This document shows positions 1 to 64,000 of a DNA stretch of 64,000 nt, one piece after another. Every line of letters starts with the position of its first letter. The first letter of the stretch is position 1. The translations under genes and the position numbers were made by a program. Below the pieces are notes generated by a model, which made no database searches, was not told the DNA's origin, and saw only the letters and a program-made list of their open reading frames with translations. The DNA lies in the NCBI GenBank assembly GCA_964016885.1, contig OZ024742.1, positions 44,826,001 through 44,890,000 of the forward strand, in the 5' to 3' direction. The DNA comes from Eledone cirrhosa (lineage: Eukaryota).

Positions 1-3000
1 GTGCTGACAATGTTGATAGTGATGACAATGTTGATAGTGGTGACAATGTTGATAGTGCTGACAATGTTGATAGTGGTGACAAGGTTGATAGTGATGACAA
101 TGTTGATAGTGGTGACAGTGTTGATAGTGGTCACAATGATGATAGTGGTCACAATGATGATAGTGGTGACAATGTTGATAGTGGTGACAATGTTGATAGT
201 GGTGACAATGATAGTGGTGACAATGTTGATAGTGGTGACAATGTTGATATTGGTGACAATGTTGATAGCGGTGACAATGTTGATAATGGTGACAATGTTG
301 ATAGTGGTGACAGTGTTGATAGTGGTGACAATGTTGATAGTGGTGACAGTGTTGATAGTGGTGACAATGTTGATAGTGGTGACAATGTTGATAGTGGTGA
401 CAGTGTTGATAGTGGTGACAAGGTTGATAGTGGTGACAATGTTGATAGTGATGACAATGTTGATAGTGGTGACAATGATGATAGTGGTGACAATGTTGAT
501 AGTGGGGACAATGTTGATGGTGGTGACAATGTTGATAGTGGTGACAATATTGATAGTGGTGACAATGTTGATAGTGGTGACAATGTTGATAGTGGTGACA
601 AGGTTGATAGTGGTGACAATGTTGATAGTGGTGACAATATTGATAGTGGTGACAAGGTTGATAGTGGTGACAATGTTGATAGTGGTGACAATGTTGATAG
701 TGGTGACAATATTGATAGTGGTGACAAGGTTGATAGTGGTGACAGTGTTGATAGTGGTGACAATGTTGATAGTGGTGACAATGATGATAGTGGTGACAAT
801 GTTGATAGTGGTGACAATGTTGATAGTGGTCACAATGATGATAGTGGTCACAATGTTGATAGAGGTGACAATGTTGATAGTGGTGACAATGTTGATAGTG
901 GTGACAATGTTGATAGTGGTCACAATGATGATAGTGGTGACAATGTTGATAGTGGTGACAATGTTGATAGTGGTCACAATGATGATAGTGGTCACAATGT
1001 TGATAGAGGTGACAATGTTGATAGTGGTGACAATGTTGATAATGGTGACAATGTTGATAGTGGTGACAGTGTTGATAGTGGGGACAATGTTGATAGTGGT
1101 CACAATGATGATAGTGGTGACAATGTTGATAGTGGTGACAATGTTGATAGTGGTCACAATGATGATAGTGGTGACAATGTTGATAGTGGTGACAATGTTG
1201 ATAGTGGTGACAAGGTTGATAGTGGTGACAATGTTGATAGTGGTGACAATATTGATAGTGGTGACAAGGTTGATAGTGGTGACAATGTTGATAGTGGTGA
1301 CAATGTTGATAGTGGTGACAATGTTGATAGTGGTCACAATGATGATAGTGGTGACAATGTTGATAGTGGTGACAATGTTGATAGTGGTCACAATGATGAT
1401 AGTGGTGACAATGATGATAGTGGTGACAATGTTGATAGTGGTGACAATGATGATAGTGGTGACAATGATGATAGTGGTGACAATGATGATAGTGATGACA
1501 ATAGTGATAGTGGTGACAATGTTGATAGTGGTGACAATGTTGATAGTGGTGACAATGTTGATAGTGGTGACAAGGTTGATAGTGGTGACAATGTTGATAG
1601 TGGTGACAATGTTGATAGTGGTGACAATGATAGTGGTGACAATGTTGATAATGGTGACAATGCTGATAGTGGTGACAATGTTGATAGTGGTGACAATGTT
1701 GATAGTGGTGACAATGTTGATAGTGGTGACAATGTTGATAGTGGTGACAATGTTAATAGTGGTGAAAATGTTGATAGTGGTGACAATGTTGATAGTGATG
1801 ACAATAGTGATAGTGGTGACAATGTTGATAGTGGTGACAATGTTGATAGTGGTGACAATGTTGATAGTGGTGACAATGTTGATAGTGGTGACAATGATAG
1901 TGGTGACAATGTTGATAGTGGTGACAATGTTGATAGTGGTGACAATGTTGATAGTGGTGACAATGTTGATAGTGGTGACAATGCTGATAGTGGTGACAAT
2001 GTTGATAGTGGTGACAATGTTGATAGTGGTGACAATGTTGATAGCGGTGACAATGTTGATAGTGGTGACAATGATAGTGGTGACAATGTTGATAGTGGTG
2101 ACAATGATAGTGGTGACAATGTTGATAGTGGTGACAATATTGATAGTGGTGACAATGATAGTGGTGACAATGTTGATAGTGGTGACAATGTTGATAGTGG
2201 TGACAATGTTGATAGTGGTGACAAGGTTGATAGTGGTGACAATGTTGATAGTGGTGACAATGTTGATAGTGGTGACAATGATAGTGGTGACAATGTTGAT
2301 AGTGGTGACAATGCTGATAGTGGTGACAAAGTTGATAGTGGTGACAATGTTGATAGTGGTGACAATGTTGATAGTGGTGACAATGATGATAGTGGTGACA
2401 ATGATAGTGGTGACAATGTTGATAGTGGTGACAATATTGATAGTGGTGACAATGATAGTGGTGACAATGTTGATAGTGGTGACAATGTTGATAGTGGTGA
2501 CAATGTTGATAGTGATGACAATGTTGATAGTGGTGACAATGTTGATAGTGGTGACAATGTTGATAGTGGTGACAATGATAGTGGTGACAATGATGATAGT
2601 GGTGACGATGATGATAGTGGTAACAATGATAGTGGTGACAATGATGATAGTGGTGACAATGTTGATAGTGGTGACAATGATAGTTGTGACAATGTTGATA
2701 GTTGTGACAATGTTGATAGTGGTGACAATGTTGATAGTGGTGACAATGTTGATAGTGGTGACAATGATGATAGTGGTGACAATGTTGATAGGGGTGACAA
2801 TGTTGATAGAGGTGACAATGTTGATAGTGGTGACAATGATGATAGTGATGACAATGTTGATAGTGGTGACAATGATGATAGTGGTGACAATGTTGATAGT
2901 GGTGACAATGTTGATAGTGGTGACAATGTTGATAGTGGTGACAATGATGATAGTGGTGACAATTTTGATAGTGGTGACAATGTTGATAGTGGTGACAATG

Positions 3001-6000
3001 ATGATAGTGGTGACAATGATGATAGTGGTGACAATGATGATAGTGGTGACAATGTTGATAGTGGTGACAATGTTGATAGAGGTGACAATGTTGATAATGG
3101 TGACAATGTTGATAGTGGTGACAATGTTGATAGTGGTGACAATGTTGATAGTGGTGACAATGTTGATAGTGGTGACAATGATAGTGGTGACAATGTTGAT
3201 AGTGGTGACAATGTTGATAGTGGTGACAATGATAGCGGTGATAATGTTGATAGTGGTGACAATATTGATAGTGGTGACAATGATGATAGCGGTGACAATG
3301 TTGATAGTGGTGACAATGTTGATAGTGGTGACAATGATGATAGTGGTGACAATGATGATAGTGGTGACAATGATGATAGTGGTGACAATGTTGATAGAGG
3401 TGACAATGTTGATAATGGTGACAATGTTGATAGTGGTGACAATGTTGATAGTGGTGACAATGTTGATAGTGGTGACAATGTTGATAGTGGTGACAATGTT
3501 GATAGTGGTCACAATGATGATAGTGGTGATAATGATGATAGTGGTGACAATGTTGATAGTGGTGACAATGTTGATAGTGATGACAATGTTGATAGTGGTC
3601 ACAATGATGATAGTGGTGACAATGTTGATAGTGATGACAATGTTGATAGTGGTGACAATGTTGATAGTGGTGACAATGTTGATAGTGGTGACAATGATAG
3701 TGGTGACAATGTTGATAGTGGTCACAATGATGATAGTGGTGATAATGATGATAGTGGTGACAATGTTGATAGTGGTGACAATGATGATAGTGGTGACAAT
3801 GATGATAGTGGTGACAATGTTGATAGTGGTGACAATGTTGATAGTGGTGACAATGTTGATAGTGGTGACAATGATGATATTGGTGACAATGTTCATAGTG
3901 GTGACAATGTTCATAGTGGTGACAATGTTGATAGTGGTGACAATGATGATAGTGGTGACAATGTTGATAGTGGTGACAATGTTGATAGTGGTGACAATGT
4001 TGATAGTGGTGACAATGATGATATTGGTGACAATGTTCATAGTGGTGATAATGTTGATAGTGGTGACAATGTTCATAGTGGTGACAATGTTGATAGTGGT
4101 GACAATGTTCATAGTGGTGACAATGTTGATAGTGGTGACAATGTTCATAGTGGTGACAATGATAGTGGTGACAATGTTCATAGTGGTGATAATGTTGATA
4201 GTGGTGACAATGTTCATAGTGGTGACAATGATGATAGTGGTGACAATGTTCATAGTGGTGACAATGTTGATAGTGGTGACAATGTTGATAGTGGTGACAA
4301 TGTTGATAGTGGTGACAATGTTGATAGTGGTGACAATGTTGATAGTGATGACAATGTTGATAGTGGTCACAATGATGATAGTGGTGACAATGTTGATAGT
4401 GATGACAATGTTGATAGTGGTCACAATGATGATAGTGGTGATAATGATGATAGTGGTGACAATGTTGATAGTGGTGACAATGTTGATAGTGGTGACAATG
4501 TTGATAGTGGTGACAATGTTGATAGTGATGACAATGTTGATAGTGGTCACAATGATGATAGTGGTGACAATGTTGATAGTGATGACAATGTTGATAGTGG
4601 TCACAATGATGATAGTGGTGATAATGATGATAGTGGTGACAATGTTGATAGTGGTGACAATGTTGATAGTGATGACAATGTTGATAGTGGTCACAATGAT
4701 GATAGTGGTGACAATGTTGATAGTGATGACAATGTTGATAGTGGTGACAATGTTGATAGTGGTGACAATGTTGATAGTGGTGACAATGATAGTGGTGACA
4801 ATGTTGATAGTGGTCACAATGATGATAGTGGTGATAATGATGATAGTGGTGACAATGTTGATAGTGGTGACAATGATGATAGTGGTGACAATGATGATAG
4901 TGGTGACAATGTTGATAGTGGTGACAATGTTGATAGTGGTGACAATGTTGATAGTGGTGACAATGATGATATTGGTGACAATGTTCATAGTGGTGACAAT
5001 GTTCATAGTGGTGACAATGTTGATAGTGGTGACAATGTTGATAGTGGTGACAATGTTGATAGTGGTGACAATGTTAATAGTGGTGAAAATGTTGATAGTG
5101 GTGACAATGTTGATAGTGATGACAATAGTGATAGTGGTGACAATGTTGATAGTGGTGACAATGTTGATAGTGGTGACAATGTTGATAGTGGTGACAATGT
5201 TGATAGTGGTGACAATGATAGTGGTGACAATGTTGATAGTGGTGACAATGTTGATAGTGGTGACAATGTTGATAGTGGTGACAATGTTGATAGTGGTGAC
5301 AATGCTGATAGTGGTGACAATGTTGATAGTGGTGACAATGTTGATAGTGGTGACAATGTTGATAGCGGTGACAATGTTGATAGTGGTGACAATGATAGTG
5401 GTGACAATGTTGATAGTGGTGACAATGATAGTGGTGACAATGTTGATAGTGGTGACAATATTGATAGTGGTGACAATGATAGTGGTGACAATGTTGATAG
5501 TGGTGACAATGTTGATAGTGGTGACAATGTTGATAGTGGTGACAAGGTTGATAGTGGTGACAATGTTGATAGTGGTGACAATGTTGATAGTGGTGACAAT
5601 GATAGTGGTGACAATGTTGATAGTGGTGACAATGCTGATAGTGGTGACAAAGTTGATAGTGGTGACAATGTTGATAGTGGTGACAATGTTGATAGTGGTG
5701 ACAATGATGATAGTGGTGACAATGATAGTGGTGACAATGTTGATAGTGGTGACAATATTGATAGTGGTGACAATGATAGTGGTGACAATGTTGATAGTGG
5801 TGACAATGTTGATAGTGGTGACAATGTTGATAGTGATGACAATGTTGATAGTGGTGACAATGTTGATAGTGGTGACAATGTTGATAGTGGTGACAATGAT
5901 AGTGGTGACAATGATGATAGTGGTGACGATGATGATAGTGGTAACAATGATAGTGGTGACAATGATGATAGTGGTGACAATGTTGATAGTGGTGACAATG

Positions 6001-9000
6001 ATAGTTGTGACAATGTTGATAGTTGTGACAATGTTGATAGTGGTGACAATGTTGATAGTGGTGACAATGTTGATAGTGGTGACAATGATGATAGTGGTGA
6101 CAATGTTGATAGGGGTGACAATGTTGATAGAGGTGACAATGTTGATAGTGGTGACAATGATGATAGTGATGACAATGTTGATAGTGGTGACAATGATGAT
6201 AGTGGTGACAATGTTGATAGTGGTGACAATGTTGATAGTGGTGACAATGTTGATAGTGGTGACAATGATGATAGTGGTGACAATTTTGATAGTGGTGACA
6301 ATGTTGATAGTGGTGACAATGATGATAGTGGTGACAATGATGATAGTGGTGACAATGATGATAGTGGTGACAATGTTGATAGTGGTGACAATGTTGATAG
6401 AGGTGACAATGTTGATAATGGTGACAATGTTGATAGTGGTGACAATGTTGATAGTGGTGACAATGTTGATAGTGGTGACAATGTTGATAGTGGTGACAAT
6501 GATAGTGGTGACAATGTTGATAGTGGTGACAATGTTGATAGTGGTGACAATGATAGCGGTGATAATGTTGATAGTGGTGACAATATTGATAGTGGTGACA
6601 ATGATGATAGCGGTGACAATGTTGATAGTGGTGACAATGTTGATAGTGGTGACAATGATGATAGTGGTGACAATGATGATAGTGGTGACAATGATGATAG
6701 TGGTGACAATGTTGATAGAGGTGACAATGTTGATAATGGTGACAATGTTGATAGTGGTGACAATGTTGATAGTGGTGACAATGTTGATAGTGGTGACAAT
6801 GTTGATAGTGGTGACAATGTTGATAGTGGTCACAATGATGATAGTGGTGATAATGATGATAGTGGTGACAATGTTGATAGTGGTGACAATGTTGATAGTG
6901 ATGACAATGTTGATAGTGGTCACAATGATGATAGTGGTGACAATGTTGATAGTGATGACAATGTTGATAGTGGTGACAATGTTGATAGTGGTGACAATGT
7001 TGATAGTGGTGACAATGATAGTGGTGACAATGTTGATAGTGGTCACAATGATGATAGTGGTGATAATGATGATAGTGGTGACAATGTTGATAGTGGTGAC
7101 AATGATGATAGTGGTGACAATGATGATAGTGGTGACAATGTTGATAGTGGTGACAATGTTGATAGTGGTGACAATGTTGATAGTGGTGACAATGATGATA
7201 TTGGTGACAATGTTCATAGTGGTGACAATGTTCATAGTGGTGACAATGTTGATAGTGGTGACAATGATGATAGTGGTGACAATGTTGATAGTGGTGACAA
7301 TGTTGATAGTGGTGACAATGTTGATAGTGGTGACAATGATGATATTGGTGACAATGTTCATAGTGGTGATAATGTTGATAGTGGTGACAATGTTCATAGT
7401 GGTGACAATGTTGATAGTGGTGACAATGTTCATAGTGGTGACAATGTTGATAGTGGTGACAATGTTCATAGTGGTGACAATGATAGTGGTGACAATGTTC
7501 ATAGTGGTGATAATGTTGATAGTGGTGACAATGTTCATAGTGGTGACAATGATGATAGTGGTGACAATGTTCATAGTGGTGACAATGTTGATAGTGGTGA
7601 CAATGTTGATAGTGGTGACAATGTTGATAGTGGTGACAATGTTGATAGTGGTGACAATGTTGATAGTGATGACAATGTTGATAGTGGTCACAATGATGAT
7701 AGTGGTGACAATGTTGATAGTGATGACAATGTTGATAGTGGTCACAATGATGATAGTGGTGATAATGATGATAGTGGTGACAATGTTGATAGTGGTGACA
7801 ATGTTGATAGTGGTGACAATGTTGATAGTGGTGACAATGTTGATAGTGATGACAATGTTGATAGTGGTCACAATGATGATAGTGGTGACAATGTTGATAG
7901 TGATGACAATGTTGATAGTGGTCACAATGATGATAGTGGTGATAATGATGATAGTGGTGACAATGTTGATAGTGGTGACAATGTTGATAGTGATGACAAT
8001 GTTGATAGTGGTCACAATGATGATAGTGGTGACAATGTTGATAGTGATGACAATGTTGATAGTGGTGACAATGTTGATAGTGGTGACAATGTTGATAGTG
8101 GTGACAATGATAGTGGTGACAATGTTGATAGTGGTCACAATGATGATAGTGGTGATAATGATGATAGTGGTGACAATGTTGATAGTGGTGACAATGATGA
8201 TAGTGGTGACAATGATGATAGTGGTGACAATGTTGATAGTGGTGACAATGTTGATAGTGGTGACAATGTTGATAGTGGTGACAATGATGATATTGGTGAC
8301 AATGTTCATAGTGGTGACAATGTTCATAGTGGTGACAATGTTGATAGTGGTGACAATGATGATAGTGGTGACAATGTTGATAGTGGTGACAATGTTGATA
8401 GTGGTGACAATGTTGATAGTGGTGACAATGATGATATTGGTGACAATGTTCATAGTGGTGATAATGTTGATAGTGGTGACAATGTTCATAGTGGTGACAA
8501 TGTTGATAGTGGTGACAATGTTGATAGTGGTGACAATGTTCATAGTGGTGACAATGATAGTGGTGACAATGTTCATAGTGGTGATAATGTTGATAGTGGT
8601 GACAATGTTCATAGTGGTGACAATGATGATAGTGGTGACAATGTTCATAGTGGTGACAATGTTGATAGTGGTGACAATGTTGATAGTGGTGACAATGTTG
8701 ATAGTGGTGACAATGTTGATAGTGGTGACAATGTTGATAGTGGTGACAATGATAGTGGTGATAATGTTGATAGTGGTGACAATGATAGTGGTGATAATGT
8801 TGATAGTGGTGACAATATTGATAGTGGTGACAATGATGATAGCGGTGACAATGTTGATAGTGGTGACAATGTTGATAGTGGTGACAATGATGATAGTGGT
8901 GACAATGATGATAGTGGTGACAATGATGATAGTGGTGACAATGTTGATAGAGGTGACAATGTTGATAATGGTGACAATGTTGATAGTGGTGACAATGTTG

Positions 9001-10690
9001 ATAGTGGTGACAATGTTGATAGTGGTGACAATGATGATAGTGGTGACAATGTTGATAGTGGTGACAATGTTGATAGTGGTGACAATGTTGATAGTGGTCA
9101 CAATGATGATAGTGGTGATAATGATGATAGTGGTGACAATGTTGATAGTGGTGACAATGTTGATAGTGATGACAATGTTGATAGTGGTCACAATGATGAT
9201 AGTGGTGACAATGTTGATAGTGATGACAATGTTGATAGTGGTGACAATGTTGATAGTGGTGACAATGTTGATAGTGGTGACAATGTTGATAGTGGTCACA
9301 ATGATGATAGTGGTGATAATGATGATAGTGGTGACAATGTTGATAGTGGTGACAATGATGATAGTGGTGACAATGTTGATAGTGGTGACAATGTTGATAG
9401 TGGTGACAATGTTGATAGTGGTGACAATGTTGATAGTGGTTACAATGATAGTGGTGACAATGTTGATAGTGGTGACAATGATAGTGGTGACAATGTTGAT
9501 AGTGGTGACAATGTTGATAGTGGTGACAATGTTGATAGTGGTGACAATGATGATAGTGGTGACAATGATGATAGTGGTGACAATGTTGATAGTGGTGACA
9601 ATGATGATATTGGTGACAATGTTCATAGTGGTGACAATGTTCATAGTGGTGACAATGTTGATAGTGGTGACAATGATGATAGTGGTGACAATGTTGATAG
9701 TGGTGACAATGTTCATAGTGGTGACAATGATAGTGGTGACAATGTTCATAGTGGTGATAATGTTGATAGTGGTGACAATGTTCATAGTGGTGACAATGAT
9801 GATAGTGGTGACAATGTTCATAGTGGTGACAATGTTGATAGTGGTGACAATGTTCATAGTGGTGACAATGATGATAGTGGTGACAATGATAGTGGTGACA
9901 ATGTTGATAGTGGTGACAATGTTGATAGTGGTGACAATGATAGTGGTGACAATGTTGATAGTGGTGACACTGTTGATAGTGGTGACAATGTTGATAGCGG
10001 TGACAATGTTGATAGTGGTGACAATGTTGATAGCGGTGACAATGTTGATAGCGGTGACAATGTTGATAGTGGTGACAATGTTGATAGTGGTGACAATGTT
10101 GATAGCGGTGACAATGTTGATAGTGGTGACAATGTTGATAGCGGTGACAATGTTGATAGCGGTGACAATGTTGATAGTGGTGACAATGTTGATAGTGGTG
10201 ACAATGTTGATAGTGGTGACAATGTTGATAGTGATGACAATGATAGTGGTGACAATGTTGATAGTGATGACAATAGTGATAGTGGTGACAATGTTGATAG
10301 CGGTGACAATGTTGATAGTGATGACAATGATAGTGATGACAATAGTGATAGTGGTGACAATGTTGATAGTGGTGACAATGATAGTGGTGACAATGTTGAT
10401 AGTGATGACAATAGTGATAGTGGTGACAATGTTGATAGTGGTGACAATGTTGATAGTGATGACAATGATAGTGGTGACAATGTTGATAGTGATGACAATA
10501 GTGATAGTGGTGACAATGTTGATAGCGGTGACAATGTTGATAGTGATGACAATGATAGTGATGACAATAGTGATAGTGGTGACAATGTTGATAGTGGTGA
10601 CAATGATAGTGGTGACAATGTTGATAGTGATGACAATAGTGATAGTGGTGACAATGTTGATAGTGATGACAATGATAGTGGTGACAATGA
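1..10690. repeat. 18-bp minisatellite (GTGACAATGTTGATAGTG)n with 15-bp deletion variants, about 600 units, continuing beyond the window start
   Basis: Tandem unit is directly visible. Variants include ATG/TTG swaps, GTC, GCG, TTC and 3-bp deletions. Rare variants recur at +3321 bp (TGTTAATAGTGGTGAAAAT at 1751 and 5072; GGTGACGATG at 2601 and 5922). Confidence 0.97.
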
Positions 10691-11005
10691 TGAGGATGAT
10701 AAACATGAATTAATGATTACAAGGGTGGGATGATGATAGTAAGGATGAAACTGATGATGATGATGATGATGATTATTATGATGAGAATGACTGTTATGAA
10801 ATCACTGTCGATGGTGGTGTGTCGGTGCTAGTAATAGTAGTGTGCATAGTGGTGGTGCGGAAGTAGAAATACTGGTGTTGTTGTTGGTGTTGGAGATGCT
10901 GTTATTGATTTTGTAGATGGTGGTGATGGTGGTAGTGATAATGTGTAGGTGGTGTTGGTGGTAGCAGTGCTGTAGGGCTGGCAGTGCTGGTAATAGTGGT
11001 GCTGC
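10691..11005. repeat. Degenerate GAT/GGT/GTA trinucleotide low-complexity flank of the minisatellite
   Basis: (GAT)n at about 10753-10772 and GGT/GTA-rich runs grading into unique sequence. Confidence 0.8.
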
Positions 11006-11268
11006 TAATGCTCCCCCACCCCTTCTACCCCTTTACCACAAAGCATGAAATACTTTGTTTTTAATGCACAGCTTCAATACACTCCACCCCTACTGACTGT
11101 TGGAAATAATTGACACAATCTTCATGTTGAAATTAACCATTAAAATTTTAATTTCCAAATTAATCTGTTAGATGTTAATCATTCAAACGAAGGATGTTTC
11201 TGTGCTTCAATAATGAGTTTCTAAGAGCTAAATCACTTTTTTTTTACTGGCAGACATTTATTGAGTCC

Positions 11269-11298
11269 TGTGTGTGTGTGGGGGGGGGGGGGGGGGGG
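11269..11298. repeat. (TG)n followed by a poly-G tract of about 19 nt
   Basis: TGTGTGTGTGTG then GGGGGGGGGGGGGGGGGGG; G-quadruplex-capable. Confidence 0.9.
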
Positions 11299-11499
11299 TA
11301 CACAAAAGTGGGGATTCCATTCACCCCTGGCTGACCACAAAAAGCAGCAGTAACAGTGGAATTTGAACTCATGACATGGAGGGAAAATACTGAAAACTCA
11401 TTTAGTTTGATGCACCACCACTTAACTATTTTAAAATATTAATAATGAGAAGAGGAGTAAGATTATTTGATAGAGTGTGTAGTGTGTAACTCACACAGA

Positions 11500-11805
11500 G
11501 AATCACTCCAGGTAGAGCTGAGGCTTCTGCAATTGAGAGATTACAGCTACAATACTGTGTGCATGATGTAAGAATGTCTTAGGAAAGAAGCACTGGACAG
11601 AATTTATAGGCAAAACCAACTAGCAGGAGACCCAGGAGTAGACCCCGAGCAAGATGATTGGATAACATCCATTAGCTTGTCTGGTCTTGCTTGGGGATCT
11701 AGCTGGATCAGTTGGAGATGGTTGCTCTTGATGGGACTTACCGGAAGGAGTGTTTGAGGACTCTGCCACCTCGGCCCTCTTAGAAATAGGTGGGCGAAGG
11801 AGTAG
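11500..11805 (+). mobile_element. RTE-clade LINE 3' end relic (copy 1)
   Basis: Translates as AKPTSRRPRSRPRAR*LDNIH...LGI*LDQLEMVALD...KECLRTLPPRPS, matching the RTE C-terminal GxRPRGRPRxRW motif. Homologous to 18550-18835. Confidence 0.75.
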
Positions 11806-11806
11806 G

Positions 11807-12199
11807 ATGAAAGAATATATCCACAGACATAATAGAGTTGGGACTTAGATATACTGGAAGTTATTCCAACACTACAAAATACCAATGGTAAAAAAGCAGT
11901 ACAGACACACACCAGAAAAGAAGTCAGAGAATGACAAAGCAACCATACTCTGGGATATACCAATATAGACAGAAAGAGAGATCAAAGCCAATCAACCAGA
12001 TATAATAATCATAGACCACAAAGAAAAAAAATGCCTTCTAATTGATTTATCAATTCCCAGAGATTACAATATATCTACCAAGGAAATGAAGAAATTATCC
12101 AAATATAAAGACCTGGAGATAGAAATAAACCAAGTATGGATGATGAAAACAGAAACAATAGGTGCTCTGGGAATGATAAAAAAACATTCAGATACATAA
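11807..12199 (+). pseudogene. Non-LTR retrotransposon C-terminal restriction-like endonuclease relic (R4/Dong/NeSL-like, R2 group)
   Basis: A single frame reads KEYIHRHNRVGT*IYWKL...YRHTPEKKSENDKATILWDIPI*TEREIKANQPDIIIIDHKEKKCLLIDLSIPRDYNISTKEMKKLSKYKDLEIEINQVWMMKTETIGALG. It contains YxxRHN, PD..D, KxxKY and GALG motifs, with two in-frame stops. Confidence 0.85.
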
Positions 12200-12310
12200 C
12201 AAAATACCCAGGATGATTGTGTTTATAGAAGTAGTTCTAAAACAGTTAGTTCACCATACCGAGAACAAATGTTTCACCTTATTCAGATCCTCAGCTCAGT
12301 CTAAGTGTCT

Positions 12311-12580
12311 CATCATTCATCATCATTTCATTTTACGTCCGCTTTTCCCTGCTTGCAAGGGTGGGATGGGAACTGATTCTGGCTTGATTTCTACAGCTGG
12401 ATGCCCTTCCTAACACCAACCTCATTTACAGTGAGTGCTGGGTGCTTTATTGCCGTGGCACCTCCACGACCACTTTGCAGTGGAATGATATGGACCCCAG
12501 TCTCTATCATCTCATTTCTACAGCTGAGTAAACTGGAGCAATGTGAAATAAAGTGTCTTGCTCAAGGAAACAACACATCA
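12311..12580 (-). mobile_element. SINE family A, 5'-truncated copy lacking the tRNA-like head
   Basis: Highly similar to 12733-13080, 23056-23394 and 25624-25963; has the (ATG)n tail. Confidence 0.9.
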
Positions 12581-12594
12581 ATGTATATATATGT

Positions 12595-12641
<47 letters not shown>

Positions 12642-12730
12642 AAGTATATACATGCTTATAAACTTGTGGGTAGCTATGTGTGTATGTATGAATGTGTATA
12701 TGTATATATCTATGTATGTGTATATATAAT
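12581..12730. repeat. (TA)n/(TG)n/(TATG)n compound microsatellite
   Basis: Directly visible. Confidence 0.9.
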
Positions 12731-12732
12731 CG

Positions 12733-13080
12733 TCATCATCATCATCATCATCATCATTTTACATCCGCTTTTTCCTTGCTTGCAAGGGTGGGACGGGAAC
12801 TGATTCTGGCTTGATTTCTACAGCTGGATGCCCTTCCTAACACCAACCTCATTTACAGTGAGTGCTGGGTGCATTTTTTCCGTGGCACCTCCACGACCAC
12901 TTTGCAGTGGAATGATAGGGACCCCAGGCCCTCTCATCTCATTTCTACAGCTGAGTAAACTGGACCAATGTGAAATAAAGTGTCTTGCTCAAGGAAACAA
13001 TACATCACCCGGTCTGAGAATTGAACTCACAACCTTTCGATTGCAAGGCCAATGTTCTAACCACTAAGCCATGTGCCCCC
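12733..13080 (-). mobile_element. SINE family A, full length (tRNA-derived head, (ATG)n tail)
   Basis: Reverse complement has A box TGGCTTAGTGG, B box GAGTTCAATTC, body CCTTGAGCAAGACACT and AGGAAGGGCATCCAGCTGTAGAAA, and the ATG tail. Confidence 0.92.
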
Positions 13081-13089
13081 TATCAATAT

Positions 13090-13922
13090 CCTTTTTCTGT
13101 CTGCTTTTCCACATTCACATAGGTACTTTTCATCACAGCATCTCTCCACTCATCGCGTTCCTTTGTCATCTTCTCTTTGAGTTTCAGTGATTTGAGATCA
13201 GCTCTCATCACCTCTGCCTAGATCTTCTTTGGTTTACCTTTACTCCGTCATCCTTCTACTGGGATTTCCTGGCACTTCCTCATCTAGCAACCATCATCCA
13301 TGCACATCACATGTCTATATCAACGCAGTCGTCTCTCTTGAACACCACTTTGAATTCCTCTTAAACCCAGTTTCTCCCTCAGTTCATCCAAGCTCTATCT
13401 TTCTTTCACATTTACTTTGCACATGCAACAAAGCATGATTGCTGCCCTTGTTTTGCTACCATACAACATTACACTTTGTACATGGCATCATACAGTCATC
13501 CTTTTGAACGTAGGGAGGAGACTTTTGTTGTCAACAGTGGCAGTAGCTCTCAAAAATTCTTCCATCCTATCCTTATTCTAGCTATTATGCTCTCAGAGCA
13601 CCCTCCTCCACTGCTAATTAGGCTACTTCGATAGCAGAATCTATTAACCACTTCTGGATCCTACATGTGATTGGAAAAGATTAATATCACTGCCACTCTT
13701 TCCTTTGATTACTCCTGTGCATCTTCTACATACAAAGTTTTCCTTTCCAGTTAGTCTATCCGTTATCCCACTACATCTCTTGTGTACTCAAAATTTACAT
13801 TGTGTACATCATATAGAGTGTCTGCCTACTCCTTTTCTACATATTGAGCAGGGTCACTTCCCTGAAGGGATGAGTGTCCTATCTTCTTTTGTACTTACTA
13901 GCACTTTAGCTTTAGCTCAGTT
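13090..13922 (-). mobile_element. RTE-clade LINE relic (3' half) with a PHD-like Cys/His finger
   Basis: Minus strand reads KVLVSTKEDRTLIPSGK*PCSICRKGVGRHSI*CTQCKF*VHKRCSGITDRLTGKENFVCRRCTG, then EVVNRFCY..LISSGGGCSESIIARIRIGWKNF*ELLPLLT, then AEVMRADLKSLKLKEKMTKERDEWR. Many stops and deletions. Confidence 0.85.
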
Positions 13923-14109
13923 TACTCTCAGACCCTTTGATTCCAAATTCCGTTTCCAAAGCTGGTACAATGTGGTAGAAAAAGACAAAGAGCAAATGAT
14001 GACAAATGAACAAAACAATGTTTTACCCAAAGTATTTTAATATGATATTTCAGGGTTAATACCCTCTTTTCAGATGCAAAGCTGAAACAATCCAAAACAA
14101 AACAAGTGA

Positions 14110-14295
14110 GCAATCAGAGGAACATGTGACAATGAGAGCCTCTTCCATTAAAAACATCTTGACAGATGCCTCAACCAAGATATTGAGGTCACCGTAGAGG
14201 CGACTGAAAAGAATATAGGAAATTTAAGGATTAAGGAAGCCATTTTCATCAGATGAATAAAACCAGAGATAAATAATAAGTCAGTATTGAAGTGA
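14110..14295 (+). mobile_element. Penelope-like element GIY-YIG endonuclease C-terminal relic
   Basis: Reads EEHVTMRASSIK, a frameshift, then HLDRCLNQDIEVTVEATEKNIGNLRIKEAIFIR*IKPEINNK, matching the LxxxEAxxIxxxKPxxN terminus typical of Penelope GIY-YIG domains. Confidence 0.65.
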
Positions 14296-14296
14296 A

Positions 14297-14420
14297 GCCA
14301 CTGATCTCCCAGACAGGCCATGGACCTGCATCTCAATTATGTAGTCTCATGTTCTTACTAAGTGCACAGGAGAGGTTGTCATGTCTTTGACACAACTGAA
14401 GGATCATCCAAACCCTTTAT
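14297..14420 (+). repeat. Dispersed repeat following the GIY-YIG relic (possible Penelope 3' UTR/pseudo-LTR); inverted homologue at 15690-15836
   Basis: Shared CACTGATCT...AGTCTCA...GTGCACAGGAGAGGTTGTC...GGATC blocks in opposite orientation. Confidence 0.6.
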
Positions 14421-14424
14421 TTGG

Positions 14425-14490
14425 CAAGCTTTCTATAGCTGGATGCCCTTCCTATCACCAACCACTTTACAGCGTGTACTGGATGTGTTT
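14425..14490 (-). mobile_element. SINE body fragment (AGGAAGGGCATCCAGCT module)
   Basis: TTTCTATAGCTGGATGCCCTTCCTATCACCAACCACTTTACAG matches the family A body. Confidence 0.7.
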
Positions 14491-14767
14491 ATCGTGTAGA
14501 TCACCAAACAGTAGGAAGGCTGCCATGTCGTTGACATGATTGAAGGATCCATATGTGTGTGTATGTGTGTACATATATGTATGTGTGTATATATGTGTGT
14601 ATGGATATATGTATGTGTGCATGAATATATGGAGTTTCAAAACTGCCTTTGAATGGACTGCATAAAACTGCCTTTGATTGGACTGCATATCGATGATTTT
14701 GGTCTCTGAAATGATCATAAAACAATGGCTTAATTAACAACTTCCCCTTGTCTTATTCTTTCGCTGC

Positions 14768-14799
<32 letters not shown>

Positions 14800-14984
14800 T
14801 ACCTTTAAAAATCACACACATTTAAACATACACTTACACTCACACATATAATGACACTAATACGCACACATGCCACTTTGCGTTCCTACCTGTAACCAAG
14901 ACTACCTAACGGTCGTCTTGTTTACACTCTTCATTTTTGATTTTTTTTCTTTTTGTCATTATTGAACAAAGAAAATAAATAGGA

Positions 14985-15660
14985 CAGTGAAGGCCTGCCC
15001 CATACACACCCTACCGAGGGACCAGCCATAAAAGTTGAGAGCAGCATGATAGATAAAGCAACTAAGGTTATGAAGGTAGGGAAAGCAACTGGACCATCTG
15101 GTATGGTCAGGATGGTGTCATACCTAATGACTGGGCTGGCACAGCAGTATAATTGTAAGCCTAGCATTTGTAGATCTGGAGAAGGCCTTTAGCAGGGTCC
15201 CACACTCTATAATATGGTGGGCACTTAGGAAGTTAGTTGTAGACAAATGGATTGTGAGGCCATGCAGGAATTGTATAGATGTGCAACCAGTAGACTGAGA
15301 GTTGGTAATGAGTACAGTGATGAATTAGAAGTGCATGTGGGAGTCCAGCAGGGATCATTCCTCAGTCAACCCCTGTTTATCATTGTACTTCAGGCTATCA
15401 CTGACAAGTTTTCAAACATGGAAGAAGAACATACAGTTAAAAAGCCTAAAAGTATACTTAGCAAAGTAGAAAAGAAGACAGGAGGGTGACACAATCAGGA
15501 AAGTGGCTTTGTTCAATATGTCAGAAATGGGTTGGCAGAAATTCCATAAGGAGCACACAGTGTAATTTTTGGATGCACAACAGATGTAGTGGGATTGTAG
15601 ACAGGCATACAAAAAAGATAAACTTTGTATGTGGCAGATGCACAGGAGAAGTGAGCACTA
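14985..15660 (+). mobile_element. RTE-clade LINE reverse transcriptase relic with PHD-like finger; YADD region deleted
   Basis: LAFVDLEKAFSRVPHSIIWWALRKL; LYRCATSRLRVGNEYSDELEVHVGVQQGSFLSQPLFIIVL; GKWLCSICQKWVGRNSIRSTQCNFWMHNRCSGI...FVCGRCTG. Frameshifted. Confidence 0.88.
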
Positions 15661-15689
15661 TGAGCACATGGAAGCATGGGGAAGGGGTT

Positions 15690-15836
15690 GAGAGGATCCT
15701 TCAGTTGTGGAATACAAACAAAGGGTTGGAAGGATCCTCAATCATGTCTAAGACAACCTCTCCTGTGCACTCAGTAGAATGTGAGACTGTACATAAGCAA
15801 GACACAGATCCCTGGTCTATATGGAAGATCAGTGGC
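15690..15836 (-). repeat. Inverted homologue of 14297-14420
   Basis: Reverse-complement similarity (GACAACCTCTCCTGTGCAC, GAAGATCAGTGGC). Confidence 0.6.
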
Positions 15837-15859
15837 CCCGCTCCAGTACTGACTTGGTC

Positions 15860-15925
15860 TATGTAGACTCATCCAACCCTTGCCAGCAGACAAAGAGGAC
15901 GTTAAAATAATGATGATGATGATGT
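15860..15925 (+). mobile_element. Isolated RTE/SINE 3' tail fragment
   Basis: TCCAACCCTTGCCAGCAG...GGACGTTAAAATAATGATGATGATG matches the tail of SINE A and of the RTE at 18190. Confidence 0.65.
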
Positions 15926-15949
15926 TGAAAGACCCCCCCCCCCCTTTGG

Positions 15950-16265
15950 TCATAAATGACCATGGGTTTTGCACCAAGAAAGTTCTCCTCTGAAGCACAA
16001 GCCTGGGCATGGTGTTCTTGTGGAGGACCAACAGTCGCCCATGCATACCAATACCCCCTCTCCACACTATCAATGTTGTCCAAGGAAAAGGCAAAGACCA
16101 ATACAGTTTGGCACCAGGGATGTTACAACTCATTTCTGCAGCTGAGTGAACTGGAGCAACGTGAAATAGTGACTTGCTCAAGGACACAATGCATTGTCTG
16201 GTCCAGGAATCAAACTCACAACCTCAGGATTCTGAATCCAGCTCTGGAACCACTAAGCCTCATGT
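15950..16265 (-). mobile_element. Older SINE (family C) sharing the tRNA-like head and core with family A but with a different body
   Basis: CTCATTTCTGCAGCTGAGTGAACTGGAGCAACGTGAAATA..CTTGCTCAAGGA..AACTCACAACC..AACCACTAAGCC is shared with A. Sequence upstream on + (GTCGCCCATGCATACCA...GGCAAAG...TTGGCACCAG) is unrelated to the A body. Confidence 0.75.
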
Positions 16266-16278
16266 GTGTATGTGTGTG

Positions 16279-16311
<33 letters not shown>

Positions 16312-16380
16312 GTGTGTGTATATATGATGGCTGCCTCCTCGTTATCGAGTATGGCCATTGCACAAGAAAAAAAACAACAT

Positions 16381-16598
16381 AATAATAACAATAATAATAA
16401 TAATAACAACAATAATAATTGTTTCTACTTTAGGCACAAGGCCAGCAATTACCCAGTACATTACTGGTACTTTATTTTATCGACCCCGTAAGGATGAAAG
16501 GCAAAGTCAACCTCGGCGGAATTTGAACTCAGATCGTAAAGGGACGTAACTATGCTGGAAAGCATGGCGTCCGACCCTCTACCGATACTGCCGATCCA
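16381..16598 (-). mobile_element. SINE family B (about 180 bp) with (ATT)n tail, copy 1
   Basis: Reverse complement: TGGATCGGCAGTATCGGTAGAG...GAGTTCAAATTCC (B box) GCCGAGGTTGACTTTGCCTTTCATCCTTACGGGGTCGATAAAATAAAGTACCAG...AGAAACAATTATTATT. Near-identical to 19993-20177. Confidence 0.9.
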
Positions 16599-16687
16599 AC
16601 AATAATAATATACATATATATATATATATACACACACACGCGCACACACACATAAACATATCCACACACACACACACACGATAGCAA

Positions 16688-17270
16688 TTAACAGCGCTGC
16701 GATCGAATGTGGCTTTTTAGCCCAGCGAATGATCTAAAATGTCTTGCACAGAGTTGGCAACCAAAACATTCACTGGGAATAGCCAGCTGTGGTTGGAGTT
16801 CATGTACTTTTGCATGTCATTTGAGCCCTCTTGCTGATTTACATTCTCTCCCACATGCTTGGCAAGCATGATGAGTAGCATCTCCAACAGCAGCCTGGTA
16901 GTCAACCACTGGTCTTACTTTATGACTGCGAAGATGACTTTCGAGTCCAGCTTTGCTTAGGCAGAGTCTCGCACAGACGCTGCATGTCAGCGCCATAGGA
17001 GGACCTTCGCCGTCTGGAAATGCAACAGCAATGCTCTTCATCACATCCCGCTTTACTTTCTCGTATGCAATTCGAGATGGCTCAAAGGAAACTTTCCCCT
17101 CATATTCAGTCTTTATCCATTTATTACGATCAGCAGCAACATTTTCCCATGTATCAGCAGAGATGTTAGCGTCTTTCAAAGAGGCTTACAACCAATCCTT
17201 ATACCTCTTTTTGGGTTTATGTGGCGGTCGTTTTCTTTTAACTAACTCTCCATAAAAGAGTTGTTTTGGT
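16688..17270 (-). mobile_element. RTE-clade LINE 3' end encoding three tandem zinc fingers (two in-frame stops)
   Basis: PKQLFYGELVKRKRPPHKPKKRYKDWL*ASLKDANISADTWENVAADRNKW, then CSVCARLCLSKAGLESHLRSH, CQACGRECKSARGLK*HAKVH and CQLCARHFRSFAGLKSHIRSQRC*. Flanked by TA/TG microsatellites. Confidence 0.88.
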
Positions 17271-17673
17271 ATATATATATATATATATATATACATACAT
17301 ACACACACACATATATGAATATGTGAGTGTATACACATACATACATCTATATGCACATTTCTAAAAAAAACCAACATGATATTCCCTCAGAGAATATTCC
17401 TTCAAATTTAGCCATCTCGGAATATTCCATTATGCATTTTATCTATAACAAATGTAACTTAATAATATTTCGAAGACAACCTTTGTCTTTAGTTTCTGCC
17501 TTTCTTCTTCCTTTTATTTTACTCCACCTTCTTCCTTCTTTCTAGATTATTCTGTGGTGTTCTTTGATAAGGTTTCTCCACTTTTCCTTGACATTAACAT
17601 ATTCAGAAATATTATTTTCAAAGAAAACGTTCAAGTGGGGAAAATTTATCTCTTCTGCCATTTTTGCTTATTT

Positions 17674-17750
17674 TGTTGCTGCTGCTGCTGCTGCTGCTGC
17701 TGTTGTTGTTGTTGTTGTTGTAATTTCTGCTGTTGCTGGTGTTGTTGTTT
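17674..17750. repeat. (GCT)n(GTT)n compound microsatellite
   Basis: Directly visible. Confidence 0.9.
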
Positions 17751-18187
17751 TGTCAGTTGATGAATCCATATGAAGGTGCATAGATAACACTTTTTTTTTC
17801 TGTGAAATGTAAAGATGCTACTACAGATGAAAATAATAAAAATAATAATAATAATAACAACAATAAGGAAATGATGAAAATAATTATAATGATAATGAGA
17901 TAATGATAATATAATAACAATAGCAACAAAAATGCTGCTTTATTTCTTGCAAGAGCCCATTTATACATATAATTGAAAAAAACCCATAGCTACAGGGTTA
18001 CAAAATGTGTGGAGGTGGACAAGATAAATTCTTATAAAAACAAAGGAGGTGGTAAGAATGTTATACAAGGAGCATATTTCAACTTCTGATAGAAATAAAA
18101 GACCACATAATAAATATGTGATTATGTAAAGCACAGTAATTAAAAGGGATATCATTTAAAAACATGAAACACAAATGGGGTAACACA

Positions 18188-18545
18188 CATCATCATCGTC
18201 ATCATCCTTTTACATCCATTTTTCCTTGCTTGCATGGGTTGGACAAATCTTTTCCAACACAACTTCCCTCCATCCATTGTCTTCCTTCATCATCTCCTTT
18301 GTTAGGTTCAGCATTTTGAGATCCATTCTCACCACTTCTGCCCAGGTTTTCTTTAGCCTTCCTCTACTAATGTTTCATTTTCTCTGGGAACTTCTGGCAC
18401 TTCCCCCAACAATCATCATCCATACATACCATATGTCCATACCAGTGCAGTTTTCACTCATGGACACTACATTTGATTCCTCTTATACCTACATCTATTC
18501 TCATCCCATCCATGTTTTGCTGTTCATGCATATTATCATTACGCA
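18188..18545 (-). mobile_element. RTE-clade LINE 3' end with (ATG)n tail
   Basis: Minus strand reads KLHWYGHMVCMDDDCWGKCQ...RGRLKKTWAEVVRMDLKMLNLTK. The 3' UTR is GTCCAACCCATGCAAGCAAGGAAAAATGGATGTAAAAGGATGATGACGATGATG. Confidence 0.8.
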
Positions 18546-18549
18546 TCCA

Positions 18550-18835
18550 TGGTAGAGCCACTACTTCTCCAGCTCTGATACTATGGGCATGTGGTTAGAA
18601 TGTCTCAGTAAAGAATTGCTGGACAGATATTACAGGCAAAACCAACCGGCAAGAGACCTAGGAGTAAACTCTGAGCAAGATGGTAGGATAACATCCATGA
18701 GTGTTCACGCTTGGGGATCCAGCCGGATCAGATGGAGATGGTTGCTTCTGACAGGACCCACTGGAAGGAGTGTTTGAGGACACAGACCCCACCCCCACGA
18801 TCATCTCAGGAATAAGTGGGTGAAGAAGAAGAAGA
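18550..18835 (+). mobile_element. RTE-clade LINE 3' end relic (copy 2) with (GAA)n tail
   Basis: YYGHVVRMSQ..LLDRYY / AKPTGKRPRS..ARW*DNIH; homologous to 11500-11805; ends GAAGAAGAAGAAG. Confidence 0.75.
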
Positions 18836-19379
18836 CATCCATTGAAGAATACTTGCTTCATTTCTCTCTAACCTTTGCATATCATCTGCATTTACTGGCC
18901 ATGTTTCACTTCTGTGCAATATCACAGGCAAACCAACCAGATTGGTTGGGTAAAGCATCCCTACAACTCTGACTATGTGCCATTCATTGAATTAAACAAA
19001 GTGCACCCTAAGGCATGTAAGAGTATTTTGTATTTTTTGCATTGGCAATGCTAAACACCATCCAATGGCTACTATATATTTTTGTTTCATACTATAGTAA
19101 ATTATTGGTGTGGTCTTTGCTAACATCCTGTAGTTTTCCTGTCTCCTGTACATCAGTCCCAAATCTTCATCAGTGGAAAGAAACTCTCAAGAGAGCTGGA
19201 CAGCAGGTCTTCAGAGAAGAAACCCCCCTCAAGTGAGTGTTTCGGCCCTTAACTTCTTACACTCTAAAGGCGCCGGGCAGCACCCAGGTCATGAACTCCT
19301 GGATTCACTTCTGCTGACATTTAACCATTCAGAAATCAGAGACTGCTGTGTATTTAAACCATATGAAGATTTTGTTAAC

Positions 19380-19615
19380 AGGATCTAGGTGTAGCAACCT
19401 TCTGAAGCACTTATGCTCAAATAACTGGATTCTTCATTCTATGTCAGCTATGAGAGTGACAAAGGACTTGTATAGCTGGAGGTTCCTTGGAAAACTGATG
19501 GAGTTGCTTTTCTATATGACATTCAACTTTACCATGGCAGAAGTGGCCAGGACAAGTCTCCTTTTGAGATCTGCCATCTTTGGTCAGAGTGGATCCTAGG
19601 TAGTTGGTGTTCAGG
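19380..19615 (-). mobile_element. RTE-clade LINE post-RT relic
   Basis: Minus strand reads YLGSTLTKD / ADLKRRLVLATSAMVKLNVI*KSNSISFPRNLQLYKSFVTLIADIE*RIQLFEHKCFRRLL. Confidence 0.75.
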
Positions 19616-19992
19616 TAGAGAGAATACCTTGATGTCTAGCTGGAGCATCCCTAGGAATGGACATCTACATTGGTTCTCACCTGACTCTCACTTTTGGCTC
19701 CAAAATCTTTTTCAGCCACACCCTGGAAATTGCTTCTACTGGCAGGCTAAACTTAGTGAGGGACTTGATGCTTGGAGAGGAGATGGGCACTGCCAAGCTT
19801 TCTAAGGCCCACTGAAATGCCATAATAGACAAACAGTAAAACTAATAGGCAATTTCAGAGAGTGTGAGTCCAGAAGTTAGTCAGACCCATGAGATGCTGT
19901 AACTTTTCACTCTTGTGTAGGTAAGAGGCTTTTCTTTGTTCATTGCTTTACATATTATTTAACCTGCTTTAATATCATGTATGTCTTTTAAG

Positions 19993-20177
19993 ATAATTGT
20001 TTCTACTTTAGGCACAAGACCAGCAATTACCCAGTACATTACTGGTACTTTTTTTTATCGACCCCGTAAGGATGAAAGGCAAAGTCAACCTCGGCGGGAT
20101 TTGAACTCAGATCGTAAAGGGACGTAACTATGCTGGAAAGCATGGCGTCCGACCCTCTACCGATACTGCCAATCCAC
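19993..20177 (-). mobile_element. SINE family B, copy 2
   Basis: Near-identical to 16417-16598. Confidence 0.9.
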
Positions 20178-20340
20178 CAACATAATGGAGTTTGATTTAA
20201 GAGAGATGGATTGTTATTTCTAACAGGTTTAGTGACCACCTAGAGGTACACCATTGGCTGAGTAATGATGATAACTATGATAACAGAGATGATGATGATG
20301 ATTAAGATCATCATAAGATTGAGGACAATGGTGATGTTCA

Positions 20341-20514
20341 TAATAATTGTTTCTACGTTAGGCACAAGGCCAGCAATTACCCAGTGCATTACTGGTACTT
20401 TATTTTATCGACCCCGTAAGGATGAAAGGCAAAGTTAACCTTGGCGGGATTTGAACTCAGAAAGGCAAGGGCCGTAACTCTATACGTCAAAGCATGGCAT
20501 CCGACCCTCTACCA
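20341..20514 (-). mobile_element. SINE family B, copy 3 (variant head, slightly 5'-truncated) with a 22-bp target-site duplication
   Basis: CAATGGTGATGTTCATAATAAT occurs at 20326-20347 and 20513-20534. Confidence 0.9.
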
Positions 20515-20534
20515 ATGGTGATGTTCATAATAAT

Positions 20535-21715
20535 GATGATACTGGTGATGTGATGATGTTGATGATGGAACTAACAATGTTGATGATAATCATATGATGG
20601 TGGTAATGATGTGATGGTGGTGTTGGGGACAATGATGGTGTGATGGTAATGGTCATGATGATAATGATGATAACAGTGATAATTGATAAAGTTGATGATG
20701 ATGATGATGTTATTGATGATGCAATGGTGATGATAGTGATGATGATAATGGTGATGGTGGTCATGTAGACGATGGTGATGATGTTGATGACAGTGATAAT
20801 GGCAGTGATGGTGGTGGTGTAGATGATGGTGATGATGGCAGTGATGTTAATGATGGTGATAATGGTGATGGTGGTGGTGGTGGTGGTAAGGATGGTGGTG
20901 GTGGTGGTGGTAAGGGTGGTGGTGGTGGTGGTGGTGGTAAGGATGGTGATGATGATGGTGGTGGTGGTACGGATGGTGGTGGTGGTAAGGATGGTGATGA
21001 TGATGGTAAGGATGGTGGTGATGGTGGTGGTGGTGGTACGGATGGTGGTGGTGGTGGTAAGGATGGTGGTGATGGTGGTAAGGATGGTGGTGATGGTGGT
21101 GGTGGTGGTAAGGATGGTGGTGATGGTGGTGGTGGTGGCAAGGATGGTGGTGATGATGGTGGTGGTGATGGTGGTGGTAAGGATGGTGATGGTGGTAAGG
21201 ATGGTGGTGGTGGTGATGGTAGTGGCGGTGGTAAGGATGGTGGTGATGATGGTGGTGGTGGTGGTAAGGATGGTGGTGATGGTGGTAAGGATGGTGGTGG
21301 TGATGGTGGTGGTGGTGGTGGTAAGGATGGTGGTGATGGTGGTGGTGGTGGTGGTAAGGATGGTGGTGGTGATGGTGGTGATGGTGGTAAGGATGGTGGT
21401 GGTGATGGTGGTGGTGGTGGTGGTAAGGATGGTGGTGGTGGTGGTGGTGGTAAGGATGGTGATAATGGTGATGGTGGTGGTGGTGGTAAGGATGGTGGTG
21501 ATGATGGTGGTGGTGGTGGTGGTGGTAAGGATGGTGATGGTGGTAAGGATGGTGGTGGTGGTGGTGGTAGTGGTAATGATGGTGGTGGTGGTGGTGGTGG
21601 TAAGGACGGTGGTGATGGTGGTGGTAGTAAGAATGGTGGTGGTGGTGGTAAGGATGGCAGTGATGGTGGTGGTGGTGTGGTGGTGATGGTGGTAAGGATG
21701 GCGGTGATGGTGGTA
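20535..21715. repeat. (GAT/GGT)n trinucleotide array; from about 20870 patterned as (GGT)n-AAG-GAT
   Basis: Directly visible; source of the spurious poly-T/V/P ORFs. Confidence 0.93.
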
Positions 21716-21974
21716 CTGAATCCCTTGAGAAAAATGTAGCAAGAGATGAGATTTATCTTCTACTAAACAAGGCCAAGCAACTGTTTGACGTCATAGTGAT
21801 GTAGAATCTCCAGATTGAGAGACAGAGAGATAGAGAGTGGTACAGGGAGGGGGAAGAGAGAAAGAGACTGATTTAGGGAGGAGGGGTGATATAGGTAGAG
21901 AGAGGGGATGGAGAGAGGAAGAGTGAGAGAGAGAAAGGGGAAAACTAGATATTTAACTCTAACAAGATTTGCAA

Positions 21975-22258
21975 TAGCAGTAGTAGTGTTATTGCTGTTG
22001 TTATTGTTGTTATTGTAGTTGCAGTTGTTATTGTAGATACTATTGTCATCACTGTTGTAGTTGTAATATTTGTAGTAGTTGCAGTTGTTGTATTCATTGT
22101 TCTTGTAGTAATTGTTGTTGTTGTTGTAGTTATAGTTATAATAATCATTATCAGTCGTCTGCTTCTTGTTGTAGTTGCAGTTAGTGTTTTCACTATTTTT
22201 GTAGTTGTTGTAGTTATTGTTGTTAAAGTTGCTATAATTTCCATTGTAGTTGTTGTTG
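21975..22258. repeat. (GTT/GTA)n degenerate microsatellite, preceded by an AG-rich tract at 21815-21942
   Basis: Directly visible. Confidence 0.88.
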
Positions 22259-22289
22259 GGCAAATAGAGCACCAGTGCTATTTGTTGTG

Positions 22290-22366
22290 CATTCTAAGTC
22301 AACTTTGTTTTTCATATTCTCAGGGTCAATAAAAATGTGCTAGTACCAGTAGAATACTGGGGTCAG
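22290..22366 (+). mobile_element. Old SINE family B fragment
   Basis: AAGTCAACTTTGTTTTTCATATTCTCAGGGTCAATAAAA...AGTACCAGT resembles the family B core. Confidence 0.6.
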
Positions 22367-23055
22367 TTTAATAAAGAGCTAGAATCTGTAAAGTTGTCTG
22401 ATGGTATATTATGTTACAGTAACTAAAGCAATGATACTGGTGCCAAGCTAGAGAGAAGGAAGGTTTGTTGCATGGATAGCTGTTGGTCTTCTATATTGTT
22501 AGAGAGGTCACTGGATGGTACTGCTCTCCTCCCACAGCTTTTCAATGGTGCACTCTCAGATTTAGAGTGATATGCTTATTCAAAAATCTCCATCTTAGAA
22601 TTATTGCAAATTAGAATGTCATCCAGAATAATCTGAAGCCACCCACCCCCTATCCTTGAACACCAAAGCCTAGCGATGGACCTTACAAATTTGCGCAGGT
22701 ATATAGCCTGTTCTACCAACCCACATTGAAACTAACTAGGCCTCCTCCTTTCCCTAATGACTACCGCCCCTTCCCTGGCCCCACTGCCACCCCTCTCTTA
22801 CATAATTCATCTGAAATACCAACAACAACAACCAAACTTCAGATACCTACCCCCTCCTTCCATCTATCTTCACTGCTTTCTTTAGCAGACATACTGACTA
22901 CCATAGCATCACCCTTCTTTTTCTTCTTCTTCTTCTCCTCCTCCTCCTCCTCATCTCCCTTCAGATATATAAAAACTGAATTTGACCAAACTTATCTGAT
23001 TTTCGTGACTATTTCAAACAAATGAAACAGTTCTAGATTCGTAAAAGTCATCTCT

Positions 23056-23394
23056 CATCATCATCATCATTTTACGTCCGCTTTTTCCCTGCTTGCAAGG
23101 GTGGGACGAGAACTGATTCTGGCTTGATTTCTACAGATGGATGCCCTTCCTAACACCAACCTCATTTAAAGTGAGTGCTGGGTGCTTTTTTGCCGTGGCA
23201 CCTCCACGACCACTTTGCAGTGGAATGATATAGACCCCAGTCAACTATCATCTCATTTCTACAGCTGAGTAAACTGGAGCAATGTGAAATAAAATGTCTT
23301 GCTCAAGGAAACAACACATTACCCAGTCTGAGAATTGAACTCACAACCTTTCGATTGCAAGGCCAATGCTCTAACCACTAAGCCATGTGCCTCC
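23056..23394 (-). mobile_element. SINE family A, full length, with an ATCTCT target-site duplication
   Basis: ATCTCT at 23050-23055 and 23395-23400; A and B boxes present; (ATG)n tail. Confidence 0.93.
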
Positions 23395-23849
23395 ATCTCT
23401 ATAGGAAATATATCACGCATATATAATATTAAGGTTCTCCAACAAAGTGCAAACCAAATTAAGCCATATCCTCCAAATGCATACAATTAGCAGTATAGTG
23501 AAGATTTACAAGTCATTACAAAGTTTCTCCATTTGAATTTTGTGGAATTAAATAATGCACATAACTACATGCATGCATATGATACACACATTTACACATA
23601 CATACGTAAAGAGTAATCATGTACACACACACACATATTTGAGATATCTTGAGTGTGCATACCTACATACACTTATTTGAATTTTCACATTAATTCACTT
23701 ATTTACTAGAACTGTCTTGACTTAAACGAAAACGTTTTGTCACTTGAGTTCTGAAGAAAAACTTATATAAATCTCAAATAAACACATACATACATGATGG
23801 CTGCAATTTGATTTCAAGTAATCTCATCACTTGATACTTAAGCATGAAC

Positions 23850-24085
23850 ATCATGGATGTGGCTTTTTAGTCCTTCTAGGAACTTGGCTATGACCAGCAA
23901 TACCATGCATCGCAAAGAATATCACATATCAAGCGATGCCTGCACTTTGAGCTCTTTTAAGTGAGGAAAGGCTTTGCATGGGGCCAATCTCACTCTGAAC
24001 TTCGAATGCATCATTTTCCCAAAAAGAAGAACTGGTCTACATCATTGGATGTAAACAAAGTCACAGGTTTTAAATCAGAGTGACC
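23850..24085 (-). mobile_element. Possible highly decayed copy of the zinc-finger RTE 3' end
   Basis: ATGTGGCTTTTTAG (GLKSHI on the minus strand) is shared with about 16708; further similarity is weak. Confidence 0.4.
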
Positions 24086-24228
24086 TTCTCCTAGAGAGAT
24101 GTTTTAATGAAGAATATTTTTATATATTGCTCTGATTATTAATTATTTAATTAATTCTTCATTGAGCCACACCGTGAATGGTTGCCAAAAACATATATAT
24201 GTATCTATGACTTTGTCTAATTTATATA

Positions 24229-24320
24229 TATAAACGTTTGGAGTTGGAAGGCCAAGACAATGCAAGTATGGATATATCCATACCTGCATTGTCTTGGCCT
24301 TCTAACTCCAAACGTTTATA
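24229..24320. repeat. 92-bp near-perfect palindrome (46-bp arms, no spacer, 2 mismatches)
   Basis: TATAAACGTTTGGAGTTGGAAGGCCAAGACAATGCAAGTATGGATA | TATCCATACCTGCATTGTCTTGGCCTTCTAACTCCAAACGTTTATA. Confidence 0.95.
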
Positions 24321-24549
24321 CCTCATTACGCAATGCTTCAAGTAAACTACAATTTCCTCCTAATTTATATATATATACACCCTTTAAATTTATATATATA
24401 CATATATAGAAGACCCGCCTTACCTAAGTACAAAGTGAAACCTACTACAGTTAGTAGGCACCTCTAACAAAAATACACCCCCGTCCCACTACCCCCACCC
24501 CATCCACACTACCCCTTTCAATGTAAAGTTATGTTGGTACCACAACATC

Positions 24550-24822
24550 CAGTCCAAAACAAATGAGGTCGTGTAGGTGTCACGACAAAAAAACACACAG
24601 TCCACGCTGTAATGTGGCCGTGTAGGTAACACAGTAAAAACCTCCCAGTCCACACTGTAAACGTGGTTGGTGTTAGGAAGGGCATCCAGCCGTAGAAAAC
24701 CCGCCAGACAGTCTTATGTGAGCAAGACAACCACTCTTGCCTCAAGTGGGAAAACTCCCGTCCAAACCCATGCAAGTGTGGAAGAGGGACGTTAAACGAT
24801 GATGATGATGATGATGATGATA
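24550..24822 (+). mobile_element. SINE 3' portion related to family A, preceded by short internal tandem duplications
   Basis: GGTTGGTGTTAGGAAGGGCATCCAGCCGTAGAAA...CCCATGCAAGTGTGGAAGAGGGACGTTAAACGATGATGATG. CAGTCCA occurs three times at roughly 48-bp spacing, with GTGTAGGT between. Confidence 0.75.
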
Positions 24823-25126
24823 TATTATATATATCTTTTATACTTGAATTATTATGGCTCTGGACAAAGTCTATTGAGTTGGTTTATTGAGAAGCACAAA
24901 AATCAAACATATTTGATATGGTTTGATACCTGACATTTGTGTATATATGTATATATATATATATATTAGAATTGGTGCTCTGAAATAGTGATATATATAT
25001 GAATGTATATATAGTGTATTTTGCAATACACTGTATGCTTAATTAAAAGCATTTTGAAGACCTTACGCTATTGTTTTAAAGTAGTGACTATGTCACTTAC
25101 TTCTTTTTTCAACAAACAAAGGGAGA

Positions 25127-25174
25127 TAAACTGCCAGATCTCTGTTTCGTACTGTTGGTACTCTTCAGAGCTTA
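25127..25174 (-). ncRNA. Minimal type I hammerhead ribozyme motif (cleavage triplet mutated to GGC)
   Basis: Minus strand: TAAGCT CTGAAGA GTAC caaca GTAC GAAA CAGA ga TCTG GC AGTTTA. Confidence 0.75.
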
Positions 25175-25444
25175 CCACTCCCTCTGTCGGCTGAAAATTA
25201 TGAATGTTGGATTCTTATAGAATTCCAGTAATAATCAGGAACTGATTATACAGAGCGGTTGCCGGTCCACCAAAAATTGAAAATTAGAATTGGTGCTCTG
25301 AAATAGCGATATATATATGAATGTATATATAGTGTATTTTGCAATACACTGTATGCTTAATTAAAAGCATTTTGAAGACCTTATGCTATTGTTTTAAAGT
25401 AGTGACTATGTCATTTACATCTTTTTTCAGCAAACAAAGAGAGA

Positions 25445-25492
25445 TAAGCTGACAGATCTCTGTTTCATACTGTTGGTAGTCTTCAGAGCTTA
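25445..25492 (-). ncRNA. Minimal type I hammerhead ribozyme motif (GUC intact, stem II first pair mutated)
   Basis: Minus strand: TAAGCT CTGAAGA CTAC caaca GTAT GAAA CAGA ga TCTG TC AGCTTA. Stem I TAAGCT/AGCTTA pairs perfectly. Confidence 0.78.
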
Positions 25493-25623
25493 GCACTCCC
25501 ATTTCAAAATACACTATATATACATTCATATATATATATACCCTTGAAATATATATAATAGAATGAATATGGTTTTATAAATATAGTTTCCATTTATTTA
25601 ATATCATTGATATATATATATAT

Positions 25624-25963
25624 GGAGGCACATGGCTTAGTGGTTAGAGGATTGGCCTTGCAATCGAAAGGTTGTGAGTTCAATTCTCAGACCGGCTGAT
25701 GTGTTGTTTCCTTGAGCAAGACACTTTATTTCACATTGCTCCAGTTTACTCAGCTGTAGAAATGAGATGATAGGGGCTGGGGTCCCTATCATTCCACTGC
25801 AAAGTGGTCGTGGAGGTGCCACGGCAAAAAAGCACCCAGCACTCACTGTAAATGAGGTTGGTGTTAGGAAGGGCATCCAGCTGTAGAAATCAAGCCAGAA
25901 TCAGTTCCCGTCCCACCCTTGCAAGCAGGGAAAAAGCGGACGTAAAATGAAATGATGATGATG
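25624..25963 (+). mobile_element. SINE family A, full length
   Basis: GGAGGCACATGGCTTAGTGGTTAGAG (A box)...GAGTTCAATTCTC (B box)...GGACGTAAAATGAAATGATGATGATG; inserted in a (TA)n context. Confidence 0.93.
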
Positions 25964-25965
25964 AA

Positions 25966-25996
<31 letters not shown>

Positions 25997-26761
25997 CAGT
26001 TTATATTAACATATCCGGGCTGCATAATCTGTGGTTTCGTTGTTAGACTATTTGATTGGTTATCTCCATGGAACACATAAGGACAACAACCACAGTAACA
26101 GCAGCAACAGCAGCAACAGTAGCAACATTACTAACAACAACAACTGTGTCTTACTAGCAAGGAAGCCGACATGTCAGCCGGTGGACTGTCTCTGGTCAAT
26201 AATGATCTATTAAAAATCTAATAGTTATGATGAGAGGATATTAAAGGCCATCAAATATTAATCTATAATTCTCTCTCTATGTACATTAGAAAACTGTTTA
26301 TATATGAAAGTTCACAGGAATTTGTCTCGGCACACCAAAACATTCTTGAGTCATTGTATTTCTGCTTTTATATTCTAATTAAAAACTTTATCCATTCTGA
26401 TCAATCACAAGGCAGCAAAGAACAGCTTAGTTAATGGATGAAGCAATCATTTCCAAAACATCCCTTAACAATAGCCTTGGTTTTAAGCATGGGATAATGA
26501 TACATGGATATGTATGTGGATGGTGGATGGATGGATGTGGATGGTTGTATGTGTGGATGGTAATGACTCTGTATGTAGAAGGCTGTGTGTGTGTGGATGA
26601 ACTATAGATAAGTGGCAATTAACCTAATTTTTTAGAGAGAACGTTTTGATTGGCTCAATCTCAGACTGTCATCAGTGCTTTGTTCCTGGATAGGTTGCTG
26701 GTCCCACATTGGATTCAAAGGATTTTTATATCTGAATTAAGAGTAGTAATATTTGTATCCT

Positions 26762-26905
26762 GAGGTGGCAAATTAGCAGAGTCGTTAAAACATCAGATAA
26801 CATGTTTTGCAGTATTTGTTCCAGCTCTCTGCACTCTAAGTTCAAAACCTGCTGAAGTCAACTTTGCTTTTTGTCCTTTCAGGACCAATAAAACTTACCA
26901 GTCAA
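26762..26905 (+). mobile_element. Old, diverged SINE of the family B type
   Basis: GGTGGCAAATTAGCAGAGTCGTTA...AAGTTCAAAACCTGCTGAAGTCAACTTTGCTTTTTGTCCTTTCAGGACCAATAAAACTTACCAGT. Confidence 0.65.
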
Positions 26906-27029
26906 CTATTGTGTCTATTCTTTCTCTATACCCTTTTCTCACTTCCTCATTACCACTTTTTCTCCTTTTCTGGAAGAAATTGGCTGTGTTCAAACTTGGA
27001 GCAGGGATGAGTTTTGCTAGGTTTCAAAA

Positions 27030-30000
27030 ATGCCTAAGACATGCTGTGTGTTACTATGGCAACCCTATGGTTCCATCATCTGTTACATGCCCAAGACATG
27101 CGGTATGTCACTATGGCAACTCTATGATTCCATCAGATGTTATATGCTCAAGAGATCCTGTATGTCACTATGGCAACCCTATGGCTCCATCATCTGTTAC
27201 ATGCCCAAGACATGCTGTATGTCACTATGGCAACTCTATGATTCCATCAGATGTTATATGCCCAAGACATGCTGTATGTCACTATGGCAACCCTATGCCT
27301 CCATTAGATGTTATATGGCCAAAACATGCTGTATGTCACTATAGCACCCCTAAGACTCCATCATGTGTTATATGGCCAAAACATGCTGTATGACACTATA
27401 GCAGCCCTATGTCTCAATCATGTGTTATATGGCCAAAACATGCTGTATGTCACTATAGCACCCCTAAGACTCCATCATGTGTTATATGGCCAAAACATGC
27501 TGTATGTCACTATAGCACCCCTATGACTCAATCATGTGTTATATGACCAAAACATGCTGTATGTCACTATAGCACCCCTAAGACTTCATCATGTGTTATA
27601 TGACCAAAACATGCTGTATGTCACTATAGCACCCCTAAGACTCCATCATGTGTTATATGCCCAAAACATGCTGTATGTCACTATAGCACCCCTAAGACTC
27701 CATCATGTGTTATATGGCCAAAACATGCTGTATGTCCCTATAGCAGCCCCATGACTCCATCATGTGTTGTATGGGCAAAACATGCTGTATGTCACTATAG
27801 CACCCCTAAGACTCCATCATGTGTTATATGGCCAAAACATGCTGTATGTCACTATAGCACCCCTATTACTCAATCATGTGTTATATGGCCAAAACATGCT
27901 GTATATCACTATAGCACCCCTATGACGCAATCATGTGTTATATGCCCAAAACATGCTGTATGTCACTATAGCACCCCTAAGACTCCATCATGTGTTATAT
28001 GGCCAAAACATGCTGTATGTCACTATAGCACCCCTAAGACTCCATCATGTGTTGTATGGGCAAAACATGCTGTATGTCACTATAGCACCCCTAAGACTCC
28101 ATCATGTGTTATATGGCCAAAACATGCTGTATGTCACTATAGCACCCCTATGACTCAATCATGTGTTATATGGCCAAAACATGCTGTATATCACTATAGC
28201 ACCCCTATGACGCAATCATGTGTTATATGCCCAAAACATGCTGTATGTCACTATAGCACCCCTAAGACTCCATCATGTGTTATATGGCCAAAACATGCTG
28301 TATGTCACTATAGCACCCCTAAGACTCCATCATGTGTTATATGACCAAAACATGCTGTATGTCACTATAGCACCCCTATGACTCAATCATGTGTTACATG
28401 GCCCAAACATGCTGTATGTCACTATAGCAGCCCCATGACTCCTTCATGTGTTATATGGCCAAAACATACTGTATGTCACTATAGCACACCTATGACTCCA
28501 TCATGTGTTATATGGCCAAAACATGCTGTATGTCACTATAGCACACCTATGACTCCATCATGTGTTATATGGCCAAAACATGCTGTATGTCACTATAGCA
28601 CCCCTATGACTCAATCATGTGTTATATGACCAAAACATGCTGTATGTCACTATAGCACCCCTATGACTCAATCATGTGTTATATGGCCAAAACATGCTGT
28701 ATGTCACTATAGCAGCCCTATGACTCAATCATGTGTTATATGGCCAAAACATGCTGTATGTCACTATAGCACCCCTAAGACTCCATCATGTGTTATATGG
28801 CCAAAACATGCTGTATGTCACTATAGCACCCCTATGACTCAATCATGTGTTATATGGCCAAAACATGCTGTATGTCACTATAGCAGCCCTATGACTCCAT
28901 CATGTGTTATATGGCCAAAACATGCTGTATGTCACTATAGCACCCCTATGACTCAATCATGTGTTATATGGCCAAAACATGCTGTATGTCACTATAGCAC
29001 CCCTATGACTCAATCATGTGTTATATGACCAAAACATGCTGTATGTCACTATAGCACACCTAAGACGCCATCATGTGTTATATGGCCAAAACATGCTGTA
29101 TGTCACTATAGCACCCCTATGACTCAATCATGTGTTATATGGCCAGAACATGGTGTATGTCACTATAGCACCCCTATGACTCAATCATGTGTTATATGGC
29201 CAAAACATGGTGTATGTCACTATAGCAGCTCTATGACTCAATCATGTGTTATATGACCAAAACATGCTGTATGTCACTATAGCACCCCTATGACTCCATC
29301 AGATATTATATGGCCAAAACATGCTATATGTCACTATAGCAGCCCTATGACTCAATCATGTGTTATGTGGCCAAAACATGCTGTATGTCACTATAGCAGC
29401 CCTATGACTCAATCATGTGTTATGTGGCCAAAACATGATGTATGTCACTATAGAACCCCTATGACTCAATCATGTGTTATGTAGCCAAAACATGCTGTAT
29501 GTCACTATAGCAGCCCTATGACTCCATCAGATGTTATATGGCCAAAACATGCTGTACGTCACTATAGCACCCCTAAGACTGCATCATGTGTTATATGACG
29601 AAAACATGCTGTATGTCACTATAGCAGCCCTATGACTCAATCATGTGTTATATGGCCAAAACATGCTGTATGTCACTATAGCACCCCTATGACTCAATCA
29701 TGTGTTATGTGGCCAAAATATGCTGTATGTCACTATAGCACCCCTATGACTCAATCATGTGTTATATGCCCAAAACATGCTGTATGTCAATATAGCACCC
29801 CTATGACTCCATCATGTGTTATATTGCCAAAACATGCTGTATGTCACTATAGCACCCCTAAGACTCCATCATGTGTTATATGACCAAAACATTCTGTATG
29901 TCACTATAGCACCCCTAAGAATCCATCATGTGTTATATGCCCAAAACATGCTGTATGTCACTATAGAACCCCTAAGACTCAATCATGTGTTATATGGCCA

Positions 30001-33000
30001 AAACATGCTGTATGTCACTATAGCACCCCTATGACTCAATCATGTGTTATATGCCCAAAACATGCTGTATGTCACTATAGCACCCCTAAGACTCCATCAT
30101 GTGTTATATGGCCAATACATGCTGTATGTCACTATAGCACCCCTAAGACTCCATCATGTGTTATATGGCCAAAACATGCTGTATGTCACTATAGCACCCG
30201 TATGATTCAATCATGTGTTATATGGCCAAAACATGCTGTATGTCACTATAGCACCCGTATGATTCAATCATGTGTTATATGGCCAAAACATGCTGTATGT
30301 CACTATAGCACCCCTAAGACTCCATCATGTGTTATATGGCCAAAACATGCTGTATGTCACTATAGCAGCCCTATGACTCCATCATATGTTATATGACCAA
30401 AACATGGTGTATGTCACTATAGCACCCCTATGACTCTATCAGATGTTATATGGCCAAAACATGCTGTATGTCACTATAGCAGCCCTATGACTCCATCATG
30501 TGTTATATGGCCAAAACATGCGGTATGTCACTATAGCACCCCTAAGACTCCATCATGTGTTATATGACCAAAACATGCTGTATGTCACTATAGCAGCCCT
30601 ATGACTCAATCATGTGTTATATGGCCAAAACATGCTGTATGTCACTATAGCACCCCTATGACTCAATCATGTGTTATGTGGCCAAAACATGCTGTATGTC
30701 ACTATAGCAGCCCTATGACTCAATCATGTGTTATATGCCCAAAACATGTTGTATGTCACTATAACACCCCTAAGACTCCATCATGTGTTATATGGGCAAA
30801 ACATGCTGTATGTCACTATAGCACCCCTAAGACTCCATCATGTGTTATATGGCCAAAACATGCTGTATGTCACTATAGCACCGCTATGACTCAATCATGT
30901 GTTATATGGCCAAAACATGCTGTATGTCACTATAGCACCCCTATGACTCAATCATGTGTTATATGGCCAAAACATGCTGTATGCCACTATAGCACCCCTA
31001 TGACTCAATCATGTGTTATATGTCCAAAACATGCTGTATGTCACTATAGCACCCCTATGACTCAATCGTGTGTTATATGGCCAAAACATGCTGTATGTCA
31101 CTATAGCACTTCTAAGACTCGATCATGTGTTATATGGCCAAAACATGCTGTATGTCACTATAGCAGCCCTATGACTCAATCATGTGTTATATGGCCAAAA
31201 CATGCTGTATGTCACTATAGCACCCCTATGACTCGATCATGTGTTATATGGCCAAAACATGCTGTATGACACTATAGCAGCCCTATGACTCAATCATGTG
31301 TTATATGGCCAAAACATGCTGTATGTCACTATAGCACCCCTAAGACTCCATCATGTGTTATATGGCCAAAACATGCTGTATGTCACTATAGCACCCCTAT
31401 GACTCAATCATGTGTTATATGACCAAAACATGCTGTATGTCACTATAGCACCCGTATGATTCAATCATGTGTTATATGGCCAAAACATGCTGTATGTCAC
31501 TATAGCACCCCTAAGACTCCATCATGTGTTATATGGAAAAACATGCTGTATGTCACTATAGCAGCCCTATGACTCCATCATATGTTATATGACCAAAACA
31601 TGCTGTATGTCACTATAGCACACCTAAGACGCCATCATGTGTTATATGGCCAAAACATGCTGTATGTCACTATAGCACCCCTATGACTCAATCATGTGTT
31701 ATATGGCCAGAACATGGTGTATGTCACTATAGCACCCCTATGACTCAATCATGTGTTATATGGCCAAAACATGCTATATGTCACTATAGCAGCCCTATGA
31801 CTCAATCATGTGTTATGTGGCCAAAACATGCTGTATGTCACTATAGCAGCCCTATGACTCAATCATGTGTTATGTGGCCAAAACATGCTGTATGTCACTA
31901 TAGAACCCCTATGACTCAATCATGTGTTATGTAGCCAAAACATGCTGTATGTCACTATAGCAGCCCTATGACTCCATCAGATGTTATATGGCCAAAACAT
32001 GCTGTATGTCACTATAGCACCCCTAAGACTGCATCATGTGTTATATGACGAAAACATGCTGTATGTCACTATAGCAGCCCTATGACTCAATCATGTGTTA
32101 TATGGCCAAAACATGCTGTATGTCACTATAGCACCCCTATGACTCAATCATGTGTTATGTGGCCAAAATATGCTGTATGTCACTATAGCACCCCTATGAC
32201 TCAATCATGTGTTATATGCCCAAAACATGCTGTATGTCAATATAGCACCCCTATGACTCCATCATGTGTTATATTGCCAAAACATGCTGTATGTCACTAT
32301 AGCACCCCTAAGACTCCATCATGTGTTATATGACCAAAACATTCTGTATGTCACTATAGCACCCCTAAGAATCCATCATGTGTTATATGCCCAAAACATG
32401 CTGTATGTCACTATAGAACCCCTAAGACTCAATCATGTGTTATATGGCCAAAACATGCTGTATGTCACTATAGCACCACTATGACTCAATCATGTGTTAT
32501 ATGCCCAAAACATGCTGTATGTCACTATAGCACCCCTAAGACTCCATCATGTGTTATATGGCCAATACATGCTGTATGTCACTATAGCACCCCTAAGACT
32601 CCATCATGTGTTATATGGCCAAAACATGCTGTATGTCACTATAGCACCCGTATGATTCAATCATGTGTTATATGGCCAAAACATGCTGTATGTCACTATA
32701 GCACCCGTATGATTCAATCATGTGTTATATGGCCAAAACATGCTGTATGTCACTATAGCACCCCTAAGACTCCATCATGTGTTATATGGCCAAAACATGC
32801 TGTATGTCACTATAGCAGCCCTATGACTCCATCATATGCTATATGACCAAAACATGGTGTATGTCACTATAGCACCCCTATGACTCTATCAGATGTTATA
32901 TGGCCAAAACATGCTGTATGTCACTATAGCAGCCCTATGACTCCATCATGTGTTATATGGCCAAAACATGCGGTATGTCACTATAGCACCCCTAAGACTC

Positions 33001-36000
33001 CATCATGTGTTATATGACCAAAACATGCTGTATGTCACTATAGCAGCCCTATGACTCAATCATGTGTTATATGGCCAAAACATGCTGTATGTCACTATAG
33101 CACCCCTATGACTCAATCATGTGTTATGTGGCCAAAACATGCTGTATGTCACTATAGCAGCCCTATGACTCAATCATGTGTTATATGCCCAAAACATGTT
33201 GTATGTCACTATAACACCCCTAAGACTCCATCATGTGTTATATGGGCAAAACATGCTGTATGTCACTATAGCACCCCTAAGACTCCATCATGTGTTATAT
33301 GGCCAAAACATGCTGTATGTCACTATAGCACCGCTATGACTCAATCATGTGTTATATGGCCAAAACATGCTGTATGTCACTATAGCACCCCTATGACTCA
33401 ATCATGTGTTATATGGCCAAAACATGCTGTATGCCACTATAGCACCCCTATGACTCAATCATGTGTTATATGTCCAAAACATGCTGTATGTCACTATAGC
33501 ACCCCTATGACTCAATCGTGTGTTATATGGCCAAAACATGCTGTATGTCACTATAGCACCTCTAAGACTCGATCATGTGTTATATGGCCAAAACATGCTG
33601 TATGTCACTATAGCAGCCCTATGACTCAATCATGTGTTATATGGCCAAAACATGCTGTATGTCACTATAGCACCCCTATGACTCGATCATGTGTTATATG
33701 GCCAAAACATGCTGTATGACACTATAGCAGCCCTATGACTCAATCATGTGTTATATGGCCAAAACATGCTGTATGTCACTATAGCACCCCTAAGACTCCA
33801 TCATGTGTTATATGGCCAAAACATGCTGTATGTCACTATAGCACCCCTATGACTCAATCATGTGTTATATGACCAAAACATGCTGTATGTCACTATAGCA
33901 CCCGTATGATTCAATCATGTGTTATATGGCTAAAACATGCTGTATGTCACTATAGCACCCCTAAGACTCCATCATGTGTTATATGGAAAAACATGCTGTA
34001 TGTCACTATAGCAGCCCTATGACTCCATCATATGTTATATGACCAAAACATGGTGTATGTCACTATAGCACCCCTATGACTCTATCAGATGTTATATGGC
34101 CAAAACATGCTGTATGTCACTATAGCAGCCCTATGACTCCATGATGTGTTATATGGCCAAAACATGCGGTATGTCACTATAGCACCCCTAAGACTCCATC
34201 ATGTGTTATATGACCAAAACATGCTGTATGTCACTATAGCAGCCCTATGACTCAATCATGTGTTATATGGCCAAAACATGCTGTATGTCACTATAGCACC
34301 CCTATGACTCAATCATGTGTTATGTGGCCAAAACATGCTGTATGTCACTATAGCAGCCCTATGACTCAATCATGTGTTATATGCCCAAAACATGTTGTAT
34401 GTCACTATAACACCCCTAAGACTCCATCATGTGTTATATGGGCAAAACATGCTGTATGTCACTATAGCACCCCTAAGACTCCATCATGTGTTATATGGCC
34501 AAAACATGCTGTATGTCACTATAGCACCGCTATGACTCAATCATGTGTTATATGGCCAAAACATGCTGTATGTCACTATAGCACCCCTATGACTCAATCA
34601 TGTGTTATATGGCCAAAACATGCTGTATGCCACTATAGCACCCCTATGACTCAATCATGTGTTATATGTCCAAAACATGCTGTATGTCACTATAGCACCC
34701 CTATGACTCAATCGTGTGTTATATGGCCAAAACATGCTGTATGTCACTATAGCACCTCTAAGACTCGATCATGTGTTATATGGCCAAAACATGCTGTATG
34801 TCACTATAGCAGCCCTATGACTCAATCATGTGTTATATGGCCAAAACATGCTGTATGTCACTATAGCACCCCTATGACTCAATCATGTGTTATATGGCCA
34901 AAACATGCTGTATGACACTATAGCAGCCCTATGACTCAATCATGTGTTATATGGCCAAAACATGCTGTATGTCACTATAGCACCCCTAAGACTCCATCAT
35001 GTGTTATATGGCCAAAACATGCTGTATGTCACTATAGCACCCCTATGACTCAATCATGTGTTATATGACCAAAACATGCTGTATGTCACTATAGCACCCC
35101 TAAGACTTCATCATGTGTTATATGACCAAAACATGCTGTATGTCACTATAGCACCCCTAAGACTCCATCATGTGTTATATGCCCAAAACATGCTGTATGT
35201 CACTATAGCACCCCTAAGACTCCATCATGTGTTATATGGCCAAAACATGCTGTATGTCCCTATAGCAGCCCCATGACTCCATCATGTGTTATATGGGCAA
35301 AACATGCTGTATGTCACTATAGCACCCCTAAGACTCCATCATGTGTTATATGGCCAAAACATGCTCTATGTCACTATAGCACCCCTATGACTCAATCATG
35401 TGTTATAAGGCCAAAACATGCTGTATATCACTATAGCACCCCTATGACGCAATCATGTGTTATATGCCCAAAACATGCTGTATGTCACTATAGCACCCCT
35501 AAGACTCCATCATGTGTTATATGGCCAAAACATGCTGTATGTCACTATAGCACCCCTAAGACTCCATCATGTGTTATATGGCCAAAACATGCTGTATGTC
35601 ACTATAGCACCCCTATGACTCAATCATGTGTTATATGGCCAAAACATGCTGTATATCACTATAGCACCCCTATGACTCCATCATGTGTTATATGCCCAAA
35701 ACATGCTGTATGTCACTATAGCACCCCTAAGACTCCATCATGTGTTATATGGCCAAAACATGCTGTATGTCCCTATAGCAGCCCCATGACTCCATCATGT
35801 GTTATATGGGCAAAACATGCTGTATGTCACTATAGCACCCCTAAGACTCCATCATGTGTTATATGGCCAAAACATGCTGTATGTCACTATAGCACCCCTA
35901 TGACTCAATCATGTGTTATATGGCCAAAACATGCTGTATATCACTATAGCACCCCTATGACGCAATCATGTGTTATATGCCCAAAACATGCTGTATGTCA

Positions 36001-39000
36001 CTATAGCACCCCTAAGACTCCATCATGTGTTATATGGCCAAAACATGCTGTATGTCACTATAGCACCCCTAAGACTCCATCATGTGTTATATGGCCAAAA
36101 CATGCTGTATGTCACTATAGCACCCCTATGACTCAATCATGTGTTATATGGCCAAAACATGCTGTACATCACTATAGCACCCCTATGACTCAATCATGTG
36201 TTATATGCCCAAAACATGCTGTATGTCACTATAGCACCCCTAAGACTCCATCATGTGTTATATGGCCAAAACATGCTGTATGTCACTATAGCACCCCTAA
36301 GACTCCATCATGTGTTATATGACCAAAACATGCTGTATGTCACTATAGCACCCCTATGACTCAATCATGTGTTACATGGCCCAAACATGCTGTATGTCAC
36401 TATAGCAGCCCCATGACTCCTTCATGTGTTATATGGCCAAAACATACTGTATGTCACTATAGCACACCTATGACTCCATCATGTGTTATATGGCCAAAAC
36501 ATACTGTATGTCACTATAGCACACCTATGACTCCATCATGTGTTATATGACGAAAACATGCTGTATGTCACTATAGCAGCCCTATGACTCAATCATGTGT
36601 TATATGGCCAAAACATGCTGTATGTCACTATAGCACCCCTATTACTCAATCATGTGTTATATGGCCAAAATATGCTGTATGTCACTATAGCACCCCTATG
36701 ACTCAATCATGTGTTATATGCCCAAAACATGCTGTATGTCAATATAGCACCCCTATGACTCCATCATGTGTTATATTGCCAAAACATGCTGTATGTCACT
36801 ATAGCACCCCTAAGACTCCATCATGTGTTATATGACCAAAACATTCTGTATGTCACTATAGCACCCCTAAGAATCCATCATGTGTTATATGCCCAAAACA
36901 TGCTGTATGTCACTATAGAACCCCTAAGACTCAATCATGTGTTATATGGCCAAAACATGCTGTATGTCACTATAGCACCCCTAAGACTCCATCATGTGTT
37001 ATATGGCCAATACATGCTGTATGTCACTATAGCGCCCCTAAGACTCCATCATGTGTTATATGGCCAAAACATGCTGTATGTCACTATAGCACCCGTATGA
37101 TTTAATCATGTGTTATATGGCCAAAACATGCTGTATGTCACTATAGCACCCGTATGATTCAATCATGTGTTATATGGCCAAAACATGCTGTATGTCACTA
37201 TAGCACCCCTAAGACTCCATCATGTGTTATATGGCCAAAACATGCTGTATGTCACTATAGCAGCCCTATGACTCCATCATATGTTATATGACCAAAACAT
37301 GGTGTATGTCACTATAGCACCCCTATGACTCTATCAGATGTTATATGGCCAAAACATGCTGTATGTCACTATAGCAGCCCTATGACTCCATCATGTGTTA
37401 TATGGCCAAAACATGCGGTATGTCACTATAGCACCCCTAAGACTCCATCATGTGTTATATGACCAAAACATGCTGTATGTCACTATAGCAGCCCTATGAC
37501 TCAATCATGTGTTATATGGCCAAAACATGCTGTATGTCACTATAGCACCCCTATGACTCAATCATGTGTTATGTGGCCAAAACATGCTGTATGTCACTAT
37601 AGCAGCCCTATGACTCAATCATGTGTTATATGCCCAAAACATGTTGTATGTCACTATAACACCCCTAAGACTCCATCATGTGTTATATGGGCAAAACATG
37701 CTGTATGTCACTATAGCACCCCTAAGACTCCATCATGTGTTATATGGCCAAAACATGCTGTATGTCACAATAGCACCGCTATGACTCAATCATGTGTTAT
37801 ATGGCCAAAACATGCTGTATGTCACTATAGCACCCCTATGACTCAATCATGTGTTATATGGGCAAAACATGCTGTATGCCACTATAGCACCCCTATGACT
37901 CAATCATGTGTTATATGTCCAAAACATGCTGTATGTCACTATAGCACCCCTATGACTCAATCGTGTGTTATATGGCCAAAACATGCTGTATGTCACTATA
38001 GCACCTCTAAGACTCGATCATGTGTTATATGGCCAAAACATGCTGTATGTCACTATAGCAGCCCTATGACTCAATCATGTGTTATATGGCCAAAACATGC
38101 TGTATGTCACTATAGCACCCCTATGACTCAATCATGTGTTATATGGCCAAAACTTGCTGTATGACACTATAGCAGCCCTATGACTCAATCATGTGTTATA
38201 TGGCCAAAACATGCTGTATGTCACTATAGCACCCCTAAGACTCCATCATGTGTTATATGGCCAAAACATGCTGTATGTCACTATAGCACCCCTATGACTC
38301 AATCATGTGTTATATGACCAAAACATGCTGTATGTCACTATAGCACCCCTAAGACTTCATCATGTGTTATATGACCAAAACATGCTGTATGTCACTATAG
38401 CACCCCTAAGACTCCATCATGTGTTATATGCCCAAAACATGCTGTATGTCACTATAGCACCCCTAAGACTCCATCATGTGTTATATGGCCAAAACATGCT
38501 GTATGTCCCTATAGCAGCCCCATGACTCCATCATGTGTTGTATGGGCAAAACATGCTGTATGTCACTATAGCACCCCTAAGACTCCATCATGTGTTATAT
38601 GGCCAAAACATGCTGTATGTCACTATAGCACCCCTATGACTCAATCATGTGTTATATGGCCAAAACATGCTGTATATCACTATAGCACCCCTATGACGAA
38701 ATCATGTGTTATATGCCCAAAACATGCTGTATGTCACTATAGCACCCCTAAGACTCCATCATGTGTTATATGGCCAAAACATGCTGTATGTCACTATAGC
38801 ACCCCTAAGACTCCATCATGTGTTGTATGGGCAAAACATGCTGTATGTCACTATAGCACCCCTAAGACTCCATCATGTGTTATATGGCCAAAACATGCTG
38901 TATGTCACTATAGCACCCCTATGACTCAATCATGTGTTATATGGCCAAAACATGCTGTATATCACTATAGCACCCCTATGACGCAATCATGTGTTATATG

Positions 39001-42000
39001 CCCAAAACATGCTGTATGTCACTATAGCACCCCTAAGACTCCATCATGTGTTATATGGCCAAAACATGCTGTATGTCACTATAGCACCCCTAAGACTCCA
39101 TCATGTGTTATATGACCAAAACATGCTGTATGTCACTATAGCACCCCTATGACTCAATCATGTGTTACATGGCCCAAACATGCTGTATGTCACTATAGCA
39201 GCCCCATGACTCCTTCATGTGTTATATGGCCAAAACATACTGTATGTCACTATAGCACACCTATGACTCCATCATGTGTTATATGGCCAAAACATGCTGT
39301 ATGTCACTATAGCACACCTATGACTCCATCATGTGTTATATGGCCAAAACATGCTGTATGTCACTATAGCACCCCTATGACTCAATCATGTGTTATATGA
39401 CCAAAACATGCTGTATGTCACTATAGCACCCCTATGACTCAATCATGTGTTATATGGCCAAAACATGCTGTATGTCACTATAGCAGCCCTATGACTCAAT
39501 CATGTGTTATATGGCCAAAACATGCTGTATGTCACTATAGCACCCCTAAGACTCCATCATGTGTTATATGGCCAAAACATGCTGTATGTCACTATAGCAC
39601 CCCTATGACTCAATCATGTGTTATATGGCCAAAACATGCTGTATGTCACTATAGCAGCCCTATGACTCCATCATGTGTTATATGGCCAAAACATGCTGTA
39701 TGTCACTATAGCACCCCTATGACTCAATCATGTGTTATATGGCCAAAAGATGCTGTATGTCACTATAGCACCCCTATGACTCAATCATGTGTTATATGAC
39801 CAAAACATGCTGTATGTCACTATAGCACACCTAAGACGCCATCATGTGTTATATGGCCAAAACATGCTGTATGTCACTATAGCACCCCTATGACTCAATC
39901 ATGTGTTATATGGCCAAAACATGGTGTATGTCACTATAGCACCCCTATGACTCAATCATGTGTTATATGGCCAAAACATGGTGTATGTCACTATAGCAGC
40001 TCTATGACTCAATCATGTGTTATATGACCAAAACATGCTGTATGTCACTATAGCACCCCTATGACTCCATCAGATATTATATGGCCAAAACATGCTATAT
40101 GTCACTATAGCAGCCCTATGACTCAATCATGTGTTATGTGGCCAAAACATGCTGTATGTCACTATAGCAGCCCTATGACTCAATCATGTGTTATGTGGCC
40201 AAAACATGCTGTATGTCACTATAGCACCCCTATGACTCAATCATGTGTTATGTAGCCAAAACATGCTGTATGTCACTATAGCAGCCCTATGACTCCATCA
40301 GATGTTATATGGCCAAAACATGCTGTATGTCACTATAGCACCCCTAAGACTGCATCATGTGTTATATGACGAAAACATGCTGTATGTCACTATAGCAGCC
40401 CTATGACTCAATCATGTGTTATATGGCCAAAACATGCTGTATGTCACTATAGCACCCCTATGACTCAATCATGTGTTATATGGCCAAAATATGCTGTATG
40501 TCACTATAGCACCCCTATGACTCAATCATGTGTTATATGCCCAAAACATGCTGTATGTCAATATAGCACCCCTATGACTCCATCATGTGTTATATTGCCA
40601 AAACATGCTGTATGTCACTATAGCACCCCTAAGACTCCATCATGTGTTATATGACCAAAACATTCTGTATGTCACTATAGCACCCCTAAGAATCCATCAT
40701 GTGTTATATGCCCAAAACATGCTGTATGTCACTATAGAATCCCTAAGACTCAATCATGTGTTATATGGCCAAAACATGCTGTATGTCACTATAGCACCCC
40801 TATGACTCAATCATGTGTTATATGCCCAAAACATGCTGTATGTCACTATAGCACCCCTAAGACTCCATCATGTGTTATATGGCCAATACATGCTGTATGT
40901 CACTATAGCACCCCTAAGACTCCATCATGTGTTATATGGCCAAAACATGCTGTATGTCACTATAGCACCCGTATGATTCAATCATGTGTTATATGGCCAA
41001 AACATGCTGTATGTCACTATAGCACCCGTATGATTCAATCATGTGTTATATGGCCAAAACATGCTGTATGTCACTATAGCACCCCTAAGACTCCATCATG
41101 TGTTATATGGCCAAAACATGCTGTATGTCACTATAGCAGCCCTATGACTCCATCATATGTTATATGACCAAAACATGGTGTATGTCACTATAGCACCCCT
41201 ATGACTCTATCAGATGTTATATGGCCAAAACATGCTGTATGTCACTATAGCAGCCCTATGACTCCATCATGTGTTATATGGCCAAAACATGCAGTATGTC
41301 ACTATAGCACCCCTAAGACTCCATCATGTGTTATATGACCAAAACATGCTGTATGTCACTATAGCAGCCCTATGACTCAATCATGTGTTATATGGCCAAA
41401 ACATGCTGTATGTCACTATAGCACCCCTATGACTCAATCATGTGTTATGTGGCCAAAACATGCTGTATGTCACTATAGCAGCCCTATGACTCAATCATGT
41501 GTTATATGCCCAAAACATGTTGTATGTCACTATAACACCCCTAAGACTCCATCATGTGTTATATGGGCAAAACATGCTGTATGTCACTATAGCACCCCTA
41601 AGACTCCATCATGTGTTATATGGCCAAAACATGCTGTATGTCACTATAGCACCGCTATGACTCAATCATGTGTTATATGGCCAAAACATGCTGTATGTCA
41701 CTATAGCACCCCTATGACTCAATCATGTGTTATATGGCCAAAACATGCTGTATGCCACTATAGCACCCCTATGACTCAATCATGTGTTATATGTCCAAAA
41801 CATGCTGTATGTCACTATAGCACCCCTATGACTCAATCGTGTGTTATATGGCCAAAACATGCTGTATGTCACTATAGCACCTCTAAGACTCGATCATGTG
41901 TTATATGGCCAAAACATGCTGTATGTCACTATAGCAGCCCTATGACTCAATCATGTGTTATATGGCCAAAACATGTTGTATGTCACTATAGCAGCCCTAT

Positions 42001-45000
42001 GACTACATCATGTGTTATATGGCCAAAACATGCTGTATGTCACTATAGCACCCCTAAGACTCCATCATGTGTTATATGGCCAAAACATGCTGTATGTCAC
42101 TATAGCAGACCTATGACTCAATCATGTGTTATATGACCAAAACATGCTGTATGTCACTATAGCAGCCCTAAGACTCGATCATGTGTTATATGGCCAAAAC
42201 ATGCTGTATGTCACTATAGCACCCCTATGACTCCATCAGATATTATATGGCCAAAACATGCTGTATGTCACTATAGCACCCCTATGACTCAATCATGTGT
42301 TATGTGGCCAAAACATGCTGTATGTCACTATAGCAGCCCTATGACTCAATCATGTGTTATATGCCCAAAACATGTTGTATGTCACTATAACACCCCTAAG
42401 ACTCCATCATGTGTTATATGGGCAAAACATGCTGTATGTCACTATAGCACCCCTAAGACTCCATCATGTGTTATATGGCCAAAACATGCTGTATGTCACT
42501 ATAGCACCCCTATGACTCAATCATGTGTTATATGGCCAAAACATGCTGTATGTCACTATAGCACCCCTATGACTCAATCATGTGTTATATGGCCAAAACA
42601 TGCTGTATGCCACTATAGCACCCCTATGACTCAATCATGTGTTATATGTCCAAAACATGCTGTATGTCACTATAGCACCCCTATGACTCAATCATGTGTT
42701 ATATGGCCAAAACATGCTGTATGTCACTATAGCACCTCTAAGACTCGATCATGTGTTATATGGCCAAAACATGCTGTATGTCACTATAGCAGCCCTATGA
42801 CTCAATCATGTGTTATATGGCCAAAACATGCTGTATGTCACTATAGCAGCCCTATGACTACATCATGTGTTATATGGCCAAAACATGCTGTATGTCACTA
42901 TAGCACCCCTAAGACTCCATCATGTGTTATATGGCCAAAACATGCTGTATGTCACTATAGCACCCCTATGACTCCATCAGATATTATATGGCCAAAACAT
43001 GCTGTATGTCACTATAGCAGCCCTATGACTCAATCGTGTGTTATATGCCCAAGACATGCTGTATGTCACTATAGCAGCCCTATGACTCCATCAGATGTTA
43101 TATGGCCAAAACATGCTGTATGTCACTATAGCACCCCTAAGACTCCATCATGTGTTATATGACCAAAACATGCTGTATGTCACTATAGCACCCCTATGAC
43201 TCAATCATGTGTTATATGGCCAAAACATGCTGTATGTCACTATAGCAGCCCTATGACTCTATCATGTGTTATATGGCCAAAACATGCTGTATGTCACTAT
43301 AGCACCCCTGTGTCTCAATCATGTGTTATATGGCCAAAATATGCTGTATGTCACTATAGCACCCCTATGACTCAATCTTGTGTTATATGGCCAAAACATG
43401 CTGTATGTCACTATAGCACCCCTAAGACTCCATCATGTGTTATATGGCCAAAACATGCTGTATGTCACTATAGCACCGCTATGACACAATCATGTGTTAT
43501 ATGGCCAAAAAATGCTGTATGTCACTATAGCACCCCTAAGACTCCATCATGTGTTATATGACCAAAACATGCTGTATGTCACTATAGCACCCCTAAGACT
43601 CCATCATGTGTTATATGCCCAAAACATGCTGTATGTCACTATAGCACCCCTAAGATTCCATCATGTGTTATATGACCAAAACATGCTGTATGTCACTATA
43701 GCACCCCTATGACTCCATCAGATGTTATATGGCCAAAACATGCTGTATGTCACTATAGCAGCCCTATGACTCAATCATGTGTTACATGGCCCAAACATGC
43801 TGTATGTCACTATAGTAGCCCTATGACTCCATCATGTGTTATATGGCCAAAACATGCTGTATGTCACTATAGCACGCCTATGACTCCATCATGTGTTATA
43901 TGGCCAAAACATGCTGTATGTCACTATAGCACCCCTTAGACTCCATCATGTGTTATATGGCCAAAACATGCTGTATGTCACTATAGCAGCCCTATGACTC
44001 CATCATGTGTTATATGGCCAAAACATGCTGTATGTCACTATAGCAGCCCTATGACTCAATCATGTGTTATATGGCCAAAACATGTTGTATGTCACTATAG
44101 CAGCCCTATGACTACATCATGTGTTATATGGCCAAAACATGCTGTATGTCACTATAGCACCCCTAAGACTCCATCATGTGTTATATGGCCAAAACATGCT
44201 GTATGTCACTATAGCAGACCTATGACTCAATCATGTGTTATATGACCAAAACATGCTGTATGTCACTATAGCAGCCCTAAGACTCGATCATGTGTTATAT
44301 GGCCAAAACATGCTGTATGTCACTATAGCACCCCTATGACTCCATCAGATATTATATGGCCAAAACATGCTGTATGTCACTATAGCACCCCTATGACTCA
44401 ATCATGTGTTATGTGGCCAAAACATGCTGTATGTCACTATAGCAGCCCTATGACTCAATCATGTGTTATATGCCCAAAACATGTTGTATGTCACTATAAC
44501 ACCCCTAAGACTCCATCATGTGTTATATGGGCAAAACATGCTGTATGTCACTATAGCACCCCTAAGACTCCATCATGTGTTATATGGCCAAAACATGCTG
44601 TATGTCACTATAGCACCCCTATGACTCAATCATGTGTTATATGGCCAAAACATGCTGTATGTCACTATAGCACCCCTATGACTCAATCATGTGTTATATG
44701 GCCAAAACATGCTGTATGCCACTATAGCACCCCTATGACTCAATCATGTGTTATATGTCCAAAACATGCTGTATGTCACTATAGCACCCCTATGACTCAA
44801 TCATGTGTTATATGGCCAAAACATGCTGTATGTCACTATAGCACCTCTAAGACTCGATCATGTGTTATATGGCCAAAACATGCTGTATGTCACTATAGCA
44901 GCCCTATGACTCAATCATGTGTTATATGGCCAAAACATGCTGTATGTCACTATAGCAGCCCTATGACTACATCATGTGTTATATGGCCAAAACATGCTGT

Positions 45001-48000
45001 ATGTCACTATAGCACCCCTAAGACTCCATCATGTGTTATATGGCCAAAACATGCTGTATGTCACTATAGCACCCCTATGACTCCATCAGATATTATATGG
45101 CCAAAACATGCTGTATGTCACTATAGCAGCCCTATGACTCAATCGTGTGTTATATGCCCAAGACATGCTGTATGTCACTATAGCAGCCCTATGACTCCAT
45201 CAGATGTTATATGGCCAAAACATGCTGTATGTCTCTATAGCACCCCTAAGACTCCATCATGTGTTATATGACCAAAACATGCTGTATGTCACTATAGCAC
45301 CCCTAAGACTGCATCATGTGTTATATGACCAAAACATGCTGTATGTCACTATAGCAGCCCTATGACTCTATCATGTGTTATATGGCCAAAACATGCTGTA
45401 TGTCACTATAGCACCCCTGTGACTCAATCATGTGTTATATGGCCAAAATATGCTGTATGTCACTATAGCACCCCTATGACTCAATCTTGTGTTATATGGC
45501 CAAAACATGCTGTATGTCACTATAGCACCCCTAAGACTCCATCATGTGTTATATGGCCAAAACATGCTGTATGTCACTATAGCACCGCTATGACACAATC
45601 ATGTGTTATATGGCCAAAAAATGCTGTATGTCACTATAGCACCCCTAAGACTCCATCATGTGTTATATGACCAAAACATGCTGTATGTCACTATAGCACC
45701 CCTAAGACTCCATCATGTGTTATATGCCCAAAACATGCTGTATGTCACTATAGCACCCCTAAGATTCCATCATGTGTTATATGACCAAAACATGCTGTAT
45801 GTCACTATAGCACCCCTATGACTCCATCAGATGTTATATGGCCAAAACATGCTGTATGTCACTATAGCAGCCCTATGACTCAATCATGTGTTACATGGCC
45901 CAAACATGCTGTATGTCACTATAGTAGCCCTATGACTCCATCATGTGTTATATGGCCAAAACATGCTGTATGTCACTATAGCACGCCTATGACTCCATCA
46001 TGTGTTATATGGCCAAAACATGCTGTATGTCACTATAGCACCCCTTAGACTCCATCATGTGTTATATGGCCAAAACATGCTGTATGTCACTATAGCAGCC
46101 CTATGACTCAATCATGTGTTATATGGCCAAAACATGCTGTATGTCACTATAGCACCCGTATGACTCAATCATGTGTTATATGGCCAAAACATGCTGTATG
46201 TCACTATAGCACCCCTATGACACAATCATGTGTTATATGGCCAAAACATGCTGTATGTCACTATAGCACCCCTATGACTCAATCATGTGTTATGTGGCCA
46301 AAACATGCTGTATGTCACTATAGCACCCCTAAGACTCCATCATGTGTTATATGGGCAAAACATGCTGTAAGTCACTATAGCACCCCTAAGACTCCATCAT
46401 GTGTTATATGGCCAAAACATGCTGTATGTCACTATAGCACCCCTATGACTCCATCAGATAATATATGGCCAAAACATGCTGTATGTCACTATAGCAGGCC
46501 TATGACTCAATCATGTGTTATATGGCCAAAACATGCTGTATGTCACTATAGCACCCCTAAGACTTCATCATGTGTTATATGACCAAACCATGCTGTATGT
46601 CACTATAGCACCCCTAAGACTCCATCATGTGTTATATGCCCAAAACATGCTGTATGTCACTATAGCACCCCTAAGACTCCATCATGTGTTATAGGGCCAA
46701 AACATGCTGTATGTCACTATAGCAGCCCTATGACTCCATCATGCGTTATATGGCCAAAACATGCTGTATGTCACTATAGCACCCCTATGACTCCATCATG
46801 TGTTATATGGCCAAAACATGCTGTATGTCACTATAGCACCCTTAAGACTCCATCATGTGTTATATGGCCAAAACATGCTGTATGTCACTATAGCAGCCAT
46901 ATGACTCAATCATATGTTATATGGCCAAAACATGCTGTATGTCACTATAGCACCCCTAAGACTCCATCATGTGTTATATGGCCAAAACATGCTGTATGTC
47001 ACTATAGCACCCCTATGACTCAATCATGTGTTATATGGCCAAAACATGCTGTATGTCACTATAGCACCCCTAAAATTCCATCATGTGTTGTATGGGCAAA
47101 ACATGCTGTATGTCACTATAGCACCCCTAAGACTCCATCATGTGTTATATGGCCAAAACATGCTGTATGTCACTATAGCACCCCTAAGACTCAATCATGT
47201 GTTATATGGCCAAAACATGCTGTATGTCACTATAGCACCCCTAAGACTCCATCATGTGTTATATGACCAAAACATGCTGTATGTCACTATAGCACCCCTA
47301 AGACTCCATCATGTGTTATATGCCCAAAACATGCTGTATGTCACTATAGCACCCCTAAGACTCCATCATGTGTTATATGGCCAAAACATGCTGTATGTCA
47401 CTATAGCACTCCTATGACTCCATCATGTGTTATATGACCAAAACATGGTGTATGTCACTATAGCAGCCCTATGACTCAAACATGTGTTATATGACCAAAA
47501 CATGCTGTATGTCACTATAGCACCCCTATGACTCCATCAGATATTATATGGCCAAAACATGCTGTATGTCACTATAGCAGCCCTATGACTCAATCATGTG
47601 TTATATGGCCAAAACATGCTGTATGTCACCATAGCAGCCCTATGACTCCATCATGTGTTATATGGCCAAAACATGCTGTATGTCACTATAGCACCTCTAT
47701 GACTCCATCATGTGTTATATGGCCAAAACATGCTGTATGTCACTATAGCACCCCTAAGACTCCATCATGTGTTATATGGCCAAAACATGCTGTGTGTCAC
47801 TATAGCACCCCTATGACTCCATCAGATATTATATGGCCAAAACATGCTGTATGTCACTATAGCACCCCTAAGACTCAATCATGTGTTATATGGCCAAAAC
47901 ATGGTGTATGTCACTATAGCAGCCCTATGACTCAATCATGTGTTATATGCCCAAAACATGCTGTATGTCACTATAGCAGCCCTATGACTCAATCATGTTT

Positions 48001-51000
48001 TATATGGCCAAAACATGCTGTATGTCACTATAGCACCCCTATGACTCAATCATGTGTTATATGGCCAAAACATGCTGTATGTCACTATAGCACCCCTATG
48101 ACGCAATCATGTGTTATATGGCCAAAACATGCTGTATGTCACTATAGCACCCCTAAGACTTCATCATGTGTTATATGACCAAAACATGCTGTATGTCACT
48201 ATAGCACCCCTAAGACTCCATCATGTGTTATATGCCCAAAACATGCTGTATGTCACTATAGCACCCCTAAGACTCCATCATGTGTTATATGGCCAAAACA
48301 TGCTGTATGTCCCTATAGCAGCCCCAAGGCTCCATCATGTGTTGTATGGGCAAAACATGCTGTATGTCACTATAGCACCCCTAAGACTCCATCATGTGTT
48401 ATATGGCCAAAACATGCTGTATATCACTATAGCACCCCTATGACTCAATCATGTGTTATATGGGCAAAACATGCTGTATATCACTATAGCACCCCTATGA
48501 CTCAATCATGTGTTATATGCCCAAAACATGCTGTATGTCACTATAGCACCCCTAAGACTCCATCATGTGTTATATGGCCAAAACATGCTGTATGTCACTA
48601 TAGCACCCCTAAGACTCCATCATGTGTTATATGACCAAAACATGCTGTATGTCACTATAACAGCCCTATGACTCAATCATGTGTTACATGGCCCAAACAT
48701 GCTGTATGTCACTATAGCAGCCCCATGACTCCTTCATGTGTTATATGGCCAAAACATGCTGTATGTCACTATAGCACACCTATGACTCCATCATGTGTTA
48801 TATGGCCAAAACATGCTGTATGTCACTATAGCACACCTATGACTCCATCATGTGTTATATGGCCAAAACATGCTGTATGTCACTATAGCACCCCTAAGAT
48901 GCCATCATCTGTTATATGGCCAAAACATGCTGTATGTCACTATAGCAGCCCTATGACTCAATCATGTGTTATATGACCAAAACATGGTGTATGTCACTAT
49001 AGCACCCCTATGACTCCATCAGATGTTATATGGCCAAAACATGCTGTATGTCACTATAGCAGCCCTATGACTCAATCATGTGTTACATGGGCCAAACATG
49101 CTGTATGTCACTATAGCAGCCCCATGACTCCTTCATGTGTTATATGGCCAAAACATGCTGTATGTCACTATAGCACACCTATGACTCCATCATGTGTTAT
49201 ATGGCCAAACCATGCTGTATGTCACTATAGCACCCCTTAGACTCCATCATGTGTTATATGGCCAAAACATGCAGTATGTCACTAGAGCACCCCTATGACT
49301 CAATCATGTGTTATATGGCCAAAACATGCTGTATGTCACTATAGCACCCCTATGACTCAATCATGTGTTATATGGCCAAAACATGCTGTATGTCACTATA
49401 GCACCCCTATGACTCAATCATGTGTTATGTGGCCAAAACATGCTGTATGTCACTATAGCACCCCTAAGACTCCATCATGTGTTATATGGGCAAAACAAGC
49501 TGTAAGTCACTATAGCACCCCTAAGACTCCATCATGTGTTATATGGCCAAAACATGCTGTGTGTCACTATAGCACCCCTATGACTCCATCAGATATTATA
49601 TGGCCAAAACATGCTGTATGTCACTATAGCAGCCCTATGACTCAATCATGTGTTATATGGCCAAAACATGCTGTATGTCACTATAGCACCCCTATGACGC
49701 AATCATGTGTTATATGGCCAAAACATGCTGTATGTCACTATAGCACCCCTAAGACTTCATCATGTGTTATATGACCAAAACATGCTGTATGTCACTATAG
49801 CACCCCTAAGACTCCATCATGTGTTATATGCCCAAAACATGCTGTATGTCACTATAGCACCCCTAAGACTCCATCATGTGTTATATGGCCAAAACATGCT
49901 GTATGTCCCTATAGCAGCTCCATGACTCCATCATGTGTTGTATGGGCAAAACATGCTGTATGTCACTATAGCACCCCTAAGACTCCATCATGTGTTATAT
50001 GGCCAAAACATGCTGTATGTCACTATAGCACCCCTAAGACTCCATCATGTGTTATATGGCCAAAACATGCTGTATGTCAATATAGCACCCCTATGATTCA
50101 ATCATATGTTATATGGCCAAAACATGCTGTATGTCACTATAGCACCCCTAAGACTCCATCATGTGTTATATGGCCAAAACATGCTGTATGTCACTATAGC
50201 AGCCCTATGACTCAATCATGTGTTATATGACCAAAACATGGTGTATGTCACTATAGCACCCCTATGACTCCATCAGATGTTATATGGCCAAAACATGCTG
50301 TATGTCACTATAGCAGCCCTATGACTCAATCATGTGTTACATGGCCCAAACATGCTGTATGTCACTATAGCACCCTTAAGACTCCATCATGTGTTATATG
50401 GCCAAAACATGCTGTATGTCACTATAGCAGCCCTATGACTCAATCATATGTTATATGGCCAAAACATGCTGTATGTCACTATAGCACCCCTAAGACTCCA
50501 TCATGTGTTATATGGCCAAAACATGCTGTATGTCACTATAGCACCCCTATGACTCAATCATGTGTTATATGGCCAAAACATGCTGTATGTCACTATAGCA
50601 CCCCTAAAATTCCATCATGTGTTGTATGGGCAAAACATGCTGTATGTCACTATAGCACCCCTAAGACTCCATCATGTGTTATATGGCCAAAACATGCTGT
50701 ATGTCACTATAGCACCCCTAAGACTCAATCATGTGTTATATGGCCAAAACATGCTGTATGTCACTATAGCACCCCTAAGACTCCATCATGTGTTATATGA
50801 CCAAAACATGCTGTATGTCACTATAGCACCCCTAAGACTCCATCATGTGTTATATGCCCAAAACATGCTGTATGTCACTATAGCACCCCTAAGACTCCAT
50901 CATGTGTTATATGGCCAAAACATGCTGTATGTCACTATAGCACTCCTATGACTCCATCATGTGTTATATGACCAAAACATGGTGTATGTCACTATAGCAG

Positions 51001-54000
51001 CCCTATGACTCAAACATGTGTTATATGACCAAAACATGCTGTATGTCACTATAGCACCCCTATGACTCCATCAGATATTATATGGCCAAAACATGCTGTA
51101 TGTCACTATAGCAGCCCTATGACTCAATCATGTGTTATATGGCCAAAACATGCTGTATGTCACCATAGCAGCCCTATGACTCCATCATGTGTTATATGGC
51201 CAAAACATGCTGTATGTCACTATAGCACCTCTATGACTCCATCATGTGTTATATGGCCAAAACATGCTGTATGTCACTATAGCACCCCTAAGACTCCATC
51301 ATGTGTTATATGGCCAAAACATGCTGTGTGTCACTATAGCACCCCTATGACTCCATCAGATATTATATGGCCAAAACATGCTGTATGTCACTATAGCACC
51401 CCTAAGACTCAATCATGTGTTATATGGCCAAAACATGGTGTATGTCACTATAGCAGCCCTATGACTCAATCATGTGTTATATGCCCAAAACATGCTGTAT
51501 GTCACTATAGCAGCCCTATGACTCAATCATGTTTTATATGGCCAAAACATGCTGTATGTCACTATAGCACCCCTATGACTCAATCATGTGTTATATGGCC
51601 AAAACATGCTGTATGTCACTATAGCACCCCTATGACGCAATCATGTGTTATATGGCCAAAACATGCTGTATGTCACTATAGCACCCCTAAGACTTCATCA
51701 TGTGTTATATGACCAAAACATGCTGTATGTCACTATAGCACCCCTAAGACTCCATCATGTGTTATATGCCCAAAACATGCTGTATGTCACTATAGCACCC
51801 CTAAGACTCCATCATGTGTTATATGGCCAAAACATGCTGTATGTCCCTATAGCAGCCCCAAGGCTCCATCATGTGTTGTATGGGCAAAACATGCTGTATG
51901 TCACTATAGCACCCCTAAGACTCCATCATGTGTTATATGGCCAAAACATGCTGTATATCACTATAGCACCCCTATGACTCAATCATGTGTTATATGGGCA
52001 AAACATGCTGTATATCACTATAGCACCCCTATGACTCAATCATGTGTTATATGCCCAAAACATGCTGTATGTCACTATAGCACCCCTAAGACTCCATCAT
52101 GTGTTATATGGCCAAAACATGCTGTATGTCACTATAGCACCCCTAAGACTCCATCATGTGTTATATGACCAAAACATGCTGTATGTCACTATAACAGCCC
52201 TATGACTCAATCATGTGTTACATGGCCCAAACATGCTGTATGTCACTATAGCAGCCCCATGACTCCTTCATGTGTTATATGGCCAAAACATGCTGTATGT
52301 CACTATAGCACACCTATGACTCCATCATGTGTTATATGGCCAAAACATGCTGTATGTCACTATAGCACACCTATGACTCCATCATGTGTTATATGGCCAA
52401 AACATGCTGTATGTCACTATAGCACCCCTAAGATGCCATCATCTGTTATATGGCCAAAACATGCTGTATGTCACTATAGCAGCCCTATGACTCAATCATG
52501 TGTTATATGACCAAAACATGGTGTATGTCACTATAGCACCCCTATGACTCCATCAGATGTTATATGGCCAAAACATGCTGTATGTCACTATAGCAGCCCT
52601 ATGACTCAATCATGTGTTACATGGGCCAAACATGCTGTATGTCACTATAGCAGCCCCATGACTCCTTCATGTGTTATATGGCCAAAACATGCTGTATGTC
52701 ACTATAGCACACCTATGACTCCATCATGTGTTATATGGCCAAACCATGCTGTATGTCTCTATAGCACCCCTTAGACTCCATCATGTGTTATATGGCCAAA
52801 ACATGCAGTATGTCACTAGAGCACCCCTATGACTCAATCATGTGTTATATGGCCAAAACATGCTGTATGTCACTATAGCACCCCTATGACTCAATCATGT
52901 GTTATATGGCCAAAACATGCTGTATGTCACTATAGCACCCCTATGACTCAATCATGTGTTATGTGGCCAAAACATGCTGTATGTCACTATAGCACCCCTA
53001 AGACTCCATCATGTGTTATATGGGCAAAACAAGCTGTAAGTCACTATAGCACCCCTAAGACTCCATCATGTGTTATATGGCCAAAACATGCTGTGTGTCA
53101 CTATAGCACCCCTATGACTCCATCAGATATTATATGGCCAAAACATGCTGTATGTCACTATAGCAGCCCTATGACTCAATCATGTGTTATATGGCCAAAA
53201 CATGCTGTATGTCACTATAGCACCCCTATGACGCAATCATGTGTTATATGGCCAAAACATGCTGTATGTCACTATAGCACCCCTAAGACTTCATCATGTG
53301 TTATATGACCAAAACATGCTGTATGTCACTATAGCACCCCTAAGACTCCATCATGTGTTATATGCCCAAAACATGCTGTATGTCACTATAGCACCCCTAA
53401 GACTCCATCATGTGTTATATGGCCAAAACATGCTGTATGTCCCTATAGCAGCCCCAAGGCTCCATCATGTGTTGTATGGGCAAAACATGCTGTATGTCAC
53501 TATAGCACCCCTAAGACTCCATCATGTGTTATATGGCCAAAACATGCTGTATGTCACTATAGCACCCCTAAGACTCCATCATGTGTTATATGGCCAAAAC
53601 ATGCTGTATGTCAATATAGCACCCCTATGATTCAATCATATGTTATATGGCCAAAACATGCTGTATGTCACTATAGCACCCCTAAGACTCAATCATGTGT
53701 TATATGGCCAAAACATGGTGTATGTCACTATAGCAGCCCTATGACTCAATCATGTGTTATATGCCCAAAACATGCTGTATGTCACTATAGCAGCCCTATG
53801 ACTCAATCATGTTTTATATGGCCAAAACATGCTGTATTTCACTATAGCACCCCTATGACTCAATCATGTGTTATATGGCCAAAACATGCTGTATGTCACT
53901 ATAGCACCCCTATGACGCAATCATGTGTTATATGGCCAAAACATGCTGTATGTCACTATAGCACCCCTAAGACTTCATCATGTGTTATATGACCAAAACA

Positions 54001-57000
54001 TGCTGTATGTCACTATAGCACCCCTAAGACTCCATCATGTGTTATATGCCCAAAACATGCTGTATGTCACTATAGCACCCCTAAGACTCCATCATGTGTT
54101 ATATGGCCAAAACATGCTGTATGTCCCTATAGCAGCCCCAAGGCTCCATCATGTGTTGTATGGGCAAAACATGCTGTATGTCACTATAGCACCCCTAAGA
54201 CTCCATCATGTGTTATATGGCCAAAACATGCTGTATATCACTATAGCACCCCTATGACTCAATCATGTGTTATATGGGCAAAACATGCTGTATATCACTA
54301 TAGCACCCCTATGACTCAATCATGTGTTATATGCCCAAAACATGCTGTATGTCACTATAGCACCCCTAAGACTCCATCATGTGTTATATGGCCAAAACAT
54401 GCTGTATGTCACTATAGCACCCCTAAGACTCCATCATGTGTTATATGACCAAAACATGCTGTATGTCACTATAACAGCCCTATGACTCAATCATGTGTTA
54501 CATGGCCCAAACATGCTGTATGTCACTATAGCAGCCCCATGACTCCTTCATGTGTTATATGGCCAAAACATGCTGTATGTCACTATAGCACACCTATGAC
54601 TCCATCATGTGTTATATGGCCAAAACATGCTGTATGTCACTATAGCACACCTATGACTCCATCATGTGTTATATGGCCAAAACATGCTGTATGTCACTAT
54701 AGCACCCCTAAGATGCCATCATCTGTTATATGGCCAAAACATGCTGTATGTCACTATAGCAGCCCTATGACTCAATCATGTGTTATATGACCAAAACATG
54801 GTGTATGTCACTATAGCACCCCTATGACTCCATCAGATGTTATATGGCCAAAACATGCTGTATGTCACTATAGCAGCCCTATGACTCAATCATGTGTTAC
54901 ATGGGCCAAACATGCTGTATGTCACTATAGCAGCCCCATGACTCCTTCATGTGTTATATGGCCAAAACATGCTGTATGTCACTATAGCACACCTATGACT
55001 CCATCATGTGTTATATGGCCAAACCATGCTGTATGTCACTATAGCACCCCTTAGACTCCATCATGTGTTATATGGCCAAAACATGCAGTATGTCACTAGA
55101 GCACCCCTATGACTCAATCATGTGTTATATGGCCAAAACATGCTGTATGTCACTATAGCACCCCTATGACTCAATCATGTGTTATATGGCCAAAACATGC
55201 TGTATGTCACTATAGCACCCCTATGACTCAATCATGTGTTATGTGGCCAAAACATGCTGTATGTCACTATAGCACCCCTAAGACTCCATCATGTGTTATA
55301 TGGGCAAAACAAGCTGTAAGTCACTATAGCACCCCTAAGACTCCATCATGTGTTATATGGCCAAAACATGCTGTGTGTCACTATAGCACCCCTATGACTC
55401 CATCAGATATTATATGGCCAAAACATGCTGTATGTCACTATAGCAGCCCTATGACTCAATCATGTGTTATATGGCCAAAACATGCTGTATGTCACTATAG
55501 CACCCCTATGACGCAATCATGTGTTATATGGCCAAAACATGCTGTATGTCACTATAGCACCCCTAAGACTTCATCATGTGTTATATGACCAAAACATGCT
55601 GTATGTCACTATAGCACCCCTAAGACTCCATCATGTGTTATATGCCCAAAACATGCTGTATGTCACTATAGCACCCCTAAGACTCCATCATGTGTTATAT
55701 GGCCAAAACATGCTGTATGTCCCTATAGCAGCTCCATGACTCCATCATGTGTTGTATGGGCAAAACATGCTGTATGTCACTATAGCACCCCTAAGACTCC
55801 ATCATGTGTTATATGGCCAAAACATGCTGTATGTCACTATAGCACCCCTAAGACTCCATCATGTGTTATATGGCCAAAACATGCTGTATGTCAATATAGC
55901 ACCCCTATGATTCAATCATATGTTATATGGCCAAAACATGCTGTATGTCACTATAGCACCCCTAAGACTCCATCATGTGTTATATGGCCAAAACATGCTG
56001 TATGTCACTATAGCAGCCCTATGACTCAATCATGTGTTATATGACCAAAACATGGTGTATGTCACTATAGCACCCCTATGACTCCATCAGATGTTATATG
56101 GCCAAAACATGCTGTATGTCACTATAGCAGCCCTATGACTCAATCATGTGTTACATGGCCCAAACATGCTGTATGTCACTATAGCACCCTTAAGACTCCA
56201 TCATGTGTTATATGGCCAAAACATGCTGTATGTCACTATAGCAGCCCTATGACTCAATCATATGTTATATGGCCAAAACATGCTGTATGTCACTATAGCA
56301 CCCCTAAGACTCCATCATGTGTTATATGGCCAAAACATGCTGTATGTCACTATAGCACCCCTATGACTCAATCATGTGTTATATGGCCAAAACATGCTGT
56401 ATGTCACTATAGCACCCCTAAAATTCCATCATGTGTTGTATGGGCAAAACATGCTGTATGTCACTATAGCACCCCTAAGACTCCATCATGTGTTATATGG
56501 CCAAAACATGCTGTATGTCACTATAGCACCCCTAAGACTCAATCATGTGTTATATGGCCAAAACATGCTGTATGTCACTATAGCACCCCTAAGACTCCAT
56601 CATGTGTTATATGACCAAAACATGCTGTATGTCACTATAGCACCCCTAAGACTCCATCATGTGTTATATGCCCAAAACATGCTGTATGTCACTATAGCAC
56701 CCCTAAGACTCCATCATGTGTTATATGGCCAAAACATGCTGTATGTCACTATAGCACTCCTATGACTCCATCATGTGTTATATGACCAAAACATGGTGTA
56801 TGTCACTATAGCAGCCCTATGACTCAAACATGTGTTATATGACCAAAACATGCTGTATGTCACTATAGCACCCCTATGACTCCATCAGATATTATATGGC
56901 CAAAACATGCTGTATGTCACTATAGCAGCCCTATGACTCAATCATGTGTTATATGGCCAAAACATGCTGTATGTCACCATAGCAGCCCTATGACTCCATC

Positions 57001-60000
57001 ATGTGTTATATGGCCAAAACATGCTGTATGTCACTATAGCACCTCTATGACTCCATCATGTGTTATATGGCCAAAACATGCTGTATGTCACTATAGCACC
57101 CCTAAGACTCCATCATGTGTTATATGGCCAAAACATGCTGTGTGTCACTATAGCACCCCTATGACTCCATCAGATATTATATGGCCAAAACATGCTGTAT
57201 GTCACTATAGCACCCCTAAGACTCAATCATGTGTTATATGGCCAAAACATGGTGTATGTCACTATAGCAGCCCTATGACTCAATCATGTGTTATATGCCC
57301 AAAACATGCTGTATGTCACTATAGCAGCCCTATGACTCAATCATGTTTTATATGGCCAAAACATGCTGTATGTCACTATAGCACCCCTATGACTCAATCA
57401 TGTGTTATATGGCCAAAACATGCTGTATGTCACTATAGCACCCCTATGACGCAATCATGTGTTATATGGCCAAAACATGCTGTATGTCACTATAGCACCC
57501 CTAAGACTTCATCATGTGTTATATGACCAAAACATGCTGTATGTCACTATAGCACCCCTAAGACTCCATCATGTGTTATATGCCCAAAACATGCTGTATG
57601 TCACTATAGCACCCCTAAGACTCCATCATGTGTTATATGGCCAAAACATGCTGTATGTCCCTATAGCAGCCCCAAGGCTCCATCATGTGTTGTATGGGCA
57701 AAACATGCTGTATGTCACTATAGCACCCCTAAGACTCCATCATGTGTTATATGGCCAAAACATGCTGTATATCACTATAGCACCCCTATGACTCAATCAT
57801 GTGTTATATGGGCAAAACATGCTGTATATCACTATAGCACCCCTATGACTCAATCATGTGTTATATGCCCAAAACATGCTGTATGTCACTATAGCACCCC
57901 TAAGACTCCATCATGTGTTATATGGCCAAAACATGCTGTATGTCACTATAGCACCCCTAAGACTCCATCATGTGTTATATGACCAAAACATGCTGTATGT
58001 CACTATAACAGCCCTATGACTCAATCATGTGTTACATGGCCCAAACATGCTGTATGTCACTATAGCAGCCCCATGACTCCTTCATGTGTTATATGGCCAA
58101 AACATGCTGTATGTCACTATAGCACACCTATGACTCCATCATGTGTTATATGGCCAAAACATGCTGTATGTCACTATAGCACACCTATGACTCCATCATG
58201 TGTTATATGGCCAAAACATGCTGTATGTCACTATAGCACCCCTAAGATGCCATCATCTGTTATATGGCCAAAACATGCTGTATGTCACTATAGCAGCCCT
58301 ATGACTCAATCATGTGTTATATGACCAAAACATGGTGTATGTCACTATAGCACCCCTATGACTCCATCAGATGTTATATGGCCAAAACATGCTGTATGTC
58401 ACTATAGCAGCCCTATGACTCAATCATGTGTTACATGGGCCAAACATGCTGTATGTCACTATAGCAGCCCCATGACTCCTTCATGTGTTATATGGCCAAA
58501 ACATGCTGTATGTCACTATAGCACACCTATGACTCCATCATGTGTTATATGGCCAAACCATGCTGTATGTCTCTATAGCACCCCTTAGACTCCATCATGT
58601 GTTATATGGCCAAAACATGCAGTATGTCACTAGAGCACCCCTATGACTCAATCATGTGTTATATGGCCAAAACATGCTGTATGTCACTATAGCACCCCTA
58701 TGACTCAATCATGTGTTATATGGCCAAAACATGCTGTATGTCACTATAGCACCCCTATGACTCAATCATGTGTTATGTGGCCAAAACATGCTGTATGTCA
58801 CTATAGCACCCCTAAGACTCCATCATGTGTTATATGGGCAAAACAAGCTGTAAGTCACTATAGCACCCCTAAGACTCCATCATGTGTTATATGGCCAAAA
58901 CATGCTGTGTGTCACTATAGCACCCCTATGACTCCATCAGATATTATATGGCCAAAACATGCTGTATGTCACTATAGCAGCCCTATGACTCAATCATGTG
59001 TTATATGGCCAAAACATGCTGTATGTCACTATAGCACCCCTATGACGCAATCATGTGTTATATGGCCAAAACATGCTGTATGTCACTATAGCACCCCTAA
59101 GACTTCATCATGTGTTATATGACCAAAACATGCTGTATGTCACTATAGCACCCCTAAGACTCCATCATGTGTTATATGCCCAAAACATGCTGTATGTCAC
59201 TATAGCACCCCTAAGACTCCATCATGTGTTATATGGCCAAAACATGCTGTATGTCCCTATAGCAGCCCCAAGGCTCCATCATGTGTTGTATGGGCAAAAC
59301 ATGCTGTATGTCACTATAGCACCCCTAAGACTCCATCATGTGTTATATGGCCAAAACATGCTGTATGTCACTATAGCACCCCTAAGACTCCATCATGTGT
59401 TATATGGCCAAAATATGCTGTATGTCAATATAGCACCCCTATGATTCAATCATATGTTATATGGCCAAAACATGCTGTATGTCACTATAGCACCCCTAAG
59501 ACTCCATCATGTGTTATATGGCCAAAACATGCTGTATGTCACTATAGCAGCCCTATGACTCAATCATGTGTTATATGACCAAAACATGGTGTATGTCACT
59601 ATAGCACCCCTATGACTCCATCAGATGTTATATGGCCAAAACATGCTGTATGTCACTATAGCAGCCCTATGACTCAATCATGTGTTACATGGCCCAAACA
59701 TGCTGTATGTCACTATAGCAGCCCCATGACTCCTTCATGTGTTATATGGCCAAAACATGCTGTATGTCACTATAGCACACCTATGACTCCATCATGTGTT
59801 ATATGGCCAAAACATGCTGTATGTCACTATAGCACCCCTTAGACTCCATCATGTGTTATATGGCCAAAACATGCTGTATGTCACTATAGCACCCCTATGA
59901 CTCAATCATGTGTTATATGGCCAAAACATGCTGTATGTCACTATAGCACCCCTATGACTCAATCATCTGTTATATGGCCAAAACATGCTGTATGTCACTA

Positions 60001-63000
60001 TAGCACCCCTATGACTCAATCATGTGTTATGTGGCCAAAACATGCTGTATGTCACTATAACACCCCTAAGACTCCATCATGTGTTATATGGGCAAAACAT
60101 GCTGTAAGTCACTATAGCACCCCTAAGACTCCATCATGTGTTATATGGCCAAAACATGCTGTGTGTCACTATAGCACCCCTATGACTCCATCAGATATTA
60201 TATGGCCAAAACATGCTGTATGTCACTAGAGCAGCCCTAAGACTCAATCATGTGTTATATGGCCAAAACATGGTGTATGTCACTATAGCAGCCCTATGAC
60301 TCAATCATGTGTTATATGCCCAAAACATGCTGTATGTCACTATAGCAGCCCTATGACTCAATCATGTTTTATATGGCCAAAACATGCTGTATGTCACTAT
60401 AGCACCCCTATGACTCAATCATGTGTTATATGGCCAAAACATGCTGTATGTCACTATAGCACCCCTATGACGCAATCATGTGTTATATGGCCAAAACATG
60501 CTGTATGTCACTATAGCACCCCTAAGACTTCATCATGTGTTATATGACCAAAACATGCTGTATGTCACTATAGCACCCCTAAGACTCCATCATGTGTTAT
60601 ATGCCCAAAACTTGCTGTATGTCACTATAGCACCCCTAAGATGCCATCATCTGTTATATGGCCAAAACATGCTGTATGTCACTATAGCAGCCCTATGACT
60701 CAATCATGTGTTATATGACCAAAACATGGTGTATGTCACTATAGCACCCCTATGACTCCATCAGATGTTATATGGCCAAAACATGCTGTATGTCACTATA
60801 GCAGCCCTATGACTCAATCATGTGTTACATGGCCCAAACATGCTGTATGTCACTATAGCAGCCCCATGACTCCTTCATGTGTTATATGGCCAAAACATGC
60901 TGTATGTCACTATAGCACACCTATGACTCCATCATGTGTTATATGGCCAAAACATGCTGTATGTCACTATAGCACCCCTTAGACTCCATCATGTGTTATA
61001 TGGCCAAAACATGCTGTATGTCACTAGAGCACCCCTATGACTCAATCATGTGTTATATGGCCAAAACATGCTGTATGTCACTATAGCACCCCTATGACTC
61101 AATCATGTGTTATATGGCCAAAACATGCTGTATGTCACTATAGCACCCCTATGACTCAATCATGTGTTATGTGGCCAAAACATGCTGTATGTCACTATAG
61201 CACCCCTAAGACTCCATCATGTGTTATATGGGCAAAACAAGCTGTAAGTCACTATAGCACCCCTAAGACTCCATCATGTGTTATATGGCCAAAACATGCT
61301 GTGTGTCACTATAGCACCCCTATGACTCCATCAGATATTATATGGCCAAAACATGCTGTATGTCACTATAGCAGCCCTATGACTCCATCATGTGTTATAT
61401 GGCCAAAACATGCTGTATGTCACTATAGCACCCCTAAGACTCCATCATGTGTTATATGCCCAAAACATGCTGTATGTCACTATAGCACCCCTAAGACTCC
61501 ATCATGTGTTATATGGCCAAAACATGCTGTATGTCCCTATAGCAGCCCCATGACTCCATCATGTGTTGTATGGGCAAAACATGCTGTATGTCACTATAGC
61601 ACCCCTAAGACTCCATCATGTGTTATATGGCCAAAACATGCTGTATGTCACTATAGCACCCCTAAGACTCCATCATGTGTTATATGGCCAAAACATGCTG
61701 TATGTCAATATAGCACCCCTATGATTCAATCATATGTTATATGGCCAAAACATGCTGTATGTCACTATAGCACCCCTAAGACTCCATCATGTGTTATATG
61801 GCCAAAACATGCTGTATGTCACTATAGCAGCCCTATGACTCAATCATGTGTTATATGACCAAAACATGGTGTATGTCACTATAGCACCCCTATGAATCCA
61901 TCAGATGTTATATGGCCAAAACATGCTGTATGTCACTATAGCAGCCCTATGACTCAATCATGTGTTACATGGCCCAAACATGCTGTATGTCACTATAGCA
62001 GCCCCATGACTCCTTCATGTGTTATATGGCCAAAACATGCTGTATGTCACTATAGCACACCTATGACTCCATCATGTGTTATATGGCCAAAACATGCTGT
62101 ATGTCACTATAGCACCCCTTAGACTCCATCATGTGTTATATGGCCAAAACATGCTGTGTGTCACTATAGCACCCCTATGACTCCATCAGATATTATATGG
62201 CCAAAACATGCTGTATGTCACTATAGCACCCCTAAGACTCAATCATGTGTTATATGGCCAAAACATGGTGTATGTCACTATAGCAGCCCTATGACTCAAT
62301 CATGTGTTATATGCCCAAAACATGCTGTATGTCACTATAGCAGCCCTATGACTCAATTATGTTTTATATGGCCAAAACATGCTGTATGTCACTATAGCAC
62401 CCCTATGACTCAATCATGTGTTATATGGCCAAAACATGCTGTATGTCACTATAGCACCCCTATGACGCAATCATGTGTTATATGGCCAAAACATGCTGTA
62501 TGTCACTATAGCACCCCTAAGACTTCATCATGTGTTATATGACCAAAACATGCTGTATGTCACTATAGCACCCCTAAGACTCCATCATGTGTTATATGCC
62601 CAAAACATGCTGTATGTCACTATAGCACCCCTAAGACTCCATCATGTGTTATATGGCCAAAACATGCTGTATGTCCCTATAGCAGCCCCAAGGCTCCATC
62701 ATGTGTTGTATGGGCAAAACATGCTGTATGTCACTATAGCACCCCTCAGACTCCATCATGTGTTATATGGCCAAAACATGCTGTATGTCACTATAGCACC
62801 CCTATGACTCAATCATGTGTTATATGGCCAAAACATGCTGTATATCACTATAGCACCCCTATGACTCAATCATGTGTTATATGGCCAAAACATGCTGTAT
62901 GTCACTATAGCACCCCTAAGACTCCATCATGTGTTATATGGCCAAAACATGCTGTATGTCACTATAGCACCCCTAAGACTCCATCATGTGTTATATGACC

Positions 63001-64000
63001 AAAACATGCTGTATGTCACTATAGCAGCCCTATGACTCAATCATGTGTTACATGGCCCAAACATGCTGTATGTCACTATAGCACCCCTAAGATGCCATCA
63101 TCTGTTATATGGCCAAAACATGCTGTATGTCACTATAGCAGCCCTATGACTCAATCATGTGTTATATGACCAAAACATGGTGTATGTCACTATAGCAGCC
63201 CTATGACTCCATCAGATGTTATATGGCCAAAACATGCTGTATGTCACTATAGCAGCCCTATGACTCAATCATGTGTTACATGGCCCAAACATGCTGTATG
63301 TCACTATAGCAGCCCCATGACTCCTTCATGTGTTATATGGCCAAAACATGCTGTATGTCACTATAGCACACCTATGACTCAATCATGTGTTATATGGCCA
63401 AAACATGCTGTATGTCACTATAGCACCCCTTAGACTCCATCATGTGTTATATGGCCAAAACATGCTGTATGTCACTATAGCAGCCCTATGACTCAATCAT
63501 GTGTTATATGGCCAAAACATGCTGTATGTCACTATAGCACCCCTATGACTCAATCATGTGTTATATGGCCAAAACATGCTGTATGTCACTATAGCACCCC
63601 TATGACTCAATCATGTGTTATATGGCCAAAACATGCTGTATGTCACTATAGCACCCCTAAGACTCCATCATGTGTTATATGGGCAAAACAAGCTGTAAGT
63701 CACTATAGCACCCCTAAGACTCCATCATGTGTTATATGCCCAAAACATGCTGTGTGTCACTATAGCACCCCTATGACTCAATCATGTGTTATATGGCCAA
63801 AACATGCTGTGTGTCACTATAGCACCCCTATGACTCAATCATGTGTTATATGGCCAAAACATGCTGTGTGTCACTATAGCACCCCTATGACTCAATCGTG
63901 TGTTATATGGCCAAAACATGCTGTATGTCACTATAGCACCTCTAAGACTCGATCATGTGTTATATGGCCAAAACATGCTGTATGTCACTATAGCAGCCCT
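27030..64000. repeat. 57-bp satellite DNA, about 650 monomers, with higher-order repeats; continues past the window end
   Basis: Consensus TATGGCCAAAACATGCTGTATGTCACTATAGCA(C/G)CCCTA(T/A)GACTC(A/C)ATCATGTGTTA. Variant patterns recur at offsets of 1196, 2109, 2280, 2450, 3249, 3534, 5814 and 10771 bp. Confidence 0.98.

Follow-up and report, generated by a model that had tools for sequence, protein, structure and literature searches.

The locus and its surroundings

The window, by which we mean the whole 64,000-nucleotide stretch of Eledone cirrhosa DNA that was analysed, contains a direct repeat with a period of 318 bp. Positions 24965-25182 and 25283-25500 are identical at 207 of 218 sites, and each copy carries a hammerhead motif on the minus strand, as the original prediction, made from the letters of the window, had stated. 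When both strands of the 64 kb were scanned for CTGANGA...GAAA there were four matches, two of which (25486 and 25168, both on the minus strand) have hammerhead flanks. Table 1 lists the features. Unit coordinates, written q, are 25283 minus the window position, so that they follow the minus strand of the unit from 25282 to 24965; PLE stands for Penelope-like element.

Table 1. Features of the locus, with the autonomous element discussed as its possible partner
Feature	Position	Strand	Remarks
Main arm	24965..25500	-	1.69 head-to-tail units; 5'-truncated at q101; 3' end is the 'long' end, q318
Copy A, complete 318-bp unit	24965..25282	-	
Copy B, partial unit, q101-318	25283..25500	-	
Type I hammerhead A	25120..25180	-	Core 25168-25162 and 25148-25145; triplet mutated to GGC (25135-25133)
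Type I hammerhead B	25438..25498	-	Core and GUC (25453-25451) intact; C-U mismatch opens stem II at its first pair
Monomer RNA from cleavage site to cleavage site, predicted	25133..25450	-	318 nt, 34% GC, strongly self-paired
26-nt PLE-type 'tail', q293-318	24965..24990, again at 25283-25308	-	Separates the two alternative 3' ends
Inverted second arm, q256-292	25501..25537	+	3' end is the 'short' end, q292
(TA)n target microsatellite, left side	24938..24964	.	
3' piece of another repeat family	25541-25609	+	Lies in the same (TA)n; 98% identity with L131:6877-6961
L121, apparently intact PLE	G000:C1:145869300-145877300		Pseudo-LTRs 97.8% identical

The two copies carry different lesions, as had been claimed. 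Copy A has GGC in place of GUC (the change, by which U16.1 is lost, is at 25134) and its hammerhead is predicted to be inactive, while in copy B the first pair of stem II (25479/25467) is a C-U mismatch, which is predicted to impair an otherwise intact motif. With both copies lesioned, the locus does not have the two consecutive intact hammerheads by which an active element is recognized by Li et al. (2026), and it is a decayed copy of its family, in keeping with the decay that the original prediction had proposed. Tandem pairs that fit the intact-core pattern occur at other loci, for example at C1:22610366/22610685. Cuts after 25451 and 25133 would free 318 nt, and for this predicted monomer the minimum free energy as a circle is -77.8 kcal/mol, with a z-score of -6.07 against shuffles (calculated on a stretch offset by one base).

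Further claims about the structure held. The array terminates on (TA)n, at 24964, the insertion as a whole is flanked by (TA)n, and there is no ORF at the locus, the longest stop-free frame being 59 codons, or 47 when counted from an ATG. The inverted fragment is present, but it had been given as 36 bp at 25505-25540, while it is 37 bp long, 97% complementary and placed as in Table 1.

Several other repeats lie in the window. The family to which 25541-25609 belongs was seen in about ten other loci, and other copies of it have a hammerhead-like motif upstream. At 24229-24320 there is an inverted repeat with 46-nt arms. Its weak Rfam hairpin matches notwithstanding, it is probably not a miRNA but a PLE insertion of two very short arms, since its sequence matches the L131/L063 PLE family at the 3' end. 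SINE-like repeats at 25624-25960 and 24560-24820 have a 73-nt segment in common, and the first of them opens with a weak tRNA match (19.9 bits). Most of the window (1-10693 and 27039-64000) consists of two satellites, one with a period of 18 bp (602 copies) and one with a period of 57 bp (648 copies).

A dispersed family with a covarying hammerhead

The unit belongs to a dispersed multi-copy family with about 3,000 motif-matching copies, as the genome-wide check of copy number revealed. A search of the species' own genome gave 3,327 candidates, 40 of which were scored. A 23-nt motif from the tail has 2,922 exact matches genome-wide and the family hammerhead pattern has 3,195, the reversed-pattern control giving 0 in both cases; these are counts of motifs, not of loci, and they miss diverged copies. 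We examined 210 loci, namely the 30 best-matching ones and 180 on contig C1 taken from the motif lists. Sixty of these 180 were chosen by the tail motif and 120 almost all by the hammerhead motif.

The 60 loci sampled by tail motif, and hence independently of the ribozyme, provided 98 copies. The core is intact in 69 of them, with N7 variable. Three of the four pairs of stem II switch Watson-Crick type: the first is G-C in 68 copies and A-U in 16, the second C-G in 46 and U-A in 42, and the fourth C-G in 65 and U-A in 22. Pairs of stem III behave similarly (G-C 76 and A-U 11 at one pair, A-U 66 and G-C 16 at another). For the pair between positions 3 and 8 of the core we used the 3,195 genome-wide matches, in which these two positions had been left free. 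There are 986 C3-G8 cores, 2,127 U3-A8 cores and 82 mixed ones, against about 1,394 mixed cores expected under independence, so that the pair is C-G or U-A in 3,113 of the 3,195. U3-A8 has been described as a natural covariation of hammerheads (PMC4209133). In a hand-picked set of 54, about half of which came through a stem II filter and which is therefore biased, 95% of cells were paired compared to 89.4% in shuffles. Because the changes at the 3-8 pair, in stem II and in stem III are compensatory, we take the hammerhead to be under selection. The counts should be read as a few subfamily-founding changes, each of which founded an amplified subfamily, and not as thousands of independent events. 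Conservation of the core together with covariation of the stems among genomic copies was what the original prediction had named as its own test, and this is what the copies display.

The motif is of type I, with a CUGANGA...GAAA...NUH core that includes the 3-8 pair, covarying stems and an open stem I. The label of a minimal hammerhead, which had been given to it, is wrong. In the minimal hammerhead of PLEs helix III is absent or minimal, helix II is long and helix I is short (PMC4209133); in the family hammerhead stem II has 4 bp, stem I continues beyond an internal loop and stem III has 3-4 bp, and the motif does not belong to that class. Rfam models called no hammerhead in the window, the best being Hammerhead_HH9 at 14.4 bits (E 1.2, gathering threshold 52), and Rfam hammerhead models did not match the intact copy L007 either. 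This limits the Rfam family label that can be attached to the motif, not the motif class.

Nor is AGATCT, which the original prediction had pointed out, the palindrome that matters. The one relevant to dimers is centred on stem III (CAGAGA/UCUG). At the window locus this stem has two central G-A mismatches, and it is a perfect palindrome in 64 of the 98 copies. For three copies, the calculated energy of the stem III duplex is -12 to -20 kcal/mol compared to -0.1 to -1.9 kcal/mol for the hairpin. A duplex so much stronger than the hairpin at a near-palindromic stem suggests that cleavage would proceed through dimers, which has been described for canonical type I motifs of animals (PMC4209133). 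Local minimum-energy folds formed the three-way junction in only one of the five copies tried, so that the activity of the monomer is uncertain.

Insertion anatomy and the template

In the 180 loci on C1, 280 of 340 arms end either at q318 (146 arms) or at q292 (134 arms). There are thus two fixed 3' ends 26 nt apart, while the 5' ends are scattered. TA-rich sequence follows 229 of the 280 fixed-end arms. An inverted arm, joined 5'-to-5' to the first, is present in 116 of the 180 loci, and among the inverted pairs that could be classed 79 of 87 combine a long with a short end (p 4e-16; a further 38 inverted pairs had an end of neither class). The copy in the window obeys this rule. PLE insertions are described as partial tandems that carry a truncated copy in inverted orientation, have a tail at one of their ends and favour (TA)n (bioRxiv 10.1101/2021.04.23.441226), and the same set of features is found here: partial tandems, a 5'-truncated inverted arm, a tail at one end and a microsatellite target. 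The Penelope insertion signature that had been read from one inverted fragment is therefore a property of the family, and there is clear genomic evidence, of an anatomical kind, that the family inserts in the manner of PLEs.

The arms also tell something about the template. Among arms at the tail-sampled loci, a sample biased toward tail-bearing arms, 68 of 97 extend upstream past the cleavage site. Stops do not pile up there in this sample (4 at q146-155, compared to 1 and 5 in the adjacent bins). The unit junction is crossed by 38 of these 97 arms, and the q318-q1 junction by 96 of the 280 fixed-end arms overall. Such read-through means that the template was not a cleaved linear monomer; it could have been a circle or an uncleaved multimer, either of which explains the read-through equally well.

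If the template is a linear multimer transcribed from long source arrays, the hammerhead does no more than trim it and no circle is formed, although the element would still be mobilised by a PLE. Long arrays do exist (18 units at L085, 15 at L184 and 7 at L028), and all three are possible source loci. At L184 and L085 the units have more variants in common than expected from independent decay (58 versus 44.5 at L184, 75 versus 55.6 at L085), so that these arrays are not cleanly star-like, which indicates some local duplication, but most variants are private, which counts against the multimer. A few tandem pairs mix subfamilies (concordance 0.57 at L017). Mostly, however, the units of one locus are of one subfamily: 36 of 42 tandem pairs and 44 of 45 inverted pairs agree, compared to 19% of 10,856 random pairs between loci (two duplicated loci were left out). 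By this measure each insertion event has one source, whose subfamily the arms of the locus appear to have in common. Identity is of no help in this matter, since its median within loci (94-95%) is not above that of the best outside match (96%), and it cannot serve as an argument for a single template. At a single locus, L063, four copies of a 163-bp derivative of the unit that lacks the hammerhead make up an array whose 3' end is a proper one. Tandem insertion is hence possible without the ribozyme, a point in favour of the multimer, and the array fits repeated copying of one odd circle as well as local duplication. On the other side, a ribozyme that is under selection and cleaves efficiently would destroy multimers, and in related retrozymes of molluscs circles are the main form to accumulate (PMC7229834). 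Taking these points together, we regard a multimeric template as unlikely, and circularisation of the monomer by a host ligase as somewhat the better bet when judged on its own.

A second alternative is that the unit is the pseudo-LTR of an autonomous PLE and that its copies are the 5'-truncated ends of that element. The hammerhead, the tail, the inverted arms and the (TA)n target are all PLE features, and the genome is rich in PLEs, with 10,595 GIY-YIG candidates of which 49 places (50 stretches) were inspected. In this sample, which is small and biased to families best scored by the Pfam model, no pseudo-LTR homologous to the unit was found. Upstream, the unit is preceded by a further unit, by an inverted arm or by unrelated flanking sequence, with no shared 3'UTR or ORF in any of the 210 unit-bearing loci; in none of them is the unit the terminal repeat of an ORF-bearing element, nor does it have the RT and GIY-YIG ORF between pseudo-LTRs that makes a PLE autonomous. 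The frequent crossing of the q318-q1 junction (the 96 arms of 280) also speaks against truncated ends. We consider this alternative very improbable. The original prediction had named it as an outcome that would refute the retrozyme, so that this check, too, came out in its favour. The claim of a non-autonomous hammerhead element with a unit of 318 nt from cleavage site to cleavage site is supported by the covarying core, by the PLE end signature and by the lack of an ORF bounded by units.

A few associations were looked into and rejected. The unit beside a PLE at L092, taken as a candidate pseudo-LTR, is a separate unit insertion; PLE fragments that adjoin the unit at L083, L090 and L052 were discounted as neighbours in a shared target; and a candidate junction to an autonomous partner, which came from a contig lead, is single-copy sequence.

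Spread at the DNA level as a satellite or minisatellite, by unequal crossover or extrachromosomal circles and with a relic hammerhead, would account for the tandem layout and for the variants shared within arrays, and local amplification of this kind is discussed in bioRxiv 10.64898/2026.07.22.740005, but it is largely refuted by the end geometry (dispersed copies, two fixed 3' ends with variable 5' ends, inverted arms, (TA)n targeting), conflicts with the compensatory changes in the catalytic core and is scarcely credible.

A possible partner, a proposed mechanism and known systems

Our preferred reading, to which we give a probability of roughly 85%, sees in the locus the decayed insertion of a non-LTR retrozyme, a non-coding 318-bp hammerhead element of several thousand copies, for which an autonomous PLE most likely supplies the reverse transcriptase and the GIY-YIG endonuclease that copy it into (TA)n. 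Transcripts of tandem copies would cleave themselves after GUC, a reaction to which dimers paired at the stem III palindrome are probably best suited, and free the 318-nt monomer, which a host ligase would probably close into a circle. Judging from the geometry of the ends, the PLE protein would nick (TA)n on both strands, and from each 3'-OH reverse transcription would start at q318 or at q292, two fixed AU-rich sites inside the RNA. Synthesis would pass the cleavage site and the unit junction and stop variably, and the two cDNAs, joined 5'-to-5', would make a tandem arm and an inverted arm, of which only one bears the tail; these last steps have their outcome visible in the insertions. The element is then most likely a parasite that borrows the copying machinery of PLEs, possibly by way of a small circular RNA.

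Which PLE might this be? L121 has an ORF of 938 aa with RT and GIY-YIG domains, pseudo-LTRs of 1,071 bp, a CX4CxxC linker that resembles the Neptune/Nematis motif, and a minimal U3-A8 hammerhead about 145 nt before the end of the element. Its family also has two 3' ends, 68 nt apart; six inverted pairs have one of each, and in one pair both are short. The last seven letters, TTCTAAT, are common to its long end and q318. Beyond these letters nhmmer found no similarity between the unit and the L121 pseudo-LTR, the score of the two tails was reached by 707 of 1,000 shuffles, and the tail of the unit is no more similar to five PLE ends than shuffles are.

At two loci, L156 and L184, a short-end retrozyme arm is joined 5'-to-5' to a long-end arm of the L121 family, between two (TA)n runs. 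The joint at L184 holds a 41-nt PLE piece in the same sense, as a template switch would leave, and within each pair the two arms have diverged to a similar extent from their closest relatives. Two such chimeras among 52 non-TA free ends give p 0.11, or 0.03 when orientation is included, under a model of chance adjacency through target deletion; these values are nominal, with no correction for the 11 entries of the library. Free ends at L063 and L230 adjoin two other PLE families. The chimeras are suggestive of L121 as the partner, and its family, of Neptune/Nematis type, is the leading candidate for the mobiliser, at odds that we would place slightly below even.

A more detailed version can be offered tentatively, and we would not bet on it. 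PLE integration would use two primers, both nicked (TA)n strands priming at two fixed internal sites of a circular RNA made by the ribozyme, and the two arms could be copied from two RNAs. If the retrozyme rides the L121 family in this way, the L156 and L184 chimeras would be fossils of single events, which would name the mobiliser and expose how the tandem, inverted and tail structures of PLEs form.

Two observations lie beside this question. At L063:1959-4165 a 1.57-kb arm of the L131 PLE family is joined 5'-to-5' to the four 163-bp copies, both ends being long. At least ten other families of hammerhead-like motifs occur in the sampled flanks, several of them downstream of PLE ORFs.

As an animal non-LTR retrozyme the family belongs to a known class, and the element alone is unsurprising. 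Which autonomous element mobilises animal retrozymes is an open question in the portion of PMC7761336 available to us, according to which retrozyme repeats show no motif that would tell their mobiliser. How PLEs come to form tandem, inverted and tailed insertions is likewise left open in the available part of 10.1101/2021.04.23.441226. Here a substrate of 318 nt without an ORF reproduces the whole end geometry of PLEs thousands of times, and an intact candidate enzyme of 938 aa and natural chimeras are found in the same genome. The family thus offers a small and concrete system for PLE priming, for the role of the hammerhead and for the circle model, and, having cores of both the C3-G8 and the U3-A8 type, it also provides a natural series of hammerhead variants. 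The literature searched, a limited library, contained no prior description of this family or of a cephalopod retrozyme, and no analysis of insertion ends or chimeras of retrozymes.

Animal non-LTR retrozymes have repeats of 350-390 bp in Mytilus, 220-240 bp in Acropora and 330/350 bp in axolotl (Cervera and de la Pena 2020, PMC7229834). The features by which they are known at the level of sequence are all present here: a tandem unit of about 150-450 bp (318), a type I hammerhead in each unit, GC below 45% (34%), dispersed copies, no coding capacity and no LTR. Like the retrozymes of PMC7229834, the family has a short tandem unit with a canonical type I hammerhead, low GC, no ORF or LTR, thousands of copies, a self-paired predicted monomer and PLEs in the same genome. 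It differs from them in its family-specific sequence and in the U3-A8 core of its majority; the PLE tail rule, the (TA)n targeting and the chimeras with PLE arms are not described for retrozymes in the portion of PMC7229834 available to us. Circles have been shown for the retrozymes of that study, and for this family a circle is proposed.

That PLEs mobilise retrozymes and that the template is circular has already been proposed (PMC7229834, PMC4209133). Li, Clavereau and Pollet (2026; bioRxiv 10.64898/2026.07.22.740005) likewise conclude that retrozymes depend on PLEs. Their basis is co-occurrence and pseudo-LTR homology in Xenopus, while ours is the anatomy of insertions and the chimeras; unlike their case, the 50 stretches inspected here contain no homologous pseudo-LTR.

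With EN+ PLEs of the Neptune/Nematis type (Craig et al. 2021, 10.1101/2021.04.23.441226; Cervera and de la Pena 2014, PMC4209133) and with L121, the family has in common partial tandems, an inverted 5'-truncated arm, a tail at one end and the (TA)n target. It is also like them in the position of the hammerhead, 145-170 nt before the 3' end, and like L121 in its last seven letters. Unlike these elements it has no ORF, is 318 bp rather than about 5 kb long and carries a canonical, not a minimal, hammerhead; and it differs from L121 in a tail of 26 nt instead of 68 nt and in the absence of wider sequence similarity.
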